A stretch of 64,000 bases of DNA, taken from positions 62,001-126,000 of the forward strand of contig CDMY01001064.1 in assembly GCA_001179505.1 (NCBI GenBank), read 5' to 3'. Position numbers and translations under genes: made by a program. Origin of the DNA: Vitrella brassicaformis CCMP3155 (Eukaryota > Protista > Chromerida). Shown here in pieces: positions 1 to 64,000 of this stretch; position 1 is the stretch's first letter, and every line of letters begins with the position of its first letter. A model generated the notes under the pieces. That model was not told the DNA's origin. It searched no databases and saw only the letters and a program-made list of their open reading frames with translations.

Positions 1-211
1 TTGGCGGCGTCCGCAAGGGGTCATCCATGCCAACAGGTGCATCAGCAGAAGCTTCATCAGCAGCCGGTGCAGGGGCACTATCGGCCTGCGTTCTCCTGAT
101 CTTCCTCGGCCGCCGCCGCCTTCTGACATGTTGGGTGCGAGCTGCTGCCACTGCAGAGGCAGACTCAGCGCTGGCGGCGCTCAGAAGGTAGGCGAAGCGA
201 CGAATGGACAT
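1..211 (-). CDS. Possible coding exon of an unknown gene running off the left edge of the window (divergent from SEC16)
   Basis: Minus-strand frame open from ATG at 211 to base 1 (MSIRRFAYLLSAASAESASAVAAARTQHVRRRRRPRKIRR...). A gtaagt-type donor near 320 suggests further upstream exons. No recognisable domain. Confidence 0.3.
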   Translation of the reverse strand, partial: MSIRRFAYLLSAASAESASAVAAARTQHVRRRRRPRKIRRTQADSAPAPAADEASADAPVGMDDPLRTPP

Positions 212-726
212 CTTCTCACTCGGGATGATTGATTGGCATGCCTGGCGTGTGCACACACCTGCCACACGCACAGAAGACCTGTGCTGCCTGTCCGTCTTTG
301 TTCCAGCTCTTTTACTTACGGTATCGCTTCTTCTCTTCGATGGACTCCCACAGATCACATTGCCTTTCCCTTCAGCATTTCACCTCCCATCGCGTCGCTG
401 TGCGAGCTTCCAGTGGGCGAGCTTGGCTCGCGAGGGGGGAAGAAGGACAGGAGGACGCGATATATCGCGCATCGAGGGAGCGCAGCATAGCAAGCTTCCA
501 AAGATCTCTTTGAGGATCTTCAAGTGGCACACGTGGAGCAGTCAGTTGCGGCTGAGACGAAGGTGTTCCATTGACGCCAGGCCAGGTGAGTGAGGGGATG
601 GGCAGCAGGGGGGGTAGCGCAGAGCAGACAGATCGACCACCGTCCTCGCCCAGTCCTTTTCCCGCGCCTGTGCGTCTATGCTGTTCGGTTGTGGTCAGAC
701 CAGGCGGTCTTAATCCATCTGTCCCG

Positions 727-3700
727 ATGAGTGATCCCCAAGCGCCAGCGGACTTCCATCCCCCCAAGGCCGCCCCTCTGCGCGATGACCTCTTCGGTCC
801 AGCTGACGACGACTCATTCATGAGGGCCCTCGCACAGCCCCAGCAACAACAACAGCAGCAGCAACAGCAGCAGCAGCAGGCACCATCAGCGGGGAGCACG
901 TTTCCATCTTCCACAGCCCCGCCGTCGGCAGGCGGTCCGGCAGGGGCAGTGCCGCAGCCATATGTGGGTGTGCAGGGCGGCGTCAAGACCAACACGGCAC
1001 AGCTGTTCGGTGATGACGATGCCACCGACAGTGTGTTCGCCACTGATCCATGCAGACCGGGATTCCATGGTGAGAGAGGAGGGAGGGTGCGAAGGAAAGG
1101 GACAAAGGAGGAGCTTCGGTTGACCGTTCGTGGTATGTGTTTCTGACATCAGATTCTTCATCGGCTGCCTCTCCGGCTCTGGGTTTGTCATCCCTGACGG
1201 CGCCATCGAGTGAGCGTCCGTCGCTGTTCCCCCACTCCCCTGCCCCCGTCCACCCCTCACCCGCCCAACACCAACAACAACACCAACAGCAACAACAGCA
1301 GCAGCCCTTCTCGTTCCAGTCACCCCCACCACCGCAACAGCGGCAACAGCACCGACACCAGACATCCCCCGTGCCATCCCCCATACAGCTGCATAACGGT
1401 CCCGGTATTGCCGTGAGGGGCGCACACGAGGAGGGTGCAGCGCCAGCGCCTTCTGTGGCCGTGCAGCCACCGGTCAACCCCTTCGTGACATCCCCGCCGA
1501 CGTCCAACACGTCTCTCGACACGGCCCCATCGAGCACCACCACCACCACCACCACAACATCGGCCTTCTCACGGTCCATCTCGCCACCGGCCTTCGCGCA
1601 GCAGGCGCCATCCACCGCCGGAGCGTCCACACCGGGGAGGCCCGCACCCATCGTGAGTCCGTTCCGGCCGTCGACAGGGGCGTCTCCCGTTGCCTCGCCG
1701 GGTGTGGCGCCCGTCCCGGCCAGCACCACCACGCCCCCGCCTCGCCCGAGCCCCCACACACCCATCCCGGCGGCCACTCAGGGACCATTCGCGCCACAGG
1801 CACCATCCCAGCCGGTGGCCCCACCACAAGTGCCGGTCAGTCTGGCCGTTGGCCCTGGGCCGGCGTCGACAGCAGCTGGGGGAGGTTTGTCGCCGTCGCA
1901 GAGGGTGTCGGGTCGACCCAACTGTGCGGTGTTTGCGTTTGGGTTTGGCGGCAAGGTGGTGACGATCATCCCCACGAAGCCGACCCACAAGTTCCAGACC
2001 GTCACGATGCCGGGGCCGTGCGAGATACGCCGGCTGGTCGACATCCTCCCGACTTCGCCCAGCCCGTCCCACAGACGGTGGGCAGAGAGCGTCCTGGCCT
2101 TCCCAGGCCCTCTGGGGCATTCCGACGAGCAACTGTCGCAGCGTTTGGTGGAGTTCGTGACCAAGGAGATCGAGGGTGGGTGGGCGAGTGGGGAGAGGAG
2201 GGCCATCCAACGTGAGCCGCTGCTGCAGCTGCTGCGAGCCCTGGTGCTGGCCAAGGGGCAGCTCTACGCCAAGGAGTGCAAGGAGCAGGTCTGCGACTTC
2301 CTCATGCGCCTGCAGGAGTCACCCGCATTCGCATCACACCCATCCCGCCCACCGTCCACCCCGCCCAGTCAGCCCGCCGACACGCAGCCACACCAGCCGG
2401 TTCCCCTGGAGAAGGAGGCGAAAGAAGTGGCCCAGTACGTCACATTTCTGTCACAGCACGACGTGGATGAGTCGGTGCGGTTTGCTCTCGAGCGGGGTCT
2501 GTGGGCGCACGCCTTGGTGACGTCGACGGTGAGCCCCAGCGGTTTGGAGGCCTTCAAGGGGTGTGTGGCGCAGTTCGCCGAGAATATGGGGCAGCTGCCG
2601 GCCGCCCCGGGTGGCGGTGGTGCGGATGGCGAGGGCGTGAAGGAGGCTGAGCGGCAGGCGAGGGCGCTGAGGACATTCTACCTGCTGCTGGCACAGAGGG
2701 ACGTGTCCATCTCGCAAGGTAGGTAGGAAGACCGCCCAGCTTCCATGCCATGTGAGAATAGGGGCCTCTGGATGTGGTGTTTGTATGTGTCTTGGTGTCA
2801 TGTTGGTTGTGCATTCATTCAGGAGTGTTAGCGTCGTGGCCGGCGCAGGTGGCTTTGGTGTGTCGTCACCTGCTGCCCAACCACAAGGCCGCCCAGCGAT
2901 TCCTCGCAAAGCTGGGCGACTTCATCGAAATGCACCTGCAGGTCGCTACACACACCTACAAAGACACATACATACATGCAGACAGACAGACAGACGTTGA
3001 CCAGCCAAATGTGTCCCTCCCTCCCTCCGTCCGTGTGTGTGTTGTGATCATTCATTAAGGACACGCCTGCGTCCCACGTGTGTTACCTGTTGGGCGGCAT
3101 CACACCCGAGTCGGTGGACAGCCTTGCGGCCAGGCTGGCGCTGCTCGGTCAGTCCACAACACGTCACGCACAGCGCTTGGATGGCTGGATGGATGGCTAG
3201 AGGTGTGTGTCACTTGTTTACTTACAGGCATCGACCACCGTCAGACCAAGAATTTCTACCGGTTGCTGGAGCCGTCGTGTCTGCAGCTAACCGAGATACT
3301 CGAATACTCCATGAGATACCAAAACCCACAGGTCTGTGGTGTGGGTGCACAACACACACACATGTTCTCGCCTTCACCTGTCCTGTCCGCCTTGCGTGTG
3401 TGTGTTATCTTCTCCCTTGGCCAATTTGCCTGCAGTTCTGCCTGCCGTCCATCCAGCCCTTCAAGCTCTCGTACGCACAGCTCCTCTGCGACATGGGCCA
3501 ATACGAGCAGGTCAGGTCGGCATGGCATGACTTGCTGCGTCAGCTTAGCGAACATCGAGTCAATCTTGCTCCATGCCCTTTCTGAGCAGGCGGCCAAGTA
3601 CGTGGCCTTCACACAGGCCTTCGCACGCACCGTGCCGGCGTCGCACTTCTCCGAGGGCTTCAGGACGTACCTCAGAGAACTCGAAATGCGCATCAAAGAA

Positions 3701-3775
3701 TCGGGCGGCGCCAAAAAGGTCAGCTAACAAACACCCAACTCACCCGCACCAGGCCAGGAGAGAGTGCGTCCATCC

Positions 3776-3806
<31 letters not shown>

Positions 3807-5021
3807 AGGGCCGCGGGGCACTCGCGGGTCTGTCAGTGAAGGCGACAGGCGAGGTTGGCCAGGCCCTGAGCTCGCTGTGGGGCGGCATCAAGGGCATCGC
3901 GTCGACCTTCACGGGCAAGACAGAGGGGGGAGGGGAACACCCGTCCTATCCCTCCAGCCAGGCCTCGGCATCCCCCCTGCCCTACCAGCCATCCTCTCCA
4001 CCGCCTGTGCCACTCCCATCAAGCGCTGGATCGACCATGCAGCCGCCATCGGTGCAGCAAGCCGGGCTGCTCAGAGGTGAGAGACAGGCAGGCAGACATG
4101 CAGGCTGCCATATCAATGGTGTGTGCATGTGTGTCAGATGCCATGTCGAGCCCCCCTCCTGCCGGCGGCAGCGGCAGCCGTGGCGGTGGCATGTCTGTCG
4201 GCCGGGTGATGTCATCACCGCCCTCCACTCAGCCCACCATGGGCAACGGCCAGCAGCAGCAGCAGACGTTGCTAGGGGACGTTTGGGGTAGCATCAAGAA
4301 GGCCTTGCAGCCGGAGGAGCGGCAGATCGGGGTGGAGAACACATTCTACTACGACGAAGTCAAGAAGAGATGGGTCGACAGATGTGAGCCACCACACCTC
4401 CCCTCCCCTCCTCCCCCGTACACACACATCACACCTCTCCCAACCTTTGCTTGTCTGTCTGTCAGCGCGGCCTGAGGAGAGCGAGCCCGAGGCAGCGGAC
4501 AAGGCGCCCCCCGCGCCGCCTCCTCCACCACCCACAGGCATGGGCATGGCGGGCCCGTCGGGAGTCGGCAACCCTCTGCTCAAGCAGAGCGGCGCGGGCG
4601 GCAACGTCAGGAGCCGATATGTCGACGTACTCGCCCCCGCTGCATTGGCCACCAAACCAACAGGTAGGTAGTGTAGTTACACCAACACGGACAGGTAGAA
4701 GAATCGGACGCTTTGTCAATTGGTGTCCTGAGTGGTCTCCATGCAGATGTGCCAGCTCCGGTACAGCCCCCGGCGCTCTCATCTCTGCCAGCAGGGTTCG
4801 TGACGCCCCCTCCCACCCGCATGAACCAGCCACCGCTGGCAGCAAGCCCCCTGGCCACCCAACACCCACACCCATCCACACAACACACGCCTCCGCCCAG
4901 CCAACAGCAGCAGCAGCAGCAGCATCATCCAGGGGCGAGCACCGCACCACCGGGCTCATTGGGTGGCCAGAGCAAGCCTCCTGGGTCGTTCCCTGGTGTA
5001 AAGACCAGCCCCTTTGGGTGA
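727..5021 (+). CDS. SEC16: COPII coat assembly protein SEC16 (multi-exon)
   Basis: Q/P/S-rich N-terminus, then the Sec16 central conserved domain motifs FAFGFGGKVV, GLWAHALV, HVCYLLGG, QLTEILEY and LQPFKLSYAQLLCDMG, then C-terminal ENTFYYDEVKKRWVD and RSRYVDVL. GT-AG introns join these; stop TGA at 5019-5021. Confidence 0.9.
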
Positions 5022-5239
5022 CATCGATGGCGATGGATTGATGATGTGATGTGGTGTGGTGTGGCGTGGTGTAGCTGTCCAGCTCTCTCTTGTGTGTGTT
5101 GCAATGCGTGGACGGACCTTTGGCTGGGTGAACCGTGAGGGTCCGTTGGGGGCACTGGCGGGGTGCACCATGACAGGTGCATGTCTCGCCAGTTCCTCTT
5201 CGAGACCTGCCGTGTCACTCAGCTGACGTACGCACTGGC

Positions 5240-5281
5240 GAGTTAGGGGACGGAAGTGGAGAGTTAGGGGACGGAAGTGGA
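5240..5281. repeat. 21-bp direct tandem repeat x2 (gagttaggggacggaagtgga) downstream of the SEC16 stop
   Basis: Two adjacent identical copies visible in the sequence. Confidence 0.85.
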
Positions 5282-7595
5282 TCGCTCAGTGGTTCGCGCC
5301 TAAGTGGGTCACGACATGGTGTGAGAGGTTGTGTTGTGTCGATCGGATTGAGTGGGCTGGGTCTTTAAGGGCCTCTGATTTGTGTCGCAGCGGGGGCCGT
5401 GGCGTCTGTGTCGGGACTACACGAGAGCATACCTCGGTCGCTTGGTATTTTAAGCGAGTGTGTCCGTGATGATCGTCCGGAATGGATGGCATGGATGGCA
5501 TCGTCTCTGTGTGTGCGTGTGTGTGCGTGGACCGATGCGCTCCGCATGTGTGTGTGTGTGTGTTCGTATCTATCGCAATAATTCGCAATTCGCTGGTTGC
5601 CAATGGTTCAACACTCACTTACTTGTCGCACGCACCAGTGTCAGTCAGGTTGCGTGCCATGCCATGCCCGGATGCCCGTTCTGGTCTCTATCTAAACGTA
5701 CCACGCACCGGTGACACACACGCATGCACACTAAAGAGTCTGTCTTCGGTCTTTCCTGTCTCAGCTGATCCACCACACCACACCACACCATCACTAATAT
5801 GCTTCCGTAACACACAAACAGTGAGCAAACTCTCCCCAGCACTCACACATGCAATGAGGCAAACAATGCACACGCCAACGACTGCCTGTCCTAAGTGAGT
5901 AGGTAGGTAGCTTCAGGTCATTCATCTGTGGAGGGGAGGGAGCCATGCTTCGATATCTATGCGATTGTGGGAAGGGAAACGAGGCCGGAATGTGCGCAGG
6001 CAGGCAGGCAGGCAGGCAGACCAGTAAAGTGATAAGGATCGCCACCCAATGTCAGTCAGTCCACCCATCCATCCAATCATCCAATCATCAGTCCTTCGAG
6101 TCGCTGCCGTTCGGCAGACAGATAGACAGACCAACACACGCACCAACCGACGATGCATGCTCATCGGATGAATGCCCGCTCGCCCCGCCCCGCCCTGGGA
6201 AAATTCAAAAACCCCTCTTCTCTTGTGTTCTCTTCTCTTCTGAGCTGTCATCTTGACGCAAAAAGCGGGCGAGCAGTCCAGACGGACAGACCGCAGAGAG
6301 ACATACATACAGTCACAGCAGACGTACGGAAGGACGCATACCGTGGGTGGCATTCACACACCCACACGGACAGACAGACAGTAGACAAGTAGAAAAACGA
6401 GTGGACTCGCTCGCTGTCCATACGATACGTGGCGTCGGTCATGTGTGTAAGTGGACAGGTGGATGAGTGGGTGGATGGAGGGCTATGGAGTGGACGCATA
6501 CACAGGAGAAAAAGAGGGAAGAAATCGCGACCGTAGCAATCAATCAACGGATGGACCGATGTACGCATTACGTATGTTATGTATATGTATGTCTGTACCG
6601 ATATCTTGTATGTACCGATCGCATTCATAGCCCGTATGTACGTAAAGAGGAGCAAGAAGGAGCCGAGGCAGCAGGGCAAAACCTACACCCAGCACACACC
6701 ATGGCATGCAGCACACACAACACAACACACAACCCGACACACGGCATGTGCCAAAGTGGTGTATAGGTACGTGTGTATGGTGCGGACCCACCAGCCGCAC
6801 CATTCACAAATATGTACGTATGTGTGTGTGTGTGTCTTTGTGTGTGTGTGTGTGCATGTCTGCACCCACGCACCACAGCACAGCACAGCACACCACACCA
6901 CAGCCACAAGGAGGAGAAACAGAGAAATAGAGATGAATAGTCAGTCAGTCGGTTCAAAAAGAAAAAGACAACACGAGAAAACAAGCAAGCCGGGCACTGC
7001 ATTGCGTTGCGTTGCGTGGTGGTGGTGGAGGAGGATGGAGGGAAAGAACCAAGCCAAGGAAGCTGTGAGTGTCTGTCTGTCTCTCTCTCTGTCTCGGAGA
7101 TAAGAAAGAAAAGGAACTCATCATCCATCCATCCATCCACACACACACATACTCATACACACACAGGTGTGCAAGCCTGCACCCGCCAATCACTATTGAC
7201 CTCATTCGTTCTGCCACAAGGCCCACCCACCCACCCTGCCTCATTCCTTCCCGTCTGCCTTTCTGGGTCTGTCTCGCTTCTCTTCATGTCACCCCGGCAG
7301 CACAGCACAGCACACACACTCAGAAGCGGTAAGTGAGCAGGCAATTCATCAGTAAGTGTACCCACCCTTCATTTCATTCTCTCTGCAGCTCTCCTCTCTC
7401 TCAACTCAACAGGTGGGAAGGTAAGTAAGCAAGTAGGTTTGTTGACCCGCCGGCAGGCAGGCAAACAGGCCGGCACTATACATCGATTCTGACCCTCCCC
7501 TCCCGTCCCCTCGCCATCCACCCTAGGTACCTACACCCCTGCCCCTATGCACACCCCGCTCAGCGCACCCCCGCGCCACTCGCACATTGCCTCAC

Positions 7596-10500
7596 TCACG
7601 CCATCACATACTGCAGGATCTCCTCCTTCCCAATCGGCTCAGTAGCAGCAGCAGCCGATGAGAGCCACTCGAGATCGAAATAGGGCCGGAGCCCTGCCAC
7701 GCCGCCACTGCGAACCGGTGAGGCGTTCCGTGGCGCGTCAGACATATCCACGTGCGGCACATCAGCAGAGTCAGCGTCGGCGTCATCATGGTCGTGGGCA
7801 ATCTGCTCGAAGAGCGATGAGACGGACGCCGTCAGCTGCTGCAGGCTCAGCTGCGTGTCGGCGACCAGTCGCCTTCTTCTCGTGGGCTGGCCGTCGATGT
7901 GAGCGAACTCGGCCACCAGCTGCTGGTCCAGCCAGTTGACCGACGAGAAGGGCCCGTCGCCGCCCAGGATCAACGGTGAACCATCCTCCTTCCCCTCAAC
8001 GGGTGGCAGGATAGTGGCCGCCGCATTGAGATTGAGATCGTCACCATCGCGCCCCGAGGTGCTTGTGGTGGAACCGCTGACACTGGCTGGGGAGGGGTAC
8101 TCGACAGAAGGAGAGGGTCCAAGTGGCGCTGTGGTGCCGGTGTCGGTGCCGACTGCCCGGCCTCCGAGGGTGCTGTCTGGGCAGGAGAGCACGGCGTAGT
8201 GGACGCCATCGGGGTCTACGCGGCCCTTGCGGAGGTTGAGCAGCTCCCCCGTGCAGACCGTGCGAGAGTCGCCGGCACCCTGCCACTTGATGTCGCCACC
8301 GGGTGTCTCGGCATAGAAATACCTGACCAACGAAAGATCAAGGTAGACAGATGTGTGTGTATGGTATGTGTCCAGAGGAACGAACGTCGTTGCAGAGCTC
8401 TCCCTCCCTCTCCTCACTGACCAGTCTTCCCGTGTGGATCGGATCTCGCCCCTTGCGTCCCGCAGGAGGTACTTGGGCGCGGTTCCCTCGCCTCCCGCCC
8501 GCGCGGTGCCCCAACACAGCGACTTCCACTCACCGCTGCTCTCGCCCGGCCTCGTGTCATAGTACCGCACGGCGATCCTCACGTCAGCCGGACACTCATT
8601 GGAGACCCAGAAGATGCTCCCCGCCGACTCCTCAAACACCACCTCGGGCGTGCCGCCACCGGTACCGCTGCCTGATGCAGACGTGCTAGGAGTGCCGCCT
8701 CGCGCGTCAGGCTGTGTGAATCCCGCCTCGCCGGGGAGCTCGGGAGGTGGGGGTGGTGGGACGTATGAGGGGCTGCCGGGGCCGGAGGGTGGGGTGGCGT
8801 CTTGCAGGATTTCGGGGGCGTTGCCGTCGCCCTCGACGGTCATCTCGATGGGGATGTCGAGCTTGAACTCTCGGAGCTGGCCAAAGATCTCCCGGTACCA
8901 CTTGCCCTCTAGCCGACCCTTGTGCACACCAGCCTTCAGCCGGCGAGCTGACAGAAAGAGGGACAGAGAATCAGGTTCATCGATCGGATGGATTGAGGTC
9001 CTCATTCATGCTGTGCTGTACTGTGCTTTGCTTTGCTTTGCTTGCTTACCGTCGAGTTTGATGTCGAGTGTTTGTGGTGCGACGGGTGTGATGACCAGGT
9101 CCTGGTCAGAGGGGGCGAAGAAGAAGTGGGGCTCGATCAGCATAGCACGGTAAGCGTTCAGACGACCCCCTATAGGGCACACACAACCCACACACACAGA
9201 AATGAGTCAGTGTCCCCTCCCACACACACATTTATTGCCCGGTGTGTCCTTGCACCCACCAGAGATGGTTCTGTCCTGAAGAGTGGGGTCGGGCCTGGCG
9301 GACTGGACGAGGATGTCAACCACCTGCTGCGGCTGGAGGGAAGGGTTCTGCGCGAGGACGAGTGCGGCGACGCCGCTGGCCATGGGACACGCCATGGAGG
9401 TGCCCGAGGCCGACACGTAGTTCTCCCCCGTGTACGAGGAGGTGATATTGCCACCAGGAGCTGACAGACAGACAGAGAGAGATGGATACATAGATGGATG
9501 GATGGATCAGTGTAAGTGAGTGCCGAGTCCCTGTGTGTGGGATGTGCGTACCTGCGACGTGCACATTGGTGGCGCCGTAGTTAGAGAAGGGACTCAGCTT
9601 CCCGTCCAAACCGTACGATGCTGCACACAGGCGACACGAGACACGCAAGACGAAGATACACATGTGTGCCCAGCGGTTTGCGTCGCGTGTTGTGGTGCAT
9701 GCCATGCATACCGATAGTGAGGGTCCAGTCGCCGATGAGAGACGCGGGGTACTCGGGGTACACCGAGATGTTCAAACCGCTGTTGCCCTGACGAACAACA
9801 CACACACACACACACACACAATTTCCTGTGGCTGGTGTTTGTTTAATTCCTACTTACCGCAGCGGTGATGAAGACAGTGTCGAGGGCGTAGATCATGGCG
9901 GGCTTCATGAGGTCGCGCAGCCTCTGGCGGTCGGTGGGGGACAGACCCGGGTGGCTCCCCAGCGAGTTGTTGATGACGCGCGCGCCGTTGTCGACCGCGT
10001 ACTCGACAGCACGCAGGTGACCCGACAAGTTGCCCTAAACACACACACATAGCCCCGTTCCTTACAAGTGCATTGTCTGGGTCCGTGTGGTTGGTGTGCT
10101 AGCTAGTGACTCACCGCTCCCTCTCCGCCGAGAACTTTAAGCGCCATGATTTTGGCGGTTTTGGAGATGCCGGCGATGCCTCTGCGGTTGTTGGTTCGCG
10201 CGGCGATGACGCCGCTCACGTGGCTGCCGTGGCCGTTGTCGTCCATCGGATTGTTGTTCTGCAATCAACGGACACACAGACATGGCATGGCACCCACAGA
10301 TGCAGACAAGGTAATGTATGTAATGAGGACCGACGTGTGTGTTGATGTGCTGTCCTCACCTTGTCGAAGAAGTTGTAGCCAACAAAGTCATCGACATAGC
10401 CTGAACACACACACGGACAGACAGACAGACACAATGCAATGCAATGCATGCACCTTCCCTTAGCTGCCCTTCGCTGCCCTGCCCTGCCCCCCTACTGACT

Positions 10501-11884
10501 GACCATTGTTGTCATCGTCGACCCCCTGGACGCCGTCGAGCTCCTTCTGGTTGGTCCACATGGTGCCGAACAGGTCGGGATGGCGGTAGTTGACACCCGT
10601 GTCGAGCACAGCCACCGTGATGTCATTGTCGCCCCTGTCGACGGCCCATGCTTGCGGCAGGTCCATGTCCACCGTGGGGTCCCGCTCGCACCGACTGCCG
10701 CCCCTCAGACCCGACGCCACGGGCGGGCAGGCCTCCAGACTCCACTGCAGAGGGAAGTAGGGGTCGTCGGGCAGCACCCACTCACGGCTGCTGTCGCCGC
10801 CCTGCTGCAGACGCAGCGTCAGGTCCGGACTCTGAACGCATTCACACACGTACACGCCGATTACATGCCTGGATGAGGTCACTTTGGTTTGTCAATCCCT
10901 TCCTCCCTCCCTCACCAGCATGGCGATTTTGTTGTCGGGGTCTCCGTCGGCGAATGCCTTGAAGAACTCCTGCATGCCGTGCAGCGTTTTGTCTCTGAGC
11001 TGCACGAGGTCGATCTCGCACACACCCTCCAGCCTCAAATGGTTGACGGCCGTCCCACCACCAGCAGGCGGGGCCGTCGCCTTGGCCCTGATCAACGGCT
11101 CAGTCGACTCACCCTCATCGCGACCAGCAAGGTAGCGGGGAGTGGCTATGTGGTCGGACAGCAGGCGGCGCTTCATCGTCAGTCTCCTCCGGCCACCGCC
11201 CTCATCCGTGTCAGCACTGTCGTCGTCGCACCGCCAGCCGACAATGACCCTGTCGGTGGGGAAGAGCTCCTGCCCGTCGGCATCTCTGTTGTCCTGCAGC
11301 TCCCGCACGTCCACCACCATGCGCAGCCTCTCGCTGCCGACGTCTGTGTCGTCCAGCCGCCGCCTCGCCTCCTCGGCTGGCCGGACGGGCGCGGGGATGA
11401 GCTCCTCGCCATGCTCCTCGCGTGTGACGCGTGCACTGTGCATGCGCTCGCGGGTATGGATGGCGTCAGAGGCGAGGGTCGAGCCAGACAGAGGGGGATC
11501 TGACGCATGCCACGCCACGCAGAGAGAAGACACACCACACCGGTTTCAACACATGCAGGTCAGGGAGAAGCAAAGCATCAAAGCTTGGGTACGTCTGCAC
11601 TTACCGTTGGTTTCTGCCTGCTGTAGTCTCCTGGAGTCCGGAAGCACCACCTCATCGATGTCCGGCTCACTGCGGAACAAGATCCTGGTGCGCTGAAGTG
11701 CGCTCAGCCGTAGGGTCTCGGTCTTGGTCTCTCCCGCCCGAAGCGTCAGCGATATCGATGCTCTGTCCACACTTACGCCGTCCTCCGTCATGCCTTGAGC
11801 CGACGCAAACAGACCGACACGCCAGGCGGACGATGACAGCACCAAAACTGCCGCCAGACAACAGACAGCGGCTGAGCGGCTCAT
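7596..11884 (-). CDS. Secreted subtilisin-like serine protease (family S8, apicomplexan SUB1-like) with prodomain and long C-terminal extension
   Basis: Signal peptide [21 protein letters not shown]. Catalytic Asp [10 protein letters not shown], His [15 protein letters not shown], oxyanion Asn TAAGN, Ser [16 protein letters not shown]. Ca-loop [18 protein letters not shown]; [15 protein letters not shown]. Confidence 0.93.
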
Positions 11885-12355
11885 GTGGAGGTTGTGAAGG
11901 ATGCTTCTGTGCCGTCTTGTCGCCCTCCGGAGCTGTCTGGGGCTCTGGGGAGCCTCCGAGTGGGAAGCGGGAGGGTCAGAGCTCAGTGAATGATGGACGG
12001 GCCTCTCTCGCCGCATCGTTGTGTCTGTCATGGTCGCGTGGTGGGTGGGTGGTTGATTGACGCGGTCGTTCAGCAGCGGCCTTCAGACTGGATTGCCTCT
12101 CCTCCCGGCGGTGAGAGAGTCAGAAGATTTGATACCCAGCGGGGAAAGATGGATGACAACGGATCGATACGAATGGTGAACCTTGACAAGACAAGCTGCC
12201 AGGAGGAGAGAGAGGAAAGGAATTTGACCTGGTGGAGAAAAAAACCGGTTTCACGGAATCCGAGAGGGAGCCTGCGAGCTGAAGCTGCTGAACTTGAGGG
12301 GAAAACTGAGGCAGCCGCGGTCCCACAAGCCAGAGGTGACCGCAGATCTGCCCAC

Positions 12356-14443
12356 ATGATGCTGAGCAACGCGTGGAATTGGGCCAAGAAGCATCGGCGG
12401 AAGATCATCGTCGGTGCTGTGGTGGTTGGAGGGGCCATTTATATCGGGAGGAAGCTCTACCGAAGGGCCAGGGCAAGCCTCGACGATGTGAGCCACTTTG
12501 GTGCGAAGCGAAAGTGGTTGAGTGATCTCTGTTTCTCTCTCTCTCTTTAAGTTGCTGAACAGCGACCACCTGAAGAATGATCTGCTGCGGCAGATATCGC
12601 TGGGACGGTCCGCCGAATGGAAGTGAGCGCGATGAATGGATGGATGAATTGATGGACTGCGCTTTGGATGCAAGGGACCAACCATCGCACCCTGCCTTGT
12701 GTGTGTGGTAGGATGACGCTTCACTACCAGAGGAACCAGAAGGTGTCCGACATGACGGTCAAGAAGAACCTCGAGAACCTCCGGACCAAACTGTTCGAGC
12801 TGTTCGAGATCAACGACCTCACACAGACGCTGCGCGACAACAGCCATCAGGTGGGTGGGTGCAGAAGTCGGGAGGGGGCCATCACGAAGGCCTGACTCTA
12901 CATGTATGTGTCGTGTGATGCAATGCAGTTGTCGCCCGACCAGAAGAGCGCCTACTTCAACCAGATCAAGATCCAGTGTGAGCAAAGCAACAGCTGCACG
13001 CACGCCTCTGTGGATGGATAAGTTGGTTGTGATTCACTCACCCGTCGATCTGTCAGGTCTATCTCGTGCAGTGAGCTCCCTCTACGCCCTCCACCTGCTG
13101 CTGCTCCTGCACAGGTGAGTGAGTGAGTACAACGAACGGCCCAGTCGTCCGTCCACAGAGAGTGCTCTGCTGTTCCTCTGATTGCCCTGTGAAAACACCC
13201 AGGTTGGAGATCAACATTATCGGCAAGCAGATGTTTGGCGACGACCGGCGGGCGGGCACCGAGCAGGAGAAGGCACACGACGAAAACTACGCATTCCTCT
13301 CGTCAACCAGATACATACAGGTACAGCTGCTGGCAGCCATCCAATGGCCCACCGAGCAACACGATCGCCATTCCAATGTGTGTACGTTGCTGCTTGTGTG
13401 TGCAGGAGGCTGAGGGTCTTCGTGTGATCGTCAAGGGTGTGACTCGTGCGGTTGAGGCGTGTGCGGGCGAGCTGCAGCCGCAGCATGAGCTGAGCCTGGA
13501 GGAGCTGCTCACTCTCCTCAAAGACATTGCCAGCAAGGCTGACGTGGAACTGTGAGTGTACGCACATTGACTGACTGACACATGGAGATCGGACTGTGTT
13601 GTCGGCCGATTGGTTGGTTGATTGGCTCACTCAGCATCAATGACGGGTTGGCTGTCAACACCGCCCTGCCGGACAACGTGCAGGACCTGTGCGACAACGA
13701 GTGAGTGAGGGTGGCACAAGGGAGGGAAGAGATAGAAGGAAGAAATGCGATGCGTATATCACATCACATTCCCCTCTCTCTGGTGTCCTTGCTCGCCAGG
13801 CGGCTATCGCCTGACGGCTGCCGCCTCGTGGCGCAATTCCTGTCTGAAACACGAGACTTCCTGGAAAGGTCAGGACTGCAGATAGATAGATGCACCCAGC
13901 AAACAAAACACACAAAGCACCAAATCAGGCGGATGCACGTCTGTGCGCCTCTTTGTCCCTTCAGCCCCCAGTTTGTGTCTGTCTTTCGGTTGGTGATCGA
14001 TCGCGCCCTCAAGAAGACGGTCGAGAGGCTCAGCGACAAATTCCAACCGGGTGGGTGAGCACAGCGAGAGGGCTTTCCTTACTCCTTCATGTGCTCACAT
14101 CTGTGTGTGCCGTGGTTGGCTGTTTGATGCAGGTCAGCGGTTCCCGCTTGCCCGCACGTTTGGCCGTTTCTGCCAGCTGAGTGAGGAGGTGCTGTCGTCG
14201 ACATTCAGCAACGCATACATCGAGGACTTCGCAAACACACCTGCCGTCAACGAACTCTCAGAGGTCAGCCAGGCAGCCAGACACGCACACGTGAATTGGG
14301 TCAGCTCCTGTGTGTTTCTGCGGGTGTCCATGCATGTGCTCATGTGTCAGATGGTGTATTTCCCCCCCGACTACGAGCAGGGCAAGATATCCAAGACACC
14401 GTCCATCGGGGCTCTCATGGAGAGGCTGCAGTTCAGCCCATAG
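12356..14443 (+). CDS. PEX3: Peroxisomal biogenesis factor 3 (peroxin-3)
   Basis: Typical PEX3 N-terminus with a basic cluster plus membrane anchor (WNWAKKHRRKIIVGAVVVGGAIYIGRK). Also HYQRNQKVSD, LYALHLLLLLHR/LEINIIGKQMF and ETRDFLE/SPQF. Confidence 0.85.
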
Positions 14444-15096
14444 CTAGCGATGGTGGACATGGCTGCAGGTAGACAGGGGCCTTCCTTCCTTCCTCTCCGT
14501 GCAGCCAATGCCCACCATGTCGGTGTGCAGCCACCCACTTGTGTACGTGTCACTTTCCGTGTACCATACATACATGCACAAAAATACAGACAGACTACGC
14601 TGTTAGAGGCGGGCAGTAGGAAACCTCTACGGCCCCGATGGATATATGAGTGAGTGCTTCTGTTCATATTTGTTAGTCACTGATATGTGTGTGTATGTGT
14701 GCGGTTTATTGGTACATACGGACATCCCTGATGGATGATGGATTGACATCTCGTGGGCTGAAACGTGTTCTATTTCGCCTATGATGTCTCGTCGCTTCGT
14801 GATCTTCCCATCCCTCACTCGGTCTCGAACGGCCCTACGTATCTATAGCTACCTATGGACAGAATGCCCATCATCATCATACACGCAGGCCCAGAAAGGC
14901 AAATCACACACACAGAGAGCAGTACCACAAAGCTGTGACAGCACACAGGCACCAGCAAACAGGCCAGACAGAGCAGCAATTGGCACACAGGCCGAAAGCC
15001 AAGAGAAGACTATACGTCCACAGCAGTAACACACAGGTCCAGATCAGTAGCGCACACGGTCAGAGCAGAATGCGAAGACTGACACGGCCGTGCATG

Positions 15097-18000
15097 CTAG
15101 CCCTGCCACGCCGCCCTCGCCGCCGCCGGCCCTCGCGCAGGCTGCACCTTGCCGGTGAGGCGGCAGCAGCAATAGATGGCCACACCCACAGCGGCGATCA
15201 GCACCATAGCTGCGACGGTGATGATGATGTATCCAGTGAAGCAGGACCTGCCAAACTCGAATGCCCCACAGGGCTCCGATTTCGTAGCCTCGTCTTGGGT
15301 GGTGACGTCGGTGTCTCCTTCCCCGGGCGGGGTAGTGTCGGGTGGTGCCTCTGTCGCAGGTGCAGTGGATGAAGCAACCGGGGACGGGGAGGTACTATCG
15401 GTGTCGGAAGCGATGGCGAAGAAGAACGCGTCGGGGGTGATGTCGCTGGGCTGCACGTTCTTCAGCACCATTTGATGCGTTGAATCGATATAGATGATAG
15501 CGCTGCCCTCGAGAATCTCCACGGACTCGAATGACGTCACCGCTGCAAAGCGTCGAAGGTCGATTCGGTCTCTGCCGATCTCGAAATCCAAAACGGTCGC
15601 GTTGCCTGGATTAGAGCTCATCACAAACAAGTCGGTACCTCCACCGCCTGCACACAAAAGAGCCGAGAAGACCCCATCCATCATCGTGCCGAGCCGAAAA
15701 GGGGTGGTGAGCGACACACAACACGGACGCCTCTGTGATGTGAGCCTTGGCTTACCCATGAGCGTGTCGTCGCCGCCGCCTCCATCGATGAGGTCAGTCC
15801 CTTCCCCGCCGTCCACAAAGTTGCTTCCCATGCTGCCATATATCTGATCCGGATGTCGAGACCCCTTCACTGAGCCCACTGTGGAGGCGGGAGCCAGACG
15901 CACAAACAGGCCCTTTTCACTGGAGTCACAGTCCAGACTGCCTCCCTCCATGACTTGTGTGTCCTGGCACTCATCTGGGACCACTTCTGTCTCATTCTTC
16001 CATGTCTCTTGGTTGTCAGGAAACAATGTCTCCCACTCGACCTCATCCGGGGGTGGAGGCAGTGTGGCTGGTGGCGTCGAGCTTATTGTTGCATCCTCAG
16101 GGTCCGGTAGTGGGGGCTCTACTTCCACTGGTGGCGATAGAGACGGGTCGATAGGAAGCTCGACCGGGGGACCAGGGAGAGGTTTTTTTGTCGTTGTCGT
16201 GGTAGTTGTTGTCGTTGTCGAGGGCGCTTCTGTCGTAATCAGCCACGCAGGACACACAGCCGCCTCCCAATCGAACAACTCTTCACCCTCCGAAGAATCG
16301 CAATCCACGTCTTCTGCCGAGTACTCGTCGCTGCAGCCGTTGCTCTCCTTGCACTTGTAGTACCCCGAGTCAAAGCACTGCCCATTGTTGCAGCAGAAGC
16401 CGTTGGGACACGGGTCAGGGTTGCACCAAATGGCAAAGGCAGGGCACGCGTACCAGTAATTGCGGCTCCGGTAAGGATTGCAGTTCACTGCTGAAGTTGC
16501 ATTCTTCTCCATCCGTGCGCATAGCTTCGTCTCGTCAATGCAGTAGAAGCCGTCAGCACAGTACGAATTGCTGCATTCGCGCGCGCTCCACGGCTTGATG
16601 CACGAGTTCATGTCTCTGTTTGGTCCCGTAGGAGCGCTTTCCTCCGGCAGACATTTACCGTGAAGGCAGATAGGATCCTCCGGTGGATGACAGAAGCCGT
16701 CAAGGCCACAGCAGCCTTCAGAGCACCCCATTGGGCCAGCGTCAGGGCCACACGCTTCGGGTGCCGCTGTTGGGCCCGCCATTGTGGGAGCCATCGTGGT
16801 GAGTGGGCCGAGGTCCGGATCATCACAGTGGCACTGCTGCGTGTACTTGTCGCAACTTGTGCCTGTATGGCACCATCCACGCTTGAGGCAGCTCGCATCG
16901 CCATTCACGAAGTCCCACATGAAGGAAACAGACAGGTCTGGGTTGATTGGGTCCTGGAAGACGAAGCGGTACGCAGCCTCACAGTCCTTCGTCTCATCCA
17001 CAGTGCAGCTGCAAGTAGGCACAACAGCACCACCATAGTGAAGTCTCTTTGCTTTTCTCCACCTGATTCACTTACATGGTCATTTCTTTGGTCTCGTCCG
17101 ATGTCGGATCGATCCATTGAGCAACCTCGATTGTCCCCTGCTGGCAGTCACATCCCCGGTCTGTGTAGCTTGGCAGAGGCGCCGGGGCTTGTGTGGTAGG
17201 TGCAGGCTGCGTTGTCGGCTGGACATGGCCTGGGGGGAGCGTCGAAGGGGGCGATACTGGGGGATCGATTGCTGTCGCAGGAATTGGTATCTCGTTGCAG
17301 GGTTTGGGGTCATCTGGAGACGCCACCGTTGAGCTGCTGAGAGACTTGCATTTGTCCCATGCGTAGCCACCCGAGTACAGACAAGAGCATCTTTGTCCCT
17401 TGTAGAAGCCGTACTTTCCACAATCTGCCGATTCCACCCAACACCTGCATGTACACAAACGACGATACCTTTTGCAATCAGCAACATCCGGTTTCCTTCC
17501 TCCCTCGCTCTCTCTCCCCCTCTCATATGCAGCCGCGCACCAACTGTATCCAGAACCCTGACTGCATGTGTCTCGATCCTGGCAGCGGCATCCGGTCCGT
17601 GTTATTGTATACTGTGGAAGTTCCTGGCAAGTGTCATCGTATGAGCTGACGCGGCCGGCACAGCTCGGCAGTCCCGTCACCCAATTGTATCGCCCCGAGA
17701 TAGAATACTCGGTCTGATAGCCGTCGCGGCACCTGCAGGTTCCATCTGTCCAGCACCCAGTACGGTCATGGCCGCTAGGACACCAGCCGCGACCCGGCAA
17801 TCATCTGGCACTTTGTTGTTGCGTTCGCAAAAGTCGAAGTAGATTTTGTTCTTGTCGGGGTCCATCCAGCTGCTATCGTCTTGGAAGATAAAGTATTTGT
17901 AGCTGCCATAGCAGTCGTCGTCTTTGTTCACCTTGCAACTGCAATCAAACACCGGCTCTTTCCCGTATTGTGTCTCAATGCTTTTTGTATCCGCCCTTAC

Positions 18001-21000
18001 ATGGAGAGTTTCTTGGTGACATCCGTACTGGCAATCGCCTCCACGTCGTAAGGATCCCGCCAGGTCCAGTCGAAGCATGGATCCGTCACGCCATCGTAGA
18101 AGCAGCGGCATGTATTGATCGACTCCCATGTGTACTTGTAGTAATTCTTGTCCTGCTCGCACCGGAAATCACTCCAGTTAATGAAGTAGCCGAGGTTGTT
18201 GCACTGGCAGGGCAACCACCACCGCCACCATTCGAACCAGCTGCCTGGAGTGCTTGCGCCCTCTGGACACCACCCGTCATACCCTGAATCTACGTGTCAT
18301 CACTCGTTTGCCCTCGGATTCTCTGCTTTCTTTCGGCTGTCGAACTTCCAGTTATACCAAGCGGTGCCACCGCCGGTCACTCGAAACTCGCTCGTCTTGC
18401 AGTCGCACTCTTCACAGGAGTCGGGGTGGACGAGACAGCTGCAGAGGGCCGTAACCACATGTTGTGATTACACCATTCCTTATGTGTCTTCAGTCTCTCT
18501 GTACCCATTAAGGTCTCGATTGGTCAGCCTAATGGCAGCCCCTCCAAGGTTTTGCACTGGCCCCATGCAGTAGCAGCCTGCATCAGTGCATCCTTTTTCT
18601 CCGAGCTGTTTCTGTGCGTCCGATGCCCTCTGTCTGCACCCCCAGAAATAGAAGGGCCAGAGGGGTGCAGGAGGGAGAGGATCGAAACAGACGACAGGCA
18701 AGTCCCAGAGGGTCGTAATAGGATCGTCGTTTAGGAACGGCAGGTAGTCGAGGAGGTCTTTTGCCAGCTGCGCAGATTTCTCCGAAACTTCTGTTCCCTC
18801 TCGGATCAATTTATCCCATCGTAGTTGTATGCTGGCCACCAGCTCGAGAGCCCCCCGCTCGGCGATGGAGTCCGTCTCGGGACATTCAAGTCTGAACGAT
18901 GAATGGATACTCTTGCATTAAGAGAGGGTGTGAGAGCTATGTCTTGGCTCAGCCTTGCATACTTGAGACATATGTCGAGATCCAGCGTGTATTTCAGCGC
19001 CCTGTAGACAGCATAGAGCGTTGTTGTTACGGGCTCAAATAGTCGACGCCGAGCGCTCTTGTGGTGGTGATGTAGGTATCGAGGCGTCACTTGTGTGGGT
19101 GGACTCTTGGGATCTCGCTGCCGCCTAAGCTGATCGAAGTTTGTTCGTGTCTCCGCGTCCGAGCAGGTCGGTGGAACGTGGCGTGTTTGCGTCGTGTCTT
19201 TCATGTCGCTTGTCCCCCGCCTTGTCGTCCGCCTGTGAGCTTTGAGGATCTGCTCGGCCACTGTGCTGTTTGTGGCATTGTTCAGGCTGCGGTGATAGAC
19301 AGAGGGCATGTCACGCAGTCGGTAATTCTTTCCGCATGCTGGGGTGTACTCAGGCGTCAGGTTCATCTCGGAGACACACGTCGGATGGTCGTGGTCAATG
19401 AGGGGCTGCTCGTCGACCTGCCGCAGCCAGACGTTCAGGCCCCGATCGCTCGTACACATCGACATCCATTTGCCAACTTCCTCTTTGTCCTCTCCCCACT
19501 CTTTCAGGATGTCGCAGAAGCGCTTGGGTTCTTCTTCCAGCATTCTCAGGTGAGCTTGACGGCGTCATCCCACGCTCCCCAGTCAAACCAGATCTCGGCT
19601 TGAAGGTAGACCTGTCCCACAATGTTCATCTCAAATGTGATATCGAAACCGACGGTGAAGCTGATGGTAGGGTAAAGCTAGAGATATCCGATGGAGAGAT
19701 GCCCGCATAGATACTTCCTTACCTGTAGAACGTGTCGAACTCCTCGCTGGGAACACCGAATAAGGCCAGTACGTTTGGCAGCAGGCCGCGGTAGAAGTAG
19801 AAAAAGAATGTCTCCTCAGATGTGAGGAATGAGGGCAGAGTGATGGCAAGCTGACAATCAAAGGAGCCTGTCAAGGCACCGAATTCGACCTGCGCATTAC
19901 ACGATAGGGGCCCCCAATCAAAGCCCAGGTGGAGACCCTCGTCAAGGATCTCCCCGTGTTCTTTAACGAGGAATGCTTCCTGCATGCACAGTGCACACAC
20001 CATATGAATATGGGAATGCACAAGTAAGCATAGGCGCTTCCTCACCTGCTGACAGGGAGTACATGATCCCTTGTTCTCCTTCTCACACATCTCCAGCTCC
20101 CGTCGATTGAGTCGTCTTCTTATGCCTCCCACCACCCGCTGCATCTCTTTGGTCACGTTTGAATCATTAAGTGTCTCGTTGATATAGCGGAGGGCACCCT
20201 CCATGGACCCCGGCGGCAGGCAATCACCGTGATCCCAGCCAAATATTGAGAGGAAGCAACCGCAGTCGCAGATACCATCACCCTGCAAGTAGATATGGTC
20301 TGATCTCTCATTTGATGCCTGAGCGTTTTCTGATCCCTACTTGCATGCAGGGCGTGCACTGGTAAGGCTCGTCTTCATTTCGCAGGCAGTGGCGATACAG
20401 ACGCTCGCCATGAGGGCCCTCGTGGGAGTGCTGGATATCATGCTTGACGTCTCGCTGAATCTCGAGACACGAGCCGCCGGAGCATTCGAATTCACCCTAG
20501 AAGAAGAGACACGAGCAAGGAGGTCTGATCCTTTGCAGCGATGTGCAATGCGGCTAGATACCTGCACATAGACGTCTTGGTGCGACACCAGTGTGAGGCC
20601 AGAGCTATTGATCACGTGACTGTCGACACAGTCCAGCTCAGGCTCCTCGTCATCGCACAGAAAGCTGCAATGCTGGGCTTCGTGTGCTCGCTCAAGTGTC
20701 ACTTTTCCCTCCTCCACCAGCTGCCGCCAGCGGTACTTCTGACGGACAATCAGCCTGACACTGGCGTCACGTCTCACGTTGAAGTGAAAGTTCTCACAGG
20801 CGCGGTAGGACAACGGGCTGCCGGTCTCGTTGATTTGGTAGAAGAGCGTGTGGTCAAAGAAGTTGATTACCTCAGCCTGCCGTGCCTTCCTTCGCGGCCA
20901 TTGATAAGTGAGTGGCTTGTTCGTCGAAGTATCGGTGAGCGTGATGGCGTGGGAAGGCAAGGGCGGCCAAGAGATGGTGTAGTCTGACCCGTTGACTGTG

Positions 21001-21316
21001 AAATGCTGCGGGATGGTCATGAAGGTCACGGGGGCGGATGATGAGTCGGACAGGCCGTAGATGCAGCTGATGTTGCCGCCTCTCTCAGACTGCGCGAATG
21101 GCGCCTGCAGCTGACCCTTCCACGTCCCTTCGGCGAACACACAACAAATCGCAATGTATGAGAGACCACATCCATGTAAGCAACATGCGCTCATGCTCGA
21201 TGGCTGTGTGCACCTTCGATGTATGGAATGCCATGACGCCTCCTTTGCGGGATCGGGGACGCATTGCTCAGCAGGAGGAGGGCCAAGGAGATCAAGAGAG
21301 GAGGAGAAGCCCCCAT
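15097..21316 (-). CDS. Very large type-I membrane/surface protein: signal peptide, LNR/Notch-like and many Cys-rich (EGF-/hevein-like) modules, Thr/Pro stalk, RTX Ca-binding repeats, TM helix, short tail
   Basis: Signal MGASPPLLISLALLLLSNA (ATG 21316). LNR-like GDGICDCGC..FGWDHGDC (~20220-20285). Modules CWTDGTCRCRDGY, TRTGCRCQD, CSEGCCGLDGFC, CPNGFCCNNGQC; poly-T stalk; GGEGTDLIDGGGGDDTLMG; TM YIIITVAAMVLIAAVGVAIYCCC. Same-strand exons appear contiguous, but I did not verify every splice phase, so it could be two genes. Confidence 0.7.
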
Positions 21317-21642
21317 CGGGGACACCGTGAACGGGTTTGACGTCCCTGATGGGGCAATGAGGGTGAGGGAAGTACTACTTCATCCACTTGGGGGGCGAAG
21401 GAAGAGTGAGCAAACTGGCCGCGGCTGCCAGTGTATCGGCCAAGATCGGCAGTCAGCATGTTTTTTGTGGGGAGGTTTGTCATGGTGCGTATCGACGACA
21501 TGGATGATGCCTCAAGGTCCTTTACACAACGGGTACACATGCAAGCAAGGGTCGGTCAGCGGCTTCTCTCCCCGTCCGTCTGTAGTATATATCGACAATC
21601 CCGAGAGAACCCGCCACCCCTACTCCCGTGCACTGCTACGAG

Positions 21643-22919
21643 TCAGGCGCCCACTGCACGAGTAGCACTCACAGTGAGGGCACAACGTGACGGATCGTGC
21701 GCCAAGCCGCCATGGGGTATCAGAGCGCTTGTGAAAAACGCCTGAAAAGCACACAGTGGAGGACACACACGACGCTGAAAGCAATGTGTGGCCATCGTTT
21801 CATACCCCGAAGAAGATGACGAACATGAGAATGGAGCCGATGAAGCCGCCCGGCAGGAAGTGGCCAGAGTGGAGGTAACCCATGAACAAACACACCTGCA
21901 CGACACACACACATTCATTGACAGGCAGTATCATTGAAGCCGACGGCATGCATCCCGGTCTTGTGCCTCGACGCTCACTCACTTGAATGACAGGCGTGAG
22001 CCACCCCCACACGGGCCACAAGGCGACCATAAAGCTACACACATACGTACACGGAGCCAGCTTATTGTATCCATGCATTGCATGCCCATCATTCGATTGG
22101 CTTACAAAACCGCTGCTGCCAGCCCGATGCAGGTCATCACTGGAATGACCCTGTCACACACAACACAGGAAGGCAAGTCCCACCGGCCAATCACACGTGG
22201 ACTCTCCTTCCGCGAACTTCTTATCGAGTTCTTCATCGGCAGCGATCATATCGTCCCGTTGCCACGGGATCACCACAGCGATGTAGAAGAGGCAGCAGAT
22301 GCAGAAACCCAAACACCCGAAACCCAAGTAGAGAAACACCCTGCACCACACCCGCACAACGCCCATGACCCATGCATGGTCTGGCCTCTCTCTGCGTGTG
22401 TTGTGTTGTTTCTTGCCTTTTGACGTTTGGGCATTCCCACATGACGCGGAAGAGGTTGGTGTAGTAGATGACGTATATGCTGGCGGCCACCCACAGCACG
22501 GCCTGCACCTTGTACCACACGTAGTTGAGCCGCTCAACCCACAGACGCTTCAGACGCTCACGCTCATCCAACACCTGCAGGTCATGGGATGCACACACAC
22601 ACGACACAACAACACACAACACACAACACATGATGCATTCATTCATCTGTCTGTCTGTCTGTCTGTCTGTCGATGCCGTGCGTTTTATGACCTCATTTTC
22701 ATCGTCGTCATCGTCTGCGAGCAGCTGCCGGCCGACAGGGATGGGGTGGCCCGATGCGCTCCTGCTCGTCGGCACAGGGCGGTAGCTGCCGGCGCCCTCC
22801 GGCCGACCGATGTAACGCAGGCCATCGAGGCGGGCCTGCTCTGGTGCAGTGACTTCACGAGCCTGAACGAATGAACCAAGATCCTAAATTCATTCGCATC
22901 GGCCTTTTCTCCTCACCAT
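21643..22919 (-). CDS. TMEM128-like multi-pass ER membrane protein
   Basis: Spliced product contains VLWVAASIYVIYYTNLF, CLGFCICCLFYIAVVIPW, VIPVMTCIGLAA and FMVALWPVWGWLTPVIQVCLFMG, matching the TMEM128 pattern (ALW.VW.F.TP....FMG). First coding exon is the ATG only (22917-22919). Confidence 0.7.
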
Positions 22920-23462
22920 TGCGGCCAAGCACCAGCAGCAGCGGTTTCAGGGAGCACCAGATCTGCGAGCTTATATCAGATCGGCTCCCCCAGACGCAAC
23001 ACGCGCCGTCCCACTGTCCGGATTTGCTTGGGGCTTTGGGTGCTGCATTTGTGACTCGCAGTTGAGCAGACTTGCACTGCACCACATCCATCAAGTAAAC
23101 CGGCCGGGACTTGCGTCCAATGATACACTAAAGCGGCCGCGTATAGCCTACGATGTTGGTGCGGCAGATCTCAGCCGCAGGGAGCGACGTTCGAAGAGCA
23201 GCAGAGGAAGCTGAGGTGCACCGGATAAAGTTGAACGAATTCATAAAGTGTCCATCATCATGTCGGCCGGTCGATGGCGACCCTTAAGCATCATCAATCA
23301 ATTAATCATGCGTCAGAGAACGCACCATGCAGGCTCGCGGTTCTACTGAGGCTGCTACGGTCTACTCGTATTCGCACTCGGAAGACTGAAAACGGCAAAG
23401 CAATAAGAACCCATTTGTCGCAGCTTTTGTGTCGTGTTAGCTCACATGAGGTCTCTATCTCT

Positions 23463-25225
23463 CTACAGAGGTTTGCCGAAGAAGAGGGCACCGTCCTTGC
23501 CCATTTTCTGGCGCACGATGGGCGCGGTGCCCTCGAAGTCCGATAACGTCTTCAATCGGTAACTGGGGACTGACAGACCGATCACAGATCCATCAACCAC
23601 TCACTCACAACACACACGCAGAGGTATGCGGGTGTCTGTCTTCACTCACTTCCAGTTGCTTCGGTGGTGAGCAGCTCGAGCGTGATGCTGTCGCTGAAGT
23701 TCTTGGTGACCCTGAGGTGTACGGCAAACCGGTCCGCCACCTGGTCGCCAGCGAAGATGACCAGCCGGGTCCGGGTGAGGTGGTTCTCCACATCCACCGT
23801 GCGGCACCCGTACACTGATACATAAATACAGCACAACAAACAACCCAACAACACACACGCTTCCACATGGGTTGGCTTGTGCAGAGCCGAATGGCTCCCA
23901 TGGTATGTATCAGCCTGCGTGTGCGCGCACCGTTGTCGCCCTTGAGCAGTGCCTCGGCTCTGGTGAACCTCTCCTTGAGCGAGAGGCTGTCGTCTGTCCA
24001 GGTGCACTCGGTGGTGGCGACGCACACACGGGCCTCCTGCCACAAGGGGCGCTGAAACGTATCCCGCCGGTCGCTCCACTGCTGCATCCTGATACACACA
24101 CATACATAACACAGGGAGAGGAAGAGGGCCGCAACAGAAAGGGGGACATGCAGACGGCGACATTGCTGCCGGCTGGTGTCACTGTGGACGAACCTGAAGA
24201 TGATGAGTTCGCGGAACGTACGGCCAGTTGTGGAATAGCAACCTGCAGCCGGATGGCCACAGGCACATGCCGGACACACGAGCAATGACGGATGTTGTCT
24301 GTCGCGATGCTTACACGTGCTGACGGGGTCGCGGGGGTCCGATGTTTTGAACGCACTGGTCAGGGAATCGCGCAGCCTCAATGAACTGAACACACACACA
24401 CACACACACACACATCAGGGGCGTACAGACGACCAACATTTGCGGTGGGTGCGTATGTGTGTGCGTACTATCTTGTGGGCCTGAGCTCTCTGGCTAGTCC
24501 TTCCAGCAGCATCAGGTCGGGACAACACGGCCAGCCATTCGCCGTTTGCCTCAGGCGATGTCCGAACAAAGAATACTGCCGCACGGCCTCACACCGGGAC
24601 AGATACGTGGCTGAATCAAAAACAAACATACATACAGACACACAGATAGATATACGTGCGATGACGATTTCTTTGTGAGCGGCCAGCCAGCGTGCTCGTT
24701 GCTGTATGAACGCACCTTTTGTGTCGGCTTCCTGCACGTCGATGGGCGACAGCATGAGAGGCAGCACTTTCAGCCAGCCGTGGTGATACGCCAGCAAGAT
24801 CATTGGCCGCACCGCGCCCCAGTCACCGCCATTCTCAAAGATGAAGACCAGCCGCAGCAGGTAGTCCACCCTCGGCAAACACGAAATCCGCCGGCGACGC
24901 CTTCGGGTGCGCCGCGACATGGCAGAGGTTATGACACGCCGATGCTCCCTCTCGTACCTGCACACGACAACACACACACAGCCAATGCAATGCATATCTT
25001 CCGGCCCATCTGGCTTCCATGTTTATACGCGAGAACGGACTCCAGGTTGTGTTGTTTGATGATCTTGTTGAGGCGGCGAACGAGAAATGCCTCGTCGATG
25101 AGGCAGCACCCCGCCCGGCCATCGGATGTGGACCGCAGGGCCGCGCAGCTCTCTGCCGGCAGATATGAGAGAAGAGCATCTAGGATCTCTGCAGGCAGGT
25201 CCTCCAGATGCTCCGCTGCATCCAT
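23463..25225 (-). CDS. Lineage-expanded hypothetical protein with N-terminal F-box-like motif (multi-exon)
   Basis: LEDLPAEILDALLSYLPAESCAALRST (F-box-like LP.EIL..I.SYL). Shares blocks with the 35149-36204 ORF (GDW/DEW, LPL.L, LFGHRL/LVGHLL, DPV, LLTTE/LFTTE). Stop TAG at 23463. Confidence 0.7.
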
Positions 25226-25357
25226 TCGCAGTGCCTCCTGTGACCGCCAAGCTCGCAACGCAGATGTCGAAAGGAGGAGGAAGACAAAAAGGGCATCATT
25301 TGGTGTGCATCATATGGTTTGCCTTGTGCGGCTTCGATTCACTCATGTTTGCACTGA

Positions 25358-25396
25358 CGAAGGCGCCTTGCGAAGGCGCCTTGCGAAGGCGCCTCG
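25358..25396. repeat. 13-bp tandem repeat x3 (cgaaggcgcc[t/c]..) upstream of the F-box-like gene
   Basis: cgaaggcgccttg cgaaggcgccttg cgaaggcgcctcg. Confidence 0.85.
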
Positions 25397-25700
25397 CGCA
25401 CACTGCTGACGAGGGACTGGCAGATCTGTGTGATGAGGCTTAAGAACAAGCATTCGGATTCAAAATCCACCAGGCAAACATGCACTTAACGCAGAAACGA
25501 ACCAACACACACATGCACAGACACACACAGACACACGCACACACTCGCACGAACGTCTTCTCGCCCCGCAGCACCGACAGTCTGAGCCACCCATCCATGG
25601 ACACACATCCACAACCGCGCAGGACACACGCATGCCTTCCCTCCCTCCCTCCCTCCCTCCCTCCCTCTCGCCCTTTCTTGTCAATCACTCACTCACTCAC

Positions 25701-28958
<3,258 letters not shown>

Positions 28959-29193
28959 CACAACCAAACTGCATTCCGCCACTTCTTTGCACCACCTCGC
29001 CGTTTCGTTTAACAGACACTCCATGCCCTAAGCTAGCGAAAACCAAGGCAGCATGACGCTCTTCAATTGGTTGTAATGGCGAGGCCTGCAAGATGGCAGC
29101 CAACCCGAAAATATCAGCTTTGCATCTGCTTTGTTCGCTGGAGCTGCTGCTGCTGACAACCGACCGGCAGAGAGGAGCAGAGAGCCTCAACTG

Positions 29194-32100
29194 ATGAGAG
29201 AATTGATGAGAGGGATGCAAGAAGGTCCCAAGGGGCCTAGAATGGCCCTCGCCTTCGACGCGCCGATGACTTTTCGCCAGCAGAACCCGTACCCACCGCT
29301 GCCGCCCAATGATACGATGGCTGGTAGGCAGAGATGGAACCAACAAAGGAACACACACACAGGCGTACATGCGTTGACGAGTTGATGCACAATGCACATG
29401 CATGCAGGTGAGAGTGGCGTGCGGCAGGGAGGGAGGGGTGGAGAGTCGAATGCTGGCGCTCCACCGATGCCCAAGTCAAAGAACATGGTATGTACTCCCA
29501 CTCACACATGCACTCATCTGCCTGCCTGCCTGCCTGCCTGCCTGCCAATCCATGCGATTAATGCCCTGTCTGGTTGCCTGCCTGTTTGTGCGTGTGTATC
29601 ATTCTGTCAGTTTGCCGCGGGGGGCGACCAGAACACCATCCAGACCAGTAGCAACAGCTCGTCACACGTCCTACCACCCGCACTCGCACCATCGCCCGCC
29701 ATCTCGTCCACCAACAAGCAGACCAAACGGAAGAAGATCAGCAACGCACCCGCAAAAGTCACCAAGCGCACTGTACCATCAGCACCACCTCAACCACCAG
29801 CCGCCCTTGCTGCTGGTGCTGCGTCGTCCCCATCTACCGCTAATGCTGCAGGGATGCTGTCTATGGGGGCCATGCAGCAGCAAGCGCTCGGCGGGCTGCA
29901 TCTCGAGAAGGACATGTTGGTGACCCAGTGGACGTCGAAGCAAGAGGCTGGTGCTTCACACGCTGTCGGTCTGACGGCAACGGCCGCGGGGCCACCAGGG
30001 ATGACAGCTGCGGGTGTTGATACGAGCAGCGGTCCGCCAGGGATGGGACGGGGGGGTCTTGCAAATGGTAGTGAAGATATGAGGGTGCCTTCGGGCCTGG
30101 TGCCGCATGCAGGTCAGTCAGTCGCGCAAGAGAAGGACAGGCATGGAACAGGAGTCTTTTTCTGCCTCATTGTGTGTGGGGGGATGTGTTGTGTTGTGCA
30201 AGTGGCGTGTCTATGTCGGAGAGTCAGGGGATGGGTTACGCGTTCCCAGGAGGGCCCACGCAGCAGGGCAAGGCTCTACTGCCCACACAAATGCGTAAGC
30301 ACCGATGCACTCGATGGACGACACACACACACACGCGCGCGCGCGCGCGTCCACGACCGGTCACACCTGTGCACCCATCTGTATGCATGTGCTGAATCCA
30401 GATGCTCGCGTACCTCAATCGCAGTGGTACCCTCTCCCTCCCCACCCCCCACACATGCATCAGCAGCAGCGGCAGGACCCTTCTCCCATTCACGGCGAGG
30501 TTTCCTTTGCCAAGTCTGAGCAGCAGCAGCACCAGGGTGCCAACTTCAATCACTGGATGCACGCCCCCCCCATTCATTCCCCAATTGATGTCACTCGATC
30601 ACCCCTATCACCACCCCCAGCCAACAGAGCAACCTGATGCACCTGATGGCTTGCCCAACTCCGTCACAGCGCCTGTGCCGGAGGACAGTGGTGGAGGTGT
30701 TTTCGATCCGCTGGTAGAGCCCTCCCCGTCTCCCGGCAAGGTGTTCAGTGACTCCGAGGACTCGAGGATGAAGCCAGAGCCCGACAATGGGTGGGAGGCA
30801 GAGGGAGAAGGGGCAGACTGGATGGAACAATGCACCAATGGGTGCCCACGCCCCGGTGGTGGGCTCGGCAGAGGGCTGCTGGAGACCTACGAACCGTTCA
30901 GAGAGCCTTCCATCCCCTTGGACTCTTCTCGTGCCGACAACGACGACGGTTCAGGGCCCAGGACTTATCTGGTCAAGGTTTCCGGGCCTGACCCGACGAG
31001 GGCCTGGGGTGCTGCCATGCAGACCGGGGAGGTGCCCGATATCGATGGAGATGAAGACTGGGGCTCGCCGGGGCCCAGACGCCGTTTTCCTATGACGGCT
31101 GCTGCCTCTCACATGCACGAAAACAATGACGACCCGCCCCCAGGTGAGCTCTCTCTCACACACACACACAGAAGGGAAGGAAAGACGGCACATTGACACA
31201 CATGGATGCCTTTGTCTCTCCCTCTCTGTCTGTCAGTGTCAGTAGGTGCTGATGTCGATCGTGGCGGCCATGGTGGTCATGCCGACAGGATGAGCTCGGT
31301 GCGCCCTCACCATCTCACCCTGCTGCAGCCACCGCCACCGCCGCCGTACCCTCCTCCACCTGCCCCATTCCCGATGCCACGCATTCTCACGCCACCGCTC
31401 ACACGGAAGCCAGGGCCTCCTCCACCGCACAATCGCGGCCCGGGTGTGAGGATGGCTAGAGGGATCCAGGAGGTGCCCACGGGGCCCAGGACTCCCCTCG
31501 AATTCGGGCGGCCGCAGATCCTCCCCCATCAGCAGCAGCAGCAGCAGCGGCATTTCCCGTGGCCACCAAACCGTGTCATGTATGGTAAGCGACAGAAGAA
31601 ATCAAAGCACAAACTATCAGCCACCCACCCACACACACGCGCACACATATCTGTGATGTTGTAGGTGGAGGAGCTCACTATCATCACCCCCAGCATCGCA
31701 CCGCCAAGATGCACGAGAGACACAAGGGCTACCAGGGCACTTGGAGGGGCCAGAACGACAGTGGACGGAGGAGGGAGGAGTTGACGGGGGACACTCGAGA
31801 GGGCAGGAAGGGCAGGGACACGGCCAACGATCCTACCGAGAAAACGCTCCCTGGTCATATCAACGGTGAGCGGCGCAGCACTCGCTCACTCTGGGCTGGG
31901 CAATGGTGTGGTGAAATAAATCGTCCTGTCTGCTCGTCGTTCCATCCAGGCCAGCCTGTCTCTCTGCTGCGGCGGGACCCGGACGCGCCACGGGGCAGAG
32001 TGCCTTCAGCAGGGAGGCCGCTCGCGGACCGCGAGAGGGACTACGACGCGGCGAGGCGGAGGATCTTCACACCTGAGGAGCCGCCGCCTGATACGGTATG

Positions 32101-32637
32101 CACGCAGATGGATCACATGGCATGGATACGGGCATGTATGTCATTTCGTGTACTTGCTCGGTATCAGAGTTTCGAGGCACCGATCATCGCCCACGACCAG
32201 CCGTCATCAGAGACAGATGCGACAGGGGCAACGGCCGCCAAGCACGACCGGCCGTCATCGACCACTGATCTAGCCAGGTACGTCGTCACGCCTTAAGGGG
32301 GCAATGAGTGCTTTCACTCATTTGCCGACATGGATGTGGGTGCAGGCATCTGCAGCTGAAGTTGCGTGAGGCCGTCGATTCCGCCTGCCGCAACATCAGC
32401 TGCTGGGTAGACGTGTCGGCCGCAGTGGAAAAGATGATGCCCCACAAAGAGAGCTACGGCATCAAATCCAACCTGATAAATGCGATGGTAAGTTTCTGTG
32501 ACACGACGTGTATGTATGTATGTACGTCTGGGTGGGTGTGTGGATGTCCAGACTGACACCCTGCCCGAGGTCCTGATGCACAACCTCACAAGATCCATTC
32601 ATGTACAGACGCCACGACCGCACACGACGCGCGCGCA

Positions 32638-32672
<35 letters not shown>

Positions 32673-34403
32673 GGAGAGAGAGAGAAGAGAACCACAACCA
32701 TCCATCTACCTATGCCGTACATTTTGTGCAGGTGGCCTCAACAACAGCGGCACACCTGGCCATGCTGGACTTTCGGGCGATGGGCGGCGCGGATGCAGCC
32801 GCCGGTCCATTCGAAACGATGTCGTTGAATCTGTCGACGGGCCTAGCGAGCACCGCCGTCCCCGAGGCATGGATCGCAGCTATCGCAGGTCGGCACACGC
32901 AAACACACACACACACACACGGAGAGAGAGAGAGAGAGAAAGTGTACGATCTCGCCATGACCACGTCTGTACGTGTGCGTGTGCGCTTTCCTTTCCCTGT
33001 CGCATCCGCTCAGCGTCACTGCGCGGGGCCGGCAACTTCTTCCAGGGTGAAGAGAATCTAATCGAGGCGGTTGTGCTGGACCAGCAGGGGGCCGTCATGG
33101 AGCTGTGCGCCGACATAGTCAGCCGGGTTGTGTCGTCGCCCGACCTCATAAGCGCCTACCTGCTCCAGCAGCAGTCCCCACCGCCCATCTCACCAACGCC
33201 ATGGGTGGACGATGACGACAGGCTGGCCGCCCCCAGCCAGCTGCGGCTGCTGGACGCTCAGCCGGGCCGCAAGGACTGGCGGCAGCTCATGTACTTCAGC
33301 AGGGAGATCAGCAGCAGGGCCGCCACCCCCCACCCCACTGCTCAGTCCCGCCCGATCGCCACGGCGTGCACCCCCAGCTTGATGTCGAGCGTATGGTCGA
33401 CCTCCCTGCTCACACCCACTGAAGCCGGTCCGCCCGCACCCTGGCCAGTCTCCCCGCCCACAGTCTCTGGTGCTGGGTTGCCCTCGTTGGCTACGACGGA
33501 CACGCTGGTGGTGCCGGCCGAGGAGGGGGAAGGCGGTAGTTCCACAGCCTCGGACTCCCCGCCTTCGTTGGGCCCTGCGGAGACGCTGGTGACGCCGGCT
33601 TGCAATCGGCAGGGTGGGAGTCATGGAGAGGGCTGGGGACAGGGCGAACAGTCCGTCAAGGACCGAGCGTGGACCGAGAACCAGTACAAGAGGTCCGACA
33701 GACAGATAGACAGAAACACACGCATGCATGTATATGGCTGACTGTTTGTTCGCGATGTTTGTTTCATTTGATCAGTTGGTTGGCTGCCCGCAAGCGGCAG
33801 TATACTTTGTGCGTGCAGCCCTTCTGCTTGGCACACACACTGACTGAAACTCAAGGCACACCGAGGGGTACGTGTATGTGCCTGCCACACAAAAGCACAT
33901 GTATGTCTGTATTTTGTCAATCAGAGACGGCCACGGGGGGCATGAGAAGTGACAACGAGAGAGAGAGAATTCACATCTTCGCAAGTGTGAGAGAGGTGAG
34001 CGCCAAAATACTTTACGGGATCCGTTCCGGCTGCATGTCATTCTTTCGCTTTGCGTGTGTGTGCAATGCAGTTGGCTGCCAGTACCTGCCGAGCGTGTCG
34101 GCGGGTCACTTCCCTGCTATTTCCCGGTCCCCTTGTTGGCCACCCCCCCCCGACCAGGTACGTAAGTATGTATCCATGTATGTATGTGTTGCCTGCCTGG
34201 CCGATCCACACCGTCCTGTCTGGTGTGAACCGTTTTGGTGCAGGCTTCCGAGGTATCCAGCCCCATTGCTCGTGACCGAGTCGCCCCCACCCATGCGAGC
34301 CAGCACAGGAGCCACGCGCACTAGCAGCCGCACGTGGCCCTGCCGCCAAGGAACGCACTGGCTGCTCACCCCGTGGCCAACCGGCACATGTGCAAGAAAT
34401 TAG
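29194..34403 (+). CDS. Large low-complexity (P/G/Q-rich) multi-exon protein with a SUZ-like motif; possibly RNA-associated
   Basis: Chain of plus-strand exons with GT-AG introns. Motif RPLADRERDYDAARRRIF (~32012-32068) resembles the SUZ consensus ERE..Y..AR.RIF. The 3' end is uncertain (33952-34403). Confidence 0.55.
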
Positions 34404-35148
34404 GGGCTGGCTGCAGTGCTTGCGGGCCTGGCGGGATGCATGGTGATGTGGCTGTGGAGGTATGTGGCGGACAGCCCGGGACGCGAGCAGGCGACTAAGG
34501 GGGAGAGATGCGGTGATGGTGGTGGGGAGGAGATGGAGAGACAGAGCCGTCGTGTTGCTCACTTGACACGAATGGAATGCCGACCGACCGAGACTCACAT
34601 GTATGATACATTCCTGTGGATACTTGCATCCATGTGATGTGCCCTGGCCTGGAGTGTAGAATGGGAGAGGGGTCGGGTGTTGTGTTGGGGCTGACAGACA
34701 GACACATGTATGGATGGACGCGCAAGCGCAAAGACACTCAGATGGGACGGGACACCGGAGACGCTTGTGTGTGCGAGAATCTGACAGACGATTGCTGCCT
34801 GTCGTGGGTCCATGAATGCATGTATGAGCCTCCCATCAGTCAGCATCGAGTGCTGCCTGCGTTACGCTCTCCTGTGGATGTGAGCACCACCCGCAATGAA
34901 TGCGATCCTCCCCATTTTGTCGCTCTTGACTTCGTACGTACGGCACAAGGCTCATCCGTAGCTGGCAATATGTGGCCGCTTTGGAACTCACTCAAGTGTA
35001 TCATTGAATGCATCAATCAAACGGATGGGCATTGTCGTGCAAGTCCGCAAAACTGTCAGTGACTTTTTTGCCCCCCAATCAACACGACAACACGCACCAT
35101 CGAAAGCCAATCCCTCGACTACAGGACCATACGTTGTAGGCCCACCCA

Positions 35149-36204
35149 TCACACATCCTCCTCATCATCGTCAATAATCACCAGCCCCGGCTGCACGACC
35201 TCGGCCTCAAGATCGAAGCGCCGCAAAACGGGCCGCAGCAGGCGCATCGACACCGGGAATCGGACGGTCATCGGCTGGGCGGCCTCGGCAGCAGGCGGCT
35301 CCGTAGTAAACAGAAAAAGCTGGCTGTGCTTCACCTCCAGATGGACGATGATCACCTTGTTGGCTCGGGAGTCGCTGAGTACCAGAATGCGACGGTAGAT
35401 AGATGTGCGCTGATAGGCAAGAGATGTGGCACAATAAGGATGTTGATGTGCATCGGTCATCTCGAAGCGACACTCGCCAGCGATACCCTCCACCCCGCTG
35501 ATCCCCTCGGTCATCAGACGCCGAATGCGACGGTCAGGCAGGCGGCACTCGAGAAGTTGTTTGTAAGAACAGGGAGCCTCAGGAAAGCGACGGTCAGGAC
35601 GCCCGACAGAACAAATGGGCTTCAGCCGCTTGCCCGCGGCCTTGCGGCTCCATTCAGCCAGCAGGTGCACCAGAGACAAAGAGAATGAGGGATAAAAGAT
35701 ATCTTTCCTTTGCCGCTTCCTGCAGCGAACAACAGGGTCCGTCATCTGGTAGGCTTCAGCGTAGCCATGCCAGGGAGGCAAATCGCCCAGCCGCACCACA
35801 TCAAAGGCCTCGTCGTATATGCTGCATGCCCCGTTGTCATCGTGGTGCAGCGTCAGGCGGCTCCCGTTGCATTCGAGGAGGTGCCCGACGAGCCCGTAGA
35901 GCACCATGGCAAGGGGCAACTTGTCGAAGGCCGTGGCAGTGGGCAATGAATCAGGCGATAGGCGAAGGGGCAGAGGAGAATCGGTTGTAAGCTGACAGAC
36001 AGAGGCCACCCGGATGGTTCGCCCTATCGCTCGCCATTCGTCATCGCCCTGCCGCAGCGCGTACAGGACCTTGAAAACGCCTTCAAGATCATCGATATCG
36101 AAGCTCAGGACGTCCTCCAGGCCGAGGCGGCTCATCTCTTGCTCAATGTGGCTCTTCACTTGCACAAGCACGATGCTGTCTGGTCCGTCGCGGCCTCCGA
36201 GCAT
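35149..36204 (-). CDS. Intronless member of the same lineage-expanded family as 23463-25225; 5' end possibly truncated
   Basis: 351-aa ORF with blocks shared with the 23.5-25.2 kb gene and the 44.2-44.6 kb remnant (RLMTEGISGVEGIAGECRFE; RFPVSMRLLRPVL). An in-frame TGA lies just upstream of the Met. Confidence 0.65.
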   Translation of the reverse strand: MLGGRDGPDSIVLVQVKSHIEQEMSRLGLEDVLSFDIDDLEGVFKVLYALRQGDDEWRAIGRTIRVASVCQLTTDSPLPLRLSPDSLPTATAFDKLPLAMVLYGLVGHLLECNGSRLTLHHDDNGACSIYDEAFDVVRLGDLPPWHGYAEAYQMTDPVVRCRKRQRKDIFYPSFSLSLVHLLAEWSRKAAGKRLKPICSVGRPDRRFPEAPCSYKQLLECRLPDRRIRRLMTEGISGVEGIAGECRFEMTDAHQHPYCATSLAYQRTSIYRRILVLSDSRANKVIIVHLEVKHSQLFLFTTEPPAAEAAQPMTVRFPVSMRLLRPVLRRFDLEAEVVQPGLVIIDDDEEDV

Positions 36205-36968
36205 GAATCGACGAGTTTGCGGAGTAAGGCTCGTCTGGCCGGATCAGGCGACGTGGCCATGTCGGCCGCCTGCCTGAGTGTTATGCTGAGCAGGGAAGGG
36301 AAACCCGAAGGGCTCTTCGACGGCTGGGACGCCATCGGGAAATCGAAAGAGACCTTGGAAGGGGTCAAGGGTTTTTGCCCGAAGCAGCAGCAGCGGTTTC
36401 ACGAAGCACCCTAGGCAAGATTTGCGAGCTTGCTATTGAGCTCGCAGATGTCCTCAGCCTGAACACGACGCGCCATTACACTGCCAATGTTTCTGCCTGT
36501 GCTGTGTGTGTGCCTGCAGGTGGAGATCTACACCGCTGGGCCGATCTGCGCCATTTCCGTGTGTGGTTCTGCGACTGGTGCTGGCGGCCAGAGATCTCAA
36601 CGATTCCACGGTGGCGGCGGCCTGCACATGCTCGCCATGGCGCTGCTCGGCATCGGCAGCACGGCAACATCGCTGACATCAAATCCACCAGGCCGCGAAC
36701 CTCAGCCATCCGGCCACATCATCCTGCTGAGGCGCTCTTTGCAGTGCGAATAAGTCGGTGATGGCTGGTGGGATCGGATCGAGGTGCCGAGAAGGAGGAC
36801 GCATTTTCGCCCGCAAAGGACTGCATCTGGACCGACGTCGTGTGGGCTGTCTATCGGTGTACTCATCTTGTCCTGGAAGCCCCCGTCAGCCGACATCGAG
36901 ACAGATCGCTTCGGGCGCTGGACGCGACACCAACATATCTATTCATCAATATTCATCCATTTCGGCAA

Positions 36969-39900
36969 ATGCTCCTGTTCGAGAGTATTTTCGGTGCTGT
37001 CCTCAAGGCGGGGTGTGCAGCGGTGCCGGTCTGCAAGACCAAGTGCCTCGTGCATGGCACCTGCCACCTCGCCATTGCACACGGGCCCCGCCGCAGCAGA
37101 GCTGCCCTCGCCCTCGCCACTGGTGGCGCCATCCTGTGGGCTACCATCACAATCCAGCGCTTTAAGGTCAGAAATCACACAGACGGGCAAGATCGCAGTG
37201 AGGGACAGACGGCGAGGGCTGGTGGGAGGCAGTGGGTGGTCGGAGAGGGACGGATGGGACAAGTATTGATGCGTGTTGGGCTGTGTGTGTGCAGGAGCGC
37301 ATTATGCGGGCCATGGAGGGCCTCTTCGACCAGCGTGAGGGCCGCCCTCAGCCCCACACCCCCCCAGCACACCCACAAGATCGCCGCCAACTTCAAGAAG
37401 AGGCTCCTCGGCCGCGTGAGTATCCCCAAGCCGAACGCATCACACTTGGAATTACATGAGTGTTCTGTGTGTATCGTGCAGGCATCACGTTTGGCGGTTC
37501 TCCGCGGTTGCTGGCCATCGAAAATGGGCCACGACCACTCGCCATCGAGGACTCGCCAAGACGACCGGTGAGGACACATGATGCCTACTTCAGCTCGCCT
37601 GTGTGAGCAGGTCATCGGCTGTCCATCTGTCCGTTCGTGTGTGTGTGTGTGTGTGTGTCTGTGTGTGTCTGTCAGGACGGGAGTGCGGTACTGGGTGAGG
37701 AGGCCATTCCGGAGATCCCCCGAGCGGCAGACGAGAAGATGATCCCCGTGCACGCAGCTCCAGGTGAGCAACGCAATGCACAGACAAAACATAACTCATG
37801 GACGTGCACTCCTCTCTCCTTCCGGCTGTGTGTGTGTGTGCAGGGGCGTCATTCGCCGCAGCCGTTGCCACCTCCCTGTATGGTGGCCGACAGCCATCCA
37901 TCTCGCCCTCTCTGCCGCCCATCAACTTCATCACCGAACCGTCGACTTCGAGGCGAGGTTACGAAGGCCGGCAGGGAGGAGCCCGTTTCACGACGTTCCA
38001 GGAGCCTCAGCTGCCGTGGGAGGGGCTTGTGCCCGTGGGAGATGTCTACGCGCACGGCAGCAGTAAGCATGGACGCAAGCTAGCAGGGAGGGAGGGAGGG
38101 GATGACCTTCATGACGCTGTTTGACGGTACTCAGGCGACTGTGGCGTATTGGGGCAAGACCTAGACCGGCCATACCGGCGGATGCCCGACAAGATCCTTG
38201 TACGCAAGCCGAGACTCACCCATTTATTTATGCCCATGTGTGTGGTGTGATTGACCGGTGGGTGTGTCTTGTCCAGGCGCTCGAGAACAGGGGCATCTGG
38301 GACATCTCGGTGGGCTCCCCACACAACGCCGCACTCGACGTCGAAGGAGCCATCTGGACATGGGGTATGTATGCGGAATGCGCATGGATTGCGTGCACCT
38401 GCCAATGCGTCCGTTTCTGTCATTGCGTGCGTTTGCCCACCAGGCTGTCCGGATGAGTACGCCCTGGGACGAGCTGGCCAAGACTATGAGCCACGTACGT
38501 ATGTAGGCAGCCGAACGGACACCGTACAGTACACGAGTTATTCGTCATCTGTTGTGTGCGTGCAGTGGCGGTGCGCCACATGCCTGTGCCGGTCAAGAAG
38601 GTAACTCAACACCGACAGACAGACAAGACATGAGAATCTCAATGTACGTGTTTATGTGCTGCACCCATTCAGGTGGTCTGCGGCGACAGCCACACCGCGG
38701 CCCTTTCGTTTGAGGGTCAAGTGTACATCTGCGGCGCGTACAGGGTACAAGTGATTCACTCGGCCCATACATACATGCATCCAGTTCTGTCTGTCTGTCT
38801 GTCTGTCTGTGTACCTATCAGGACACGAGTGGCGTCATCGGCTTCCCGCGCCGTGAGGTGCTCATCACCGGCCTTCCCGAGTCGGCCTCCGAGGACGAAG
38901 TCAGGCGCTGGTTCGGCAAGGTTGTCGGAGATGTCCAAGATGTCCGACTCCGCACGGACGACGAGAAGGACGAGAAGTGAGCAATATGCAGCACCCTGCC
39001 TGCTGTGTGTGTCTCTGTTGGATATTGAAGTGTGTTTGTGTGTTTGTGTGGTGGCAGCGTGGCGCGGGTGGCCTTCTGGACCGAAGCTGCCGTCGACCGA
39101 GCGGCCCAGCTCCGTAGCACGGTGAGAACGGGAGAAGATACGTATGCATCGCGTAAAGGTGTGCATTGAGTGCGTTCCCTCTGTCGCTTCAGTTCTTTAA
39201 GGCGGTCGTGCCGTGCGTGGCCGAGAAACAGAAGTACCCCGCCATGGTGCCCGGCCTGGAGGACGTTGAGCAGGTGGCTAGTGGCGACAACCACACCGTC
39301 GCCCTCTCAACAGAAGGCGTGGTAGGCAATTAAACGACATCCATGGTCTCACATGTGGGTGGATGTATGGATGTTTTCTTTGCTCACGGATGGATGGATG
39401 GATGGATTGCAGCTGATGGTGCTGGGCAGCAACGAGTTTGGGCAGCTGACGATGCCCAACTCCCGCCCAGGCGACTTCATGGCCACAGCCCTGCCCATGA
39501 TGCGCACCACAGAGCAGTAAGCTGGCGGGCTGAGGCGGCACCATAGGTGTTTTGCCTCTGTGAATGCGCACTCCCATCAGGTTGGGGATCGATGGCCGCA
39601 TGACGCGCGTGTGGGCGTTCGGCAACGTGACCTTCATCGCCGCCGACACGGGACGGGCCGGCATCAGATACTACGGGTAAGCTGAGCAAGCAGCAAGGAA
39701 TGTATGCAATCAACAAACGAAGTGTGCCGTGTGCTATGGGTGGATGTGTGGTACGTCAGCTGTGGCATCAACAGCCGGGGGGAGCTGGGCTTGGGCGTTG
39801 TGTGCGAGTTCGTTGACACCGTGACGGAGGTCACTGCCTTGAGGAACAAACACGTACGCGCCACAACCGCAATGAACACGCATTCATGTGTGCATTGAAT

Positions 39901-41660
39901 GTGTGTGTCGTGTATTATTCTGGCAGATCACACACATGGCGGGCGGTGCGCATCACACCGTGGCCCTACTCGACGACGGCTCCTTCATGAGTTGGGGGAA
40001 GCGTAAGCATTCAGCCACCGACACACAAGCAAGCATCACCAGCTCGTCCATGTCTGTTGGTGCGTCCGTGTATGTGTGTGTTTGTGTGTGTGTGTGTGTG
40101 CAGAGGAGCTGACAGGGACGGGCACGCCAGGCAAGGAGGTCCCGATGGCGCTGCCCCTCATGACCACGCGTGTGAGAGTAAGTACATACACCGGGCAGCA
40201 GAGTGACTGAGCGACACAGCCACACACATGACGGCATGACCGTGTTTGGTCGCTCAGGGTGTCAGGCTCGCCACGATTGGCGCGGGCGAGACGCACACTC
40301 TGGCCACAACGACCAACGGCGATGTGCTCAGCTGGTATGCCCGCACATGTCACTTAAGTGAGGCCACACATCCACAGCTGCTGTGTGGTGTGTGATGCTG
40401 TCTCTCATGGTGTCAGGGGTTTCGGCGGGTGCTATCAGCTAGGCACCAGTTTGTCGCGGCTCTCCACGGACAAGGCCTTCCCGGATGTGCGGAGCGTCAC
40501 CGAGCTGGCCCCCTACTGCATCGAGTCGAAGCAGCTGTGTGACATGTTCGTCCTGAAGGTGGGTGGTCTTCGTCCATTGGTTGGTTCATTCATTCAGACA
40601 CGTCATGTATGTATCACTCCTGTACTGCTTGTTGGGCGTGCTGTGTCAGGCGGACGGCAGCGCACAGCACTCGATAGAGCTGGTATGCATGTGTGTCATC
40701 TGGTTGTCGTAGACAAACTTACTTCCTCTGTGCACTTAGGCGTGGACCGGCAAGTGGGAGCGGCTACGTCCATTCCAGCCCACCGCTGTAAACAGTCACC
40801 GAGCTTGTCAACTCCTTCTTCTCACGCACTCGGTATCCCTCATTCCTCTCTGTCTGTTTGTTGCAGGCCGTTGCACCGAGTGACGGCGGCATGCGCGAGG
40901 ACACGGAAGAGGTAATCGATCCGACAGGCACATAACATGACATGCATCCACCCATCCATGGGCAATCTGCTTTGGTGTAGGCGGAAGCCCCTGACCGCCC
41001 CTTCTTCGGCCCTCACCTTCCGCTCTTCGGCCGAGACGCAACATCGACATTCGGCCCGGTCCAGTCCCCACCGATTGTCGAGCTCTCCTTTCAGGGCAGC
41101 AGTCCGTCCCTCCCGTCCTTCCAGTCCGCCCCCCTCTTCGGCCTACCCCAGCAGGCCGACAAGGACAGTGGGACAGCAGCACCAGCAGCAGGAGCAGCAG
41201 AAGGGGCGGCATCGGCATCGCCCTCATCCTCATCCTCTTCGCGGAGACGCGGACGGCGGGGGCGGCTGTCGGGGCCATCGCTGTCCTTCGGCACCGGGGT
41301 TCTTACTGGCCACCAAGGGAGTGGGGCGGGGGCAGCTCTTTTTTCAGCAGCAGCAGCAGCAGCAGCTTCTTCTTCTCCATTTGCTGCCGGCGGTGCGCAG
41401 CAGGGTGGTGAGGGGGGTTTCGGGCCAACCCAGGAGGGCGTGCAGCTGTTCCAGGGTGCCACGGGGGATCTTCAGTACGGCAGCAGCGGTGAGGCACGTG
41501 GGCAGGCGACCACAAGGGGAGAAAGTGCGTGCATGGATGACTGACTGACTCTCTGGCTTTGTCTGGTTGTTGTTGAGCAGCTTCCAGTGGCCGCCGCCGA
41601 CAGGATGAAGGAGAGGAGGAGGACGACAGTTGGATGGACGCGAAACGAAAGCGACGCTGA
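36969..41660 (+). CDS. RCC1: RCC1 (Ran guanine-nucleotide exchange factor) homolog with inserted RRM-like domain, FG-rich tail and C-terminal NLS
   Basis: Seven RCC1-type blades (VYAHGSGDCGVLG, ISVGSPHNAALDVEGAIWTWG, VVCGDSHTAALSFEGQVYICG, VASGDNHTVALS, CGINSRGELGLG, AGGAHHTVALLDDGSFMSWG, IGAGETHTLA, GFGGCYQLG, GSAQHS). Beta-wedge GAYRDTSGVIG. Ends ...MDAKRKRR-stop. Confidence 0.85.
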
Positions 41661-42239
41661 AAACGGTGAGACGGGTTTCTGACCATCCAACTGCGTTTTC
41701 AGCGTCGATCAGTGGGTGTCGACCACTGCTTTCGTTCGTGTGGTTTCTGCAGAGAAAGCGAAACGAGTCGGGCTGCATGAGCCGTCCGCCCTTGCTTCCG
41801 TCCATTCCAGCTTCCGTGTGCGAATGGCTGTGCGACCATGGACAGAGACGTGTGTACGGACACCAGGGCAACAGGAGGGAGAGGTGTGAGATCTTCCGAT
41901 CTTTTGGCCGTCCCTGATTACGAGGGACATGTATGTCGTGTTGCGTACACGTACTTGTTGCGTGTCTGACTGACTCGTCAGCGGTCAATTTTGCCATCCG
42001 TGTTGCGCTCGATAGTGCTGCGCCCTGCACTAACTTGACCCGACTTGACAGAACAGCTGACCTGATTAGTGTAGTTGAGTGCTGTCTGACTTGACGGGTG
42101 GTGGACAGAATCATCGGAACAACCTGGCCTGCAGTGTGAGCCATTTGTGCGTGGTAACACCGTAAACCACATAATCGATTCATCGAGAAGCAGTCTCATC
42201 CATCGTCCGCACAAAGGAAAACGCGAACCAAAAGCCCCT

Positions 42240-43715
42240 TCACGCCAAGGATGTGGCCTTCCTCCTCACAGTGAACACATCGCCCATCACGTGTTCACCG
42301 CCCTGCTTGCGAAGCATCTCGTGCCTCACGGAGACAGACCACTGACATCCCGCCAGCTGCCTCAACCGCCCTTTCGACGTATCTCCGACCGTGGCAGTAT
42401 CGGCCCGTCGAAGTCAGGCTGAATCCACCGTCACCTGAAGTCGCGTCGCCGCTCTCAATCGAGAAGATGAGCAGCCCCCCCTCGCGCAGCAGAGGAGAGA
42501 TGCACTCGAAGAGGCTTCCAAGGTTGCCGATATACACACACATCGCAGGCCACGATGAGGTGGAAGGACGGGGGCAGAGGGGGCCGCACAGCCGCAGCGG
42601 GGAGACAGATGTCGACGTCTGGCCACCTTTTGAGCACCTGCAGAGCGGCAGAGACGGAAACAGTAGGTGTGTTCTGCACAGGTCGTCGAATGCCCCTAAT
42701 CTGCTTACCTCGACTATGTCGCCATGGATGAGCGCGTCATACCCCCCCTTAGCATCCGCCTCACGCAGCATCTTCTCCGACAGGTCCACATCCACAAGAG
42801 TCAGGCGCGATGCGCCCAGGCACTCCATCATGTCACTGCTCCTCAGTGCCCGACAAGCAAGCCCAGCGCCACAGCCAAGATCGAGAACGTCCAGAGGCTC
42901 AGGTGGCGATAGCAGGGGGCCATTCTCACGCAGCACTTGGCACACGAGCTGAGGTGTCTGATAGTGCAGCTTGCCCACCAGGTGTGACTCGAACGAATGC
43001 GCGTAGCCGTCAAACAGCTTCTGCACGTACGATGACGGCGCCTTGTCGACCCCATCCGCCTCGCCAGAAGAGAACGCCAGCCAATAACTCGCGCACTCAT
43101 TGGTGGGGTCCAGCTCGACAGCCCTCCTGAGGTATGTCACGGCTTTGGCAGACCTCTTGTCGTCACGCAAGAGCACCTTGGCAGCGTAGAACGGCCAAGA
43201 CGGATTGTCTGGACATTCGGCCATGAGACGCTCGTAGCACATCAGCGCCTCAGAGTGAAGCCGGAGACCCCGTGAGAGACTGCCACGCCTTTGCTACGCC
43301 TGGATGTAGTGGCCATCCACCTCAGTTGCCGCTCTGATTGCCTCAAGAGCGCGCTTGCAATCCCCCGCCCGCTGCAGAAGCGTCGCCAGGCTGCACCAGT
43401 ACTTGACGCCTGAGCGGTGCAGCTCGACAGCCTTCTCGAGATGAAGCAATGCACCTGCAGCTTCAGCCGCGTCTTGTGAATCCCGGCTGCTGCTTGGAGG
43501 GGAAGAACAAGAAGCATCGGACGACTCCTCTGCAATCAAAACGCCCAGGCAGTGATGCAGCTCCGCCAGAACAGTAGGCTCGGCACATGACGGCAGCGAA
43601 GAGAGGGTCTCCTCGAGAAGGACGATGCACTGCTGGCGCTCGCCGCCTACTTGTATAAAGCCTTGCAGCGCTCCAGACACTCATCACTCGCCTGGGTCGG
43701 CGAATCGCCGGTCAT
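42240..43715 (-). pseudogene. TPR-repeat + class I SAM-dependent methyltransferase (predicted TPR methyltransferase family), disrupted
   Basis: APSSYVQKLFDGYAHSFESHLVGKLHYQTP, LDLGCGAG, VDLSEKML, ACDVCVY/IGNL, LLIFSIE, TGRYCH. In-frame TAG at 43294-43296 and frameshifts near 43649, 42535 and 42325. Confidence 0.8.
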
Positions 43716-43981
43716 TTGTCTGTCCGGTCGTATCTCCTCTTCATTGCCCGATACTTGGCGAGTGAGATGGTGGCCTCGAGCTCTCCCCGGTAGAAGCGCA
43801 GCCACGCCAGGGCCCTCTTGAGGTCCTCGGGCTGTTGGAGGTGCTGCCGCTGGCGGATCCATGTCTTGATCTTGGCTATCTCCTTCTCGCCGTCGCCTGG
43901 GTAGTCGTGTCGGGCGGTGTAGCACATCTGCTTGAAGATGGACATCAGCCGCCGACGAATCTCCGGGCAATGAAGCATCAC
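43712..43981 (-). CDS. ETFRF1: LYR-family protein, electron transfer flavoprotein regulatory factor 1 (LYRM5) homolog, intronless
   Basis: 89 aa. The pattern DYP...ELEATISLAKYRAMKRRY matches the LYRM5 signature (DYP...ELEALYFLRKYRAMKQRY). Confidence 0.85.
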   Translation of the reverse strand: MMLHCPEIRRRLMSIFKQMCYTARHDYPGDGEKEIAKIKTWIRQRQHLQQPEDLKRALAWLRFYRGELEATISLAKYRAMKRRYDRTDK

Positions 43982-44149
43982 CGATGAATCGAGGAGCGCA
44001 ACTCATTTTTTCTGCTTCTCTCCGCGTGCCGATATGAAGGCGACCCGTTCATTCCGAACAAACGGGTTTTAAGGTCTAGGGTTTCAAACCCGACGAGAAC
44101 CTTCCCGCGAGACAGAGACAAAATAAGTAGATTCCACCACGGATTTGCC

Positions 44150-44620
44150 CATTCTCCTCTCGGCATTCAGTTCATCCCACTCGCTAAGCCTTTTCCTTCG
44201 TCTCTTTCCTCCGTTCAGCATCATTGTTGTTTCTTCCGCTGGGGTGGTTGTTACTTCCCCTCATGCTCGTCTTATCTGCTGCACATGCTGTTTTGCTGGC
44301 AGATTGAGCAGCCGGTGCCTCTTGGTCGGATTGGGCGTTTCGAGCGTCGCCTTGACGACCGTGCTAACCGCCGGTCTTACCGTCTGATGACCGAGGAGAT
44401 CAGTGACGAGCCGGGCATCGCTGCGGACTGTCGCTCCGAGGGAGCCGATGAGCATGCAGGATGGGCTTATTGTCGCTTCAGAGTGGGCCCAACACGATAT
44501 TCAGCTTTCAGCTGCAGGTGAAAAACGGCTTCCTCCTGTTGCGCCGCTGGACGCTCGCTTCCCGGTGTCGACGACCGTGATGCGCCGTGTGTTACGAGAG
44601 AGGGACCACGCGAGGTGCTA
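44150..44620 (+). pseudogene. Decayed C-terminal fragment of the lineage-expanded family
   Basis: RSYRLMTEEISDEPGIAADCRSEG and PLDARFPVSTTVMRRVL in different frames, similar to the 35149-36204 protein; no intact ORF. Confidence 0.65.
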
Positions 44621-44683
44621 TGCCACGCCCGTGGGCGTGTGTGTGGATTGATGCGCTGTCCTTGTGTGCCATGTATGTCTGCA

Positions 44684-45070
44684 GCAAGTGGATCAATCTT
44701 AACTTCAAACCATCCAACATCATGCTGGTGCAAAGCAGCCTCGAGAACGGCTCCCTCCTGCGTGCCGTCGTGACCGACCTGGCCTACGTCACGACATCAC
44801 CCAACACGTGAGAAATAGAGAGAGAGAGATAGAGAGATGCGTGTTGTCTGAGAGAGAGAGTGCGTGTGTCTGTGTGTGTCAGGTTGGGTGTCATCGGCGA
44901 CAGGGAGTATATGCCGCCCGAGGTGCTCTTCGGTGACGACTACGACGAGTCCGTCAACGTGTGGGTCGTCGGTAAACAAGGCGGCACACAAAAAAGACGG
45001 GTCTCTGGTGCGATGCTGTACAAGCTTCTGACAAGCAGCACGCCGGCACGCCTATGGTTCCTGGGACGAA
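44684..45070 (+). pseudogene. Ser/Thr protein kinase C-lobe fragment (subdomains VIb-IX), degenerate
   Basis: INLNFKPSNIML (catalytic H.D replaced by N.N), VVTDLA (DFG site), GDREYMPPEVL, ESVNVWVVG...GAMLYKLLT. No N-lobe found upstream. Confidence 0.7.
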
Positions 45071-45145
45071 AGGTGAGACAAAAAAGAGAGGGCCGCCCTC
45101 CGGGCTGCAAGCATACAGGACGCGAGAAGAGAGGAGTTGTGCAAG

Positions 45146-46483
45146 ATGAAGCAGCAGCAGCAGCAGCAGCAGCATTGCGACCCTGAGGGCTTTTACGCCT
45201 GTCTGGAGCTCCCGCCCACCGCCAGTCAGTATGAGATCGGGAAGGCCTTCAAGAGGCTGGCCTTGGTGAGCGGAGCGGGTGTGAGGGGACGGCAGGCAGC
45301 AGGGGCAGGAGACAGACAGGGAAAGAGCTCATTTGCACTGTCGGTCAACGGGGGGCGACACGAGGGCGTCTGAGACGGCTGCCCTAGAAGGGCCGATTTC
45401 TCTCTGTCTGTGTGTGCTTGTAGCGCCACTATCCGGACAAAGGGGGGAAAAGGAGGAGTTTCAGCGGGTGGCTGAGGCCTACGAGGTGCTGTCGAACCAC
45501 GACACCCGGGCAAAATACGACTTCATCGCGGTAAGATCAGTCTGAGATGCGTATCTCATCGATCTTGTTGACAGTCTGTCCTTCCACGTTCCAGGCCCGC
45601 CAGGCCCGCCACCACTCGACAGGGATGCCGTGGTACAAGACACCCGAGGCCGTAAGCAAAAGACCCGCACAGAGAGATCCCATAGCAATCTTATGTTCTT
45701 GAGATGGTTGTGGGTTTCTTCCTGTGCAGAAGGAAGCGAGGAGGAGGGCGAAGGAGAAACACGCCCGCGTGGCGCAGGAGAGAGCAGAACACGTGAGGTG
45801 ACAGCCATTCATCATTGTGTTCAATGCCACTGTTTTGTGTGCGTCTGCAGCTGTTTCGGAAGTGGGGGTTGCTGCCTCCAGGAAAGCTAACGGAACGGTG
45901 ACGGCGACCTCAAACCGCCACACATGAAGGCGGCAGCAGCGGCATGGGCAACAGAGGAGCGGCAGTGACGCCGCGTGTCCTGGGGAGACACTGCCGACGC
46001 GGTGAGTCATATTGCAATTCACTCGTCGACGAAATGCCTGGTCTGACTGCCTCTCTGCTCCTGCAGCGCGAGATCAGGAAGCGCATGTCGAGGAGAAGAA
46101 GAGGAAGGACAGGGAGGCGGACGACAGAGCCAAAGAGGTCAGCAGGTGGGCCGTCACACAATGCATATGCCGTCATCTTTCTTGACCTGCTGTCAGAAAA
46201 CTTGGGAGCCTGTCTGTGTCGTGTGTGCAGATTGCTGCCTCCATTTTATATTTGCTCAGGTATCTGCGAGGGAGACACGCGCTCGGGAGGGACGACACCC
46301 CGGCTCTGGCCATTCAATCTCCTATCCCCCGCCCCCGCCCCCGCTTGCAGACGACCAGCACCATCCCAAGGCAGCAGGGCCATGTGCTCATCCCGCAGCA
46401 ACAGCAGCAACAGTACCCTTACAAGGTACCTGTACGTGTGGCGGGGGAGGGGGAGGGGGAGGAGGGCTGGTATGGGGATTTAG
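45146..46483 (+). pseudogene. DnaJ/Hsp40 J-domain gene with HPD changed to YPD; downstream exons look decayed
   Basis: Exons 45146-45265 and 45424-45530 give FYACLELPPTASQYEIGKAFKRLAL/RHYPDKGGKKEEFQRVAEAYEVLSNHDTRAKYD. No clean continuation afterwards; 3' end approximate. Confidence 0.6.
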
Positions 46484-47065
46484 CGAGCGGGAGGGTGGAA
46501 TACTGGAGGCGGGAGGGGCAGATGTGGGAGGTCCACTGGGAGCACGAGTCATGGGGATGGTGGTGCGCGTCGGTGGCGGCGGATTTTGGTCGTAGACGGG
46601 AATGGCAGGGGACTCTTTTTCAAATGCGAATGCCGTCGCTAATCTGCCTGTCTGCCTGACTGCCTGTCTGCCTGACTATAGGTGTGAGCACAAAGGTACA
46701 AGACAGATACAGGCATGTTATGCAGGCGAAAGATAATGTTGTCTGTCGTTGTCTCTGTCGTTGTCTCTCTGTGCAGATTGCTGCCTCCATTTTGTATCTG
46801 TGGATCTGTTTGCTCTCCTTGGAATGCGCACCACGACCACGGCCAGAGACCTCACTGACGCGGTAAGTGAGGCGATTCTCTATAGACATGTCCGTCTCAC
46901 TTACCTTTGTTGCCTCTCTGCTGCTGCAGCGGCAGACGGGAAAGGCGGTGAGGAGGGCCAAAGAGGTGAGCAAGGGGGCCGTCACGCATTGCACTGTCGC
47001 CATCTTTATAGACCTGCTGTCTATGTGTCTCTTTGTGCAGATTGCTGCCTCCATTTTATATTTGC
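45995..47065 (+). repeat. Local diverged direct duplication of exon-intron units
   Basis: gtgcagattgctgcctccatttt occurs at ~46225, ~46771 and ~47035. The block tgcctctctgct.ctgcagc...gccaaagaggt.agca..gggccgtcac occurs at ~46048-46160 and ~46911-46986. Confidence 0.8.
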
Positions 47066-47260
47066 CCATCCATCTTCTCCTTGGCCTACGCACCTCATCC
47101 ATTCATCAATTTCGGCAAAATGGTGCTGGTATGGGGATTTACCGTGGCGCCGCTCACAAGGCTTACTGGCTCAGCTCAGGAGCACCGTTTCGTCACATTC
47201 CAACGTACGGCGAAATCATCATCTGTCTGCTCTCTCTCAGTCGCAGCCCTCTCTCTTAGA

Positions 47261-47293
<33 letters not shown>

Positions 47294-47309
47294 CGTGTGT
47301 GTGTGTGCA

Positions 47310-49656
47310 GCAAGGCCAGGCTGGTCTTGGCGGATGAGGGCGCTGTGGGCCTCGCCGTAGCCCTCAACCATGCCGTAAGCGAGTTAAACATACGCACACG
47401 CATACAAACGTACATGAGTTTGTACGAATGTCTGTCTGTGCGGTTGGTTTTGTCGCTCCACAGGTCTTCAACGGCCAGCGCATCGGCGTCAAGGTGGGTG
47501 GTGCGGTCAATAAGCAGCTCTACCCCTACCGGCTGCCCGGCCTGACCGACGTGGAGCAGCTGGCGAGCGGCGACAACCACACCGTTGCACTCTCAAGGGG
47601 AGTGGTAGGCAAGCAACCACATAACACTATCCACCATCCATGTGTGTCTGTCTGTCTGTTTGTATTTATGTGTGTGTGTCAGCTGTACGTGTGGGGGGCC
47701 AACGACTTCTCCCAGCTGACCTTCCCCCAGCCGCCCGCCACAGGCCCCACTGACCGCGCGGCATTCGACGCCGCCCTCTTCCCCACCAGACGCACCACAC
47801 ACCAGTGAGTGGCGTCACATATGGAGGGCACTTAGGCAGCCCCGAAGATGCATCTGTGCGTCGTGTTGGTCATGTGCAGGTTGGGATTGGGCAGAGAGGC
47901 CGACATCAGGCGCGTGTGGGCGTGTGGCAATGCCACCTTCGTGGCGGCGGTGTTGGCCGCCAACGACGGCAAACGCCATTATGGGTGGGGAAAGGTCGGG
48001 CAGCGGCCCACACATGCACACGAACATTGGTGTGTGGCTCGCGTGTGTGTTGTCGATGCAGGTGCGGGTCCAACTCGTGTGGGGAGGTGGGCATCGGCAC
48101 CAAGACCAACACCGTCGACCGCCTGATGGAAATCCCGGCACTCTACGACAAAGACGTAAGCCACACGTGTGCACAGGGACGGTGATCAGCGAGTGCGAGT
48201 GGTCTGTCTGTCTGGGTATCTATCTCTGTGTGTGTGCAGGTGGTGAGCCTGTGTGGCGGGCAGTTCCACACTATGGCCCTCATCCGTGACGGAAGCGTCA
48301 TGACCTGGGGCAAGGGTAGGACGCAATGCAAACACATGTGGCCACGGAGGATACACACATCACATCAAACTCTCCCGGACCCACACACGCATTCGTTTGT
48401 GCGTATGTATGTGTGCAGGCGAGAACACGGGCCTCGATGTCTCCAACCGCCTGGTCGACGTGACGGTGCCCTGTAGCATGAGGGTCGAGGTGAGCTCTCA
48501 AAGGCGAAGGACAAGTCACTGTTATGGCNNNNNNNNNNNNNNNNNNNNNNNNNNNNNNNNNNNNNNNNNNNNNNNNNNNNNNNNNNNNNNNNNNNNNNNN
48601 NNNNNNNNNNNNNNNNNNNNNNNNNNNNNNNNNNNNNNNNNNNNNNNNNNNNNNNNNNNNNNNNNNNNNNNNNNNNNNNNNNNNNNNNNNNNNNNNNNNN
48701 NNNNNNNNNNNNNNNNNNNNNNNNNNNNNNNNNNNNNNNNNNNNNNNNNNNNNNNNNNNNNNNNNNNNNNNNNNNNNNNNNNNNNNNNNNNNNNNNNNNN
48801 NNNNNNNNNNNNNNNNNNNNNNNNNNNNTGTGTTTTGTGTTGGTCACGTGCAGGTTGGGATTGGGCAAAGAGGCCGACATCAGGCGCGTGTGGGCGTGTG
48901 GCAATGCCACCTTCGTGGCGGCGGTGTTGGCCGCCAACGACGGCAAACGCCATTATGGGTGGGGAAAGGTCGGGCAGCGGCCCACACATGCACACGAACA
49001 TTGGTGTGTGGCTCGCGTGTGTGTTGTCGATGCAGGTGCGGGTCCAACTCGTGTGGGGAGGTGGGCATCGGCACCAAGACCAACACCGTCGACCGCCTGA
49101 TGGAAATCCCGGCACTCTACGACAAAGACGTAAGCCACACGTGTGCACAGGGACGGTGATCAGCGAGTGCGAGTGGTCTGTCTGTCTGGGTATCTATCTC
49201 TGTGTGTGTGCAGGTGGTGAGCCTGTGTGGCGGGCAGTTCCACACTATGGCCCTCATCCGTGACGGAAGCGTCATGACCTGGGGCAAGGGTAGGACGCAA
49301 TGCAAACACATGTGGCCACGGAGGATACACACATCACATCAAACTCTCCCGGACCCACACACGCATTCGTTTGTGCGTATGTATGTGTGCAGGCGAGAAC
49401 ACGGGCCTCGATGTCTCCAACCGCCTGGTCGACGTGACGGTGCCCTGTAGCATGAGGGTCGAGGTGAGCTCTCAAAGGCGAAGGACAAGTCACTGTTATG
49501 GCTCTCTGTCTGTCTGCCTGTGTCTCTCAGGGGGTGCGCTTCCTCTCCGTCGGTGCCGGGAGGACCCACACGGTGGCGTGGGGATTGGTGGGGGCGGACT
49601 TGTGTGAGGAGGGAATGGCAGGGGACGTTTGGGCCAAGCGAACGTCTGAGTGGTAA
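47310..49656 (+). pseudogene. Truncated paralog of the RRM-containing RCC1 (end of RRM plus blades 4-6)
   Basis: DEGAVGLAVALNHAVFNGQRIGVKV, LPGLTDVEQLASGDNHTVALS, CGSNSCGEVGIG, GGQFHTMALIRDGSVMTWG, VGAGRTHT. Intron positions match the 37-41.7 kb gene; 5' and 3' parts are missing. Confidence 0.75.
48529..48828. other. Assembly gap (300 N) flanked by near-identical duplicated sequence (~47860-48528 vs ~48835-49502)
   Basis: N run. The flanks repeat with a 974-bp offset and only a few substitutions. Confidence 0.95.
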
Positions 49657-50021
49657 GTGTGTGAAGACACAGAGAGGATTGGCGCTTCTGCACACGCATT
49701 TCTCTGTTGTCTGTTGTGTGAGATAGCTTGTCTATCGCTGTCTGCATTTTATATTTCGATGTCTCGTGAACCGATGGGTCGCTCAGACGACAGACAGACA
49801 GACAGACACTGCCTGCATTCTGAATCGCTCTCGTCTTTTATCTCCGTCCCGCCGTGGTTTAGTGGGGGGCGTGCATGTATCATATATTGACATTGATCAC
49901 TTGTGGCGTGTCTTTGCCACAGCTAAAGGCCTCTCGCGGTCCACACAAACATGCACTCGATCAATGGCAACTGTCACCCCACCACCCGTCCCCTCTCCCT
50001 CCCTCCCTTCGATCCATCTAC

Positions 50022-51830
50022 CTACCCCCTCGGCAGACCGCACACACCACAGTCAGCAGCCGCCCCTGACTCATTCCAGAACGTGCAGTGCCGACACGCC
50101 CACCCACCTCCACCTCCACATCCACCAGCAGCCCCGCCCCCCTCCCTCCTTGCCCTCTTGTTGTTGCCCCCCGCCAGCGGCAGCCCGTCGAAGGCGTTCT
50201 CGTCGCTGTCCTCACACCCAGGTCTCACCGACTCGCACAGGTAGCACTTGACGTGCTTGGCGTCGTTGAGCACCGTGCAGCGGGAGCACGCCCACTGGCC
50301 ACCAGACGCAGGACGCTTTGCAGGCGGTTGTGCGTCACCATCCTCATCGTCCAGGTCGATCACGGGTACGGCAGCTTGTGCCGCGCCACTCGACGTCCCG
50401 CTCGTGGCCGCAGCTGCTGCAGCTGCTGCCGGGCCAGCCGCGTCATTCTCCTTCTTCTTGGCCTCCTTCTTGACCACCGGCTGTGCAGCTGCAGCAGCAG
50501 CAGCAGCAGCAGCGGGCGGCTTCTGACGTGGGGGTTCTGAAGGGCAGAAGGCCATGTTGTCCTCATCATGCCAGGGGAGGGTGTCGCGGGGAGGGATGGG
50601 GGAGGGGGGAGGGAGGGGCGAGGGGCCGTTGGTGTCGTGCTCGTCGTCAGTGAGGTCGATGACCTCCACTTCCACCTCATCCTCTCGCTTGACGTCGCCC
50701 TTACACCGACAGTCCTGCAGGCAGCATCGTGTATGTGGTGTGTAGGGTTGTATCCGTGTTATGTGTGTGCACATCTGCTCACGTCTTTGGCTCTCCGCTC
50801 GGCAGCCCATGCAGCTGCTTCGCGTGCACTCATGCCTGACAGCAGGAGGACACGGCAGCAGGGATTTATCTTCGACTTGCGTTGATCGGATTTGGCTGCC
50901 CACCCTTCATGCGATTGGTATCTCCTCCCAGGCGCTGGCCGCCAGGAGTCATCAGCTTGTTGATGCGCTGGCGCTCCTCAGCAGCCTGACAATCACGCAG
51001 GGAGCATCCACCCATCCACCCTTGTGTGTGTGGTGTGTGTCGTCAGGTACCTTGAGCGCCTTCTGCTTGCCCTCCACTATGTTGGTGGGGTTGTGGGTCA
51101 AGCCGCCAAGCCTGACACCTGATGGAAAGGCAACGAGCACCGCAATCAATCTCACACATCGCCATGGATCTCGCCTCTCACCCTCTACGTCAAACCCCTC
51201 GCCCGTTCTAGTGATGCCCTTGGCCATGAGTTCCTCACACTCCTTCGTCAACCTGACCAATACAGACGGATATCACAGCCCATCCATCCATCAATTTATC
51301 CATTTCTCACTCGGCCAGCAGGGCATAGAACTGGGCGTTGTGCGGTGACACGACAATGTGCGTCAGCTCATGCAGCAGAGTGCCAAGCAGAAAGTGGTAG
51401 TTGTGGGTGATCCCGCTCTCCTTGTCGCGCCGCATACGGATCTGAGGACCAGAGGTCGCAGAACACACAGAAACATCGATTTGCGTCATAGGTTGACGTC
51501 CTTGGTCTGCGGAAAGCTCACGCACATACGTACACAGATCTTCTGTCCCTTGTTGCAGTTGAGGCCCTGAAGAGCGGGGTTCTTGGGCAGAAACTCGACC
51601 AGCAGAGGCACCTTCCATCTTCGCTTGATCATGATGGGCTGACACAAGCAACAGCCAACACACAATGGGTGCAGAGAGGCCGTTCGTTTGAGCGTACCTA
51701 CCTGGACCTGATCTGCTGCTTGTTGGAGCATCTTCTTGGCCTCATCCTTCCCAGCAAGGTTCAGCGCCTTGATCTCGAGGCACTTGAAGTATTTCTTGTC
51801 GTCGAGGCTGCCAGACCCGCCGGCAGGCAT
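50022..51830 (-). CDS. WSS1: WLM-domain DNA-protein crosslink metalloprotease Wss1 with SHP/VIM-like p97-binding motifs, SIMs and two RanBP2-type zinc fingers
   Basis: QPIMIKRRWKVPLLVEFLPKNPALQGLNCNKGQKIC/IRMR, TLLHELTHIVVSPHNAQFY (HExxH), GFDVEGERLG, AREAAAWAAERRA, VEVIDLTDDE, VPVIDLDDE, WACSRCTVLN...CYLC, WACRHCTFWN...CGVC. Confidence 0.92.
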
Positions 51831-51935
51831 CGCTGCGACCTATCCACAGTCTGATGATTTTTTTCGTTCTTCTTCAGCGAGCTTAAAGCTTAGAATTGTG
51901 TTTACGTGTGGCCCCGCGCCCGCGCCGACTTAGCG

Positions 51936-54900
51936 ATGATCTGGCTGCTCGTGGTCCTGATCGCAGGTTTGCAGTGGGGAATTGACAAAGACGCACGAAT
52001 TCTGCATTAATCTGCATAGTCTGTATCGCTCAGGCTGCCCTGCTTTCATGTTCTTCGTCCATGCTCATCACCACGGCAGCCATACGGCGGATCTCAGCGT
52101 CCAACAGCAAGACGACATTCTCATGGAAGAGGTCGACGACGAGCTGGACCAACTCGCGTCGTCTCTTCAGAGAAGGACCGCCCTCGTGACGACGGCCTCG
52201 TCTGAGTCGTCTTCCCGTCCGGCAATGAATCTGCCTGAAGCCGCCGGCATCTTGGAGACGGCTGCATCGCTGCCGAATGAGACGAGGGCAATTATTAAGA
52301 GGATGGTGAAGCTGCAAGAAAATGGAGCTGGATACCGTGAGATTGGGCGCCGTTTGCAGAAGGGCGGGAGGCGGATCATCAGAGAGCTTTCACGGCTGAT
52401 CGAGCGATATCGGACTCATCTTGAGGAGGGTCAAGAGGCGTGTCAATCACGCCTGATCGAGGCTGAGGAGGCAAGCAAAGAGGCGAGGCAGCAGCTGGCA
52501 CGAAGCACTGCAGCGGTCACAGAGGTGGGACGGGGAGAGAGCGCTCACCTGTGTCGCATGGCATGTTTCGTTGCAGGTGAGCGCGGCGGCGTATGCGGAT
52601 TGCTCCGCCGTTCGAGGCCAAACCATTAAGACGGAAGACATGCTCACAAAACACGAAGAGCAGTGCAAGGCTTCAATAACATCGCTCAGAGACCGCCTGG
52701 CTGACCTAAAGCATGACGTCGGAGTCAGAAAAAATGTCAGCCAAAGTCATACATAGACAAAAAGGATCATTCATCCGTCTGTCTGTATGCCTGTCCAGAT
52801 CATGACGGACACCAAGTGCTTGGATGTTCTGGGCCGGGATGCCATTCAACTGCTCGATCAGCTGGCCGAGTCTCAACAGAAGGCCTCAGATGACAGCCCT
52901 GAAATGAATGCCACGTCGTCTTCATCACACGCCCTTCCCTTGCTTGAGTGTCACCTGATGATGCTGCGAATGCATCAGGGAAGAATTTTATCGGCGGAGA
53001 GAAGTCAAGGTCATTCGTCGTTTGCTGTCTTCCGGCAATTGGCGTTGCAGCTTCGAACAGAGGAAGCGCGGAAATCCCTGACAAGGTAGGGAGGAGGATA
53101 TCGCTCCCACGCGCCTTGCTGATTTTTGTGGTTCTTTCTGATGTGTGCAGAGCGATTGCTCATGTAATGCCTCCCTCATCCACTCGCCCCTCCATCTCAC
53201 TTGCCACATCACAGCCAGTTGTCTGTGCAGAGCTTAGCACGCTCGACAGGCCAGCCATGTGCGACCTGCTGGGGCAGATGACGGCAGACGTCATGACGGC
53301 ACTGCAAGAGGGGCGCGATCAGATGGACGAACAGGAAGACGGATGCATCGCCGCTGAGAGGTAAGAGAAAAGTGAAACACATGTGAATGGACGGCAGGGT
53401 CTCTCTTTCTGTGCACTATCAGGTCTTATACGGACGAGCTGGCCACCCTTGAGGACACATTTGGCCGGTGCGAGGTTGAGAAGGCACAGTCAATGGATGC
53501 CCTCAAGCAGGCAGAGAAGGAGGAGAGCATCAAACAACATCTGCATCTGGAAGCAGACAAGGTCCCCAAGAGACAGAGCTCAGAACACAAAGAAGTCGGT
53601 GGGTGGGTGCGTGTTGGTGCCGCAGGCTTTTCAGCGAGTCCGCGACGAGTGTGCAGCGGGGGAGACCTCTTCCCGCAAGTTTCTCGAAGCGGTTAGAACT
53701 GTGCGGTTGGAGGTCGCCACCATCTACAAACGACCTGCCCCCAGTGTGAGGTGCAAACATAACGTGCAGCCTGCTTCCCTTGTCATCTCCTTGTGTGTAG
53801 GATTGTGAGCTGGCCGATTGGCACAGCGAAGGGGCCTGCAGCAAAACCTGTGGAGGAGGAAAGATGACCAGGACACGTACGGTAAGGAATACAAAATGCC
53901 TTCTCGACTGAGATTTCGCCTTGCGCCCTCAGGTCATTGCTCCGCCTGGGAATGGCGGTGCGGGATGCGGACCACTCACAAAGACCGCCAAGTGCAACAC
54001 GGATCCTTGCCCGATCGACTGTGTACTCGGCAACTTCTCCGACTGGTAGTGCACCAACCTGGAGTGCCCAATGCCCATCCTCGCGTCTGTGTGTCTCTTT
54101 CAGGACGGACTGCTCAGCAACATGTGGGGGCGGCCTCATGTCTCGTCAGCGTGAGGTCATACGCGAGGCGCGGCACAATGGCAGCCCATGCGTCGGCACC
54201 GAGGAGACCAGACAATGCAACGTACTGATGCGAAATCAGAGACAGAGACATACATTCACTCGCGTTCGTTGCACGCGTCGTAGGTGGATCCTTGCGGGAG
54301 CTGTGATGTGGGCGAGTGGCACGAGTGGACTCCCTGCGACAGGGCGTGTGGGGGAGGCTTCCGGTATAGCAGACGCGTCGTGGCCCCCACAGGGACATTC
54401 ACAGGTGAGAGCAAGGCGGAGCATGAATTCATCGAGACTCTCGGTCGATCATCTGCCTATGTCTTCAGCTGACGACTGCAAAGCTGAAGAGACCGTCAAG
54501 CGACAAGATTGCAGTATCGATGTCTGCCCCACCAACTTCACCTGCACAGGCAGACTGGACCTCGTGTTTGCTGTCGACTCATCGGGGTCGGTTGGAGAAG
54601 CGATGTTTGAGAGCGAGGTGAAGCCACTGCTGCGCGCAATGGTGTCCCTTCTCGACATCAGCTGGCGGTCTGTCAGGGTAAAGGACATAGCCAACATCAT
54701 CCCTCACCTGTCATTGCAATGATGCAGCTGTCCGTTTGCGCATTTAGGTGGGTTTTGTCGACTACGCCACTTCAGTCAAGACGAGACGGCTGACCGGGTC
54801 TCGCAGAAGCATCATACAGGGAATCGAGAAGCTGCCATTCCTGTCGGGAGGCACGCGGACCGATGTGGCCCTCAGCGCTGCACTCAGGCTGATCGATCGA

Positions 54901-55337
54901 GTAAGAGACACACGACACAACAGACACAAGACCTTCTGAACAACGCCCCTCCTTCCTTCTGTGTGCAGTGGGGTCGCGATTGGGATGACGTAATGACCAC
55001 CGTGGTGATTGTGACGAATGGCAAGCCTTTCTTTCCTTTTCTTGTGGAGAACCAGCGGCTCAGACTGGAGGAGAGGGGCGTGCGGGTTATGATGCTGCGA
55101 GTGGGGCGGGTGATGGACCAGACGCAACAGCAGCTGTACGTCTCGCAACCATTGCAGCACAACTTTAACAACAAGCTCTCCTATGGGGAGATGAGAGAGG
55201 GATACAAAGAGGTAAGGGGACAAGGAAAGGCCCCATGATGCAGGCACTCCGATGTCTGTCTCATGCAGCCGGTGACATATTTCTGCCCGCGTCTCAAGAG
55301 CCAACATATCGACCAGCTGGCCACCACACCGAGCTGA
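51936..55337 (+). CDS. Secreted protein: signal peptide, long helical/coiled-coil region, three TSP1 repeats, C-terminal vWA domain
   Basis: MIWLLVVLIAGCPAFMFFVHA. TSP1 repeats W..GACSKTCGGG..RTR, CSATCGGG..RQR, WHEWTPCDRACGGG. vWA LDLVFAVDSSGSVG, SGGTRTDVAL, VVIVTNGKP. Stop TGA at 55335-55337. Confidence 0.8.
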
Positions 55338-55480
55338 CAGCAGCCATTTATGTACGTGTACCATGGATGATCGCAGTCGCAAGTATACGTGTGTCTGTGA
55401 GCAGACGCAAAAACCCATACATGATGTTCTTACTTTAAGAACATCCTCGACGAACCCATCTACCCACGTGACCGCCCCAT

Positions 55481-57191
55481 TCACTCGACAAACTCTTCTT
55501 CTATCACGGGCCCCGCCGTCGCATTCGTCCCATTGCCGGGCCACTCTGGTGGAAGTGGAAACGGCGGGGCCGCCGGCGTACTTTGGCTTGGGGATGGGGG
55601 TGAGTTTGTCGAGGGGGCGGCGGTCGGAGGTTTTGCGGGAGGGCTTGTGGTGGGCGCAACAACCCATGGGCCGATGGGCTGGGACCACTGAGGAATCAGC
55701 TCAGGCTTTGAGCTCGACACGTCCGCACTCGTCAGGCCCTTCCAGGAGCTCTGATGACAAATACGACAACCATGGACCAAATTGTCCTGGGGTCTTCTCA
55801 CCATAAGATGCGGCGCTTCATTGTCACTGACTACTGGATGATGCCTGCCGTGTGCACAACCACGGGAGACACGAAACGATCAAGAAATCGTCTGATTGAA
55901 TATGTGACCTTGGGCCGCAGAATGTCGAGTGGATGCGGCAGACTTCACTCGAGCGGTCCTGCGCCTCAGGGGGCGGAAGCGCAGCTGAGAAGAAAGGAAT
56001 AAAGGAGCGTATATTTGCATTCTGACCGTGCGACTGTTCTTGCCTTACTATGAGCTTCCAGCCAGTCTGGGTGACACCCCACTGTGCGAATAATCACGGT
56101 CGACGCAACCAACCTACACACCCACAAGCATACCTGCATCTCTCCCCCCACGTGTTGAGCTGCCTCTCCACCCATCCAGCATCGTACCTCTGTGACACCT
56201 GCCTGCACGCGCCGCCCACCAGCGTCCGCACATAGCCCGTCGGCTCGATCAACCTGATCTTATCGTGGTTGTCGAGCACGAAAAGCCGCACCTCTCCCAA
56301 GGCCGTGATCTCAACCCCCAAGCTCCGTGGCAGTCGGAGGGAGGCCAAGTGACCAGGGCCATCGACCAGGCCGGGCCTCTCGGGTGAGCCCGCGAATGTG
56401 GTCACTCGGGACAAACGGACACCTGCACGCAGACAGAATGGCAAGGAGGAAGATGCACACACAAGCACTGGCAGGTAGAGAAACCTTGTACTTTTGTCGT
56501 GAATGCGTATTCTCCGGACGCAGTGGTTGTTGGTGTCGGCGACGAAGATGTCAGTGTTGGGGATGAGAGGCGTCCTCGGCAGTGAGGGGGACGGCGTGGC
56601 CTCGCTGACGCCAATGCCCTCTGGCAGATTGAAGAGCGCCGTCCGCACACTGCCCCACTCCCACCCACGAAGTGCAAATAGATAGAATAGAAGGCCTTCT
56701 CCGCAGCTGTTGCGCTTACGTGCCATCTTGGTGCCCCGCCTGTCCGCACAGCCCAGCAAACACCGATGAAGACCCTGAACCGACGACAACAGACATTCAC
56801 GCTTTGTAAATCCATCCATCTGTCCATCTCTATCCATCCATTTCTTCCTACTGGGCTTGTCCACTGCGTCGATGTAGATAACGCAGCTTCGCGCCTTGTC
56901 CACCAGCCACAGCACGCCCGACGGTGTCTGGGTGACGGCATTCGTCCACGGCATCTCCACATACTCGTCGTAGTGGCCACTCACGTTGTATTCTGACCCA
57001 TCCAGGACACACACAACCGTCAGCAAACGCCACTCGTTTGGGAGATCTATGGATCTAGGCGACGGACCGTTCACTCTTGACCCGACGTATGCATGGATGG
57101 GATAGAAGGGGTTCGTGTAGCCCGGCTCGTGGAGGCGGCACACGCAGCCACGAAGGAAGAACGCAGCCGCGAGGAGGAGCGCCGTTCGCAT
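55481..57191 (-). CDS. Secreted NHL-repeat (beta-propeller) protein with Pro/Ser/Thr-rich tail
   Basis: Signal MRTALLLAAAFFLRGCVC; AGLCGQAGHQDG, ALFNLPEGIGV, IFVADTNNHCVRRI, VTTFAGSPERPGLVDG. Spliced in frame into the 55481-55804 ORF. Confidence 0.82.
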
Positions 57192-57535
57192 TCAGACGTC
57201 GTGAGATGTTTTTTGTGTTTACAAACTTTCAAGCTGGCCGCCCGCCGTCAAGCCGGAGAAGAAAAGAAAGGAGGGCCCTCTCTATGGAGCCTTCCCAGCT
57301 TCTCACTCCCGACGTGACGGCAGACGGGCAGCGAAGACAAAAGGGGAGCGAATTGTCACCATCGTCTATCATTGCAGAGTTAGCTTCTCCTGACTAGTTC
57401 CTGGCTTTCCTTTTCTGCACAAGCTCTCAGCCCGATATGCCACACAGACCAACGATGGATGCCACATAACGCACCACATAACGCATCAATGGCATACATC
57501 ACATCAATACACACACACAACCAACACCAGCGTCT

Positions 57536-58352
57536 TCAGTAGAAGATGCCCTTGCCTCCCAATATCACGAGAGCCGCAATGATCACAAAGATGATCTGTG
57601 CACACACACCAAACGCCCACACCAACACCAACACCACACAGACAGACAGACAGACAGACAGACAGAGAGTGATGCATGAGCACACTTGCACCCTCCCCCC
57701 AACGAGCGAGGCAAGCCAATTCATGATCCATCCACATCCATCCACCCGCTGACCAGGTAGGGGTTGCCTCTTGACTTGTTGGGATTCGCACCCTGACCCT
57801 CCAGCTCTCTCAACAGCCTGCGCATACACAACAGAGAGAGAGAGAGGAATGGGCAGACAGACAGACAGACAGGCAGGCGGGCCCGTGAAGGACGGTCTTT
57901 CCTCTCCCTCTTGCCCTCACCTTTTCTTCATATCTGGGCTGATCTCAGGCTTCCTTGGAGGGGGACGGGAGGGAGGGGGAGGCGCAGCATCCACCTTCTT
58001 CTCACCACCACCACCACCTGCACAACACACCTCGCGCCCACACGCCATGCACCAGAATGGAAATGTATGAGTGCTCACAATCTTCTTGCCCTGCAGTCCT
58101 TCTAGGGCACTGACCTTCCTTCGCCTGTTCAGCCATCAGCGTCGTCTCATGCGTCGTCTTCCAAAGATGAACTGCGGCTGATGGGCGCGGTGGCGAGAGC
58201 ACGGCAGATCTTCGTTGGATTGAGTGTGCAGCGGGTGATGACAGCACTGTCGGCCGCATGAATGCTGAGCGGCCTTCCACAGCCGCAGGGGCGAAGCAAA
58301 AGGCGTGGACCGCCAAGAGGCCGACGAAGGCCTTGCGGTGAAGAAAGACCAT
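57536..58352 (-). CDS. Small, probably plastid-targeted protein with a single C-terminal TM helix (unknown function)
   Basis: Signal-like MVFLHRKAFVGLLAVHAFCFAPAAVEG, then RSAF and an S/R/P transit-like stretch. Mature part ISPDMKKRLLRELEGQGANPNKSRGNPYL-IIFVIIAALVILGGKGIFY, from 4 exons. Confidence 0.7.
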
Positions 58353-58512
58353 TGAACCTTGAGAACGGCTGAGGCGCCCGCCACACAACAGCCGAATCGT
58401 GTGTTTCGCCAGAAAGGGAGTTTGAGCTTGCCATGCCAGCTCGCACGAGAAGGTAGGCAATGGAGCCAGGAGTGCCTTCCTGATCCCAAGATCTCGCTTC
58501 TCTGTCGACCTG

Positions 58513-60282
58513 ATGAAGGCGTCACAGCAGGACGCACCTCAGGGGAGGCACGGCGGCAAATGGTAAGCACCAGGTTGCAATGCAAAGCGACTGCCTGCGC
58601 TGCTTGCCTCTTCAGGCTGAAGCGGGTGGTGACAGCCATTGTGGCCATTCCCGTGATCATCGGCCTCCTCACGTTCGTGTGGCTTACCAAGGTGCTTGCG
58701 GTTGTGGCCCTGCTGTTTGGGGCCTACGAGCACGCCCTGCTGCGGTCCACTGCCCTCAACCGCCTGTTTGCGTCCAAGAGCAAGAGCGACGAGCTGGACC
58801 GGTCGACGATATCGCTGCTGACCAACAGCCAGCTGCCCCTACTGGCCTCGTGCATCGTGGTGGCCATCCCGCTGCTGACACACCTGCCCTACCCCACCAT
58901 CTCATTCAGTGTCGCCACACAGGCAAGGAGACCACAGACAGACAGACAGACAGACAGGCATCATGCATGTGTGGAGTGGATGAGTGGTGCGGCTGTGGCT
59001 GTGCCTGTTGCTGTGTATGCAGGTGGCCTTTCTGTGTTTGCCTTTTGCTTACATCATCAAGTATGCCCTCTTCCACGAACTCGCCTTACGAGGGGGCAAG
59101 AGAGATGAGCACCAACAGCAGCAGCAGCAGCAGCAGCAGAATGGAGGCACCAGCAACGGCGGCAGGGGGCTCCCGCCCTATAGTCTCGACTTGCCGTATG
59201 TGTTGAGCCAGAGTGGTCTTGACCTTTTGTTCCTCGCCCAGTATGCCCTGCCCATGGCGTTTGCCATCATGATGCGCCATTTAAGGTAGGTCAGGAGGCT
59301 GGCCCGGCCCAACAGGCATCAGATGACGCCTGCCTAGTGTTGTGTGATTCATTGGCTTGGTGGGGTTGGTGCACTGCAGGGAGGGGATGGGATTTGTGAT
59401 GGTGTGGATTTTGTGCACCTTCCAGTCGGATAACGGTAAGTAAGTACGACTGACATAACCAGCCGCATCCATCCAGGCGTCACGGGACGTGACAGAGGCA
59501 GACAGGCAGTGCAGTGTGTTCCAGCCCAGCTCCGCGTTGATGTGTGTGTGTGGTGTCAGTTGTGGTGCAGGCGGCTTGTTGCTCGGTATCACCATGGGAC
59601 GCACACGCGTACTACCCACTCTATCACCCAACAAATCTGTCGAAGGTCCGTCGGCAGGCAAACACGCATAGCATAAACAAACATCGTCAGTCAGGTGTAT
59701 GTATCCTCCCTCCTCTATGTCTGTGTGCTGTGCGCTCGCCTCCCTCCCTCCCTCCCTCCCTCCCTCTGTCGTTGTCTGTCGTCAGGCATCCTTGGGTCGA
59801 TAGGCATGAGTGTGTTGAGTGGTTGGCTGCTGCACGTGATGGCCCAGCAGTGGTGGACGTTCAGCTGCCTCCCCTCGTGTGCACTGCGCGACTATCTCGC
59901 CATCGCTGCACTGGTTGGCTGAACTCACAACAACAACACCCGTGGAGCGACCCACATTTGCTGCGGGCCCTTTGTGTGTGTTGTGCACTGCAGGTGTCTG
60001 TGGTCGGCATAGTGGGTGACCTGCTGGAGTCGGCGATGAAGCGTGCGGCTGCCGTCAAGGACTCCAGCAACCTGCTGCCGGGACACGGCGGATTCCTCGA
60101 CAGGGTGGGTGACGAAAGACAGACAGACAAGAGAGGACGAGAGGGCAAGATAGATCATAGGATCGCTGTCTATGTGCACGGCGTGTGTGTTGTGATGTGT
60201 TTTGTGGCAGATGGACAGTTTGCTGGTGGGTGCCCCGGCTGCCTACTTCTACATCATCACCTTTGTGGAGCCGCCCACGTGA
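58513..60282 (+). CDS. CDS: Phosphatidate cytidylyltransferase (CDP-diacylglycerol synthase), short bacterial CdsA-like type
   Basis: [57 protein letters not shown] signature; multiple TM helices. Confidence 0.93.
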
Positions 60283-60881
60283 AGCAACGGAGGGAGGGAC
60301 GTCACACAGACGGATGGTGCCTAGACGTGCCTGCCTGCCTGCCTGCCTTGATGCACGAATGTGTATGCGTGTGGGTGTGTGACTGTACAATAAATACGTA
60401 CATCAATATCTCACTGGGGCGTGGCGTCCGTCAGTCAACAAGTCAATGAATGCATTCATTGACAGCATATATGTGCCCTGGTGACGTCAGCTGTCAGAGC
60501 GGCCCCGGCGGGATGAGGACAGCGCAAAAGAGCACGCTGCCCCCACACCGACAGTACCAGCATCGCAGCTGACAACCACCAGGGCAACAATCCTCGCTGA
60601 TAACTTTAGTGACACCCAGAAGCGCCATACACACGCACCCTGTCCCTCGCGATGCACCGCTCCCGTTCTGACCATGTCACGACCATGCGCGACGTCAGCT
60701 TGTCCCGATGAATGTTGGGACCCGCTACATCACGCAGCGCCACCACATGCACAGCACAAGAGCGACGAGTACGGACGATAAAGCTCTCAAAGCACCCTCA
60801 CACGGTCAGGGTAGGTCGACAAATATTTAAGGGTCCCTCTCCTCTATCAGTCAGTGAGTCAGTCATTGAGCGGCAGGGCAG

Positions 60882-61660
60882 CTATCTCTTCTTGAATCCG
60901 TATTTCTTCCTCTCGTAGAAGAGGTCTGTCCTCGCAGAACCCAAATTGACTATCTTGGGACACCCGTCACGCTGACATCACAGAGACCAGCCAGGGACGA
61001 GAGGGTGGCCTTGCCTGTGTGTGGTCCTGTGTGTGTGTGTGTGTGTGTCGTGTGGCTTCCGTACGTCTTTTTCGCACTGTGTGCATTCCTTGCAGTAGTA
61101 TGCGTCAGAGATGCCCGGCCCGCCACAGATTACGCAACGACCCTGATTGAGTCGACACAGCAAACACCCACACACATGACATGTGCTCCCCTCTGTCTGT
61201 GTGGCTGTGGGTATCCCTCTTTATTGTGTGTATCCCTGTGTCCCTGTATACCTGGTATGATCCGTAGTTGCATTCGTCGCAGATGCGCACGATGGTGTGC
61301 GGCCTGACGTACGAGTCGCATATCACACACTTGCCGTCGCACTTCTCGCACAGCCGACCGATGGCTGACAGACAGACATCACACAGACAGACAGTCACGT
61401 CACACACAGAGAGGCGGCGACAGAGACAGAACACACGACGATATATGGCGATGTCCCTCCTCCCTGTGAGCGCTCCGCTCCCCCAGTCAGTGTGATGCAG
61501 GCGGCCTTACCAATGCCTGGTTGCTTGCGGCACATGATCAGGTCGGGATCTGACACACGCAGCCAGCATGACGCACAGCAACAGATAGATGGATGTGGTG
61601 AGAGGGTGAGCACTGCTGGCGGCAGTGAGGGAAGACATCCGGCTTACGATGCTTCGCCAT
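60882..61660 (-). CDS. PHF5A: PHD finger-like domain protein 5A (SF3b subunit, Rds3)
   Basis: Spliced: [110 protein letters not shown]. Confidence 0.97.
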
Positions 61661-61969
61661 GATGCGAGATCCTTCAGCTCGAGCAAAAGGAACGAGGTGC
61701 CACAGAGATAGAGCACAGAGAGCCTGTCAGAATGCGCTTGACGCCGCTTTTTCCCCTTCGAGTACGAAGCTCGAGAAGTGCCAAGCTCGCAGATAGATCT
61801 GCATCGAAGCAACGAACCGAACGAAGCCTTTATCCTTCTTGGCTGACACCTAAGACAGTTGCTGAGATGGAGAAAGCCTCCCACTCAATGACATAGACCC
61901 GAATTTTCTTTCATGTGTGTGTGTTGCATGTGTTCATGCAGACGTCGCACGTCGCCCAGTCAAACAACA

Positions 61970-63324
61970 ATGGTGAAAGTCCTCGTGCCCATCGTGAGCG
62001 ACACACACACCGTCTATCCACCTGCGGCCATTCATTATGTGCGCATGCGGTGGTGTGTCGCTTCCTGTCCTGCAGGCGAACAGTTCGGAGGAGATTGAGA
62101 CCGTCTGCATCGTCGACACACTCAGACGAGCTGGTGCGACGCATAGAAAGAGAAAAATCCCCAGTGGGCGGGCGGGATCTGGTTTGTGTGTTCATGTGTG
62201 GTGCGTCCTATATGTGTGTGTGGTGTGCAGGTGCTGATGTGACGGTTGCCTCTGTGGAGGACTCGAAGCTGTGCGTCATGTCACGGAAAGTCAAAATGGT
62301 CAGCCAGCTGCCACAGGCTCGCGCACACACATGGATGGAGACCATGTGTGCTCTTTCTGTGTGTGTGTGCAGGAGGCTGACGTGCTGATTGGGGAGTGCC
62401 AGGGCCAAGACTGGGACTGCCTCGTGGTAGGTCCATACACACACTGCGCACACACGAGATGAGCCTCATGCCATCATGAGTGACATGCTCCCTCCCTCCC
62501 TCCCCTCCCCGTGTTGCGCTGCAGCTCCCTGGCGGCATGCCCGGCGCCGTAATGACTATCAATGAACGAACCAACACACAGACGGATCGTTACCAAAGCA
62601 ACGGGCTGTGTGTGTTCCTCCCTCCCTCCCCAGGAGAGCCTCTCCAAGTGTGCCGCGCTGACGGAGCTGCTCAAGACACAGAAACAAAAGGACAAACACT
62701 ACGCCGGTAGGTACCTCGAGCAATCCATGTGTCCACATACAGCTAGCTCCCTTCACCGCCCATATTTATGCGATGGATGGATGGATGCAGCCATCTGCGC
62801 CGCGCCCGCGGTGGTCTTGGCCGAGCATGGGCTGCTGGAGGGACACAAGGCAGTCTGGTGGGTGCGACAGACACACACAGAGAAGACGGCCACATCGCCA
62901 GTATGCATATGTGTGTGTGTGTGTGTGTGTCTGTGGGTGTGGGTGTGTGCCATCAGCTATCCTAACCCTAAGTTCCAGGCGAAGCTGGGCAGCCCCGAAA
63001 AAGACCGAGTCTGCGTGTCGGGCAAATGTGGTGGGTGTTGATTGAACACGTGCTGATCTCTATTTGTCCTGTCTGCCTGCATTGCACTCTGTGTGTGTCG
63101 TGTGCGTCGATCTCTCAGTGACGTCGATCGGGCCCGGCTCGTCGCTGGAGTTTGCGTGCAAGCTGGTGGAGGTTAGTGAGCAAAGGGGACAGACAGACAG
63201 ATGGACGGAGAGAAGGGGGTGGGCCGAATGTGCTGCGTGTGCAACCCTCCTTCAGTTGCTGTTTGACAAGGAGGCGGCGGACAAGCAGCGTGACGCACTG
63301 CAGATGCCTGCTGCGGCCCGTTAG
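61970..63324 (+). CDS. DJ-1: DJ-1/ThiJ/YajL family protein (glyoxalase/deglycase-like)
   Basis: Spliced from about 10 short exons: [44 protein letters not shown], nucleophile elbow AICAAPAVVL, VTSIGPGSSLEFA. Confidence 0.93.
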
Positions 63325-64000
63325 CTGCCCGTAGCGACAAACCACTATCGCTTTCTCGTCAATTGCCAATTGAGTGGCCGGGCGGACTGGAGGTGTGGCA
63401 TAGAGTCGTTTTTCCCTGGCGTGAGTGGTGTGAGTGTCTCCCTCCCTCCCTCCCTCTGCCGGTTTTTGTGTCCATGTCTTGCCACAAGCTCGTGTAGTAG
63501 AAGAGGGAGGCTACGTGTGTGTGTGTGACCGGCGCAACTCATGACGACGCGGCGCATTCATGTGTGGTGTTCTCTCGATCCATGCGTTGCATTTGGTGGG
63601 GTCGGTGTGGTGTGGTGTGAGTGATGCGAGACCTTCCAAGTTCGATCCTCGATGGAATGAATCAATCATCCGGTTCCTGGTGGACATGTAGCCACACGGA
63701 GAGCCGCCCTCCATCCTCCCTCCACCCAGCTAGCACTGATGGCTGTCTGCTGGTCCATACGCCTGCCTACATTAACAAACCCACCTTGAACACGGAGAAA
63801 CACACCGCAACACAACCCGCCTGCCTCTGTACACATCCATCCATCCATCCAGCCATCGGTGTACAAGACAGCCAGCCACCAATTGCATTGCACTCCCTCC
63901 CAAACCAACAGCCATCTCGGCTTCAACTCAACCGTCACTGGCGGCCCCCGCCACTGACGAGTCCGCCAGTGAGTTCGACGAGTTGTCTTTCCTCTGGCGT

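What the first reader, a model, noticed from the sequence alone, without database searches (positions are those of the whole stretch)
38822..39260. RRM-like domain inserted into the RCC1 propeller directly after the Ran-contacting beta-wedge
Seen: after GAYR/DTSGVIGF the spliced protein does not continue into the next blade. It reads REVLITGLPESASEDEVRRWFGKVVGDVQDVRLRTDDEKDE-NVARVAFWTEAAVDRAAQLRST-FFKAVV, then resumes RCC1 sequence (KYPAMVPGLEDVEQVASGDNH). Established: G.(F/Y)RD..G.IG is the RCC1 beta-wedge that opens the Ran nucleotide site, and the insert has the RRM beta-alpha-beta-beta-alpha-beta pattern (RNP2-like VLITGL, RNP1-like ARVAF). Inference: a RanGEF whose activity or localisation might be coupled to RNA or nucleoporin binding. 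I know of no RCC1 with this architecture. The RNP aromatics are degenerate, so it may bind protein rather than RNA.
Basis: partly seen in the sequence, partly recalled or inferred. Interest (0 to 1): 0.82.

Follow-up and report, generated by a model that had tools for sequence, protein, structure and literature searches.

The report
Ran activator with inserted RRM domain
In the alga Vitrella, the protein that likely switches on the nuclear-transport GTPase Ran carries a spliced-in 70-residue domain with an RNA-binding-type fold right beside its catalytic wedge; the domain has lost its RNA-stacking residues and likely acts as a docking module, an arrangement not found in the relatives examined.

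Summary
The window is Vitrella brassicaformis. A 25-exon gene (36969-41660) encodes the 915-aa database protein P0002, an RCC1 orthologue. Residues 351-420 follow the beta-wedge directly, hit Pfam RRM_1 above cut-off and fold as an RRM in two predictors. A 2,045-nt spliced contig in runs of two studies joins all insert exons to the propeller. The insert also occurs in at least three further Vitrella copies, two of them only 35-38% identical to this one over the insert. It is absent from 36 wedge sites in 32 other RCC1-type proteins, including apicomplexans and dinoflagellates; Chromera was not retrieved. All three RNA-stacking aromatics are lost (L355, V394, R396), strand 4 is shortened and the pI is 5.1, so canonical RNA reading is unlikely. 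Conserved arginines remain on the sheet. Best reading (0.4): an active RanGEF with a non-catalytic docking module for a protein partner, perhaps replacing the RanBP2-type zinc finger that its relatives carry. UniRef's automatic name already notes the RRM; no paper on it was found. New variant of a known kind; interest 0.5.

The parts
36969..41660 (+). RCC1-RRM gene, 25 coding exons, 915 aa (= P0002, CEM40089.1 / A0A0G4H8R6)
   Evidence: spliced contigs
38044..38848 (+). RCC1 propeller, first part (about residues 232-350), including GDSH (D322, 38685-38687)
38733..38848 (+). beta-wedge GAYR|DTSGVIGFP (338-350; Y340/R341 = human F146/R147), split by intron 38745-38821
   Evidence: hairpin E340-342/E345-347 in blocks of pLDDT 96-97
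38849..38976 (+). RRM insert part 1: beta1 (RNP2-like VLITGL), alpha1, beta2, acidic loop (residues 351-392)
39058..39121 (+). RRM insert part 2, 64-nt exon: beta3 (RNP1-like NVARVAF) and alpha2 (393-414)
   Evidence: same 64-nt exon in the paralogue at 47311-47374
39193..39210 (+). RRM insert part 3: shortened beta4 FFKAVV (415-420)
39211..40745 (+). RCC1 propeller resumes (strand 3D to blade 7, residues 421-691)
40867..41488 (+). low-complexity FG-enriched tail (6 FG in residues 699-915, shuffle p 0.004)
   Evidence: pLDDT below 50
41643..41657 (+). C-terminal KRKRR, NLS-like (inferred from the sequence)
47311..49578 (+). partial paralogue starting in mid-RRM (full beta4) and running through blades 4-6; 211 of 224 residues identical to P0003; 666-nt near-identical duplication across an N gap

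Best explanation
This is the Vitrella RCC1 orthologue, likely still an active Ran exchange factor, with a transcribed 70-residue domain, predicted to fold as an RRM, inserted in the loop after its beta-wedge, where it likely serves as a non-catalytic docking module for a protein partner rather than as an RNA reader. Shown: the insert is spliced in, lies between the wedge and strand 3D, leaves wedge and propeller intact in the model, has lost all three RNA-stacking aromatics and keeps arginines on its sheet. Inferred: the wedge pries open Ran's nucleotide site as in other RCC1s. Also inferred: the insert projects from the rim of the Ran-binding face, and its arginine-bearing sheet binds an acidic stretch of a nuclear partner (Ran itself, a transport receptor or a nucleoporin). 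It would thereby hold or position the GEF, taking over from the RanBP2-type zinc finger that apicomplexan and dinoflagellate RCC1s carry and Vitrella's copies lack.
For: Orthology: the best structural matches are RCC1 (3mvd Z 56.8, rmsd 1.6, 368 aligned; 1i2m Z 55.7), above HERC2 (47.5) and UVR8 (43.0). It groups with dinoflagellate and apicomplexan RCC1 at UFBoot 100. Wedge Y340/R341/D342/G345/G348 and D322 are kept. Folded insert: AF2 block pLDDT 72-87; Atlas TM 0.78-0.85 to RRMs in 10 of 10 rows. Retention: the paralogue P0003 insert is 36% identical yet also models as a full RRM, and P0167 keeps it at 38%. R369, R385, R396, F372, A395, L411 and F416 are invariant in all three. Against RNA reading: PMC5113200 (passages) says RNP2-2 and RNP1-3/5 aromatics are required for RNA binding, and that atypical RNPs or an acidic pI mark protein-binding variants; here they are L355, V394 and R396, with pI 5.07. 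Accessory swap: a RanBP2-type zinc-finger motif is found in 8 of 9 apicomplexan and 3 of 4 dinoflagellate-type RCC1s and in 0 of 2 Vitrella copies, while an FG-enriched stretch is kept.
Against: No partner is identified and no binding was measured. The insert diverges faster than the propeller between paralogues (36% against 50-51%), and this copy has lost 5-8 residues of strand 4, which also fits decay. P0003's insert is basic (pI 9.9), which suits nucleic acid as well as protein. The zinc-finger replacement rests on one lineage, so it is a single coincidence. Human D182 is N447 here, although 13 of 13 Vitrella and piroplasm rows of alignment A3 have N. That the loop lies at the rim of the Ran face follows from known propeller geometry, not from coordinates I could inspect.
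Confidence: 0.4

Rival explanations
1. The insert is a sequence-unspecific nucleic-acid tether. Its arginine-rich sheet (R383, R385, R396) grips DNA or RNA backbone and keeps the GEF on chromatin or nascent RNA, making up for a shortened nucleosome-binding loop.
For: R385 and R396 are invariant in three paralogues. P0003's insert has pI 9.9. The blade-4 loop that holds human R217 (PMC4750278, passages) has 15 residues here against 21 in human, and it is the loop next to the insertion site.
Against: This copy's insert has net charge -2 with an acidic alpha1 and an acidic beta2-beta3 loop. R475 may still serve as the nucleosome anchor. There are no binding data.
Confidence: 0.25
2. The insert is a tolerated passenger. 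An RRM landed once in a loop that accepts length changes and is slowly decaying, kept only as far as needed not to disturb the propeller.
For: The loop is naturally variable (spacing 49-72 residues in 32 other proteins). The insert is less conserved than the propeller, the RNP aromatics are lost, and strand 4 is shortened here. A genomic copy with a 65-nt deletion in the RRM exon exists. It is known from one species only.
Against: Core and surface residues are invariant across copies only 35-38% identical. The frame is kept across two shared introns. P0003 has lost its wedge and its D128-equivalent but kept a well-modelled RRM. There are 0 changes in 32 RRM residues against 13 in 192 propeller residues between P0003 and the 47-kb copy, though this is not significant (p 0.22).
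Confidence: 0.23
3. The insert binds a specific RNA through a non-canonical surface and gates or localises nucleotide exchange, so that RanGTP production is coupled to RNA.
For: It sits directly on the C-terminal end of the catalytic wedge. Its best sequence matches among the hits are ordinary multi-RRM proteins (22.8 bits).
Against: All three stacking aromatics are absent and the pI is acidic. The wedge is described as rigid (PMC3507198, passages) and is modelled intact without any ligand.
Confidence: 0.12

Closest known systems
RCC1 / Prp20 (Srm1) Ran guanine-nucleotide exchange factor (PDB 1i2m, 3mvd, 8ux1, 3of7)
   Same: Seven-bladed RCC1 propeller (Z 56.8, rmsd 1.6 over 368 residues), blade-3 wedge with the F/Y-R pair, GDSH motif.
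   Different: About 70 extra residues of RRM fold after the wedge (blade-3 to blade-4 spacing 124 against 53); long N- and C-terminal extensions; NLS-like motif at the C-terminus; N at the D182 position; shorter blade-4 loop.
Myzozoan RCC1s (Babesia, Theileria, Besnoitia, Prorocentrum, Polarella; TgRCC1 as reviewed in PMC5785795)
   Same: Same clade; divergent long proteins with accessory parts; N at the D182 position; FG-rich stretches in the dinoflagellate types.
   Different: They have a short loop after the wedge (spacing 55-67) and mostly a RanBP2-type zinc finger; the Vitrella copies have the RRM and no such finger.
Canonical RRM (Pfam PF00076)
   Same: Fold and hydrophobic core; above the Pfam cut-off.
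   Different: RNP2-2 is Leu, RNP1-3 is Val and RNP1-5 is Arg; strand 4 is short; it is nested inside another domain.
Protein-binding RRM variants (UHM family; eIF3b RRM, as described in PMC5113200)
   Same: Degenerate RNP motifs, acidic alpha1 and low pI in this copy.
   Different: No RXF motif and no aromatic at RNP1-5, so it is not a UHM; no partner is known.

Membership tests
RCC1 RanGEF | seven-bladed RCC1 propeller | tested here: met
   Pfam WD40_RLD 225.6 bits against cut-off 150; AF2 model; VIA Z 56.8, rmsd 1.6, 368 aligned to 3mvd_K
RCC1 RanGEF | blade-3 beta-wedge (human 146-156) with F146/R147 | tested here: met
   Y340/R341 in YRDTSGVIGFP; hairpin modelled at block pLDDT 96-97
RCC1 RanGEF | orthology with true RCC1 rather than other RCC1-like domains (HERC, NEK9, RPGR, UVR8) | tested here: met
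   Top 10 Foldseek hits are all RCC1/Prp20; inside the myzozoan RCC1 clade at UFBoot 100 in a 28-sequence, 378-column tree
RCC1 RanGEF | acidic Ran-contact residues D128 (importance recalled) and D182 (PMC7522611) | tested here: inconclusive
   D128 is kept as D322; D182 is N447, as in apicomplexan orthologues, one of which is reported to be an active GEF (PMC5785795)
RCC1 RanGEF | nucleosome-binding arginine (human R217) in the blade-4 loop | tested here: inconclusive
   The loop has 15 residues against 21 and one arginine (R475), not conserved in apicomplexan rows
RCC1 RanGEF | catalyses nucleotide exchange on Ran | not testable with these tools
   needs an enzyme assay
canonical RNA-binding RRM | [quoted passage not shown] | tested here: met
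   E353-357, H365-376, E379-387, E392-399, H402-413, short E417-419; TM 0.78-0.85 to RRMs; Pfam 30.0 bits
canonical RNA-binding RRM | aromatic residues at RNP2-2, RNP1-3 and RNP1-5 | tested here: not met
   L355, V394 and R396 by alignment to an independent RRM profile; criterion from PMC5113200
canonical RNA-binding RRM | binds single-stranded RNA | not testable with these tools
   needs a binding assay
UHM | RXF motif in the alpha2-beta4 loop | tested here: not met
   The loop reads RSTFFK; paralogues read HAVFNG and DSFFEW
UHM | aromatic kept at RNP1-5 | tested here: not met
   Arg in all three paralogues
UHM | acidic alpha1 and low pI | tested here: inconclusive
   SEDE at the start of alpha1 and pI 5.07 here, but pI 9.94 in P0003
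Nup35/Nup53-type RRM | match to the Nup35 RRM families | tested here: inconclusive
   Not among the 6 Pfam families listed at E up to 1; no single-domain structure search was run

The most novel reading that the evidence does not exclude
A RanGEF whose exchange activity or position is controlled by a nucleic-acid ligand through a domain hinged on its catalytic wedge. This would tie the RanGTP gradient to RNA in a lineage that has also lost the canonical RanGAP. A wedge-dead paralogue that keeps the RRM would act as a decoy or regulator.
Probability: 0.12. Interest if true: 0.85.

Novelty: new variant of a known kind. Interest (0 to 1): 0.5.

Why it matters
RCC1 is the one known Ran exchange factor, and its wedge region is among its most constrained parts. 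A folded 70-residue domain grafted onto the end of the wedge shows that the enzyme tolerates, and may use, an add-on at that spot. The Ran cycle of myzozoans is already unusual: the canonical RanGAP is reported missing in chromerids, apicomplexans and dinoflagellates (bioRxiv 10.64898/2026.08.05.743068), and their RCC1s carry nucleoporin-like accessories. Vitrella is a free-living relative of apicomplexans and offers a direct test of how these accessories position the GEF. If the insert is only a passenger, the finding is a curiosity of one species.

Tried and rejected
Complex prediction of residues 222-697 with a metagenomic Ran: no answer (score 0.03, mark 0.34; alignments were not used, and the Ran was a stand-in from another organism); it is no evidence either way. 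Run search: no RNA holder listed on record, so the RNA nature of X5 and X7 is read only from their intron-skipping contigs; X1, X6 and X8 did not cover the insert. No whole genome is held, so an insert-free Vitrella RCC1 could not be excluded by a genome search; some searches returned only P0002, P0003 and P0167 as named Vitrella hits, and each scored limited candidates or cluster representatives. Chromera and colpodellid RCC1s were not retrieved. Gene-prediction artefact or retained intron: rejected. Insert-free isoform by exon skipping: either exon alone shifts the frame, and both together remove half the wedge. Two genes fused by annotation: rejected, since one contig spans both propeller halves. 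UHM membership: rejected. Pfam and my own RRM profile (1.1 bits) do not detect the RRM in P0003; only the predicted structures do. Atlas feature searches gave no usable hit. Whole-model structure searches were filled by the propeller and did not class the RRM. PDB sequence search with half the insert gave only weak generic RRM hits (best E 0.007). The donor RRM family is not identified. Selection test P0003 against the 47-kb copy: not significant. An N-terminal membrane anchor is borderline (hydropathy 1.49) and is not claimed. Frankel 2007 was not held. Two look-ups of earlier findings were empty. One script used a wrong frame for the 47-kb copy (row win47k; corrected).

Full report
Identity. 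The exon 38822-38974 found exactly one protein among 16 candidates: P0002, 915 aa, Vitrella brassicaformis, which UniRef names 'RRM domain-containing protein' (accessions). A 25-exon model built by coordinates equals P0002 letter for letter and runs from 36969 to the stop at 41660. Pfam finds the RCC1-like domain in two stretches and RRM_1 at 354-416, with 30.0 bits against a cut-off of 20.7.

The insert is in the spliced transcript. No run is on record as RNA. However, runs X5 and X7, from two studies, each hold one 2,045-nt contig that skips GT..AG introns, while run X3 reads through them. In that contig 38671-38743, 38821-38976, 39058-39120 and 39192-39321 are contiguous, and the joints 38976/39058 and 39120/39192 are listed with 63 letters on the shorter side. 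X5 and X7 each laid only this one contig on 38400-39380. Contigs drop rare variants, so minor skipping is not excluded. Skipping either exon alone stops the protein at 360 or 436 residues, and skipping both removes half the wedge. The insert's borders lie inside exons (38849 and 39210), so it is not a simple cassette.

It is an RRM fold, beyond chance. A profile made from 34 domains of five non-Vitrella multi-RRM proteins scores the insert 39.2 bits; the best of 2,000 shuffles scores 10.4. The Atlas model of residues 348-425 matches RRM-type domains in 10 of 10 rows, at TM 0.78-0.85. AlphaFold2 with a 30-sequence alignment gives beta 353-357, alpha 365-376, beta 379-387, beta 392-399, alpha 402-413 and a short beta 417-419, at block pLDDT 72-87. 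The wedge hairpin (340-342/345-347) sits at 96-97 and strand 3D resumes at 427.

The host is a true RCC1. The wedge is human residues 146-156, with F146 and R147 as key residues (PMC3507198, passages). The alignment puts these on Y340-P350, so the insert starts at the very next residue. The ten best Foldseek hits are RCC1 or Prp20. VIA gives Z 56.8, rmsd 1.6 and 368 aligned residues to Drosophila RCC1, above HERC2 (47.5) and UVR8 (43.0). In a tree of 28 chosen sequences (378 profile columns, LG+G4), the two Vitrella, four dinoflagellate-type and seven apicomplexan sequences are split from the other 15 at UFBoot 100. I read the supports from the Newick string, because the rerooted labels are shifted. 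Vitrella groups with dinoflagellates at 96, against the accepted species tree (recalled), which I take as an artefact. D128 is kept (D322). D182 is N447, as in all 13 Vitrella and piroplasm rows of alignment A3; the Toxoplasma orthologue is reported to be an active GEF (PMC5785795, passages).

Distribution. Of 289 proteins fetched, 33 have a recognisable wedge (37 sites). The blade-3 to blade-4 spacing is 49-72 at 36 sites in 32 proteins, 53 in human and 124 in P0002. PF00076 is listed for 1 of 103 hits (P0002 itself) and 0 of 40. My RRM profile finds no other RCC1 protein among the 289, but it also misses P0003, so such scans are blind to very divergent inserts; the spacing count is not. In the HMMER search of 1.84 billion representatives with wedge, insert and flanks, only P0002 and P0003 among the best 150 align across the whole query, and P0167 covers the RRM plus blade 4. 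All three are Vitrella proteins. Chromera and colpodellids were not retrieved, so the age of the insertion within chromerids is open.

A small family in one genome. P0003 (911 aa; its longest contig has the same length as P0002's) has spacing 130. Its insert is 36% identical, against 50-51% for the propeller and 83-88% for both ends. It models as a complete RRM with strand 4 at 379-382 (pLDDT 77-93; Atlas TM 0.82-0.87). Its wedge is degenerate (block pLDDT 57) and GDSH has become GGHH, so it is likely catalytically dead while keeping the RRM. Variant letters in the X5/X7 contigs reproduce P0003's N-terminus (12 differences fall to 1, and that one is explained by a junction row), so it or an identical copy is transcribed. 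A partial copy in this window (47311-49578) starts in mid-RRM with the same 64-nt exon and is 211/224 identical to P0003. P0167 on another contig has the RRM from alpha1 on. DNA run X3 holds a further copy with a 65-nt deletion in the RRM exon.

What the insert can bind. [quoted passage not shown] Here these positions are L355, V394 and R396 and the pI is 5.07; P0003's is 9.94. There is no RXF motif and no RNP1-5 aromatic, so it is not a UHM. Invariant in all three inserts are core residues (F372, A395, A404, A408, L411, F416) and R369, R385, D391, R396 and E402. The apparent matches before residue 365 are unreliable because P0167's gene model is doubtful there. By the usual alternation of RRM strands (established knowledge, not measured on coordinates), R385 and R396 face the open sheet. 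This copy lacks 5-8 residues of strand 4 relative to its paralogues.

Context. A RanBP2-type zinc-finger motif is present in 8 of 9 apicomplexan and 3 of 4 dinoflagellate-type RCC1s tested, 0 of 3 insect-type ones and 0 of 2 Vitrella copies. FG dipeptides are enriched in the Vitrella tails (6 against 1.9 expected, p 0.004) and in dinoflagellate linkers. The blade-4 loop that carries the nucleosome-binding R217 in human (PMC4750278, passages) is shorter here and has one arginine. Chromerids are reported to lack the canonical RanGAP (bioRxiv 10.64898/2026.08.05.743068, passages).

Mechanism. Shown: spliced insert, RRM sequence signal, intact wedge motif, orthology, paralogue retention, loss of RNP aromatics. 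Predicted: the folds. Inferred: GEF activity (about 0.8), the position of the insert at the rim of the Ran-binding face, and its role. I put protein docking at 0.40, backbone tethering to DNA or RNA at 0.25, passenger at 0.23 and RNA-gated exchange at 0.12.

Literature. No paper holds RCC1 + Vitrella + RRM. Searches for RCC1/RRM/domain insertion/propeller (16 of 18 listed) and Vitrella/Chromera/RCC1 (9 of 9 listed) showed no title or abstract start on this architecture; I saw only those listings. I also read passages of PMC7522611 and PMC12691783. Renault 2001, Makde 2010 and the Frankel papers were seen only as cited in those passages. Subscription papers are not searched, and supplements were not examined. 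The domain pair is visible in automated annotation, but no description was found.

Verdict. It is a real, transcribed, lineage-restricted domain insertion next to the catalytic wedge of a conserved enzyme: a new variant of a known kind. Interest is 0.5, held down by its one-species range and the untested function.

Noticed in passing
window 47311-49578 (+): Partial RCC1-RRM paralogue. The stretch about 47863-48528 is repeated at 99.7% over 666 nt after the 300-N gap, likely an assembly overlap; no upstream RCC1 exons were found before 47311.
   Followed up: partly
P0003 (Vitrella, outside the window): Paralogue with a degenerate wedge and GGHH but an intact RRM. Its ends are 83-88% identical to P0002 while the core is about 50%, suggesting gene conversion or chimeric duplication; its model may lack part of blade 1.
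   Followed up: partly
window 38837-39045, run X3 contig: Another genomic copy of the RRM exon and intron with a 65-nt deletion, probably a pseudogene.
   Followed up: no
P0004, P0160, P0122, P0010 (dinoflagellate-type RCC1s): RCC1 domains in tandem repeats with RanBP2-type zinc fingers and FG-rich linkers, plus a long insertion in the blade-4 loop: a nucleoporin-like RCC1 architecture.
   Followed up: partly
window 36969-37166 (+): The N-terminus has a Cys/His cluster (C16, C22, C26, H29, C32, H33) and a borderline hydrophobic helix at 45-63; possibly a decayed zinc finger or a membrane anchor.
   Followed up: partly
window 42298-43293 (-): Open frame of 332 codons with weak TPR and SAM-methyltransferase hits, all below cut-off.
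   Followed up: partly
window 43730-43999 (-): Short frame resembling an LYR-motif protein (resemblance recalled); no Pfam hit at E 0.01.
   Followed up: partly
window 35152-36243 (-): 364-codon open frame with no Pfam family.
   Followed up: no
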